A stretch of 64,000 nt of DNA from the human T2T-CHM13v2.0 reference genome, Homo sapiens, in NCBI RefSeq assembly GCF_009914755.1, contig NC_060925.1; one strand, given 5' to 3'. Below the pieces are notes generated by a model, which worked only from the letters and a program-made list of their open reading frames with translations, was not told the DNA's origin and ran no database searches. Shown here piece by piece: positions 1 through 64,000 of the stretch (position 1 is the first letter of the stretch; each line of letters begins with the position of its first letter). A program made the translations under genes and the position numbers.

Positions 1-343
1 AATGTAATAGCCACACAAGGAATATAAGTGTTGAAAATAGGTGGTGATGTTACAAATAGAAAGGGACAGATACAAGGAAAATGTCTTGTACATAAATAAT
101 GAAAAACTGCATTAATACTACATACCTATCAGAATGGCCCAAATCCAGAACATTGAAAACACAAATGTTGGTAAGGATGTGGAGAGAAAAAGGAATTCTC
201 ATTCATTGCTATGGAAATGGAAAATGGTACAGCCTCTTTGGAAGACAGTTTGGCAGTTTCTTACAAAACTAAACATACTCATACTATACAGTCCAGCAAT
301 CACACTTCTTAGTATTTATCCAAAAGAGTTGCAGCATGTTCGT

Positions 344-345
<2 letters not shown>

Positions 346-393
<48 letters not shown>
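346..393 (+). repeat. Pure poly(A)48 tract
   Basis: Uninterrupted A run counted directly. Confidence 0.95.
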
Positions 394-395
<2 letters not shown>

Positions 396-708
396 GCACA
401 CAAATATTTATAGTAGCTTTATTAGTAATTGCCAAAACTTGGAAGCAAACAAGATGTCCTTCAGTAGCTGAATGGATAAATAAACTATGGTACATCCAGA
501 AAGTAAAATATTATCAAATATTTAATAGAAGGGAGCTAATAAGCCATGAAAAACATAGAAGAATCTTATTAATAAATTCATACAACTAATGATGGAAGTC
601 AATTTGAAAAGCTGCATATTTACTGTGATTCCAATTATATGACATTCTGGGAAAAGCAAAACTATGGAGATAGTAAAATGAACAGAGGTTGGAAGAAAGG
701 GAGGGTTA

Positions 709-1206
<498 letters not shown>

Positions 1207-4179
1207 TCATTGTGCTTTCACCATTTGTAACAAATGTGCCTGTCTGGTGAAGGATGTTGGTAATAGGAGAGTCTATGTGTGTGTGGGAGCAAGGGGTATA
1301 ATAAGAAATTTTTGTACCTTCCCCTCGATTTTACTGTGAACACAAAGCTGCTATAAAAAATAGTCTTTAAGAATATAGTATCTAATCAATAAGTTTTTGT
1401 AACTGAGTTTATCCACATGTTTAAATTACAAAGAAGTAAAGAACATAGTTTTTGTGATTGAATAATCCTTTGTTGCATGTTCTTCTGAAAAAATAAAATT
1501 GAAAAAATTATCACTTACCATTTTGAATGTTCATACGATGCAAATCATTTATTTTCTTATCAAATATATTTATTGAATTTCCACCAACTGTATAGCTTAA
1601 CAATAATCTGTGTGGTGGTAGTATTCTGCTCATTTTTAATTAAAAATTACACTGACATAATATATAAAGCAGTGAAAAACAATTGTGCGATACTATATGC
1701 TTATGTATGTCTTAATTTTGAAATGTTATGAGCAAGAGGAGATGCATTCCCCCAAATATGAAATTGAAATTCAGTGTCATCTCTTTTCAGTTTAACTCAG
1801 TGTTCTGATATAAATAATTTAATTGCCAGACCACCTAGATAATAAAACAGAAAATACTATGTATGTGTGAGCGTCCTTCAAGGGAATTTAAAAATAAATT
1901 TTATTGAGAAATGAACATGACTAATTAGACCATAAAGTGTTCATAAGTTTGTATGTTTACAAATAGAAATATGGAGGAAATTTTAAACTCATGGAAATCT
2001 TATTCAAATCATGTCCCTCTACTCCCTGCAGGCATGCCCTCAGAACTTTTAATCTTTATGAAACATTTGAAGACCTCGAGAAAGGACAATACCCTTGGTT
2101 CTATACAGATGCTGTCATGAATTCATCTTATATCAGTTTCATGTAAGTCATTTTACTTTCCTGCCCCACTTTTATCATTTGTCAACTCAAAGACATCAAT
2201 TATGTCATCACTAAGATGCCTCACATGATTTCTGAAGACAGGAAATCCTCAGAAGTTGACATGTAATGAGAGAAATAATAAACATCAATAAAATATTCCC
2301 AGGTTTTTATGAGATTATTTTAGATAAAACACTTAATTGATAAGTGAATAACTGAAAACTTCAGGTTCTCAAATCAAACTAAATGAATATTTTATCACTT
2401 CTCTTCTTAAACTTTTGTTATAGCAAAATGATATTAAGTTATCTGTGTACTTGCTTGGATTTGAAAGGTCAGCGTCCCTTTCATGAGGAAAATTTTGTCA
2501 TGCCTCATATTAAACACAGAGTCAACATTGATACTTCGCTGTTTTTAATCAATGATGGGGCTACTGACAATATAATGAACTCTTATTCCTTGAATACCAA
2601 CTTTTATTTTAAATCAGTTGCTTGTCTTCTTGTAACACTCAGAATTCTTATTTGCAAAGTTAGCCCCTTTACTAGTTGCTCCCCACCATTTCCAATATAC
2701 AACCAGATAGATTTGAGAAACTGCAATCATTCACAAGGCTTACATATGGACAATGTGTATCAAAAAGTATTTCAAGATTGTTTCAAATATTATCTCAGTA
2801 ATAAGGTTTGGCCTAATATTTTCCATTTGTTCTTTTATTGTTTCTATCTGTCATGCACAGCCACGTGTGATAAGCAATTACAGAAGATCCTTTATGAAAT
2901 TGCATTATGTTGTGCTGTGTTCTGTGTTATGCGTAACCCAAGGCGTTTATCTTTACAACACTGAGTCAATTAAAAGAATATGGAATAGTTAGAGGATAAT
3001 AAGAGCAAGTAATTCAACAATTTGACATCTAACTCTTAGGACTGATTCTCAAGGTTATAGCAAATACAAAGTGTTTTCTGTCCTTTTTTGTCTTTGTGTT
3101 TAGAAATCTGAGAAAACAAACTAGAGAGAAGGCAACACATATTTCATTTTAGCTGTGAGCAACTTCCATTGTGAATCAAGGATTCATTCAAAATACATCT
3201 GGTATGAGGTTTTGCTTTTCACAGAATGGCAACATCTAACCTCATCACACAGGTGAGGACAAAGCAATTGTATCTTTTAGAGAGGTACACATTTTAAAAC
3301 TTCAGATGTGAGTTTTCAGATGTAGGAAAAAAAGCTTTGTAATTTCTCCTATAAAAAAGCCACCACTCACCTATATCTTGGGTGTGCTACATGAAGCACA
3401 CCAAGGAATATGAAGTTCAACTCTGTGATTATGATTTTCAAATGTTAAATAAATAAACAAATATGGTGAACTCTCCTCATTTGTTTCCCTTTGGTAGAGA
3501 AAAACAGGGCAAAAATGAAGTACAACCTGGTATAGAATTTATAGTGTGACATGCAAAATGTGAGATTATGTGTTCTTCACATTGCTTGCTTTATCTAAAT
3601 TTCATGTAGATATATGGACAAGACCCCATTCATCTTATGACTACAGTATATTGCACTTGAAAAAAAATAGTGTTCTTAAGCTTCATCTTTTTACAGAATC
3701 CATGTAGTCAAATACCATTGAGGATAGTTGTGTGGTCACTATGTTGTAATATCAGACAAAGATGACAGTGAATCTGCAAAAGAAGAAAGCATTCTGAGAA
3801 CCACTGATTCCAGAGCAGGTGAAGGTAAGAGTATATTTCAAAACAGAACACAAAAGAATCTATGCTCACAGGCTATATTTCGAAGGATAGATTTTTCAAA
3901 AATCTTTCCAATAATTAATAATCATGGGATTTAGAGTTCTAAAACTATGTTTCTACCCATTATATGCATAGAGTAAAACTATTAAACAATTGCTAGATGT
4001 CTCATTTATGCTATGAGTAATCAGAATGTTGAGAAAATAACTTTCACTGGATATAATCATAAAGCAACATTATTTCCTAAACTGCATTGGGGGAGTTCTT
4101 TCTTGGGTACTAGATACAAACACGCAGTTCCATGCCTTTGCAGATAATTCTTAGATTAAATACAAATAATATTAATCCA

Positions 4180-4549
<370 letters not shown>

Positions 4550-4829
4550 TCAAAACTCTTACCATTTGATCTAAAATGAAATATTCCCTCTATCGGCCAG
4601 GTTTGTAGTCTGTGGAACGGATGAATCCTTGTCTTTCCACTACTTATTCAGCTCATATTTGATATTTCTGAACACTCTGGAAGTGAAGTGAATATTGAAG
4701 ACAGTAAAGAGATAAGAGAAGGGGCAGCAAAGTTCTTACTTAACTGCTACAGTCAGCAACTGACTCTAAGCTTTGTAGACCTGGCTTTAAAGCTTCCTTT
4801 CTCTTATAGGGGACTTTAATGGTGTAGCA

Positions 4830-5320
4830 GTGATATTTTCTGTGTAGCAAACCATCTCAACACTTACTACCTTAAAACAGCAGCTCTTTATTATATCCCA
4901 TGAGTCAACAGGTCAGCTGTGTAATTCTGCTGATTGGACCAGACTTCTCTTATCTTGGCTGGGTTCTGTCAAAAGTCAGATGGTGGCTCCATTGGGGCTG
5001 AATAGCCTCAGAAAGCCATATGTGTGTTTGCAGGTGGGTTGACTGTCATCAGAGACAACAGGTTTGATTGGGTCATGTGCCTCATCTTTCAATAGTGTAG
5101 CTTCTTCCCATGACAAAGTACAAAAAGCAGTAAAAGAGAAGGTAAGCCCCAATGCAAAAGTGCTTTTCAAATTGCTGCTTATGATGTTTGCTTTTATCCC
5201 ATTGGCAAGAACAGATCACATGACCAAATATGAGTCAGCATGAGAAGGGGTTACCAGGGTGTGGTTGCAGGAATGTGGAAGAAATTCCAAGATTTCACTG
5301 CAGCATTGTACCACCTATGA
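4830..5320 (-). mobile_element. Degenerate MLT1-family (ERVL-MaLR) solo LTR
   Basis: ctgtgtagcaaaccatctcaacacttactaccttaaaacagc resembles a reverse-strand MLT1 end, and cccattggcaagaacagatcacatgacc is MLT1-like. Boundaries are approximate. Confidence 0.6.
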
Positions 5321-7369
5321 TCTCTTCAGAGACACTGTCCCTTATCTGTCATGTTTGCTTTTCTTGATGCAGATGGCATATTTCCTCTGTCTTAAAGGAT
5401 CCACTGCTATCCTTGGTTTCTCTTTGATAAGGTTTCCAGACTATGGGAAGCCCTCTTGGACACGATCCAAGATACATTAAGGTGACCTGTCTTAGTCACA
5501 TGACTGATAGCTGGTCTCTATAACACATCTGTATCCTTTGTCCAGTCAAACTCTGGGAAATACAGCCTCAGCCTAATGAAATCACCCATTTACTTCCAGA
5601 TGTGGAAGAACTAGCTACCCCACCTCTCCCCATTTGAATTTACCAGCAGGACAAAGACAGGTCCATTATATTACCCCAACTTCATAGCATATCAAACTCT
5701 CTACACAGTCCTGATGAAGCCAGTCCTACTAAGCTTGAGATAAGGGTCAGGAACCCATATCTCTTTGCACTTGGGAATGTTTGGACTCATAGTTCACCAA
5801 AAGTTATCTCTAAAATATATCTTTAAATCTCTCTTAATTACCAACAACATAATTTATTCACAACCTGGATCTAGGTGAGAATTAATAACTTTGTAATCAA
5901 ATTTTTCTTTTAAAAATATTCATCTTAGTATGACACTTCAGTTTGGAGTTTCATAAATATCATTTCTATGGTCTCTTGGTTCCTCAGTTACAAATGCCAA
6001 ATTAACATCTTTAATGTGGAAAGTGACAAAATTGGGGAAACAATTAGGCATTGTAACTCCAAGTAAAAAATAATGATAAAATAAATTATAAAAAAATTGT
6101 ATTTAATTTCGTACTTATCGATTTAAATTCACCATTGTAGACTGGGCAGAGTATCTTAAAGATCACTCTTAAATCACTTTATTACCTCTTTCACCCAGGT
6201 CTACATCAATTAAAAATATGGTGGTTGTGTTCCTTATGCCTTTATCTAGGTAAACAGTAGAAGTATTAAAGACTAGAGAATCAAAATCAAAGTTCCCAGT
6301 CTTGCCATGAGTGAATATCCTCATTGTTGAAATAAAGCCATTCATAATTTATTAAGCAAATATTCTAGATCATTAGTATAGAAATTGCTAAAAGGAAAAA
6401 AAAATCACATGAAAACTTTAAAGAAATGGATTGAGCTATTAAACTGCAGGATTTGACACATGGTAAACAAGCAACAAATATTAGCATTCATACAATTATG
6501 ATATCAAATACCCAATAATGTTTCCAAGGATCCTTAAATTAGCAATTGCTGAAGTTAGGTTTAAATCTCTCATGTGTTCTTTCATCTATATATCCAAGCC
6601 CTCCATCCCACAGAACACTCAACCAAAATCTAACCACACAGATTCTTACAGTTCATTTTTCTTGAAATAATTATTTTAAATATTACTTCTCCATGACATA
6701 TTTATTATACTGGGGACAGAGTAAGTGTTCAGGAGAATAGCAAGCTAACGGTTCCTAGCTTTTCACATGACACAAAGTTGCCGCTACTCTTTGAGCAATA
6801 TTTCTTAGACTCTCCCAAATCCCACACCAGATGTCACATACACTTTACTGTCTGATAATTACTTCTTTCTCTCCCATTTTTCTACTCTTCTTACATTTTG
6901 AGAAGACAGATCTTAACTATCTTGCTTAGGACCACCTCTTTCGTCCTAGACAGACTTTCTAGATTTCTTCCTTCCCTTTACCCAGTGGGAAGCTCTTCAC
7001 AGGGAGCTGAAGACTCTTAAGTAGACACTCATGTGGCTTAACCATAAGAATCCTGTGACTCTTTTGTATTTGTTTCTGTCTTACCACTGAACCAAAAAGT
7101 GGTTTATTTCCATCTCCTTACTTTCATCTTCCCACAGAAGACAATGATTCCCACATCTCTTCAAACACCTGAGTATCTTCTTCACTAAGTCTTCTTTCAA
7201 GAAAGTGTTCTGGGATTTTTTTCCCCAATTACTCCTACCTTCTCCACTTAGAATACAGTTAATTAGTTTCACTTATTTTGATATTCTTTTTTTTTCTTTC
7301 TGAGATATCTAGAAATCATGTAATGTTTCTTCCAGGTGAGTCACTATTATTTTTCCTTGCTTTTAATAC

Positions 7370-7580
7370 ATCCTTCAGTTGGCACCTTAGCACTCATATA
7401 TAGTTTGTTTTGTTAGAATTCACACTATTGTCTCCAACTGGAATGAGAGTAAGGCTTGCTCTTGCTTACCATGGTAGCTGAAACCTAAAAAGTGTTGGGT
7501 ACATAGTAAGCTAAAAAGTGATGGAGACATAATAAAAGTGATGGATACATAGTAAGCTCTTTATGAATGATTGAATCAGT
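7370..7580 (+). mobile_element. L2 3' end relic
   Basis: ggtacatagtaagct followed by a tgaatgattgaat tail. Confidence 0.5.
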
Positions 7581-8003
7581 GGGTAAATTAATGAATATTC
7601 TTTTTCTACTTGAGTGTCCATGTACCACAATATTACAAGTCATTTTAATCAAAATAGTTAACCCACTAATCTTCCTAAAAAGCGATTTTATATATAACAC
7701 TTCTATTATCAAAAGATAAATTTTATTCATCACTTTAAACAGAATCCAAACATTCTGGCCTGTGTCCAGTCATTTGTATCATTTATTGAATTCCTGCAAT
7801 ATAAAAGCATTGTGGAGTCCAGATACATCCTACCGCTCTTCCAGTCAAGTGAGAAACACTATGAAAGCACATAGTAGTATAAGTCACAGTAGGAAAATCA
7901 TACCAAAAGAGAAATATAAAAATAAACTTTGGTAATGTTTAGGTAGTTACCATAAATAGCTACTACCTGGGGAAGGATTCAGGGAAAGTAAAATGAAAAA
8001 AAA

Positions 8004-8213
8004 TTCTTTCTCTCTCTTTTCTTCCTCTCTTCCTTTCTTTTTTCTTTCTTTCTTCTTTTTTTCTCTCTCATTTATTCTTTCTTCCTCTCTCTTTCTCTTC
8101 CTCTTTCTTTCTTTCTCTCATTCATTCTCTCTTTCTCTCTCTTTCTTTCTTTCTTTCTCTCTTTCTCTAGCTTCCTTTCTATTTTCATTTATTTACTTTC
8201 TTCTTTCTTTTTT
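8004..8213. repeat. CT/TTTC-rich low-complexity polypyrimidine tract
   Basis: About 210 bp almost entirely C and T. Confidence 0.95.
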
Positions 8214-8720
8214 GCAAAGTCTGCTGGAAAGGAAAAGAGAATTTTGGGAGAACTAAATAGTAGACATAGGACACAGAAATAAGAATAACAAGTTTTCCAG
8301 TTTCACATTGGAAGATAATCTGGGCACACTTCAAATTCTATTCAATTTTTCCCTGTTCTCTATATATTTTTGCATCTACATCACAGTTGACATCCTTCCT
8401 TGAATTTGAATCACTATAGTCTTAATCTTCCCTAAATTATATTTCAATATCCTTATGTCACATGCAAAAAAGACACTCAATAAATTCTCTTGCTAATGAT
8501 ATATTATAAAGTAATTAAAAATGAACAAACAAACATTGGTGAAGCTTCCGGAATCCTGAAACCAAATATTAAGGGCAGTTCAACAATTATTTGGACTCTG
8601 TTGAGATTAGAAAGATAGGTGGAGGAAAATAAGCACAGGTCAATAGCTTCAGGTCTCTTCTGAACCTTTAAACCTTTGGTTTCTTGCTGAGCACCTAGAA
8701 AATGACCAGGTCAATACTCA

Positions 8721-9071
8721 TGCTGTGGTCTGAAAATGTGTGTCTCTCCAAATTTTATATATCAAAATCTAATCCCCAATGTGTTGATCATAAGAAGTGG
8801 TGCTTTTGGTAGGGAGTAGGTCATGAGGATAGAAACCTCATATATGGGAATATTGCCCTTTTAAATGAGGCTTGTGGGAGCTTGTTTGCAACTTCTACCA
8901 AGTAAGATCACAGAAGGCAGTATCTAAGACGAAAAGGCTCACTAGACATCAAATCTGCTGGTGTCTTGATCTTGAACTTCTCTACCTCCAGAAATGTGAG
9001 CAATAAATTTTTGTTGTCTGTAGATTACCAGCTCTAAAATGTTTGTTATAGCAGTTCAAATAGGTTAAGAC
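8721..9071 (+). mobile_element. MLT1A-like MaLR solo LTR
   Basis: Starts tgctgtggtctga, contains cttgatcttgaacttc and aataaatttttgttg, ends taagaca. Confidence 0.8.
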
Positions 9072-9540
9072 ATCCCATATGACAATCAGCCTTTTTATCA
9101 TTTATAATTTGCAATTCATAGTCATGAGTTTATTCCCTAAGATTTCAGTTTTAATCACTTTCTGAGATCGTCTTTTTCTGTGGTCATTCGCCATAACACA
9201 TGTGTTTATTAGATGTTAATTGTGCTAGGTGCTCTGGTTATAAGGATTTATGAAGCATAGCACTCAGGGAATTTACAGAATAGTGTAAAAAATAGGTGAA
9301 TGTCTAATTTGAATAAACTGATTTTTGAGAACATTTAGTATGTACTAGTTTGAAGCATGGCCAAGAAAAAAAAAATCACAGGAGAATTCTTAGAAAAAAT
9401 AAACCTTGAAACTTGAAATGAGACTACAATGTTAGATAAAAGTCAGTCAATTGAAGATGACAAATACAGGCATCACAGGCAAAGTACTCAAATTAGGTAT
9501 TTTTATATCTTTTATTCACGTAATATTCCAAGTAATGAAA

Positions 9541-10060
9541 TCATTGCCTGCTGCGTAGTAGGTAAGCCATCAATACATATTGAATGAATATAAATATATG
9601 AATGAATGAATAAAATATCATCCTATAAACCAAAAATGAGCAGGGTGCAGAGGTGTGGGGAATCATTAACTGCGTTAGTACCACTGGAATCTTAGAAATC
9701 AGATGAAGAGTAGTTGGAGCTGATGCTGGAAAGGCAGGCAGGACCAAATTATGGAGGGCTCCAGGTACTACTGACAAGGAGCTAGAGAAAGATTGTGAGA
9801 AGAATTGTTTGGTTAGATTTCATTATGATAGATCACTCCAGGATGGGTTAAAGGATGGACTGAAGGACCAAGACACAAGGTAGCAGCACCAACTGTGAGG
9901 CCACAGCAAGGGCACAAGTCAGAGGTGACGAGTATCTCAAATGTAACACTGGGAAGAAGGAGAGGAGCAGACAGGTGAATCTTTATCATGCTGAAAGTTG
10001 GAATTCCCATGCTGACACACAGTCTTAGGATCACATGCATATTTTTAGGAGGTAGAAACA
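9541..10060. mobile_element. L2 relics
   Basis: gtagtaggtaagccatcaatacatattgaatgaat tail, plus degenerate purine-rich L2-like body. Confidence 0.45.
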
Positions 10061-10177
10061 AGTCAGTATGTGGCTGGCTAAAATGTAGAAACATAATTTA
10101 ATCTGAAAATTAAAACAGTGACTGTGCCCACAGAAAAGGGGAGGGATAATTTTGAGTCGGTAATGAAAAGAAAAACA

Positions 10178-10430
10178 GGCCAGGCACAGTGGCTCACACC
10201 TGTAATCCCAGCACTTTGGGAGGCCGAGGTGGGCTGATCATGAGGTAAGGAGTTTGAGACCAGCCTGACCAACATAGTGAAACCCCGTCTCTACTAAAAA
10301 TACAAAAATTAGCCAGGCCTGATTGGGTGCACCTGTAATCCCAACTACCTGGGGCATGAGAATTGCTGGAACCCAGGAGGCAGATGTTGCAGTGAGCCGA
10401 GATCACACCACTGCCTTCCAGCCTGGCAAC
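10178..10430 (+). mobile_element. AluS, 3'-truncated with no tail, fused directly to L1
   Basis: Alu sequence runs to ccagcctggcaac and continues straight into L1 sequence. The right arm has a small deletion. Confidence 0.9.
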
Positions 10431-10696
10431 TAGAACTCTCTAATATTGGGGTTTTGTGTGGAAAGCAGTACAGCCACTTTGGAAAAACACTTAGACAATT
10501 TTTAATGAAGTCTTTGTAATGAATTTGAACATATACTGACCCCATGACCCAGCAATTCTACCTTTCGGCATTTATCTAAGAGATATGAAGGCATACCTCC
10601 ACAAAACATCTTGTGTAAGAATATGTAAAGTAGCTTTGCTCATGATAGCTCAAACTGAAAATAACAAGTGCCCATCAATAAGAAAATGGATAAGCA

Positions 10697-11707
<1,011 letters not shown>

Positions 11708-14700
11708 GTTTATGCATGATTTCATTTATCTAAAGTTCAAAAACAGGAAAAGCTAACCCATGATGAGCCCAATTAGAAAAAAAAGCGGTTCTCTTGGCAG
11801 TTGGGAAATGAAAAATAATGGTGAATGTACTGAGAAAAGAAATGAGGGAACTCTGTAGAGGGCTGGAAATGTTCCAAATTTTGGTGATATTTGAGATTGA
11901 TCAGTAAATGGTGTGTGTCAAGATTCACTGAATTGTAGATGTAAGATTTGTGCATGTTATTATATTAATTTTTATGTCAAAATTATAAACAACAAAAAAC
12001 CACTCTCAAGTTTTGAGGCCGTTATTATCAATTAATGTGACATAACTAATACATAAAAATCTGTAAAACTAAACCTGCAAGTCAAATTTACCGACAGTAA
12101 ATGAATTAAATCTTAACACATGTGTCTCTAAGTTTCTACAAATGAGAAATAAGGAGAGTTCTCTCCTAGCTTTAGTTGTAAGTATAATTACCTTTGTTTA
12201 TGCAAAGTTTATTATTTCCAAATTACTCACCAAGGGCCTGATTAAAAATGGTGTTCATGCTCCTTATTCTTTAGTTCAGTAATGTGTTTCTCAAAGAAAG
12301 AAAAAAATGCTTATTATGCACCCAAATTAATTAAATTTGAAAGGTTTGCTGTTCATGAAATTTCTTCTGATAGTGCAACTGTATCCCTTTCAATTGCACT
12401 ACTGGGAGGTGAGAAATCTAAGGAAAGGGTAGTGGGAAGGAAAATAAAATTACAATAAATTTACACTGCCCAAATGCCATACATATATGGCCACTGGAGC
12501 AGAAGTCCTGTACATATAGCTGAGGGAATAAAAAAAAAAAAAAACCCTGTTGGGAAACTGACTATTCTCCACTAAGTAGCATGCGGCCCTCCGTTCACAT
12601 CTGTTCCCAGGCTTCCACAAACATTCCATTTGCTGAGCATGTAAGTATCCTTTAATTTATCAAGATATTGGTAACAGCTCACCAATTCCTCCAATGTTAT
12701 TTTGAGTTTCAAATGCAAGTCATATAAAAATAATAATGAACTTTGCACAAGGAAATTTGAATAAGAATAAATTTATCTTACTAAAAATTACTACCAGAAA
12801 TATAAAATTCATTTTCTATTGCATATCTTTTGGTCAACCTGTGGAACAATATTATGTTGTTGTACTAAATGCGAATTGTTATTACCACACTAGTTCTTAC
12901 TTTGAAGTCAAAATATAGCCAAACCACTAAGGTCATTTTAAACTCGAAACAGACAGCTATAAAGGTACAGGCAGAGGTGTAGATACAGAACTAGGAATAG
13001 AAATAGGACAAGAGTAGGTACAGGAATAGATATGGTATAGACAGAACAGTGCTTAGGTATGAAAAGAAAAGTGATTATGTCTGTAGGTTTAGGTGTCAAA
13101 ACTTGGCTTGCATTGTTATGTACAAAAGGAAAAGTGTCAAGTAATAAGAATCATAAAGGATAAGGTAATAGTTTCCCATAAACCTGAGATAAGCATTAAA
13201 TTTATCACCAACCTTTCTAAATACCTAATGATAACAAGCAAAAGGAAAAAAAAAGAAAACCAAAAACAAAACATTATTTAAAAAATGTCTTTTATTCAAG
13301 AGAAGCTTCTTCTTCTTCTAATTATTATTATTTTTTTACTACTTTTTAGGAGAGTTCTGTCATGTGGTACTTTAAACAAAAAACAGTTACATAACAGACA
13401 GCTGATAAACAGGATTTTCTTTCTAGATCTCAGCAACTAAAGTTCCAAGAACTTTAGGAATAATCCCCATATATTCATATATTTAAAAGACTTAAGCATT
13501 ATTTCTAAAATGTTTTTATATATTATGATTCACCATATAGTGGAATTACAAATGTAAAGCTCAAATTTAAGAATGCAAAGACAAAAATGCTGTTGCATTT
13601 TTGATGACTAAACTAATCTCACTCCTTAGGTAGTGAACATTTTTCCTGGATTCTTAAGCACCTGGAGATTTTTTCTCTGTTAATTCTGAGTCGCTGTAGC
13701 TTATTCTGGTTCTAGGGATTTCACTGAAAGTTGCCTGTAATCCCTAGTTGATCTCTGCTTCACTGTTGACCTTATAGCCATAAACTACAGAATTGCTTTG
13801 TGCCTTCTTTCTTTAACATCTCTGATCCCATATATACACTTTCATACAACAATCAAAGATATTGCTTCTGAAGAAATCATTATCCAGTATCAAAAGCTCT
13901 ATTTCTGGCTCTGAATGGAGCTGATAGTGAACTCTGGATCTGTGGTGTTCAAACTCAAACTGAGGGAAACTTAAGAAGAGAAATTCTGATCTTCTATCTG
14001 CCTCCTCACCATACCACTACTTTTACCCTGATGAGCAAATCTTCTTTACATGTTGCCACAGGACATCCCTGAGAAGCCCTAATCATCTACTTCCACAAAA
14101 ATCCATATGGTGTGTGGGACACAAAATTCTACACTTTTGATTTCCATAATCTAATCTATCATTCCATTCTTGTTAGAATTTTGGCTCTGGAAAAGAAAGT
14201 ATTGTGACTATGTTACGGAACTCTTGGGTATCTTCTCTTTCTTTGAGTTTCTCAGCCAGTAGTCTTTCCTTCACCTTTGCTGTTAAACAAGATATTGTTC
14301 TTTGTCATAATCTTTTTCTTGCTCAAGTGACATTCGTACTTTCCATTTTAATGGGGCCATAATGTCAGTATGACTTTCAAAGCTGATTCATGTGGGAGAG
14401 GCCTAAAAAGTATACTTGTTCATTTAATACTTTTAAAATATTATCTTCATTACACTTGATGGATTTTCCAGCTTATTTTCCATCTGTAGTGCTGCCTCTG
14501 ACATCACAATTAAAATACGTTAATGCTTAGATGTCACACATACAACAACTAATTTTTCTGGCTTTGGGGAGAAAACACACAAGTGTATTTTCCAGCTAAG
14601 GAATCATACATATTGAGCCCAATGCTTTAAGTTATTTAGCCATATAAGATGCAAATACATTTTATCTTTTCATTTTAAATATATTGCTAAATAATCTACA

Positions 14701-15357
14701 CAGTTTTCAAGAAGATTAGCATATGTAAGAAATTACTGCCTAACCACAAGTCAGAAGATTTACTCCTACATTTCATTCTGAGTGTTTTTAACTTTGGCTC
14801 TTAGGTTAAGGTCTATGATCCAATTTGGGTTAATTTTTGTTTATGGTCTTGAGGTAAAGGTCTTAATTTCTTTTTTTTTTTTTTTTTTTTAGTAGATTCC
14901 CGTAGTTCCAACAGCATTTGTTGAAAAACTATGATTTCCAGTTGAATTATCCTGGAACACTTACCAAAAAATTAACTTATCATAAATGCGAGGATTTATT
15001 TTTGGACTTTCAATTCTATTTATTTCATCTATATGTCCATTCTTATGCCAGTTCCACATTGTCTTGATTACCATTGCTTTGTAGTTAAGTTTGGAAACTG
15101 AGAAATGTGAGTCCTCCAAATTTATTCTTTTTCAAATTTGTTTTGACTTGTCTGGGTCTCATGCCTTCCCACATAAAATTTAGGAACAAATTACTAATTT
15201 TTGAAAAAAAAAAGCCAGCTTGGATTTTGATAGCATCTGTGTTGAATGCACAGCTTTATTATTAGGTGAATGTATTTTTATAATTGCTATTTATTTCTGA
15301 AGGATTGTCCCTTTTAGTATTATAAAACAGCCATTTTTTTCTAGTGATAATTTATCT

Positions 15358-15361
<4 letters not shown>

Positions 15362-15396
<35 letters not shown>

Positions 15397-15409
15397 GTGT
15401 GTGTGTGTG
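15362..15409. repeat. (AT)n followed by (GT)n microsatellite
   Basis: Seen directly. Confidence 0.9.
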
Positions 15410-15875
15410 CATGTAAAGAAATTATACGTACATATGTGTATTTGATATCGGTATGGACACTCCAGTTCTGACTACTTGCCTGGCATATCATTTATATTTT
15501 AAACCTATTTACTTTAAACCTATTTTTGTCTTCAAATCTAAAGTGCATATTTGTAGACGGTACAGAATTTGATTGTTTTTTAAAAAATCAATTCTACCAA
15601 ACCTCATAATTTTGATTAAACTGCTCATTCTATTTAATTTTAATGTAAGTGCTGATAAGACTCAAGACTACTAGTTTTCTATTTGTTTTTTATATATCTA
15701 TGTCTCTCTTGTTCCTTTTTGTTCTTAATAATTAACTTTTTTGTGTTATGTATTTTTTTCTGTTTATTATTTTCTGGTATACTCTTTTAAATTCTTTCTA
15801 ATTTATTTTACTCCTTAAATATTTTTCAAATATTTAATTTGAAATATTTGTTTAAGGGATTACAATCAATACGTA

Positions 15876-16291
15876 TTACTGATCGAAAGTTTGTATACTC
15901 CCAATATTCATATTTTGAAGCCCAAATCCTCAATGTGATTGTATCTGGAGGTTGGGTCTATGAGAGATAATTAGGTTTGAAAGAAGTACTGAGCATAAAG
16001 CCCCCATGATGAAACTGGTGTTTAGAAAATTAAAAAAAAAAACAAAAAAAAACAAAGGAAGAAAGACCAGTGCTGACTCTCTCCCTGTGTGCACAATAAA
16101 GAGATCATGAAGGGGCTCAGCAAGATAGCAGCAGCCTACAAGCCAAGAGAAGAAGCCTCAGAATAAAGATTTATTTTTCTGGCACCTGGAACTTGGATTT
16201 CTGAGTCTTAGAAGAGTGAGACATAAATTTCCACTGTTTAAGCCACACAGCCTATGGTATTTTATAATGGCAGTCCAAGAAGACTAAGACA
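15876..16291 (+). mobile_element. MLT1A/MST-type MaLR solo LTR inserted in the L1
   Basis: attcatattttgaagccc, ctggcacctggaacttggatt and tttaagccacacagcctatggtatttt, ending gactaagaca. Confidence 0.8.
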
Positions 16292-19200
16292 ACTTAGTTT
16301 TAACCTAGAACAATATGATTTGGATTAATACAACTTAATTTTAATACCATGTGAAAACTTTGTTTCAATGTTTTTGTGTTCTTTCTACCCTTTCTATAAT
16401 AGCATTGTCATAAACATTTCATCTTTATACATTACAAACCCATTACAAACCTTTTGTTTACCTGGGAATGTATTAATTTATCTTTTATTTCTGAAAATAG
16501 TTTTGTGGTGTATAGAATTTGTGTTTTACATTATTTCTTTTGGAGTACTTTGTATATGTTGTCCTACTGCCTTCTACTGTCATTGTGTCTGGTGATAAGT
16601 CTGTTGTTAATGATACTGATGCTCCCAGTCACCTTTCCTTTGCTGCTTTCAAGATTGTGTCTTTGTAATTTGGTTTTTCAAAGTTTGACTGTGATGTGTT
16701 TAGTTGTAGACCTTTCAGTTTATCTTACTTGGGGTCTTTTCAGTTTTCAGATGAGTAGATTAATTTTTTTTCTACAATGTGGGGGTGTTTTAGCTATTAT
16801 TTATTCAAATATTTTTCTACCCCTTTGTCAAACTCTTCTCTTATTCTTCAATGACTCCTATCATATACATGCTAGTAGCTTGATAGTGTTCCCTACTTCT
16901 CTGAGGCTGTATTCATTTCCATCCATTCTTTATTCTTTCAGTTTTTCAGAATAATCTTGATTAACCTATCTCCAATTGGTTGATTATTTTTTATACTCAC
17001 TTAAATATGCCTTTGAATCCTTCCAATGTTTCTTTTTTATTTCAATACTGTAATTTTCAACTGAAGAATAACTATTAAGTGATTTGTATAATTTCCATTT
17101 TTATTGATATTTTCTATTGGAAAGACATTGTTCTCATAATTTTCCTTATAATTTGTTAGACATGGTCTCATTTAGTGTTTTGGAAATATTTATAATAGCT
17201 GATTTACAGTCTTTGCCTGGTACAAAGTAAAACATCTGGGCTTCCTCAGGGACAGTTTCTATTAACTACTTTATTCCACTGCTTTATTCAGTCATGCTTT
17301 ACTTTTTGTTTGTAAATCTCTTTGGTTATTATTGAAAATTGGACATTTTAAATAATAAAAGTAGGTATTATGAAAATAAAATTTCCCTTTCCCCTCCCCA
17401 GGGTTTGCTTTTGTTGATGCTACTTCTTTTTGTTGATTTTATTGCTTATTTAAACTAAATCTGTAAACTGTGAATTATTTGCTGTGTATGGCCACTGAAG
17501 TCCTGCTTAGTTAGAGTAGTGGTCAGCTAATGATTGGACAGAGATTTTATTAAACATCTTGAACCAGTGAGGCTCCCACTCTTTGCTAAGGGCTTTGTGT
17601 GTATATTGAGACACATGTTAAACACTCCAGCAGTTTGTAACTGTATTAATTCTTACTTCCTGCTTGCAGCAGCCCTCACGGTCAGCCAAGGGGAGGAATA
17701 GAGCCTTCTCAGTCCTTTCCTGGGTTTTCACACACTCCTGCACATGATCATATCCTTCTAGACTCCCAGGAATACGTCGAGTTCTTCCAAGCCACCATGG
17801 ATGTCTCATTTGACAGATTTTCCTTTAAGTTTTTGCCAAGCTTCTTGTTTGTCCAACTAGTGTTGCCTCCTCAGGCAGCTGCAGTGTTAAGGCAGTGCTG
17901 CTGATTTTTCTTTCTTTCTATTTTATTTTTTATTTTTTTATTTTTTTGGACAAAACCCTGGGTATAGGGCTTTTATCACTAAGTGGACTCTGAGGCGGAT
18001 CAAATAAAGACAAGCCCTGGGAATGGAACTTTTTCAAGGACCTGGTAAACAGGTCAAATAGTAACAATTCTCTTGGGATGTAGCTTTTTGAGAAGTTTCA
18101 AACCTATTCTGTATCCTCTAGTCATTGCTAAACTGTTTATTTTCAAAGCTTGCTGGTTGCATGACTGATTGCTTTAAAGTCTACTACCCTAGAGCTGAAG
18201 AGAAAGGAGGGGAATAGAATAAGACAAAATGCTCAAACTTGCAGTTCTTCCCCCAGTTTAATCATTGTCCTTGAGTAAATACTCCTCATATTATAGCAAC
18301 CATTTAGTTAATTACCAGGACTCAAAAATAGTTGATATTGACTATTTGTGACAGTGTTCTTTTTCTTTTTAGAGATTTTTAGATGTCCTTACACTGCCAT
18401 TTCTAAAAGTAAAATAGAGCTTAACAGAAAAGATGAATCAATCTGAAACGTATAATTAACAAGCAAATTTTATTTTAAAAACCCATTAAATTTATGCTGA
18501 GAGATGATAAATTTAAATACAAAAATAAGTCACAAAGTAGCTTTTTTTCCGAGATATAAATAGTAATTTGAAGTGAGAAGGAATAAAATAAAGCTGTCTT
18601 AGATGGGAGTGTATTGGTAATTTGTGTACTCTAATAATGTCACAATTTTTCCATTTTAATTGTTCTTCTAAAAACTAAAAATATACATCCATGTAGCTGT
18701 GTTTGTACTAAAAAAATTATGTAGATGAAAATGAAGTTACTTTTATTCATAGAAAAATAATACATGCCTATGGTTAATCTTTTAGCCTTAATACAGCTTC
18801 TCTCAGAAAGTGAATAAATATACCCCAGAGGGCCATAGTGGTTTTGTGTTGGTGGTATTGAATAATCAACTAATCATTTTTTCAAGGTTGTTAATCAATT
18901 GTCTGACCTACAACCCTGATTGAATATTTTAAAAATTTCTACAGAAAATTTTACCTAATAAGTCCCTGGATACCTCTGAACAGTTACGAATGAATATTTT
19001 TCTAAAGGACTATTTGAGATTGTACTCATATATAAAAGCTCTTTAGCAAATGAAGTACTGTCTTTAACCATCATATACACTAGTCATCTTGCATGACCCT
19101 GATTGTTTGCCTTGCCTCTATTCAATTAACCTGTCACCCAATGCTCCAACAAAGGACACAGAGCATTACACATCATAAATGGCTTTCAAGTGAGCTCACT

Positions 19201-20111
19201 CAGCTGTGATAAATACATTATGTGGGCCTCATGCAGAAGGAGAACTCATAAAGATACAATACTCCTGCCCCTTTATGTTGCTTACATTCCTCTCAATAAT
19301 CCAATTCACCATGCTCTCTCAACACCCAGCAATTCCTCTCAGTCAAAACAAGTGATCATATCAAAAAGAAAAAAAAATGGAGTTTGTTATGCTACATTCC
19401 AGTCACATTTATTCTCTTATTTCAGGGAAGCCTACAAATGACTAATAAGTTAAGAAACTACACTAAATATGTATGTAAATATTCTTTAGAATTTTTTTCT
19501 GAAACCATGTATTCGTTATCACTAGCAGGTATTTTACATATAGCTTTCTAAATATAAAACATGCATGGTTTCCTATTCTGCATTAGTATGTTTGAATAGA
19601 TAAATTTTTTAATGCTCAGAAGATGTTGTCAGCATTTTGTTTCTTTTTAATTTGAGAATTACTTTACAGCTTTATATAGTGAGGGCAATGTGTACAAAGG
19701 TTAAGAGTGATGGTGACACATTAAAGCGAATTCTTTAACTTGCTGACTTTGGAGTATTCAAGATCATCATCTCATTGGTGATCATGCTTGGGTAATGCAT
19801 TTGAAAAGCTATCTTTTTTTTTAACTTTAAAGAGTTACTTTCTGCTTCATTGTTTTGCTTATGTAAATATAATTAATTCATTAACTGTTGCCATAAAGCA
19901 ATGCAACTGATATTAAGTGATTTTTCTACATGGAATTTCAGAAATTATTTTTTTAATTTCCCAATTAAGGGCCGATTTACTGCTAATCATAGAGCCATCT
20001 GTGTGAAACTCAGTGCCCTTCAGTCTGAAAAATGAGGAGCTTGTATTCTGTATGAGGAGGAAAAATGCAGCCCGTCTTTCCCCTGAGGAGAAAGCTTTGA
20101 AATTCAACGAT

Positions 20112-20275
20112 TCTGGAATTTGAATCCCAGAATAGCACTTACTACCTGTCTGACCTTTATTGAGTTTTTTTTTTTACCTATCCCAGCTTCAATTTCTTTA
20201 ATTGAAACCCAAAGTTGATAGTATTGTTTATCTTATAGGTCACTTGTGAAGATAAAATGAGATAATGAGCATAAA
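20112..20275 (+). mobile_element. MIR
   Basis: tttgaatcccag, tgtctgacctt and ttgtgaagataaaatgagataatg core motifs. Confidence 0.65.
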
Positions 20276-20871
20276 ATTCCTAAAGTCTTGAAAAGTATGA
20301 TACATTTTATCCATCTATCATCTATCTATCTATCCCCCCTTTTTAAGTCACTCTTCTGTATTTCTCTCTCTCTCACACACACACACACAGTGTAAAACAA
20401 ATAAATAGAACACACTGTATTGGGACAAGTCATCACATCTTCTTTGCCTGAAAAAAAGATTCTAGTTATTTCATTACTATCAGTGTTTATAGAAATCCTA
20501 TTGTCAAATGATTGTAAAAAATAAAATGAAATGACTAATGACTCAGCTATGTTTTGAAAAGGCATTAAATTCTCAGTGATTTGAGGTTTCTTTCTTTATC
20601 CATTACATGTTTTATTTTTTCACAAACTGTCTAATTGCAAGATCACTATGGAATATTAATGTATGAACTGAAAGCAGCTATATTTAGTTAACCCTTCAGT
20701 AAACCATAAAGAAAATCTACTAAATCAGGACAAGGACTGGTAGTTTACTAAGTTTTTTTTTTCTTAAATCACTGTTGTTATTGTCATATTATTATAAATT
20801 CCCTGCTGACTATACACCTTTATATTAGTATTTACATTAACACTTAGGAATTTAGCTGTCTGAGCCATAAA

Positions 20872-22300
<1,429 letters not shown>

Positions 22301-25300
22301 AAACTGATATATCTCTTATCATTCAAGATTATTCAAGGCTTTCTCTTTTCTTAGACATCTCTGTTAGTCACAAATTACTTCATGTATTGAAAATACATTG
22401 TTGTCTAATTAAAAGTTTTAAAATCAACCAATCAGCATAGGATGATTTTGTTTGCCTAATGGAAAAACTATTAGAATTTAAAAAATCAAAACAACATAGA
22501 TAACTGGTTCTGAAATATGTGTATCCAAAAATTATGTGAGGATCCTTTTAATATGTAGATGATTATGATTCATGAGTACTTGTGGATGGGTCCAGAAATT
22601 TTGTATTTGAATAACAGGCAACAACTCAGTGCCCATTCAGAAGTTTTAGTTTAACTGAGGAAGAGGGTCAAGCAAGCCCAGAATTAAGCAGGAAGGGGCC
22701 AGAGTTTTATCTGTATAAAGGCATATTGAACAAGGTGCGATCCAGAATATCATTGGCATGATGAGGATGAATGTTCTCAGTGAAGTTGACTAAAGCAAGA
22801 ACTGCAGCTCTGGCAAACTAGTAACAAGCCAGGGACCTGGCAAACCAAGAAGCAGAAAAACCTATACTAGACAGATAAAAAGTGAGCAGTTGATCCCAGG
22901 AGAGACTGTGCTTTTGAAAATCAATAAAAAATAGATGTATTGTTATTCATTATGATGATGATGATGATTATTATTAATTTTTTCTAATCTGGAGACTATC
23001 AAGTAAATGGACGCATCTCTTTCCACATATTCCTAAGCTTATTCATTGTCTCTTTTTATTTCCTCCTTCATTGAATATTTAATCAAAATTGCTACTAAAT
23101 CTTTTTTGTCACTGACATTTTAGCTAGACTGCAATCATCTGTCAAGAATTACAATTTTAGTTCATTTCTTTGTGTCATGCATGTATAGCTTAGCTCCTGG
23201 CATACAATTTAAAACTTTATTTCTTTATATGTGCTTAAGAACATTATCAGAAAACTGCACTTTTTTCCTCTAGCTCAGCTCTTAGGAATCCCTAGAATTA
23301 AAAACTAATCATCTAAAATCATCAAGACCACTTGTACTTATTGAAGGCCATATGAATTATGTACCTGACTGTGAGCCTAACGTATTTTGATTATTTGGAG
23401 TAAATATATTACTGGTTCTTTCTCCCACTGTGAAAATTGTCCTAAAATACAAAGCTAAAGCTATTCTTTGTAAAATAGTTATTTTCATATATTCATGCAT
23501 ATGGAAACATTCTTTTCATAGAGTTGTTCAACACTGTATGAAAATGTCTTTCTAATAATATCATCAAAGGCAACAATAACTTGTTCTGAATATGAAAAGT
23601 TTAAGCTCATATTAATGGTTAATAAATAACATATTTCCTTACAAAATTTTACATTTATTAGCATCTATACTTATCATTTTTGGCAATTCAAAAATGTCTA
23701 AAAAGACTATAAAAAGAGTATAACAACTATAATAAATCATAGCTATAAAAATGATTGACACTGAGAAAATGCAATGTGTATATTAATCCCAGGGAAGAAT
23801 ATTTAAACATCTTAAATTTAATCTATGTATTTGTTATAGAAAATCATTTGAGAAAAGATACGTCACCAAAACACAGTGTTTGAGGTATTTGCATCAGAGT
23901 TTACTAACTAGGTGATTTTACTGTTTTTAAAATGAGAAAATACGATAGTACTTAATGTTATATATTTTTAAAAATAAGTAGACCATAGCTTCTGTAAAAT
24001 AAGGAAGTAACATAGTGATATAAAAATTAGCATCAAGGTTTTACATTATTATTTTCCTTTCTATTTGCTGGTTCCTGCTGATATAGTAAGTGTGTTAATT
24101 TTAGGTAGAGTAAAACTAAGATATACTAAATATATTGAATTACTGAAAATATTGAAATAACCACATATATCTTGCCATGATAATGAATTCCTAAGCCAAA
24201 TAATAAAAATCTATATTCTGGAGTTTAAATGAATCTGTGAATCAGAAATTGATTTTATTCTTTCTGAAAAATTTGTTTCAAGTAGTTTTAATTTAATAGT
24301 TTAATAGTCTTTACCACATAACTACAAAATATGGATTATTAATTTCCACAAAACTAACCTTAAGATATTTGATGCAAATTAGCTAATCAAATTTTTGAAA
24401 ACTAACATCAATAAATACATTTCAAAATCAGTAAATTGCAAGGTAAGTCAGTTATCAAATATTTTATGTGCTTGTCTTTTCCAGGAATTCATTATTTCTT
24501 TTCACTTGTTGGAAAATCAGGGGAATCTTAGCTATAGGTTGAGAATTCATACTCAAAGAGTAAAGAGAAGCCTTCGAAAAACAAAAGATAGAGTTTCAAA
24601 GAAAATGGTGGCAAGTCAAGCAGGTCAAAAGCTCTAGACTGGATGTGAAATTATTGCAAATGCTATGTCAGCAGAGTAATAGGGATTGAAGTCGAACTGC
24701 ATAGATTGAGAAGGAAGAAAGTAAATATAAAAGGTAGGACTCAAATATCAGAAATATAAGAGGTGCTTTGGAAATTTTCATAAAAATTTAATAATAAAGG
24801 GAAAGGTATAAAGAGAGAGCTTGAGAGAGAGGAGATGGTACTTAGAGAAACTGCTGGGAAAGACAAGACAAAATATTTCAATAAGCTACTGACAGAGAAG
24901 AAAGGAGAGAAGAAAGATAAAAAGAAAAGAATATTTAAAATTTTTTTTTTTATATTTCAGACAGTCCTCTTTATTTTTTTAGGAGAATGAAATCCCCTGA
25001 GAAGATCCCCTACCATAGATTTTTAATAACGATCCCCAAATATTCATGAGAAAACATGCTTCTTCCATAAACTTTCATAAAAGAACAGGCACACAATAAA
25101 TATCCGTTGCATAGAAACATGAAGTTAGGTAGTGCTTTCTCTTCATGTGGCCCTTTTCTTTAAGTTTATGAACCTCACCTCAGGTATTTAATAATTTAAA
25201 ATATCAGGAGTGAGAAAGGTTTGAACAAAGAGAAATGGCAAAGAAAGTTGGAGACAAGCTGGAGAGAAAATGAAGTATTTATACTTTATTTGTCTATTTA

Positions 25301-25312
25301 TGTCTCCCACTG

Positions 25313-25781
25313 AGGGGGACTGATTGCAAAAATGGCTTTAATTCTTCACAAACTCTATATCCATACCATTTAAATATGATTTTACAATGCTTTTCATCAA
25401 GAGGCAGTCGACCTCCCATTCTGTAAATGTAAGTTGGCCTTATGGCTTTGCCTGAAAGTGTGACAGTTCTAAGTCTTGTCCAAAAGACTTTGCAAACTTT
25501 CTTCCCATGTCCCCGCCTCCTGTCTTCACCAAGAGGACATACATAGGATAGCTTTCTCCTGGATGTCTGCTTAGGCTGTTACAATAAGCCCAACTAGTCT
25601 GCTGGAGTACTAGAAATAGCATGATGCAAATATAAGTTGTCCTACCTAAGATCATTTTAGATCAGCAAAACCACACTGTTGATCCACAGACTAATAAAAA
25701 AAATAAATATTTATCACAGTATGCCACCCAGCATTTTGTGGTTAGACATTAGGTAGTATTGTTGTTGCTATTTATAACACA
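25313..25781 (+). mobile_element. Old MLT1 (G/H-like) solo LTR
   Basis: gattgcaaaaatggc...ttcttc, catcaagagg and ttggccttatggctttgcc motifs. Confidence 0.6.
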
Positions 25782-26008
25782 CATCTAATCAAAACCAATA
25801 TATCTTTGAAAGAGAAGCAGTACTTTGTTTAAAGTTGTAGCCCCAGAATCTATCATAGCCCCTAAGACAATAGATTAATTTCAAATTGTATTTGTTTTAT
25901 GAATGAATTATGACAGATGGATGGATGAATTTATAAATAAATGAGATATTTTAGAAAATGTAAATACCAGAAGTTTCCTACTGGCTATTAAGAAAAGACA
26001 GAGTCCAA

Positions 26009-26136
26009 CCGAGGCGGGTGGATCGCTTGAGGTCAGGAGTTCGAGACCATGGCCATGACCCCATCTCTACTAAAAATACAAAATTACCTGGGCGTGGTGG
26101 TGCGTATGTAGTCCCAGCTATTTGGGAGACTGAGAC
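26009..26136 (+). mobile_element. Doubly truncated internal Alu fragment
   Basis: Runs from ccgaggcgggtggatc to gggagactgagac. No Alu 5' end, tail or TSD. Confidence 0.85.
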
Positions 26137-28049
26137 ATGTATAAACTGATGTTATTTTAGGATAGATATAGAGGTTTTAAAAGAGTTTTCTTTTTAATTA
26201 ATTAATTTTATTCTTATTTGCTTTCCACAGTAAATCTGTGTGTCAGTTAAGTATGTATACGCACACTTCATAGACATGAAAAAGATATTTTAGGGAGATT
26301 ATACTAATCTCCTATGTCCAAGACTCAAACCAAAGTATTCTAATATAAAATATACCTATCTTTCCATTATTATCATAAAGACCAACTGCTCTAAAAAAAG
26401 AAACTTAGAAGAATGACAGATATTGAAGGACTTCAATGAGAGACACTGATTACTATTTAAGAAAGAAAATGCTAAAGCAACATCCTGCCATATGAAATAA
26501 TATAAAAGATAAAAGTGATTGCATGGTACATAATAACACATAAATCATCTTTTTTACTAATTTAAATATATTTAATATAAATACTATTCTTTTCTTGGCC
26601 TTAGATATTACAAATTACTAAAAACAAAGAAAAAACGTGAAATCAAATCTAGTATTTACAACATTGGAGCTAATTAAGATTTTTTTGTTATTTAAAAAAG
26701 TATTTCCTTGAAATCATTTGGCCACTGGTGTATTCTACATTCCTTTTTCCAAAATTTTGAGATATTATTAAAATACTCCCTATTCGATGTTATTTTCCTT
26801 TCAATTTTCTTTCTTAAAAGTCAATACAACAAAAACTAAAAAGTCAATACATGTAAGTAGTAAATATATGTAATAATACAAATAAAAGTTGAGGACATGA
26901 ATGTGGCTATGCCTAAATAAAAGTAAAATATTTTTAAAATTATCTTCACACAGCAATGGTTTATTGAAAATTGTTACATATACTTGATTCACATAAAGAC
27001 CTACAAAGAAACAGATCACCTCCTGATATCACCTCTATCTTCCATGCCTACCAAAAGGTACCCAGAATCTATGGATCAGCAATTACAAATCTATGAAGAT
27101 AATCTGATAATGTCGTTGAAAGTCTCTTTAGAGATTTCTTGTTCTAATTATATATTTCTCAGCAGATGTCCCAGAAGTCTGTAATAAATACAAACTGCAA
27201 AATGAGTTGTACTCTATTAACATTCCCCTTTTCTCACCCACCTGACCACCAGCACTGAAACTCACTTTTTTCCAAGACCAATTTTTAAAATTTATAACAC
27301 ATTTAGTTTCCCCCATCTCCCCAATCCAGATTTTCTAAACTGTCTCTTATTGACAACCCCCTAGCTCTTTCTGTTCTATAAAAGCAGATTAGACCAACCT
27401 ATTTTTGGGGAAAAATATCTTAGAAAAAGGACCCTGGATCCTCTAGTTTTATTTGAAACATAAGAATAAAATTTTGGTGAGAGAGTAGCACTCAATAGAA
27501 TAGGTAATATAATTGCATGACAACAATTTTAAGACATGAAAAAATGAGAGCACACTCATTACAAGGTATTTCTTTTACATATTTACCCATCAATGTCAAA
27601 AAAATTTTAAAATAGCTATTAGTAGGAGACAGATTGTTACAAGATGAGGATGTGACAATAATAACTAAAATGCTACCTTGACTAATGGTGCATAGAATTC
27701 GGTGGAGGTGACAAATAAGCATACAAGAACTAAAAGGATGATATAAGCCTTTAAGGGTGGGCAGTCTCATGTAATTATCATATATTTTAATAACATGGAA
27801 TTAATTAAACCAGGAAGGGAGGAAAGAATAAAGGGGTAGAAAAACAATGCTTATTCTTACTTTACATACACTGTGAACAACCCAGACCACAAAACCCTCC
27901 AAGGCTCCTTATAGAGAACGATCAGAAAAATGATCCTAGATGGTAGAGAAATGGTTATTAAATGTTCAGCATAGATAACTCCAATTCACACGTTTAAAAT
28001 TCTCTTCAGATGTCAAATCACGTAGACCTCATGGTTTCTTATCTTTCAG

Positions 28050-28680
28050 CATCTGTCTCAGCTATCAAAGTGGTACATGACCCCAACTTCAAGGAGTTAA
28101 GGTCCAAATACAATTAGAGGCAACAGTCCCTGAAAAGCCACCCTCACTTCTGACACCAACTGCACATTTTCAGGTTTCCCAAAACCACCCTGAGGTTCAA
28201 TAAGTCATTAGTAAGACTTACAGAACTCATTGAAAGCTATTCTACACAGTTATGCTTATTACAGAGAAAGAATACAGAAAATCAACAAAGGCAGGCATGT
28301 ATAGGGCAGCCTGAGAAGGTACCAAACGTGAATCTTTTATTTTCCTCATGATGCATTATTCTCCTAGAATAATGTAAAACCATGTACCTGGAGTGTTGCC
28401 AACCCATGATGCTCACCAGAACTTTGTTGTCCATAGTTTTTATGAAGACTTTATTGCATAGGTATGATTGATTAATATGTTGCCCATGTGGTTGAACTCA
28501 GTCTGTAAGTCAACTGATACCACGGGGCCCAAGCTCCTACACTGAATCCTATGCTTTGTCGTTTTTACATGGCCGGTTTCACTCTGACTACTGAGTATGG
28601 CCAGCTCATAGAGCCATCTTGTTACCATAATATATCAGATGAGGTTCTAGGGGCTCACATAAATGACAAAGCTATTCCCA
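28050..28680. mobile_element. MER21-like LTR
   Basis: ccctcacttctgacaccaactgca, cccaaaaccaccctgaggttcaataa and cagaactcattgaaagct match my recollection of MER21. Confidence 0.65.
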
Positions 28681-29181
28681 CTAAGTTCTAAGTTCTAAGC
28701 ACTATGACCTCCTAGCATAGTGACTTTAATAATAACTAGAGAAATTATATAAAAAGTAATAGAAAAACTATTTAATGTTATAAAATTACCTTTAATATGA
28801 CGAGAGACATATCTCCTTTATGTCATTAGAGGGAAAGAAGTACAACCATACAGTAAAAACAGAAGTGAAAGTGAGTAATAGGAAATATAAATATAGACAT
28901 ACTGAAAATGACTTCTCTGGGAGGATGCTTATACCGATATTGGTGGGAGATTTTTAATGAGTGGTGGACTTTTAGCGGATTTTGTACCTTTTCATAATCT
29001 CGTTTTGTATTGGCTGAAAATAAAGCCTGGCAATATATCTATTCTATAATATGTCATATATATGACATATATAGTAGATGTATCTATTTAAAGAAAGTTA
29101 ATAAAAGAAGGTTTTGATATATTAAATTTTTCTATTTAGATAAGTGGTTGAAATGTAAACATTCTTAAAATTAAGGCATAT

Positions 29182-29359
29182 TTGTACTGTAAATACATAG
29201 AACTGTAGTTATTTTCTAGGAAAATTATTCTTTTACTTTAACAGAAAATCAACCATATTACCAATGCTACTTGTACTGTGACTACATAGAACTGTAGATA
29301 TTTTCTAGGAAAAGTAGTCTTGTAATTTACCAGAAAAATAACCATATTACCAATGCTTT
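29182..29359. repeat. 89-bp tandem duplication, 2 copies
   Basis: 29182-29270 versus 29271-29359, about 12 mismatches and no gaps. Confidence 0.92.
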
Positions 29360-29711
29360 CATACATACCAAATGTTTTATTCTTAAAAATTAAGCATGTA
29401 GTTGCTTTAATGTAAAGTACAATAAGTGCACTTATTGTAGACATATTGAAGTCCCACATGTACATATATTGAATATTAAAATAATTCATAGGTAATAAAT
29501 ATTTGAGAAAAAATTGACTTTTAAAAGGAAAAGAATGATAGAGAATGTTCGGCATGGATTGAACTAGAGAAGTTCTTTCTAATCTAGGAACTTCTTATAA
29601 CTCCTGATGGGCTTTGCAGATTGTAACTTAGACTCCTGTTTCCTCTCCCATAAATAAGGGAGTTTTGTAAAGTTTCCATCTACTTCTGGTAGATTAAAGT
29701 CAATACAACTT

Positions 29712-29755
29712 AGATAGATAGATGATAGATAGATAGATAGATAGGTAGGTAGATA
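29712..29755. repeat. (GATA)n/(GGTA)n microsatellite
   Basis: Seen directly. Confidence 0.92.
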
Positions 29756-32005
29756 AAGAAATTGTAATACAAAATATTTTCTATTAACAAATTCTATTTC
29801 ATCTTTAGCAAAATCTTTTTGGTTTTCTTTCTTCATGTTCTATGGCAAAATACTCACATTTGTTTAACTTGGTACTTGATATTTTTCTGTAGTTGAAGTC
29901 AATTGCTTAATAAGTTCGCCTTTAATCTTTCTAAAGCTAATTTAGGTTTTTAAAAAATGTATCGTATCTGACAACATTTACCTTTTACTTTAATGCACAT
30001 GCAGTCAGTCTGCTAGACATCAGTGCCTTATTTCTGGCCATTTTTCTGGCCTTATCACCTATGAATATCCTTCTGTCTATGCCTTATCATGCAATTATAC
30101 AGTCGCTAGTGGTTTCTTTCTCTTCTCAGAGTAGTACTGACTCTACCATATCAGTGTGACAGGTTACACATTTCTAACAGAAATGTGCAATGGTGACTAT
30201 GGTGTTGACCAATAGTATGAGAAAGTTATCCATTTAAGATTGTTTCAACAAATCAAATGCTTTTCAAACTATAATGTTTATTTCAACAATAAAGAATGTT
30301 AAATCACCAAAACACATATAATTGTATCAATATACAATTGTAAGAGTAAAGATTTTTTTAAAAGCAATGATAGCATATGATTTGAGCATCTCCTTTTCTC
30401 TCACTGGGAATAAGCTAGCCTGACACAGTTACTTGAATAATTCATGAGAGAAGAATAAAAGATTTATCAATAAAAAACAGGGTCAAGTTCTATTGAGGAG
30501 CTTTGGAATATAAGTATATGCTAGAGCAGCTTCAGAAGAGAGTTATATATTTGAATGCTCAATTTAAATTTCCATCCACTGCAGGTCTTTATTAATAACT
30601 TAATATAAGCAATTCCCACCCCACCACAAAGTCTGTGATTTCAGAATCACTGATTTTTAAATGTTGCTCTTGGGAAAAATCTTCTCATGACTATAAAATA
30701 ATTTTTAACTATGTCAGTTTTTAAGAATCACTCCAGTATTCTTAACAAAATAGGAGAAGTGTTTCCTCCCTACAGAGGTACTTGCATAGCTTTACGTAGC
30801 ATGACGTTTCAGGAGAGACTACCAAATAGATTTCTTGTCATCTACATATGATGTGATGCTTTGCTCATATATGAATGAATATATTTATGCTACATATACT
30901 CATACCTGGTGAAGCTATAGGTGAACAAGACCACATGTGTGATTACACTGCAGGTATACATTTACCAGGAGAAGAACTGTCAATGAATGCTCCTGCATAC
31001 AGCAATCCTAACTACCATGACAGGTTGCTGCCAAGCAAACAGGGGCATTCCAGAGATAGCACAACTGCCAAAATGCAAGACAAATGTTTTTAGAATTAGT
31101 AATAAATCACATTAGCTGTCTCAAATTTCTCCTTAGTGTATTGATTAAAATTAAGTAATTAGTTAGAATTATAATATCGACACATATAAATGTTAAGCTT
31201 ATAGATAAAAGGAAATTGGCACTATGGATTCTCAGGGTGATGTTTAACAGTGATAGGGATGAACTGAATTTAGAAAACTCACCTGCTAAGCATCTTGAGA
31301 AATTACCACAAGTATTTTACACAAGCATTTTGACCATCACAATTTCCTTTGTAAAGGCTTTTGTTCTTGTTGTTTCTTTCAAATCCTTTCCTCCCAGGAA
31401 ATCTTCTGGCACAAGGCATGGTATAATGTTAAGTTGTTGGCCACTTTTAATCACATTGTCCTAAGAGTGCCATAGTGTCAGAGTACAGATTATTTAAAAC
31501 TTATCATTAACTCTTATTAATAATAGTGAACACACATATAAGAATTCACAAGACATATGTGTGATAATACACAACAGAAGGATTGTATTGGTCCTTAAAA
31601 TCATATAATGATTTTTATCACCATAATTGTCTGCATACATTTGACAGTTTATTGTTCATAAGTGGAAATGATGAAAGGCAGACTTTTGAGACTGGGAAGG
31701 CTAATGTCCCTAAAACAAGTTGTTCGTCATCCTATCCGTGGTTTCAATATCCTAACAATGCTGCAGAACTCTTTACAAGTTTTGTGCAGTTTAACAAATG
31801 TGAATTCATAGTATAGAGAACAAAATATAATCCTTAATATTCACTCAATCTTGTATTTCAATGAATAATTTAAAAATATAATATCACTATACATGACTAA
31901 CCTTCAAAACCAGATCGTTTTTAATCCTTGGGAATTTTTGCTCATTAACTTAGAATTGACTAGGAATAGCATATATACAAAAGAAATATTAAATTAAAAA
32001 CAATT

Positions 32006-32315
32006 GGCCGGGCGCGGTGGCTCACGCTTGTAATCCCAGCACTTTGGGAGGCTGAGGCGGGCGGATCACGAGGTCAGGAGATCGAGACCACGGTGAAACC
32101 CCGTCTCTACTAAAAATACAAAAAAAAATTAGCCGGGCTTGGGGGCGGGCGCCTGTAGTCCAAGCTACTCCGAGAGGCCGAGGCAGGAGAATGGCGTGAA
32201 CCCGGGAGTAGGAGGTTGCAGTGAGCGGAGATCGCGCCTCTGCACCCCAGCCTGGGCGACAGAGCGAGACTCTGTCTCAAAAAAAAAATTAAAATAAAAA
32301 AAATTTTAAAAAAAG
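32006..32315 (+). mobile_element. AluYd-lineage element (Yd3a1-like)
   Basis: 12-bp left-arm deletion (gagaccacggtgaaacccc), cacgcTtgtaatc and an extra base in ctactccgagagg. TSD aaacaatt. Confidence 0.85.
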
Positions 32316-33493
32316 AAACAATTTCACCATCTCCCTTGCTGAGAACATTTGTATAAGGAAGAGTGGATTGAGACAGAATGAGCCAGGTCTTCACTGTAAA
32401 TAGTATTTTGTGAATTATAACTACAAATGTTGAAAGTTGTGTTCTTATGATTTTAATATATTGCAGGTATACTGTCAGAAATGGCAAAATAGCAATTTTT
32501 CAAATTCCCTACCATGTAGTGAGAGATGATTTCTTAATTTAGTAGGATCTGATAACAGCTATGAAAAATTCATAATTTCAGATGAGCAATGAACTTTTTT
32601 TATTATACCTAGGTGTGTATATCAGCTTTGAATTAAACTATGCATTTCATGAGCAGTCATACATTACTGTTATTTCCATCCATTTCCTTGAAATAATATC
32701 TGATGATAATAATAGTTAATATTTATTTTATAAATATTATGTTCTAAGGACTCTATATGGGCTGTATTTGCATATATCCCTTTTATTCCTTAGAATAACC
32801 CTGTTTATAACATAGATTTTATCCCTGATACACTTGGAGATGTTGTGTCTTGCCCAAAATAACAGAGAGTGGCAGTGGCTGACCCAGTATGTGAATGCAG
32901 GACAAAACATGTTTTGAAGACAGAGGTTTCGGTCATAAGCATAAAAACAAGAATTATAATAGATTAAGGCTTACAGAATGATATAGCCTATTATGCCATT
33001 AATCCCCAGATGTAATCAAGAACAAAGCTATAGTCTTTGAATGATGAAAGCTAAGATTCACAGGTGGTTTGGGGTGAAAATAGTCTTTATTAAATACATC
33101 AGCAATTGACCTAAGGGCTTCCTTATAATTAAACACCTGCTCACCCTACTACTTTTATGTACATGAATCCTTGAGGAGAAAAGTGGTAACATCTCTAGAC
33201 TTCCTTGAAATACATTACTTTGAAAAAATAAATTCTCGGAAATGTTTAAGTAAACATAAATTTGTAACGGGACTCATTCAGTTCAACCTGCATATATTCA
33301 ATGTCTTTAATGCATAATGCACAGCACTGGTTTATTGCAATAAAAAGTTGTATAAATGAAATCCTTCCCTCACGTTACCCTCAATGCAGTGGGATAGACA
33401 AACAAGGATTTATGACTATTTGATAAATGTTAAGATAGGGGTATAGCCATGGTACCATTGAAGCAGAAAATACGGCTCAAATATGAATCTGCC

Positions 33494-34031
33494 TGTTTCA
33501 GTCCGGTTTGATCCGAGAAGCATAACCACTAGAAGATAAGGTAAAATCACACGACAAGGTGTTCTGGAGGAAAGATGGGCACAAAGTGTGGGAAATGAGG
33601 AAACATTAGAACATGCAAGGGTGAGCCAAAATCCACTAGGATGGACATTGGTGCCAGTGTCTCTTCACCCATAAACTCCCCACCTCTAAACTGATGATAG
33701 TGGTGGTCTGTATGAAAGGTCGTGCCTTTCAATTCTGAGCTAAATATGCACCTAGTCATGGAGTCAGTGAGGTGGAAGACAGAGGTCCAGCCAGAGAAGG
33801 AAGAACTGCAGTCCTGGCTGCTGCCCTGCACCAACACAATAAGCCTGCAAAAAAGTGACCACAATGTGTCTATGGTCTCTGCACCAATGATCTTCTGTGT
33901 AAAACAGGGATACCCACCTGTTCTGCCATCTATTTCTCCTACCAAAAAAAAAATGTTTGTGGCTCACTATAATTAGAAATATAAAAGAGGGGAATTATGG
34001 GAAATGTAGTTCCGGCTTAGCTAAATTGACA
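33494..34031 (-). mobile_element. Old ERVL LTR (MLT2E/F-like)
   Basis: Begins tgtttcagtccggttt...agaagcataaccactag and ends gggaaatgtagttccggcttagctaaattgaca, like a reverse-strand MLT2. Confidence 0.6.
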
Positions 34032-34704
34032 ATGGAAATCCACCTCACTGCCTGAATATTTAAGGGAGGTTAGATAGAAGAGATGGGTAATCTGAATGAA
34101 TAACACATTCGCAAGTTGATAAGAATACAATTATATTTGAACAATGCTTGTTATTATAGAAGAAATGTGTCAGGTACCCATACAGAGATACAAAATACTC
34201 CCAATTTTTCTGAATGCTAACAATTTTCACTTTTATTTTATACTTTATGGTTGCTTTAAAATGTGAACTATTGCAAAGTGTCCTATGCTAGTAATGTTTA
34301 CTTTCTAAATATCAAATGAGGATTTTACATATAAATTTTAAATAGGTGAATGAATTATCATAGCTTAAGATGAGGGTGGTAAGATGTCACACACACAATA
34401 ATGTGCATTCAATATTTTTGAATTGCAATGCGAATGCCATTAAAATGAATGCTATATTTATGATGCAATAGAAAATAAGCTCTTTAAAAACACATTAAAA
34501 AAAAACACGAACCACGTCAAAATGAGTTTTTATAATGAAAATGTAATAAAAGAATACTGTTTTTTGTTTATGTGTTCTTTTTACATAGGCAAATCAGAAA
34601 ATTTTATGTTCACAAACCAATCTATGCCAGTTATAATAAATAAAAAATAAATAACTCTTGATAGAAGGAGGTTGAAAAACCAGCTCCCCGGCTTAGATGA
34701 GAAG

Positions 34705-34905
34705 GCATTACAGCAGAGTAGAAGCTTATGTCAAGAATTTGAACCAGCATCCCCGCATTCACATCCTGACTCTGCACTGTGTATCCTGATACAGTTTACT
34801 GAATGTCACTGAGTCTCAGTTTTTCATCTGTTAATAGGGGCAATGATACTGTTTAGGCCACATAGCTTGATTTTAAATAGAGACTAAATAAAATATTTTA
34901 TATAA
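34705..34905 (+). mobile_element. MIR
   Basis: ctgagtctcagtttttcatctgttaatagggg core. Confidence 0.7.
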
Positions 34906-35115
34906 ACGCAATCTGTTGAGTACTTATTAAGCACTAAGCACCATGGAACTCTTTTGAAAAGTGTAAGATTTTAAGCCCTGGAGCCATGGGGAAGGTGAGT
35001 TTGGCTTAAATCACTATGTTTTTATCAGCCCTCTCCCTTCCCTGGAGTCACATGAGTTCTACATGATGTCCCTACAATTTTATTTTTGTGATGTGCAAAC
35101 TAGAAGTATCTAAAG

Positions 35116-35222
35116 AACATTATGCTAAGTTAAATAAGTAGGACACAGAAAGATAAATGTTGCATGATCTCACTTACATGTGGAATCTAAAAGAATTTAA
35201 ATTCATAGAAACAGAGAGTAGG
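35116..35222 (+). mobile_element. Short L1M 3' fragment
   Basis: acattatgctaagttaaataag...gcatgatctcacttacatgtggaatctaaaa. Confidence 0.8.
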
Positions 35223-35310
35223 TCTTGAATATAACACACCTTGTTTCACCTTGTTCCTTCCCTCGATGTGATAATTACATTAATAGTTTTGACACCAGTT
35301 GCAATGGTCA

Positions 35311-35537
35311 CACTGACTCCATGACTAGGTGCATATTTAGCTCAGAATTGAAAGGCACGACCTTTCATAGAGACCACCAGTCTGTGTAGCGAGGGCACCA
35401 GTCTGTGTAGCGAGGGCTACACAGATGGCGAGGGGGGGGCCCTACACTGTAAGGTGGAATATAATTGTGTTGGAGCAGGGCAGCAGCCAGGACTGCAGTT
35501 CTTCCTTCTCTGGCTGGACCTCTGTTTTCCACCTCAC
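35311..35537. other. Complex templated insertion: inverted, circularly permuted copy of 33701-33840 plus a TJP3 fragment
   Basis: 35311-35379 is the reverse complement of 33701-33769 (68/69). 35464-35537 is the reverse complement of 33767-33840 (72/74). 35410-35447 matches the reverse complement of 36483-36520 (34/38). Confidence 0.93.
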
Positions 35538-36073
35538 AGTCATCAAAGCTTTAACCAGATCTTCTATTTTGTTAATTTATTTTCTTCTACAAATGCCCTA
35601 GAAGTAACCATGTGAAGATATATATGTGTGTATATAACTGTTCTGTTTCTATGCTGATTCCTCATGAATTTTTGCCCTAGAGATTATCATCATTCATCAC
35701 TTTTGTGCTAAACAATTCGTATGTGTTAACTACCAAATCTATATATTGTGATTTATATAGATAAATATATAGACAGGCAATATATAAATATACATATGAT
35801 GTGTGTATATATCAATATCTATACTTCTCTATAGCTCTCTGTATAACACTATATGTATCTAAATCTATACCCCTTTCTCTTGAACCACAAATCTGCTTTT
35901 TCAAATAACTGTTCATTCTTAACGTTTCCATGTTCCAAACTCAATTATATATAACAGTCTATCCACCACATAAAATCTCATATGTTTTCTATTGCTATAA
36001 TCCTAGATTTTACAAGCCTTGCTACCCTGAGGTACCCAATAAAATAATTGATTTTATCATTTATTTAATCTTA

Positions 36074-36838
36074 TTTTTTTTTTTTTTGGTGTGAAAATAC
36101 TCTGTTTAATAAAGACCAGGCGGAGGGAGGTGAGGTTGTGGGTTCTGTACAGGAAACTGAGTCCCAGCCCCAGGAAGGGAGAAGGAGGACGGACCAGCTG
36201 GCAGCCTGGGAGAGGTCACAGGTCAGTGGCCGGACCCCAGTCGTAGCCATCTTCATCGGGGACTCCGCATCGCGGACTCGTGTAAACTTTTTCTTCAGGG
36301 CTTCCGGTTCACAGGTTCGCATGCTGTCCTGTCGCCTCTGACCCTGGGGGTGGGGGCTGTCCACTTGGGGCCCCTGATGAGCCGAGATTCTCCCACGAAC
36401 CCTCGGGCTCTGGGGCTCATCTGCTTGCACGGGCTCTGAGGACCTGTCCAGGGCTGGAGCCGGGAGCTCATCATCCGCATCCGTGTAGGGCCCCCCGCTA
36501 GCCGTCTGTGTAGCGCTCGCCATCAGTGTACGCGCCGCCCTCGCCTTCCGTCTCCTCCAGTAGTCGCTGTTAACACGGCTGTCGCAGCTGAGGTCAGCAG
36601 AGCTGTCGGCCAGGCCGCGGTGAGGGTTGTCCTCCAAGGAGCCATCCAGCTTATCTTCCGCCGTCCAGATGGGCCGCGTCTGCTGCTCTCGAATGATAGC
36701 CTTGAACTCCTGGTACCAGGTGTCACTCGTGCCATTCAGAGGGATGGTGGCTGTGAAGAGGTGGCTGCTCTGCTTCCGCAGCTTCTGGGCTTGTGCGTAG
36801 AGGCGGCGGGTACTGCGGCAGGAGGCAGGCGCCAGCCA
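36074..36838 (-). pseudogene. TJP3: 5'-truncated processed pseudogene of tight junction protein ZO-3 (end of GuK domain, acidic region, C-terminus and 3' UTR)
   Basis: Translates as WLAPASCRSTRRLYAQAQKLRKQSSHLFTATIPLNGTSDTWYQEFKAIIREQQTRPIWTAED...LADSSADLSCDSRVNSDY...EALKKKF...DEDGYDWGPATDL* (parental stop at 36216-36218). ATTAAA at 36105-36110 and A14 tail at 36074-36087, no introns, several indels versus the recalled TJP3 protein. Confidence 0.93.
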
Positions 36839-36892
36839 ACTTAGCTCCTTCTAAATTGTCCTCATACATCCAGTGATTTTCAGGTAGTATTT

Positions 36893-38002
36893 TTAGTGTT
36901 CAGGTTTATTGAGGTTTAATTGAAAAATTAAAATTGTATATATTCGGAGTATATAACACAATGTTCTGACACACATATACATTGTGAAATAATTAACATA
37001 AGCTAATTACCAGATCCACCACCTCACATCGTTACTCTATGCGTGTGTATTGTGGGAATCTACTCTCTTAACAAAAGTCAAATATACATTTTAGTTCACT
37101 ATAGTTACCATGCTGTATATTAGGTCTTCATCACTTATTCGTTTTATAATTTTAAGTTTATACCCTTTGATCAACATCACTACATTTCCCCTACCCTCTC
37201 TACCCACCCTGATCCCTGGTAACCTTCCTTCTACTCTGTTTCTATGAGTTTAATTTTTTTTAGATTCCACATATTAGTGAGTTCATGCAATATTTGTATT
37301 TCTGTGTCTGACTTATTTCACTTAGTATAATGTCCTCCAGGTAAATCTCTGTTGTTGCAAATGGCAGGATTTTCATGTTTTTAAGACTGAATAATATTCC
37401 ATTGTGTGTGTGTGTTATACACACTCACAGAGGCACACACACACTACTTTTTTATGCATTTATCCATTGATGGACACTTAAGTTGTTTCCACATCTTGAC
37501 TATTGTAAATAATGCTGCACTGAACATCAGAGTGGAGGTATCTCTTTGAGATAGTGATTTTATAAGGGATCAATATCCAATATATAAGGAACTCAAACAA
37601 CTCAATAGCAAAAATAACAACAAAAAAGAAACAAGTAATTTAAAGATAGCAAAGGAGTAGACACTTAAATGCACAGTTTTTTCAGAGAAGACATACAAAT
37701 GGCCAACAGATATATGAAAAGGTGCTCAACATTGCTAATCATCAGGGAAATGCAAATCAAAACCACAATGAGATATTGCCTCATATTTGTTAGGATGGCT
37801 ATTGTCAAAAAGTCAAAAGATAACAAGCATTGATGAGGATGAGGTGAAAAGAAAACCCATATACATTGTTCATGTAAAAGTAAATTGGCACAGTCATTAT
37901 GGAAAACAGTATGGAAGCTCCTCAAAAAACTACAAATAGAATAACCATATGACCCAGCAATCCCACTTCTGAATATATATTTTAAAGAAATAAAATCAGT
38001 AG
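36893..38002 (-). mobile_element. L1MA-type element with a 5' inversion (36893-37560 minus, 37561-38002 plus)
   Basis: The two oppositely oriented segments are contiguous in L1 coordinates at aaatca(c/g)ta. gtagtat recurs at 36884 and 37999. Confidence 0.85.
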
Positions 38003-38373
38003 TATCTTATTCATGTTCAAGTTTTGTCTTCTCATATTCTTCTACTCTAACACCTTGGTCTTTAATATCTTCTGTCCAGTAATCCACTTTTGGGGACTTA
38101 GAGTCTTCCTTCACCAATATTGCTTCAGAAATGTTAATTTTCACAACAAGGGTGCCATCAAAATTGTACCTTGGCTACTCCACCCTTACGGTACGGTCAT
38201 TTTGGAATGGAAACAATTTTTCTCCATAATACTAAATGTCTCTTAAAAAAATAAGTTCCCACAGCAGTAGTGTTGGTGTGGTTTCAAGAAAAACTACTGC
38301 AGATTTTATTTGCAATACCTCTTTCTATAAGTTTTAGATGGAAGCTATCTGCAAACCAGATCTCAAGTATATA

Positions 38374-39711
<1,338 letters not shown>

Positions 39712-40387
39712 TATTTTGCTTTTCTTTTACAATTTTGGGATATTTTATAAAATTTTATAAAGTTGTATTATACCAGGAGAAAAAAAAACAGTATCAATTA
39801 TATTGAACACTTGTCTATCTAGTCCATATCCATTATCGAAACTATCATTGAATATATATTGTTTTTGATTTTATGATTTTTCTTGTAGATCATTTTCATT
39901 CAAAGACTGATTGAGAAAATCTCAGAAGATTAAAGAGAATAAAGGATCTGACTTGAAATATTTGTGATTTTGTTTTATTTTGGTTTGGTTATTTTCTAAA
40001 TATAAAATGAAATATTTAAAGGTTCACATAATAGAAGTATGAATTATGTCTATTTTCTCCCTTTATAATATAGAAAATATTTTCCAAACACTGAATATGT
40101 TTGAATTTCAGAGCTACTAAGAAATAGTAAACAATGTTCACCACAATGGAGATGTCCTAAGCAAACCTTATGGGAAAGAATGTTCTTAGTGTAAAAATAC
40201 CCACGTCTTCCCAAACCACTAACTATAGTTCCCACCTTTAAACCAGTTTTCCCTTATTAAACACAACTTTAATGAACTGGTAAGATTTCTTGCATTAAGA
40301 TGTGCTAAAGAAGGAAAATGTACAAAATAGGAATTAAGATATGAGAAAGCAAATCTCATAGACAGTATTGTTTTCATCTTTATTGAT

Positions 40388-40467
40388 TTTTAAATTACTT
40401 AAGAAATAGTTACCTATGCAGATCTTCCTGTACTCAGTCCTGTAACAATTTCTTAAGTAATTTAAAA
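40388..40467. repeat. 26-bp inverted repeat with a 28-bp spacer
   Basis: ttttaaattacttaagaaatagttac and gtaacaatttcttaagtaatttaaaa, 1 mismatch. Confidence 0.9.
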
Positions 40468-40754
40468 TAATTTGAGTAATTTGAGTCTGTTAAGACTCAA
40501 GAGTTAAGAGTTTTCCAAAAGTGGTTTGCAGAACTTAAGCACCTCTGACAGGTTAAGAATTTCTTGTAGCAGGGATTTAGTGGTTAAAATAAGTGCTAGC
40601 AACTCCGCATATGATGTTCCTCTTGGATATTCAAAACAAATATTAAATATTCTGAACTATCTTGTGTTCAACTGAGTTTACTCTGTCAAAGCCAGTGTTT
40701 CACAAGTTTATTTAGTTAGAAATACACATTTAAGAAAGTGTGAATAATGATTAC

Positions 40755-41230
40755 ATTCCCAGGTTATGGAATCAGACTGCCAGACTTTGAAGCCTCATTT
40801 GACTGCTCAATATCTCTGTGAACCAAGACAAACTTTAACCTCCTTTCAAATCAGTTTATTCATTTATAAAATGAAATAATAACAATATTTACCTAGAGTT
40901 TTGTGACAATTCCATAAGAGTAATGCCTACATGTATTAAATTACCACAAAGCATTAGTTAATGCAAAAAAGCAAATGTTCTTCTGTAGAAGACAGTTTGG
41001 GAAACATCATCAAAGCATATTCAGTGAATTTAATCCTTTGTTTTTTATTTAAATTTATTTCAAAATCGAGTCACATAAATCTAATCCTGAAACTTAGATA
41101 CAATTTACTTTTGTGGATAAAGACAGTGAACCTTAGAAAGACCAAATGACTTGTCCAAGGTCATGCAACTCATTTACGGCACAATTAGATTAAGATATTA
41201 GACCTTCTACTTGCTAACTGAATGATATTT
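40755..41230. mobile_element. Two MIR relics in opposite orientation
   Basis: tcagtttattcatttataaaatgaa (+) and aaatgacttgtccaaggtcatgcaac (-). Confidence 0.65.
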
Positions 41231-44200
41231 TCTCTGCACTTGGCTGCCTGTAATATACTCAGATATTCATATATTGATTCCCTTTCAATCTAAGGGAAAA
41301 GACACTATGCAAAGGGAAAGAAGTTAGGAAATCAATTTTCTATTACATTAGTCATTAATACTATCAAATATCATGCTCTTTTATCACCAGTCACTCCTTA
41401 TCATTGAAACACTGCAAAGTTATGGCCCACTATGTCACAAAGATTATTTCCTACCCAAAATACCAGGACACAAAACCTTGCATTTTGCCAGTTTGTGCTT
41501 CTGCTCATAGTATAGTATTTATTAATTATAATTTAAATTTTATTTTACTAGTATGTTCTGATTTCACATTCTACATACAATCAGTTTTAATTTTAAAGTT
41601 ATTTAACAAAGGCCCCAAAATCTACTATTTCCAGCATTTATATTTTGTAATTTATTTTGTTATTTTGGTAAGTAATAAGCTATATGATACAGATAATCAT
41701 TTACCTATTTCGGGTTAATATTAACACATCCATAACCACAGTTTTCATGTATCTTTTAAGTCAGTCAATTATATGACTGATTATTAAATGATATAAATCT
41801 CATTACTTCAATATTATTTCACATAGCTCAGAATGAGAAATTCTGTAGAAGTCAATATTGACTAAAACATATATAAGACACCTACAAATTTGTTAGATAA
41901 TGATGACTATGCCAACAGAAACACACATAAATAACTTGAGCAAGAAATTTATCTTTCAGAAGTCCAATAAGCATATGTAAATTATGCAGATTTTAACATC
42001 AATAAAGCAAATTGAAACAAAATCTTGCTCAGCAGAATTATTAATGTAAAGAAGGGAGTAACTACTTGCACAAACTGATTTAACTGTGTGGCACACATTT
42101 CCTGTAAGGCCAATTGGACAGTCTCCCAAAGGCTTTACAAAGGGTTACAGAAAAGATGTTCCTAAAACAGTGCATATCACAAAGTTGATTATAAAAATCC
42201 AGATTTAGAAACTACCAAAGTTGCCAAAAGTAATAGTATCGGTTAAATACGTGATGGAAAATAGAATATAATTACCATTTTAAAAAAACAGTGGAAAAAA
42301 ATTATTACTATAAAAATTTGCTATATGATCCCATTTTCAAACTAGACATGTAAAGCTTAGATTAGGTTACAGAGGGTAAGACGTTAACAATACCAGTTTC
42401 TAGGTAATGAGATTGTGAATGTATTTTTATTTTCTGGCTCTTGAATAGGTATTACTTTAGTGAGAGAGTTGTGTCTTTTTAAAAATCACAATACCTTAAT
42501 TTATATTGTACTATTTCCCCATATGGAGAGAGAAGAGGTATAAAAATCTAGTTATTGTTCATTTTTAATTGCTGTGAAAGTATTATTATAAAATTAGAAT
42601 TTAAAACTGATTTTACCTTAGAGATACCAGAGAAACACATAAGTATGTGGACAGAGTTTGCTTCTCACAATTTGTTAAATACATAACCATAAAATTAGAA
42701 TTAAGAATAACTTTTACTTAAGTTAGTATCTTCATCATTAATTTCAATCTTACCTTAAATGATTAATAATATATATTAGTCCTTAATTGATAACTTAGCA
42801 TAACGTTTTAAAATTCTTAAAAATTCTACTTGGAGTAAATTAAGAATGACATATTCTCTTCTCCATTCCATTTTATGAATTGTACACACAATATCATCAT
42901 GTGTGCTCTGTAAAAGACATCTTTCTCCTCACATTCTTCTGTTATCTATCTGTATCCCACAATAAAAGCTCCCTCCATTCTAAGTCTGCACATAGAAATG
43001 AAATAAGGTTGTACCTGGTCTCCTCTGCCAACTAACTAAATTTTTTGTAATGATTTTATTTAAAGCAAATCTTTGCATGTGGGAAAATCATCATCACTTT
43101 AGCTTTCATTCATTAAACAGACCATTTTTGCAAGTGTTATATTGTCATGTATTCCATAAGCAAAGGACCTTACACAATTGGAGAAAGTAATGGTAAGGCC
43201 AGCAGTCATGACGATGCCCACATAGTAGGTGAGCACATAGGGAAATAAAACATCAATGATATAGTGCCTTATTTTATTCAAAAGGGACTGATTATTTGGA
43301 GTCAATTTATACAAGTATGATTATAAAATATTAATATAGCTATTGTACCTGTACTTCTCAACTGGAAAATAACAAAGATCACACCAAACAATGCTCTTTA
43401 TCCTCCAATGCTATTTTCATCTTCACAGTGGCATTTATCTAATACTTCTTATAAAACATGTTCACCTGTTACCCAATAGTAGGAAGGAAAATATTCTTTG
43501 CATACACGTTATGACAAACCCTTTTTAAAAAATAAGATCTCTCAAACTCTTTGGAAATGGAGGAAAAGGGCAGAGATGATCTTATTCGTGTTAGCAGAAA
43601 TTTGAACATAAAAGTTGCCAGGTTGTTCTACCTACATGTAATCCATCTTCCTGGGAGTCGCTGACCTTTGCAAAGGGCACTTTCCTCAGAGCTGCCTAAA
43701 CTCACAGAGAGAAAATTATCTCTTAATACCCTTGTGTTACAAATAATTGAGATTGCCAACATATTTTTACTTCTATCATCTTATATAGGCATCATAACTT
43801 GTCATTTATTTACCCTTCAAATTTTCTAATTTTATTTATATTAAAATATATATTTGATCTTCGTTTTCTACCATATACACAAAAAAGATCATTATCCTTT
43901 AGTCATTCTGATATGTGAATATATATAGCTTCCTAAGTAGATCCTCAAGAATAAAGTAATCTATTTCTAGTTCATGTTTCTTATGCTTGAACACATTTCA
44001 AACAGAATGCTTTCTCAACAATTGAAATAGGAAATAGATATCTGTGTTATATAAAATATTTAACCTCTGATTACTTTCAAGAGTATTTTTTCCATTACAT
44101 TATAATCTTTCATAAAATATTATTTTCCTTCAAAATAATATGGTCATGTTTTTATTGCTTAAATTCAATTTCAGTGGCACAGCACTAGTACATTTCTATA

Positions 44201-44410
44201 AACAACACTTAAGACATATTTTTATTTCAGAATAAATTCCTAACAGACTTCCAATAGAAGAAAGGAAATGGATCTGGAATTGAGCTATCACCACCTGCAC
44301 TTATCCTTTGTACTCTCACTTCACCTCCATTCTAACAAACATGTGCTTTTATAAAGGCTGTCCTTTTGTTTTAGCCATCTACAATACCCTTTTTAAAGTA
44401 CTGATTTTCT

Positions 44411-44734
44411 TTTTTTGATTGTTATTATACTTTAAGTTCTGGGATGCATGTGCAGAACGTGCAGGTTTGTCACATAGGTATATACATGGCATGGCGCTTT
44501 GCTGCACCCATCAACCCATCATCTACATTGGGTATTTCTCCTAATGCTATCCCTCTCCTAGTCCCCCACCCCCCGACAGGCCCTGGTGTGTGATGTTCCC
44601 CTCCCTGTGTCCATGTGTTCTCATTGTTCAACTCCCACTTACGAGTGAGAACATGCGGTGTTTGGTTTTCTGTTCTTGCGTTAGTTTGCTGAGAATTATG
44701 GTTTCCAGCTTCATCCATGTTTCTGCAAAGGACG
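44411..44734 (-). mobile_element. 5'-truncated L1PA (PA7/PA8-like) 3' end
   Basis: ttatactttaagttctgggatgcatgtgcagaacgtgcaggtttg. TSD tgattttct at 44402-44410 and 44735-44743. Confidence 0.93.
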
Positions 44735-46265
44735 TGATTTTCTAATCGCTGAAGTTTTTTTACATTGATGACAAATTTCCTCATTATTAAATTCTCCAGC
44801 AGTTTTTCAATTTTACATTGTAGTATTCTCATTTTAACTCTTATTTTCGGCTTCTAATCTCTGTATAACTTTTACCATCAGAAGGGGGGTGGTAAATACG
44901 CTTCCACTTTCAGACTAACCGATGAACAGGTGACAACTGCCTACTAGGAAGAATTTGAAGCTGTATCTATACATCTTAATTTCTTAAAGTATCACCTCCC
45001 AGAAGTTCTCTAACAGAAATAGTCGCTTTTTCCCATTTGCACAGCAAAGCAACTTGCATAATCCTTTATCATAACACATATCACATCCTACTCTAAGTTT
45101 AATTTGCATGACAATCTAGCTCATTAGAGAAGCTTTGAGCTGGAGTCTGCACTGTCACCTCTCTGTTCCCTGTTCCCTAGCCCATTGCCTAGCCCACAGA
45201 AGCCACTCAACAAGTGCTTTTGAATAACTGAATAAACTAAAAAATGGATGAATATATACCAAATTATCTACAGCTTTGATGTCTAGGCTTAAATTTTTTG
45301 ACAGTTTGATAAAGGAATTTGATCAGAAAAAAAGGCTGTTTAACAGTATACCATTATATTGATCATCAAAAAATATATTGATTTGACTTAAAATTTAAAT
45401 AAAGATGCCTCCATATTTGTGATATTTCTGTTGAGAAGAAGGAAAAAAAACTTAATTTCCAGAAATACCAGCTTCCTCCAGCACAACCTTCTGAGAGGAA
45501 TGAGCAAAATGATGCAAATGGACACAGTAAATGCTATTTTATCAATTATTATATTTTATACCATTTCAAAATCACAATATTTGGAGATCAGAAATCGTAT
45601 TTTACTTTTTTGTACATACTTTATAGGAACTAATAAAAGATTCCAGAAAATGTGACAAATTCAGAAAATGCTTGTTAACTTGCCTCAATACACTGGCCAT
45701 TCTCTTTGATTTATTGCCCCACTTTTCTTTAAAAAAATAAAAATATAGGGTGAGGGTTTGATAATTATTGGGTGATAATCATGGTAAAAACAAATAGATA
45801 AAGGATATCTTCTCGGATCTGCTTTGTTTCCGATTAAATAATTATATTACTTATAATTATAATTGTTAATATAATTATAAATTATCAATGCTTGATCATT
45901 TGTAGTATCAACAAAGCTACTAGCAAAGTCACTACCATACACACACACACACAACGGAGACAGCAGCCATTTGGCTATGTGTCAGACTCATTTGGTTGGA
46001 GGAACTTTGGATTTATCTGCAGGCAGATTTATGAGAAGTATTTTGGAGCATTACCTATAATTAAAAGCTAGCATCTCTTTGTTTCATTGTCTTAAATGTG
46101 CAGCTATCTATATCAGAAACAGATAACACAGTTTACTTCAAATAATTATCATGAAATCTAAAAATAAAAAAGGAGAACAATTGATTGACCCCATTGCATA
46201 ACTTGCTATAACATTTTCAGGTTTTGATTGTGTGTGTTTGTGTAGGTGTGTGTTGAGTTTTCATA

Positions 46266-46612
46266 TGCTATGTCCTGAATGTTTATGTTCTCCCAAAATT
46301 CATATGTTGACATTTTAACCCCCAGGTTGATAGTGTTAGGGAATGGGGACTTTGGGAGGATAATTAGTTTATGAGAGTTAAGTAATGGCCATATGAAAGA
46401 GGCCCAAAAATGACCCCTCATATCTTTTGTCATGTGAGAACACAGTGAGAAGGCACCATCTATGAAGCAGAAAGCAAACTCTCATCAGACACCGAATCTG
46501 CTAGCACCTTGATCTTGGACTTCCCAGCCTCCAAAACTTTGGGAAATAAATTTCTGTTTTTATAAGCTACCCAGTCTATGATATGTTATAGCAGCCCAAA
46601 TGAACTAGGACA
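46266..46612 (+). mobile_element. MLT1A0-like solo LTR
   Basis: tgctatg...cccaaaattcatatgttg...gcaccttgatcttggacttcccagcctcc...gcagcccaaatgaactaggaca. Confidence 0.88.
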
Positions 46613-47185
46613 CAGCATGTTTTTGCCACTTTCATGAGAAATTTCAAATTCGTTTATTTAAATTTCACATTGCATTATATTTTTTTCTAATAATTTTATA
46701 ACAAGAAAATATTAAAACTACTAGTCGCTTTTGACTTTACACATTGCTATATAAGTGTATGTGTGTATATATAGGTATACATATATATATTTAAATCAGA
46801 AATATAGTTGAATTGTTCTTTCATAATAGAGTGTATTTTGAACTTCTTCAAAGTAGTTCTAAATTATTCAAGTATATTTGTTACTTGTGATTATATACTT
46901 GAAGGCCACTAAATATAATATCTCCTATACATCTTTCAAGTAAGGTTAAGTAGAGCAAATTTTGAAGCAAATTTCCAGTGACAATTCTGATTTTGCACAT
47001 CATCTGTAGCTCAAACTTAGCAAAGTAAATATAATTTGATTTTAAAGGAAGAACAAATTTCATGAATACTTATTTTATTTTACTTAAATTTCTTAAAAAA
47101 TTACAAAAAAGGGAAGTACAACATTGTTTTCCACTGGGAGTCACTTGATCATATGAGTGCAACCTTCAAAACGTCTATAGGCATT

Positions 47186-47269
47186 CTATCAGTGATCTCA
47201 GAAGTCACATTCTCGAAGCTACATTTCCTATCAGTGATCTCAGAAGTCACATTCTCAAAGCTACATTTC
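47186..47269. repeat. 42-bp tandem duplication
   Basis: Two copies differing at one CpG position. Confidence 0.95.
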
Positions 47270-48069
47270 TTTTCTTTTTTTTTTTTTAATCTTATTTTCA
47301 ACACACCCTCTGTGGCAAATATATCTACCCCTCTTCACAAAGGTTCAATAATCAACTTTTGCACCTCTCCAAAATATAAAATAAAATAGAAATTTACACC
47401 TTTAAGTCAGATGATGAATTTACTCTGAAAATATCTATTTTTTTCTATCAAAACCCAATTCAAAATGTCAATCATTAATGCAAAAAAAGTTAGTTGACTC
47501 ATTTTTTGCAGTATATATTATAATTCATAATTTTTTTTCTGTTAGGTTTTATATTACGCATTGTAATAATTTAAGAAGTTTTAGATATTTAGTGATTTAA
47601 TTTTGTTATTCTGTGTGCCTTACTTAAAATACTGAGATAACTTTCAATGGAAGTTTTTCCTTTAAAAGATTTCAAATCTTAATTTATGACCTTTTTAATC
47701 CCATTTTCTTCTCTTTTATTTTTTAAATTGACATTGGCATTTTGTCATAATCATTTTTTAAATAATCTTAATAATCTCAATGTACAATTGTAGGAAAATA
47801 ATGACATTTACCCACTGTCTTTCCAGGACACGATAGTACCTTTAATATTTGTTGCACAGTTATTTTTCAGCTATTACATTTGTCACCAATCCCCTGCCTT
47901 TCTAAAATTCTTTTTTATTCTGTATGTAAGGTAGGATTTAATGTCCCTGGCTTTGTAAACTTGTCAAAGACTATAGTAAACACTCTCTTTGAACAACCTA
48001 ATTCTTATATTGCATTCCACCAGGAGCTCAAAGCATGAATGTAACAATTATAACTACTCACTGAAAAAC

Positions 48070-48228
48070 TTTTTTTTTCTCTTTGAGACAAGGTCTTCCT
48101 CTGTGACCCGAGGTGCAGTGCAGTGGCTCTATCACAGCTCACTGCAGCCTCAACATCCCTGGCTCAAGCAATCTTCTCACATCAAACCCCTGAGTACCTG
48201 GGACCCAGGCATAAACCACCACATCTGA
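48070..48228 (-). mobile_element. AluJ right arm / FRAM
   Basis: atcacagctcactgcagcctcaac...ggctcaagcaatc, single arm only. Confidence 0.85.
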
Positions 48229-48516
48229 TCTGAAAAGTAAACATGTCTTCCTATATGGTCTTTATTTCTGTATGTATATCACTATTTGTATTTATTATTT
48301 TTAATAAGAAAAATGTAAAAGTTCACAATACAATAGTTGCATACATGATTCCAAGGTGAGTAGAACATATAGATTCTACTTAGAATAGACACACCTCTTA
48401 CCCATGTGATTGCTATGACATCCTAGAAAAATAATTGGACTTTACTTTGATTCATGTTTGTGTTCTGACTTGTCTAATTACCAGCAAGATAATCTGTTCT
48501 TAGAACACATCTGTGG

Positions 48517-48890
48517 GGCTATTTTGTCAATGTTTGTGGTCCCCTAAATTTTTATGTTGAAACTTAATCACCAACGTGATGGTGTTGGGAGGTGGAGCCT
48601 TTGGGAAGGTTATTAGATCATGACAGTGGGTCCCTAATAAATGGTATTAGTACCCTTATATGCCCTTATAGAATAAACCCAAAGGAGCTGATTCACTCCT
48701 TTTACCATAGAAGGACAGAGTAAGAAGGCTCCATCTATGAACCAGGAAATGGGCTCACACCAGACACTGAATCTGCACCCTGCTAGATCTTGAATTTCCC
48801 CAGCCTTCAGATCTGTGAGAAATAAAATTCTGTTGTTTATAAGCTACCAGTTTATGATATTTGTTAGAGCATCCATAACAGATTATGACA
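48517..48890 (+). mobile_element. MLT1A0-like solo LTR
   Basis: Same motif series as the LTR at 46266-46612. Confidence 0.85.
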
Positions 48891-50368
48891 AGGGCTCAGA
48901 CTTACTCGACTTTACAATACAGAAACTCTGAGAAGTTGTTTATCCTGTTGGTAATTAGACAAATGAGAACACCAACACAAATCAAAGTAAAGTGCAATAA
49001 TTTTTCTAGGATGCCATAGGAATCACATAAATAAGAGAAGGTGTGTCCGTACTAAGTGGTATCTATATGTTCTACTCACCTTGGACTGTGCTAATAAAAG
49101 TGTCTAATGTATAGGAAGACCTCATAAATACTAAAAATTATAGCTGATACTAACTTCATTAGGTAATTAATATACTAATAAATTGTTAGATAAATAATAA
49201 GAAGCCCTTAAAACATGTAACCTAAATCATTTTACGAAAGGGCCTTGTCATTATTTACTGAATATGCATGTAATTGATCCAAATACAGAAATGCACATTG
49301 CGTATCTGAGAGCTTATGTCACACTTTTACTCTTCACTTATATTGCCCTTAATTTACTGCCTTACGCTACTACTTCTTCAACCTAAGGTAATAATTTATA
49401 TAAATCTATAATATAAAATGGACCCTTTTAGTAGTGCTGGTTATAACTAATATATGAAATATTAATATTGTTATTAGTCAAATAATTAATTTTCTTTTAG
49501 CCCCAGGAAATTACTGTAGTTTTTTTCAGGATGGAGACTATTTTTAATTTATTGCAATCATTTTACTAAGGTATCAATATTGTACACTCTTTCTCCCTAA
49601 TATTTTCCATATTCAATGGAATGAATAAATTCATTTTTTCTGTTGTATAAGTAATTAAAATAAGCTTTAATTTGAATAAAAATCTTAGACATTTAGAAAG
49701 CACTAAACAAAGAGTTATTTACTTATTTTCTCAATTTAATACTGGTTTAAAAATTACTTTCCATTTTATTTGTAAGACCCTATATATTAAGAAGAAAATG
49801 GACCAATTTCATTTTTCAGTTTGGAAGCTAAACTATGTTTATTAATCCTCAACTTTAATATATTTACTTCAACAGTGTCATCCTTTGTTTTTATAATATT
49901 ATTCACTGCAAGTGAGTAAAAATACCTTTTCATATCCTTATCTGAAATTAATGTTTCCCTGAGGATCATCTAATCTATTTGTCCATTTTGAGGTCTTTTA
50001 TAACACGAATTTATTTACTAATGTTGACTTAATGATTACTAGTGTTGGACATAGTAGAAGCTACCCAAGCAATGTCAACATTTAGGAGCAAAATCTGGAA
50101 ATAATATTAATATATATTATAGTATAATATGATTTTTATATGTATAATTTTAAATATAGACAATATATAATTAGTTCCTACATGTCCATAATTTAAATGT
50201 CTCAATTACATACACAATTACATGAGCAGCCATTTTAAAAATAAGTAATACTAATGGTAAATATATTTTCAAACATATTCAATCTTCTAAAAATGAACAG
50301 TTTATAATTTTTTTCTTGCACACTTAATGCACACATGCATACACAATCCCTCATCTCCCACATACACA

Positions 50369-50370
<2 letters not shown>

Positions 50371-50442
<72 letters not shown>
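50371..50442. repeat. Compound (CT)n(AT)n microsatellite at an Alu tail
   Basis: Seen directly. Confidence 0.95.
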
Positions 50443-50443
<1 letters not shown>

Positions 50444-50448
<5 letters not shown>

Positions 50449-50748
50449 TTTTTTTTTGAGACGGAGTCTTGCTCTGTTCCCCAGGCTGGAGTGTGGGGTG
50501 CAGTGGCGCGATCTCGGCTCACTACAACTTCCGCCTCCCTGGTTCAAGCAATTATCCTGCCTCAGCCTCCTGAGTAGCTGGGACTACGGGGGCACGCCGC
50601 CACGCCCGGCTAATTTTTTTGTATTTTTAGTAGAGACGGGGTTTCACCTTGTTGCCCAAGCTGGTTTCAAACTCCTGAGCTCAGTCAGTCTGCCCGCCTC
50701 AGCCTCCCAAAGTGCTAGGATTACAGGCGTGAGCCTCCACGCCCGGCC
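50444..50748 (-). mobile_element. AluS (Sg7-like) with a 7-bp internal duplication
   Basis: ctcctgagctcag diagnostic and tggagtg-tggggtg duplication. Confidence 0.9.
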
Positions 50749-51779
50749 CACACATTCTTAAAAAAGATGTTGAGATATATACTTTAACAAAGTTGAAGAC
50801 CAACATGACAATATGTACAAAGAGTTTTAGAAATATCACTAATTTTAATTCTAGTAAAGCTACCAACTCATCCAATAAAAATAGTCTTAGCATAAATGCC
50901 TTCAAAGTATTAAAAATCTAGTATGTTCAGTGCTGTCTTATTTGTGATCACATAAGTAGCAAATAAGCTTAATGTTCAAGATAGAAGATAAATAAAACAT
51001 TGTTTATGTATAGAGCTTCAGATATCACATTTTCAAAACTGCCTAAAAATAAGATATTGTACATAATCATAATATAATTGTAAGTAAAAAAGGCAAGAAG
51101 TAAAACTCTGTGAAGTAGAACATTAACTTTTCTAAATATGCATGTACATTTATGTCTAAATACGTAGACAATAAAAATACTACATTTTTTAGAGTAGATG
51201 CTACCAGGTGATATTCACATTTTTAAATTCACTAAATTGTATTTCTCTGTATGTATTACATTTACAATTAGAAAGAAATACATATTGCCAAAAAGACTAA
51301 AAAGGTATGTATTTTATATTCGAAAAGATAGTGACATGTAAAATATACATAAATTAAATAGAACAGTAAGAATTTTTGTTAAGCTGAATTTAAATCAGTT
51401 TTTACAAGTAAACCTCTGCGTAAAAGGTGTATATAAAATGAAAAGATACAGTGGACAACAAAAGAGAATAGGCAGTCCACCAAAGTTATACTTTAAATAA
51501 CTATAGTATAAATAACTAGTAAAAATGAGGAAATTGTTCATAATTGTAAAAACTCAAAAAAAAAACATGTTAAATGTTTACCTCCAAATTTGACAAAGAT
51601 TATGTAAAACATGCGTACTACACAATGTTAAAGGGGTAAAATGAAATGGGAAGTCTAATGCACTACAGTTGAGAGCTAAAATAAGATGGTATTTCTATAG
51701 AAAAAAATTTCAAAATGAAGAGTTTGCCTTTAAAAATACAGATATGTATATAAGTATGTATGTTTTCTATACATGGAGA

Positions 51780-52374
<595 letters not shown>

Positions 52375-53029
52375 TAGAATCCATTTTAAATTTAGAGGAA
52401 ACAGATCTGTTTAAAGAAGGATCAAAATGCCCATGTAAGGAAGAATAGTTGGAAATGTAGACTGGCTTCATATCTCCAGAGTTTTAATATCTTACTAAAA
52501 TCCACAATCAATCCCACTCTAGTCTTTGCTGAGCACTGTTTATCTTTTATTTGTTTAAAACCTATTTGCATGACCATTCATTGATTTTCCCATGACTGCA
52601 CCAAAACTGTCCAGGTATATTTTGCATACTAGAGAGCAACAAAAACAAAATAAATGAAGAATCTATGGAAATAATATGTAAAAATTGACATTTTTATTAT
52701 GTCATTTTGTAAAAGTTATTTATAGTTTAAAGAGATATCTCTCACTCTCTTCCTTTTCTGTCTCACCTCCGGGAATTAGAATCTTCCTTTCCCTCAAGCA
52801 CAACTATATTTTTTGAAGCAGAGGTTCAAAAGAATATTGCTTGGAAAATGTGTTCTCCTTCCAGTCTGTCCAGATTGTCCTCCTTCCTAAATCAGTTTCA
52901 TTTTGGGGATTCCATTTATTCAGGAGAAGTCCACTCCCTATCTATAGAACTGTGAATTTACTCTGTGACAACTTCATGGCAATTTATGAAAATATTGGAC
53001 AAGAAGTCTAGTATCTTAACATAAAAGGA

Positions 53030-54280
53030 ATACACCAAAACCAGATGTATTTTTATAGCCATGATCACATAGATTTATACAGTATTATTTACTGAGGTAA
53101 ATAATTGGAAACCAGCTAAATATCCAACAACAAAAAAATAAACTATGTGCAGCCATAAGATGAAATATCAATATATTAAAAATAAGTTTTTGAAGTTATA
53201 GTGCCAGAAGTTTTTTTAACAAGTATACTGTAAGTGTGTCTCTGCGTTATGAAATCTACTATACCATATAGGGTTGTTTGTGAGTATACAAATGGAGAAA
53301 TTGAATATGTCTTTGCATGTATAGGACCAAAACAGGTTTCAGAAAACATACTATATTTTTATGGGGGTTATATTTGGTGTCTGGAAATTATGGAAATTAT
53401 GGAAAATTGGGTGTCTGCCTATATTTGGTGTCTGGAAATTATGGATTTTTTTATTATGTTTTTGCATTTTCTACATTATTTTTAACAAGGAAATATTCAG
53501 TAGCTCAAATTAGCTACTCTTATATTTCTGATATAAGGTTGAAAATTTTAAAATAGGCTTTGTGAAACTTAGGCATGAATAAAGTTAGAAATCTGTTGAC
53601 AAAAAAATGTCAGTATCATTCATAATGAGGCAATTACAAAAAGCATAAATATTATTATACATTCAATCTGTCAAACTGAAAATATTAAGAATATTTGTAT
53701 TATCCTATATACATGAAGATGTGGGGCAAAAAAAGCACACTCATGTAAGTGCTGGGGACAGTTAATGGATGCAGCATTACAGAAGGCAGGATGGTGAAAG
53801 AAATACACTTCTGAATGTATATAATCTTTTGCCTAGAAATCCCACTTTAAGGAATTAATAATTTTTCTAATTAAAAATTATGTATAAAGTGATTTACTAA
53901 CTTTAAAGCTGTCACTAATCATAAAAACGTATAAAGATAAATATATATGAATCATCCCTTGACATGTTTTCCCACTAGCAAAAATCTTACATAAAAACAA
54001 TGCAATGCTTCGTACTTATAAAAAATATGTGAAGTAGTAGTTAAGTAAAGAGGTAGAATATCGACCAACATATTTGTTAAGAAAAACATCTGATTTCAGA
54101 ATAAAAAGTAAAATTTAATTTCAATCTTTTATAAAAACAATTATGTAAATTTTTTATCTGCATAGAAAATTAAGAATACACTAAAAATCTTTTGACAGCA
54201 ACTATCTGAGTAGTATTGATTGAGGTCCAGAAATTTTTACTTTCTACTGTTTTGTTTCATGGTATATATACTACCTTTAA
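53030..54280 (+). mobile_element. Highly decayed L1ME-like fragments
   Basis: aattggaaaccagctaaatatccaacaa, atgtgcagccata and cctagaaatcccactttaaggaat. Confidence 0.45.
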
Positions 54281-54321
54281 AATAGTATTATTATAGTTAA
54301 TAATAAGAAGACAACAAACAT

Positions 54322-54705
<384 letters not shown>

Positions 54706-55952
54706 TCAAACATATCATATTCACTGGCATTAAATTTAGAGCTGATTCATTTTTCTTAATTAGTATGCTGAGTATGTTATTGTCTTTTGAGACTGAAAAA
54801 TTATAAATGCCATCTCTTTTTACCAAGGGAATAAACATCTACACATTCATAATAACGACCTGTTTTGTTCAGTCATACTTTTTTACTGTTAGCCTGAGTT
54901 TCACTAAATCCTCCTGTGTAATCTGGATGTTATACAGAATAATAAACATTTTATTGCATTTAATTATTTTGGCAATTGAAAGCTCACTCATGCTTTTCAT
55001 TTTTACTTTTTTTGCTTTTAAAAATCATGATTTTAATCAGTCAGAGGGAATTCTTAACAAGATTTAAGAAACACACCTAAAACACTCATATTCTGGAGGT
55101 AATCAGAATACTTAGAAGAAATTAATACTCCAACCATGAAAAACAAAGGGTCAGCGATGTTGGATAATAGTTAACATATTGGAGGTCAGCTTCAGATATA
55201 AGTCTCAATAATATCCAAAAACTAAACATAAAAATCCTCAAATTTCAATTGAGGGTCGTAGGGTAATTATTACAATATCTTTGTTACATCAATTATTGCA
55301 TAAAAAGAAAGCTATACCAAATCCAGAGTAACATTAAAATTGCAATTATTGGCTACTCTTTGCCACCACCACTAATTTCAAAATAGAAAATGTATGTGGC
55401 AAAATAGTATCTCACTGTGTGTAAATATACTCTACAATTACTTCATTTTCTAAAGAAACTTTCATGAACAGTATGATCCATTACTAAAAATAGGCAAATT
55501 AATGATACAACTTTATACTCTAGAAAATCCTAAACACACACACACACAAACACACACACAAATAAACTCACCAATTCTTCACTTATATCTCAAAGAAAAA
55601 AGGGTATCAATAAACCAGTGACAGTTTCTCCAAACTGATATTTCCTTATTCAGTATCTTTGAATATTAACAGGAAACATTAGCTAAATTTGTTTTCACAT
55701 GAGCTATAGGCACTGCACATAAAAGATAAAATAGGATGACTAACTTCAGTTCTCAAATTAAAGCTTTCCAATCGATCTAATTGTTCTTACTATAATCATT
55801 TCTAGAGTTCCCTTCACTCTGTCCTCTTATTGTAAAATGTAATTTGACTTCTATAATTTGATAACCTACTGCTCACCCTGCCCCTGCCCCTCCAACACAC
55901 AGGCTCACAAAATAACTCTATGTTAAATATGATTTATTTTAACATAAGCATA

Positions 55953-56670
55953 TTATTTTGATGTTCAATTAACAGGACAAGAGGAGATCTAAAATAAGAA
56001 ATAGTTGTGATGTAAAGAATTGCTTTTTATTTCTCACTGCTCTCTTGGGGAAACCCTGACTATTAAAAATAAGTGGCAAAAGAAGTAGCAATTATTTATT
56101 TACTATTTTTGAGGCAATTATTAAGACACAAAAGTACATCTTGTTGACATGAGAATCTCATCTTCTAATCGGGGCTCTAACCTACAGATTCACAAATGAG
56201 TAACTACATCATAGACTCTGGAAACACAGGCAAATTGGAGTGTGTTTGCATGTGTATTTCCATGGGGGTCCTAAATATTCATTGACTGCAAAAAAGTGGG
56301 GAAACTCCTTCCACAAAAGAGGTAGTAACTGAATAAGGATCATAAATCATTCTTTACTATTATTTTTTCCTCTACTGAAAGCAGAAACAATGGTTGCTAG
56401 GCTCCTTCTATAAGGAAAGCAAATTGTTTTCATAGTAATCATCTACATCAGGTATTGATTTCAGAATAAGATTCAATTCTGAAATTAATTGTATCACTTA
56501 GAGATTTTTTAAATTATTGAGCAAAAGTCATTATACATGCCAGCCTTTTATGCCTTTAAAAGAGAGTTAGGAAAAAATGAAAGCCTTTTATTTTGATGTT
56601 CAATTAACAGGATGAGAAGGGATCTAAAATGAGAAATAGTTGCAACCTGAGAGTTGCTTTTTGTTCCTCA
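55953..56670. repeat. Dispersed direct duplication of about 84 bp (55953-56036 and 56588-56670)
   Basis: First 25 bp identical, the remainder alignable. Confidence 0.9.
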
Positions 56671-57399
56671 ATTCTATTTTACTAGCTGAATATATTGTTT
56701 ACAAAATAATAAAGTTAGACCCTAGTGCCTCATCTATTGTCTGGTGTTAAGGTAGCAGCCCTAGAAGAGGAGCTCCTATTAAATATAGGTGTCATTTTTG
56801 TTCTGTATGCACTTCTTTCTATTCCATACAATTTCCTGAGGGATGTGAAAATAAACATACTTAAGAGATTTCACAAGAACAGTACTACTTTAAGGTGATA
56901 TGCTGTAATTTGACCCCACCTGCTAACATTTTTCCTCCAAAAGATATCAGAACTTTTCTTATTGTGTCACTGAGACTTATATTTATATATTGAGCTTTTA
57001 ATCTATAATTGTGACTGTGTCCAGAGCATACATACAATACATAGTATAAATGTATTTAAGCGGAACACTAATCAATTTTTGTTAATTATAACATTTGAAC
57101 TTCACTGAAGCTTTATACCACATATTACAGAAATAAAACTAGAAGTCCAATTAAACAGCAGTAAAGAACCCCTGCCACAAATAATAGTACAGTTTGTGTC
57201 TTATAAGACATGCAGAATGTTTGTCTTAGATAGAACTTTAATATTATTTTATTGTTGGTTAATAGTTTTATTGAGTTATAATCAGGGAGCAAAATGTACA
57301 TTAAATGATTCAATTTGAGAATGTTGTTTGAAAAGCCTTTATGACTTATTATACAGACATGAAGAAAATAGGTATCCTTTACTTCTCATGAACAAGATC

Positions 57400-57443
57400 G
57401 ATCTATCTATCTATCTGTCTGTCTATCTGTCTATCTATCTATC
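57400..57443. repeat. (TCTA/TCTG)n microsatellite
   Basis: Seen directly. Confidence 0.9.
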
Positions 57444-57553
57444 ATCTCCCTCTCTACCTTCATACCTACCTATCTTTTGGACACTCAAAAAGATAGGATC
57501 TTTTGACTGTGCTGTGGACACAGTCACAATTATAGATTAAAAGCTCAATTTGT

Positions 57554-57896
<343 letters not shown>

Positions 57897-58502
57897 TTAT
57901 TAATATAAATAAAATTTTTACTTTTTCTGTTCAATTCTTGTATTTCTACTATTTTAAAGCATTACCTAATCATCTCAGTTTATTTTTTGTTCAACTCTTC
58001 TATTACTTTAATAATTAATTAACTGCTTTATCAGTCTCTGAGAAAGTTGTGGGAAAATGTCTCACTGTCATTGTGGACTTGCTAGTTTCTCCTTTTAATT
58101 ATTACCATTATTTTAGGTATTTCTAGTAGTGATTTTAGTAGACTTTTAGTGGACTTTTTTGCTATTAAACATTACTTTTTACTTCTATAATCATGCAAAG
58201 GAGGGATTACTAAAATCAAAAAGGGAATACTTCTGTAAAATTTACATTTTACTGAAGTAGACAGAAAATAAATAATTAAAACTGATTATTTTGTAATATT
58301 GGGGTTGATATTGTATATAAGAAAAAACAAAGCTAGATAAAACAATAGTCTGTAATGGCAAGACTCTTAGAGGAGGTGACTTTAGAACAGAGTCCTGAGG
58401 GTGCCCAATTGATCAAATAAATCATGTCACAGTGTTCCAGGAAGTAACTGCAAAGGTCTAGAGAGGGAACCCTACAAGCAATGTTCAAGAATTAGAAACA
58501 AG

Positions 58503-58724
58503 GCTATAATCCTAGCACTTTGGGAAGCCAAGGCAGGTGGATCACATGAGCCCAGGAGTTTGAGACAGCCTGGACCACATAGTGAGACCTCATCTATAAA
58601 AAAAGACCAAAAGTAGCCAGGTGTCATGACATGCACCTGTAGCCTTAGCTACTCAGGGGACCAAGATGGGAGGATCACTTGAGCCCAGGAGGTAGAGGTT
58701 GCAGTGCACCGAGATCCTGTCACC
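58503..58724 (+). mobile_element. AluJ, truncated at both ends, in L2-like sequence
   Basis: gagcccaggagtttgag and gggaggatcacttgagcccaggagg. Confidence 0.85.
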
Positions 58725-59034
58725 GTCTTGACTAATGTAAACAATGGGGACAGTGGGATAAACCTGTGAGAGGGAAGAGGCAAGACATGCAGGGATTAAA
58801 TTTTGGTTTTATTCAATTTGGTACTGAAAGCTACCAGTCCAGGTTTAAATCTTCTCTAGTAGATTTATGTGTGTGACTAGGTGTGCTTTTTCCATTCTTT
58901 ATGTTAACATAGCCTAAGTCATTTTGCTTTACATGTCTCTTCTGAAGAGCACCTTGCTGTATATTGTTGTTGTTGTTCTTATCTAACCTGTGATGGCCCA
59001 TTTTTTAAAAATAAGGAAACAGAACCGTGATGGA

Positions 59035-59231
59035 CAAGGTATTCCCTGGACTCAGTTGTGTGAGCTTCAGCAAATTTATTTAAATTATCTAGGCTGTAGT
59101 TTCCTCTTGTATTAAATAAGAATCAGTATAGTACTTATATGAAGGGTTTGCTAGGAGAAGTAAAATATTTACTACATGTAAAGCCTTTAGAATAGTGACT
59201 AGTTTGTGGAAACTGCTAAGTAACTGTTAGC
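59035..59231 (+). mobile_element. MIR
   Basis: tgtgtgagcttcagcaaattt, agtttcctcttgtattaaata and catgtaaagcctttagaatagtg. Confidence 0.7.
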
Positions 59232-60442
59232 ATGTATGATTAAGTGGATTTATTTCATTCACACTTATTGTAATTACAAAATTCTTGCCCCATTCCACAA
59301 GCTCACACAATTATTTGTCATATCTTATTTCGAGTTTTATTTTGCTTTGCTAATTTTATTTTAGCTTTATCTTAGATTAATAGATGTAACTATTTTATTT
59401 CCCTTTACTCACTCAGAAGCTACATATTGTATTTCCGTTCCATTTGTGGTTACCTAATAAAAAATTTCTTGAAATTCTACTGTTAGAAATAAGAAAAGAG
59501 TGTGAGGTGTTTATGAACTACAAGTGTAATGAAAATGTATAAGCAAAATCTTAGTGTCACAGCACTCTTATCTCTACACTAGTAACTATTAGTAGTTAGT
59601 ACACTCAATTATTGTCTCACTCATCCTGATATAATAACCTCTTGTGACATGGACTACTAAAAATAATTCTTAAAACAAGAATTGGGAGAAGTCACAATAA
59701 GATATTCTTTTAATCACTGGCTTGAGATGTTTAAGTCAGTGGCTTAATGATTTGAAATATGCTTTAAGAGTAAATTAATCCCCTTTGCTTCCTGTGTTAA
59801 AAAATTGAAGTTGTAGACTCTGTATATTCTAACTTTGCCCGGAAGAACACATGTCCACAGTATTCTTTAAGGGAGGACACCTGGTCCAAGGAAGTATGCT
59901 ATTTTGAGACAATGGATAAAACTGAATATTTGTTTTGTTCTCCATAGGATTTACCAGTTGCAACTTTTTTTAAGGTTCTAGTGTTGTCTGCTTTAGTTCA
60001 TTGTCCTAAATGAATGGGGTAAATACACTGGAATACCCTGTTTCCTCTAGTGCTGAGAATCCTCCATGTAACTCTAGTTCCAAAAAGAAGAATGTCCAAA
60101 ATCACTATTGTTAATTTTAGCCCAAAGCTTCATTTATTAAAGATAATAGTTTGCAAGTCAGAGAAACCCATTGAAACTATCTTAAATAAAAGAAAATAAT
60201 GTTTTTGATGGGAATACAGGGAGAGTACATGAAACCAAAGGAGAGATAACTTACCATTATTTATTTTTGCTTCTCTCTCACCATCTGCTTCATTCTTCTC
60301 TGACTCCATGGACTGACTTTCTCTGTTTTTAAAATTATATGATGGCATTTCCAGGCATTTACAGATTCTTTCTTCAAAAGGTAAGCACATATTGAAACTG
60401 AAATCTTTTAGTAATAATTCTAAATTCCCAGGGAATGGCCAT

Positions 60443-61330
60443 AGGTGCTATCTCATTGTGGTTTTGATTTGCATTTATGTGATGATTAATGATGTCAAGC
60501 ATGTTTTCATACACCTATTGGTCATTTGTATGTATTCTTTTCAGAAAAGCCTGCTCAGGTCCTTTGCCCGTTTTCAAAACAGGTAATTTATTATCTTGCT
60601 ATTGAGTTGTTTGAGTTCCTTATATAGTTAGTATATTAACCCCTTATTCAGATGTATGGTTAGCAAGTATTTTTTCCCATTCTGTAGGTTGTTCCTTTAC
60701 TTTGTTGATAGGTTCCTTTGTGGTGCAAAAGATTTTTGGTTTGATTTAATTTATCTATTTTTTTTATTTTTGCCTGTCATATTGTGTTCATCAATGGATG
60801 AATGAGTTTAAAAAATGTATTATATATACAAAATTGAACACTATTCAGCCTTTAAAAAAGAAGAGAATCTTGTGGCAACATGGATGAACTTGGAGCACAT
60901 CGTTAAGTGAAATAATCCAGGCACAGAAAGGCAAATACCTAATGATTTGAGTTTATGTGGAATCTAAAAAGGTCAAACTCATAGAAGCCAACAGTCAAAC
61001 AATAATTACATGAGTCTGGGGGCTGGGGTGCAGGTATTGGGAAGATGTTGGTCAAAGTATTCAAAATATCAGTTTGACTAGAGAAATAAGTTCAAGAGAT
61101 TTGTACAACATAGTAACTTACAGCTAATAGCAATGGATTGTATACTTAGACATTGCTTACAAAGTAGATTTCAAGCATTCTCACTACAAAAAAACAATGG
61201 TAAGTATGTGAGGTAATGCATATGTTAATTAACTTGATTTAGCCACTTTGCAATGTATACATATATCAAAATGTTATGCTGTACACCATAAATATATACA
61301 AATTTAATTTTCCAATTAAAAAAGAAAAAA
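60443..61330 (+). mobile_element. L1MA-type element with a 5' inversion/deletion (60443-60778 minus, 60781-61330 plus)
   Basis: An antisense ORF2 segment abuts a sense 3' end that has an A-rich tail. Confidence 0.8.
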
Positions 61331-61340
61331 CACTTACCTG

Positions 61341-61419
61341 AGAGGCTGGCTGAGACAGAAGAATCTCTTGAACCCGGGAGGTGGAGGTTGCAGTGAGCTG
61401 AGATCTTGCCACTGCACTC
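61341..61419 (+). mobile_element. Tailless Alu right-arm fragment
   Basis: gaatctcttgaacccgggaggtggaggttgcagtgagctgagatc. Confidence 0.85.
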
Positions 61420-61590
61420 ATCACCTCTCAGGAAAATAAGAGTTAAAACTTATTTTCCCATTAGTTTATCTTACTAACCAACCTAAAATTTCTCTGTTTC
61501 ATTTTCTGGATTATTCATTGATTTTATCAAAACACCACCATTATAATTCACAACTATAATTCTTCCTGAGACCTATGGTGGTAAATAAAC

Positions 61591-64000
61591 TGTTGCCAGG
61601 ATCTGAATGTGTCCCTCTTAAATTTATGTATTGAAACTTAATTGCCAATATAATAATATTAGGAGGTGAGACATTTAGGAAGTAATTAAGTCATGAAGGG
61701 GAGGTCCTCATGCCTAGAATTAGGGCTGTTATAAAAGAGCTTGAGGACATGTGTTCTCTCTTCTGGCTTTTTCATCATGTAAAGACAGTATGTTTTTTCT
61801 TTTGCCCTTTTTACCCCTTCTGCCATGCAAAAGATGCAGTAGGAAGACCCTCATGGAAAACGTAATGGTGGCACCTTGATTTTGGACTTTTCAGCCTCCA
61901 GAATGGTGAGAAATAAATTCTGATTGCTTCTAAGTCATCACTATCTGGTATTTTTTTTTTGTAGCACCAGAAGGATTAAATGAGTAATTGGTACTAGGAG
62001 TGGAGTGCTACAATAACAAATTCTTGAAAATGTGGAAGCAATTTTGGAACTGGGTAATAGCAGGGCAGGAACAGTTTTGAAGTGCATGCTGCAAATCACC
62101 TAGATTGCCAGGAATGGAAAGTAAAAAGCAATTCTGGTCAAGGCTCAGAAGAGAAAACTATAGAGAGATTCTTGGTCTTCTTAGAGATTATCTAAGTAGC
62201 CATGATCAGCAGTCTAGTGAGGTCTTAGATGGAAATAAGGCAATTCTGATGAGTTCTTAGATGGAAATAAGAAATATCTTCTTGGAAACAGGAGGAAAGG
62301 TCATCCTGGTTACAAAGTGGTAAAGAACTTAGCTGAATTGTGTCTGTTTGCTTGTATGTTGTGGAAGGCAGACTTTCAGAGCAATCAATGAAGTGTATAT
62401 TTGGTGGAAGAAATATCTAAGCAAAACGCTGAAGGTACTGCATGGCTTCTCTTAATTACTTACAGTAAAATTAAAAAGAGAGAGAAACAAATTAAAGGCA
62501 TAATTTATTATTGAAAAGGAAGCAGACTTTAAGATTTGGAAATTCTCAGCCTGGCTGTGTAAAGAATAATAAAGCATATTTGTTAGAGAATACCAAAGTG
62601 TGGCCAAGCAAGCGTTTGATAAAGACAATGGTATAGATAGAAGGAAGCAAGATTCTATCCAACAGGATAATGAAAGAATGACCCTGAAAGCATTTTGAAG
62701 ATCATTGAGGCTGTTCCTCCTATCACTGGCTCAGAGTACCAGAAGCTTGAAGGAAGAACAATTTCAAGCGAGGGGCCAAGGATGTCCATGGGACGCCAGG
62801 GTTCTCTGTCCAGGACTGCCTCAAGTTTCTGCTCCACACATTCTAACACAGCTCTCCTTAACTGCGCTACGCGGGGCTTGGGCCATCACTCCATAGGGCA
62901 CAAGTGGAAACCTGGGTGGCATCCATATGGTGTTAACTCTGCAGATGCACACAGTACACAAGCTGTGGCAACATGGTTACTTCCACCTAGATTTCAAAGA
63001 ATGTTTCAGAGAGTCTCGGGAACCAGGAGGAGGAGTGTTATGGGGCAGAGCTGCTGCAGAGATTCCCTAATAGCTATGGAAATGCCAAGTGGAGCTGTGA
63101 AAGTGGGAACACTGCAAAGAGTCCATACCAAGACAATCCATACCAAGACAAAGAGTCCATACCAAGAGCTGTGAGACTGGAACCATGAGAGAGCCCTCAC
63201 TGGGCAATGTTTAATGGGGACATGAGGGCAGAATCACTCTTGAGACCTTAGATATGTAGAGCCATTAGCATGCAATGCCAGTCTCAGAGAACTTTAGGTG
63301 CCTGACAGCAATTGCTGATAGCTCTTGTGTGAACCACATCCCAGAAAGCCATAGGGTGGGGCTTTCCAGGGCCTTGGAGGTTCAACCTCCACAACAGTAT
63401 GTTTCAAAGTCAGAACAAGGAGTAGAAGATTACTTTTACCACTTTAATATTTAATATTGTTTGCCCTATTGAGTTTAGGGCTTACTTTGGAACTGTTACT
63501 ACTTTTTTCTTTCCTCCTACTTTCTTTTGAAATGTGAACGTCTATTTTCTGCCTTTCCACCATTGTATTTTGGAAGCACATAATTTGTTTTATCTTGCAT
63601 GTTCACAGCTAGAGAGCAATTTTCTTCAGATAAAGTTTAACTTGAGTCTATCCATATCTGATTTAGTTGAGACTCTAGACTTCAGACTCTTGAGTTGGTG
63701 CTGGAATGAGTTAAGACTGTTGGGGCTGTTGGGATAGAATAAATATATTTTGCATGTTAAAAGGATATGAATTTGTTGAGGACAGGGTGAAATACTATGG
63801 GTAGATATAGTTTAAATGTGTCCCCTCAAATTTATGGTGAGCCTCAATCACCACTATAATGGTATTAAGAGGTGAGGCCTTTAGCAGGTGAAAAAGTGAT
63901 GAGGGCAGAGCCCTCATGGTTAGAATTATAAGCCCTTATAAAAGGGCTTGAGGGAGTGGGTTTTTCTCTTTTCTGCTTCTCTGCCATGTGAGGACACAGT
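61591..64000 (+). mobile_element. MST-type MaLR provirus: 5' LTR about 61591-61980, internal region about 61981-63793, 3' LTR from about 63794 to the window end
   Basis: Two similar LTR starts (aatgtgtccc.c..aaatttatg...ggtgag). The internal region starts aattggtactaggagtgg and contains aatgtggaagcaattttggaactgggtaat. A purine tract precedes the 3' LTR. Confidence 0.88.

What the first reader, a model, noticed from the sequence alone, without database searches (positions are those of the whole stretch)
35311..35537. Circularly permuted, inverted copy of a nearby LTR segment: footprint of a re-integrated DNA circle of about 224 bp
Seen: read on the minus strand, the donor 33840->33701 has order B then A, with the two parts overlapping in CAC. 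Here the order is A (35311-35379, 68/69), an 84-bp joint, then B (35464-35537, 72/74), and CAC occurs at both ends of the insert. The donor is an ancient LTR, so about 98% identity means a recent local copy rather than a second family member. Inference: the donor ends were joined via the 84-bp joint into a circle in the microDNA/eccDNA size range. That circle then opened at CAC and integrated through 3-bp microhomology into ggtca[cac]agtc. The alternative is FoSTeS/MMBIR or Pol-theta serial template switching.
Basis: partly seen in the sequence, partly recalled or inferred. Interest (0 to 1): 0.85.

Follow-up and report, generated by a model that had tools for sequence, protein, structure and literature searches.

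The report
Patchwork insertion copied from three neighbours
A 227-base insertion in a gene-poor part of human chromosome 1 is a real, old repair scar stitched from inverted copies of two nearby sequences, and it looks more like a polymerase hopping between templates than a re-inserted DNA circle.

Summary
35311-35379 (68/69) and 35464-35537 (72/74) are inverted copies of 33701-33769 and 33767-33840, in swapped order, with CAC at both outer ends. They are the donor's only close matches in the genome.

The 84-bp "joint" is not anonymous filler.
- It holds 38 nt of TJP3 sequence, inverted relative to the TJP3 processed pseudogene 1 kb downstream.
- It holds an 11-bp snap-back hairpin.
- It holds an exact 21-nt tandem duplication that spans the end of arm A.
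- It holds 16 nt I could not assign.

All three assignable pieces are inverted relative to a local template. This is the signature of serial, microhomology-primed template switching. A circle stays possible at about 0.2.

The donor lies in an ancient dispersed repeat whose other copies are about 60% identical. I could not test whether it is an LTR, or of which family.

The TJP3 piece keeps the parental base at all 3 sites where the pseudogene later changed. That dates the event to 0.23-1.0 of the pseudogene's age, so it is not especially recent.

It is an ordinary kind of event with an unusually legible example.

The parts
33593..34005 (-). The bounds are the outer limits of homology to two paralogues. 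The high-coordinate bound may be cut short by the limit of the fetched paralogue.
   Evidence: A translated whole-genome search with the open frame 33550-33945(-) found 4 weak dispersed hits besides itself and the arms. nhmmer against L052 gave E 3.6e-14 and against L053 E 1.6e-10. blastn gave 60-61% identity (alignment).
33701..33840 (-). Donor (template) segment, contiguous. Read on the minus strand the order is B (33840->33767) then A (33769->33701).
   Evidence: Paralogue L052 aligns colinearly across the A/B boundary.
35311..35379 (+). Arm A, an inverted copy of 33701-33769, 68/69 identical. It begins with CAC.
35375..35417 (+). Exact tandem duplication, period 21, 2.0 copies. It spans the junction between the last 5 nt of arm A and the first 16 nt of the joint, so it was made after or while that junction formed.
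   Evidence: TRF, 100% matches; D3.
35401..35426 (+). Snap-back palindrome: an 11-nt stem (35401-35411) pairs with 35416-35426 across a 4-nt loop. The same 11-mer also occurs at 35380-35390 through the duplication.
   Evidence: DNA fold of 35365-35470, -22.2 kcal/mol, z = -4.0, 0 of 200 shuffles as stable.
35410..35447 (+). 38-nt piece of TJP3 coding sequence, sense on the + strand and so inverted relative to the neighbouring pseudogene.
   Evidence: I4 (89% to 36483-36520); chr19:3727176-3727212, 95%, E 1.6e-6 genome-wide, inside TJP3. Three-way alignment.
35448..35463 (+). 16 nt with no assignable template (orphan).
   Evidence: The longest match within +-3 kb is 8 nt, and the null median over 200 shuffles is also 8.
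35464..35537 (+). Arm B, an inverted copy of 33767-33840, 72/74 identical. It ends with CAC.
36483..36520 (-). Site in the TJP3 processed pseudogene that corresponds to the 38-nt piece in the joint.
   Evidence: I4.
36087..36838 (-). LOC126987, a 5'-truncated processed pseudogene of TJP3. It is made of five spliced exon blocks and has a T-run on the + strand just below 36087. It is the likely source lineage of the 38-nt piece.
   Evidence: Public annotation. (exon-by-exon matches to chr19). (41 mismatches in 742 aligned sites, 17 gap columns).

Best explanation
This is a neutral scar of one error-prone, synthesis-dependent repair or replication-restart event in the primate germline, of the MMBIR/FoSTeS class, possibly with Pol-theta-like steps. 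A broken or stalled 3' end at about 35310 left its template at a CAC. It primed on the matching CAC of an old repeat copy 1.5 kb upstream and copied 69 nt. It then dissociated and re-primed several times. One re-priming copied 38 nt of the TJP3 pseudogene 1 kb downstream. Another was a snap-back on its own product (11-bp hairpin). Another was a 21-nt re-copy, and 16 nt came from no identifiable template. It then copied a second 74-nt stretch of the same repeat, starting 71 nt upstream of the first entry point. It ran until its end again read CAC, which let it re-anneal to the original target. Leaving and returning at the same CAC is what makes the two repeat-derived pieces look cyclically permuted. 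Shown: the identities, polarities, boundaries, hairpin, duplication, uniqueness of the source and relative dating. Inferred: that it was a single event, the initiating lesion, the order of the switches, the use of CAC as microhomology (no empty site was available) and the polymerase. No function is expected. The old repeat was only a passive template.
For: (1) Three of the three assignable segments are inverted relative to a local template 1.0-1.6 kb away, and the templates lie on both sides of the target. An insertion that is inverted, close to its template and flanked by microhomology is the MMB-TI signature, and complex events with several consecutive switches are described (PMC8421209, passages). 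(2) The joint holds a snap-back hairpin (z = -4.0), an exact 21-nt re-copy across a junction and an unassignable 16-mer. These match the in-cis, in-trans and non-templated modes between which Pol theta oscillates (PMC4912351, passages). (3) Switching among at least 3 templates is needed for the joint under any model. (4) CAC occurs only 4 times in the 140-nt donor, so exit and return at the same CAC is roughly a 1-in-4 coincidence, not an extreme one (my inference). (5) 5 of the 7 copy-versus-template differences are transversions (binomial p = 0.045). The two arm mismatches nearest the joint lie 10 and 11 nt from it. Both fit low-fidelity synthesis, which replicative rearrangement is reported to show (PMC4352052, passages).
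Against: No empty site could be examined, so the CAC microhomology and the absence of an accompanying deletion are assumptions. The inner junctions show 0-2 nt of microhomology; for example, the junction from the end of arm A to the joint has none. The templates lie 1.0-1.6 kb away, whereas MMBSearch looks within 100 bp and short-range template switches have a median copied length of 12 nt and a maximum of 128 (PMC7954356). The 69-74-nt tracts are far longer than typical Pol-theta insertions, whose median is 7 bp. A second entry into the same donor that ends exactly at the first entry point is explained naturally by a circle. The excess of transversions is barely significant and rests on 7 sites.
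Confidence: 0.6

Rival explanations
1. A circle of about 224 bp, in the microDNA size range, carried donor 33701-33840 closed by the 84-bp joint. It opened at CAC and integrated, inverted, at a CAC in the target by 3-bp microhomology.
For: The source order is cyclically permuted with a 3-nt terminal redundancy. This is the criterion used to call 'eccDNA-mediated' AB->BA insertions: 82 of 327 source-resolved polymorphic insertions, mostly intrachromosomal, with enrichment of terminal microhomology (bioRxiv 10.64898/2026.09.03.749254, sections 7 and 29 read in full). The same logic was applied to large human segmental duplications (PMC7450558, abstract). Read in donor polarity, the insert is colinear with the chromosome (33701-33840, then 36483-36520, then closure), as a chimeric circle from a 2.8-kb neighbourhood would be.
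Against: The closure is a patchwork of a third-locus copy, a snap-back and a re-copy, not a joint. Template switching must therefore be invoked anyway, and circle formation and re-integration are extra steps. The donor is intact, so the circle would have to be a copy. Only 143 of 227 nt (63%) come from the donor, or 181 of 227 (80%) if the TJP3 piece is counted. That is below the 95% coverage the preprint requires. The insert is inverted, whereas 79 of 80 intrachromosomal cases in that preprint share the source orientation. The microhomology is 3 nt, and that preprint counts 5 nt or more.
Confidence: 0.2
2. The structure has a stepwise or ligation origin. Either several independent small events accumulated at one fragile site, or non-homologous end joining captured loose fragments at one break. 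Those fragments would be two halves of a ~140-bp donor piece plus a TJP3 fragment, and they happened to land in this order and orientation.
For: The inner junctions have little or no microhomology. The 21-nt duplication could be a later slippage event. Two captured fragments have 8 possible order and orientation combinations, so the observed one is not very improbable (my arithmetic). AT- and TG-rich low-complexity sequence lies 60-330 bp downstream.
Against: All three assignable pieces share one polarity. The two donor pieces overlap by the same 3 nt that flank the insert, which blunt capture does not predict. The hairpin and the re-copy across a junction point to synthesis, not ligation.
Confidence: 0.1
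3. This is a timing variant of the best explanation. The patchwork was made during the same L1-driven retrotransposition that created the TJP3 pseudogene. The nascent TJP3 cDNA would have served as one template for repair of a second break about 0.55 kb from the integration site.
For: The 38-nt piece carries the parental base at 3 of the 3 sites where today's pseudogene differs from TJP3 by substitution. It has the pseudogene's length, one base longer than the parent. The likelihood for event age relative to pseudogene age peaks at 0.57-0.87, and 1.0 lies inside the support interval. The Bayes factor for simultaneity against a uniform date is 0.6-2.0.
Against: The arms differ from the donor at only 3 of 143 sites. 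At a pairwise divergence of 5.5-7%, P(3 or fewer) is 0.046-0.010. The insert is not contiguous with the pseudogene. The extra base lies in a G-run and could have arisen twice. All of this rests on 38 nt.
Confidence: 0.15
4. It is an assembly artefact in T2T-CHM13.
For: Nothing specific supports it.
Against: The insert has diverged from its templates (3 of 143 and 4 of 38 sites), and some differences are informative about ancestry. Artefactual chimeras do not show this. The flanks are unique sequence.
Confidence: 0.02

Closest known systems
MMBIR/FoSTeS templated insertions (MMB-TI), including complex multi-switch events (PMC8421209; model papers of Lee 2007 and Hastings 2009 seen only in a reference list)
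   Same: The inserted segments are inverted copies of nearby templates. There are several consecutive switches, short or no homology at junctions, and base changes near the junctions.
   Different: The templates are 1.0-1.6 kb away rather than within 100 bp. The same donor is entered twice, giving a cyclic permutation. The event is fixed and old rather than somatic or de novo.
Short-range template switches of the four-point model in great-ape genomes (PMC7954356)
   Same: It is a germline evolutionary event. It creates inverted repeats and hairpins, and it needs a return switch to the original template.
   Different: Those events have one excursion, a median of 12 nt and a maximum of 128, and templates within tens to hundreds of nt. 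Here there are at least five junctions, 227 nt and three templates.
Pol-theta-mediated end joining / synthesis-dependent MMEJ (PMC4912351 passages; PMC2943611 and PMC5728401 seen as search listings only)
   Same: It shows a snap-back tract, in-trans copying, an apparently non-templated tract and repeated dissociation and re-priming.
   Different: The reported median insertion is 7 bp. The 69-74-nt tracts and kilobase-distant templates seen here are unusual for this pathway.
Insertions and duplications through circular intermediates: AB->BA 'eccDNA-mediated' insertions in human long-read call sets (bioRxiv 10.64898/2026.09.03.749254); A-B/C-D to B-A/D-C segmental duplications (PMC7450558); cattle colour-sidedness translocations (recalled; only citing papers were seen in the listing)
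   Same: The source is cyclically permuted, intrachromosomal and nearby, with microhomology at the ends.
   Different: Here 37% of the insert is not donor sequence, the closure is a multi-template patchwork, the orientation is inverted, and the size is far smaller than the cattle and segmental-duplication cases.
Templated sequence insertions from distant loci or cDNA at double-strand breaks (Onozawa and colleagues; recalled, not read here; my one search for it failed on a formatting error)
   Same: Foreign templated sequence, possibly derived from cDNA, fills a break.
   Different: Here all templates are local and the insert is composite.

Membership tests
eccDNA-mediated AB->BA insertion (operational definition of bioRxiv 10.64898/2026.09.03.749254) | [quoted passage not shown] | tested here: met
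   The donor order is B-A and the insert order is A...B.
eccDNA-mediated AB->BA insertion (operational definition of bioRxiv 10.64898/2026.09.03.749254) | At least 95% of the inserted sequence is covered by one compact source interval (5 kb or less). | tested here: not met
   143 of 227 nt come from the donor. Counting the TJP3 piece gives 181 of 227 (source span 33701-36520). The remaining 46 nt are snap-back, re-copy and orphan sequence.
eccDNA-mediated AB->BA insertion (operational definition of bioRxiv 10.64898/2026.09.03.749254) | A single unique source in the genome. | tested here: met
   the donor matches only itself and the two arms.
eccDNA-mediated AB->BA insertion (operational definition of bioRxiv 10.64898/2026.09.03.749254) | Same orientation as the source (typical, 79 of 80; not defining). 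| tested here: not met
   Both arms are inverted.
eccDNA-mediated AB->BA insertion (operational definition of bioRxiv 10.64898/2026.09.03.749254) | Physical existence of the circle. | not testable with these tools
   A fixed, old event leaves no circle, and reads and circle libraries are not available here.
MMBIR-type templated insertion (MMB-TI signature, PMC8421209) | The insertion is an inverted copy of a nearby template. | tested here: met
   3 of 3 assignable segments are inverted relative to local templates.
MMBIR-type templated insertion (MMB-TI signature, PMC8421209) | Microhomology at the junctions. | tested here: inconclusive
   The 3-nt CAC at both outer junctions is inferred without an empty site. 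The inner junctions show 0-2 nt.
   The templates are 1.0-1.6 kb away.
Pol-theta end joining | Mixture of snap-back, in-trans and non-templated tracts (PMC4912351). | tested here: met
   Hairpin, three in-trans copies and a 16-nt orphan at chance level.
Pol-theta end joining | Short insertions templated close to the break. | tested here: not met
   The insert is 227 nt in total, with tracts of 69 and 74 nt copied from 1.5 kb away.
Solo LTR of an endogenous retrovirus (the donor) | Dispersed paralogues, i.e. it is an interspersed repeat. | tested here: met
   4 weak dispersed hits by translated search (E 1.1e-4 to 0.125). The 2 that were fetched were confirmed at the DNA level at about 60% identity.
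Solo LTR of an endogenous retrovirus (the donor) | TG...CA ends with a 4-6-bp target-site duplication. | tested here: inconclusive
   There are 3 candidates per strand with 5-bp duplications, e.g. 33494-34047. That is about the number expected by chance (the expectation is my estimate).
Solo LTR of an endogenous retrovirus (the donor) | Match to a named LTR family. | not testable with these tools
   No repeat library (Dfam/Repbase/RepeatMasker) is available, and the masked-repeat table carries no names and does not cover the donor. A resemblance to MaLR-type LTRs is my recollection only.
Solo LTR of an endogenous retrovirus (the donor) | Neighbouring retroviral core gene remnants. | tested here: not met
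   10 of the 12 ORFs of 45 aa or more in 32300-35100 were scanned in Pfam. None reached a curated cut-off and none matched a retroviral family. This is compatible with a solo LTR or with a non-LTR repeat.
Processed pseudogene (LOC126987) | Intron-less copy of spliced exons with a poly(A) tail. | tested here: met
   Five exon blocks of TJP3 are contiguous in the window. A T-run lies on the + strand next to 36087.

The most novel reading that the evidence does not exclude
The most novel reading not excluded is that the insert is the fixed germline footprint of a chimeric, microDNA-sized (~224 bp) circle. The circle would have been assembled from two loci 2.6 kb apart and re-integrated upside down. 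It might have formed during the L1-driven retrotransposition that created the neighbouring TJP3 pseudogene, with the nascent cDNA as one template. That would make it the smallest and one of the oldest circle re-insertions legible in the human reference, and it would link retrotransposition-associated breaks to local patchwork repair.
Probability: 0.2. Interest if true: 0.6.

Novelty: new member of a known kind. Interest (0 to 1): 0.33.

Why it matters
The case shows that a cyclically permuted (AB->BA) local copy, which is currently used as a signature of circle re-integration, can come with internal evidence of serial template switching. Permutation alone should therefore not be read as proof of a circle. 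The embedded TJP3 piece also acts as a small molecular fossil. It preserves an earlier state of the neighbouring pseudogene and allows the rearrangement to be dated relative to it. For the retroviral question the answer is plain. The old repeat was only a passive template, and nothing here suggests activity of any element.

Tried and rejected
(1) Empty-site proxy from paralogues. I searched the genome with 35000-35900. Only the L1-like stretch 35101-35222 has relatives. The immediate flanks are unique, so no paralogue can stand in for the pre-insertion site. No primate outgroup genome is reachable with these tools.

(2) Naming the 'LTR'.
- The DNA search of the genome found nothing but the arms.
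- nhmmer and sensitive blastn were run with the donor against the window plus fetched loci (about 120 kb), against 200 kb of flanking chromosome, and against both together. They found no relatives.
- A positive control, a stretch at 34680-34900 that I recognise from memory as MIR-like, also found nothing in the same ~320 kb. These negatives are therefore uninformative.
- Only the translated search reached distant copies.
- The TG...CA plus target-duplication scan gave chance-level candidates.
- Pfam on neighbouring ORFs and Rfam on 30-40 kb gave nothing.

(3) The inverted L1-like pair 35102-35216 / 37234-37348 (I1) was considered as part of the event and rejected. The local partner (86%) is no closer than unrelated genomic copies (83-87%).

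(4) Twin priming or another direct by-product of pseudogene insertion was considered as the origin of the TJP3 piece. The piece lies on the poly(A) side, 0.55 kb away, and duplicates a segment the pseudogene still has. Twin priming therefore does not fit. A looser coupling is kept as a rival.

(5) The parent gene on chr19 as the direct template was rejected. The coincidence with a TJP3 pseudogene 1 kb away would be too great, and the piece has the pseudogene's length.

(6) The 16-nt orphan was tested for local templates. Its best match of 8 nt is at chance level.

(7) The supplementary table of the 2026 preprint, which lists its 82 insertions, is closed. It might show whether this locus is polymorphic.

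Full report
OBSERVATION

- The repeat finder on 32000-38000 reports inverted pairs 33701-33769 / 35311-35379 (69 nt, 99%) and 33767-33840 / 35464-35537 (74 nt, 97%).
- Base-by-base comparison gives 1 mismatch of 69 and 2 of 74.
- Beyond each of the four arm ends, similarity to the donor continuation drops to 5-8 matches of 20.
- The donor parts overlap in 3 nt (CAC on the minus strand). CAC begins arm A and ends arm B, and the stretch between the arms is 84 nt.
- A whole-genome search with donor 33480-33960 returned three matches: itself and the two arms, at E 5.6e-25 and 3.5e-26.
- The reverse search with 35000-35900 found the donor for those stretches. For 35101-35222 it found only L1-like copies (40 of 3033 first-look candidates scored).

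The feature is real, local and unique.

WHAT THE JOINT IS

The 84 nt are not anonymous.

(a) TJP3 piece. 35410-35447 is an inverted match (89%) to 36483-36520, inside the TJP3 processed pseudogene LOC126987 (I4). The genome search with the joint alone found one other place, chr19:3727176-3727212 (95%, E 1.6e-6). That place lies in the TJP3 gene. The only TJP3-like sequences found in the genome are the parent gene and this pseudogene.

(b) Hairpin. 35401-35411 pairs with 35416-35426 as an 11-bp stem with a 4-nt loop. Folded as DNA, 35365-35470 gives -22.2 kcal/mol against -12.9 +/- 2.3 for shuffles (z = -4.0, 0 of 200 as stable). The TJP3 antisense sequence itself contains a 2-nt self-complementary pair across that 4-nt loop. 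A nascent strand ending there could therefore fold back and copy itself (my reading).

(c) Duplication. 35375-35417 is an exact 21-nt tandem duplication (2.0 copies, 100%). Its unit is the last 5 nt of arm A plus the first 16 nt of the joint. It was therefore made after, or while, that junction formed.

(d) Orphan. 35448-35463 (16 nt) has no template. Its best local match is 8 nt, and the null median is also 8.

POLARITY

All three assignable pieces (A, B and the TJP3 piece) are inverted relative to their local templates. Those templates lie on both sides of the target, 1.5 kb upstream and 1.0 kb downstream. Read in donor polarity, the insert runs as follows:
- 33767->33840
- 16 unassigned nt
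- 36483->36520
- the snap-back
- the re-copy
- 33701->33769

THE DONOR AND THE 'LTR'

The donor is not in the table of masked repeats. That table also misses other old repeats, so this says little. DNA-level searches found no relatives. A control with a stretch I take from memory to be MIR-like also found nothing, so these negatives are uninformative.

A translated search with the 132-codon open frame that happens to cover the donor (33550-33945, minus strand) found four weak dispersed matches besides itself and the arms:
- chr1 at 19.92 Mb, E 1.1e-4
- chr10 at 121.87 Mb, E 3.4e-3
- chr15, E 0.06
- chr11, E 0.13

I could fetch 501 nt of the first two. At the DNA level they match the donor region with nhmmer E 3.6e-14 and 1.6e-10, at 60-61% identity. 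They match each other at about 60% (alignment). Homology spans about 33593-34005 and is colinear across 33767-33769.

Two conclusions follow.
- The donor lies inside a copy of an ancient dispersed repeat. About 40% pairwise difference corresponds to a Jukes-Cantor distance of about 0.55-0.57 (my arithmetic). With recalled mammalian rates, that places the family before the radiation of placental mammals.
- The donor order B-A is the ancestral one, so the insert is the derived form.

Whether the repeat is an LTR, and of which family, cannot be decided here. There is no repeat library. The TG...CA plus target-duplication candidates are at chance level. No retroviral domain appears in neighbouring ORFs (10 of 12 ORFs scanned). 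Rfam has nothing in 30-40 kb. A likeness to MaLR-type LTRs is recollection only. The arm boundaries (33701, 33840) fall inside the repeat and bear no relation to its ends. The element was therefore a passive template.

AGE

- Arms versus donor: 3 differences in 143 sites (2.1%, exact 95% interval 0.4-6.0%).
- Pseudogene versus parent: 41 differences in 742 sites (5.5%; 4.0% without CpG-type transitions), plus 17 gap columns.
- The 38-nt TJP3 piece differs from today's pseudogene at 4 sites. It differs from the parent gene at 1 site (a CpG transition) and by one extra G in a G-run.
- At all 3 sites where the pseudogene differs from the parent by substitution, the piece has the parental base. 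It also has the pseudogene's length.

The piece was therefore copied from the pseudogene lineage before those three changes occurred. Errors of copying would not recreate three parental bases.

The two clocks disagree mildly (3/143 against 4/38, Fisher p = 0.036). A joint likelihood puts the event at 0.57-0.87 of the pseudogene's age. The support interval is 0.23-1.0, and P(younger than 0.3 of that age) is 0.01-0.05. Pooled divergence is 7/181 = 3.9% (interval 1.6-7.8%). With a recalled hominoid rate of about 1e-9 per site per year, this means very roughly 10-30 million years. The event is therefore not especially recent.

There is a caveat. 5 of the 7 differences are transversions (p = 0.045). 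The two arm mismatches nearest the joint sit 10 and 11 nt from it. Some differences may be synthesis errors made during the event, which would make it younger than the arms suggest. This caveat does not affect the argument from the three parental bases.

MECHANISM

I favour a single synthesis-dependent event with serial template switching. The reasons are these.
- Inverted copies of nearby templates, with short junctional homology and several consecutive switches, are the described MMBIR signature (PMC8421209).
- Snap-back, in-trans and untemplated tracts are the three modes described for Pol theta (PMC4912351).
- Replicative rearrangements are reported to be error-prone near junctions (PMC4352052).
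- Template switches that create hairpins are common in great-ape evolution, although they are much shorter: median 12 nt, maximum 128 (PMC7954356).

The apparent circular permutation follows if the strand left the target at CAC and could return only when its end again read CAC. CAC occurs 4 times in the donor, so using the same one is roughly a 1-in-4 coincidence.

The following count against this reading.
- No empty site was available.
- The inner junctions have 0-2 nt of homology.
- The templates are a kilobase away.
- The tracts are long for Pol theta.
- A circle explains most simply why the start and end points coincide.

THE CIRCLE

Cyclic permutation is the criterion by which a 2026 preprint of 327 polymorphic human insertions 'eccDNA-mediated' (bioRxiv 10.64898/2026.09.03.749254, sections 7 and 29). 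Similar logic was applied to segmental duplications (PMC7450558, abstract).

This insert would fail that preprint's filter. Source coverage is 63%, or 80% with the TJP3 piece, against the 95% required. It is also inverted, whereas 79 of 80 of their intrachromosomal cases are direct. Because its closure is itself a product of template switching, a circle adds steps without adding explanation. I keep it at about 0.2.

I note as my own inference that the strong orientation bias in that preprint is not what freely re-inserting circles would predict.

OTHER RIVALS

- Stepwise growth, or end-joining capture of fragments: about 0.1.
- Coupling to the retrotransposition that made the pseudogene: a timing variant, about 0.15, not exclusive of the main explanation.
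- Misassembly: about 0.02.

VERDICT

This is a new and unusually legible member of a known kind of mutation, with no evident function. The retroviral-remnant question is answered only in part. The donor is a real and very old dispersed repeat, its family could not be named, and it played no active role.

Noticed in passing
window 36455-36560 (pseudogene, minus strand): Around the site that matches the joint, the pseudogene carries a small cluster of differences from TJP3: about 6 in about 60 nt, mostly transversions at G/C. The overall rate is 5.5%. This may be chance, or it may be damage to the template region.
   Followed up: partly
window 33547-33945, minus strand: A 132-codon open frame runs through the old repeat copy and the donor. 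It has no Pfam match. It is probably chance, but it made the translated search for paralogues possible.
   Followed up: partly
window 35102-35216 and 37234-37348: This is an inverted pair of L1-like fragments (115 nt, 83%) that bracket both the insert and the pseudogene. The local partner is no closer than unrelated genomic copies, so these are independent family members.
   Followed up: yes
window 34680-34900: This stretch looks MIR-like to me from memory. It is not in the masked-repeat table, and a single-sequence nhmmer search found no relatives in about 320 kb. That shows how blind these searches are to old repeats.
   Followed up: partly
window 35600-35870: AT- and TG-rich low-complexity sequence lies 60-330 bp downstream of the insert. 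TRF reports only a weak 10-nt repeat at 35818-35840. It could be a site where replication stalls.
   Followed up: no
chr1:105925573-105929557 (outside the window, about 155 kb upstream): Two adjacent MATR3 pseudogenes are annotated on opposite strands. This could be an inverted processed pseudogene.
   Followed up: no
window 35237-35255: A perfect 10-nt tandem repeat (1.9 copies) lies about 55 bp upstream of the insertion point.
   Followed up: no
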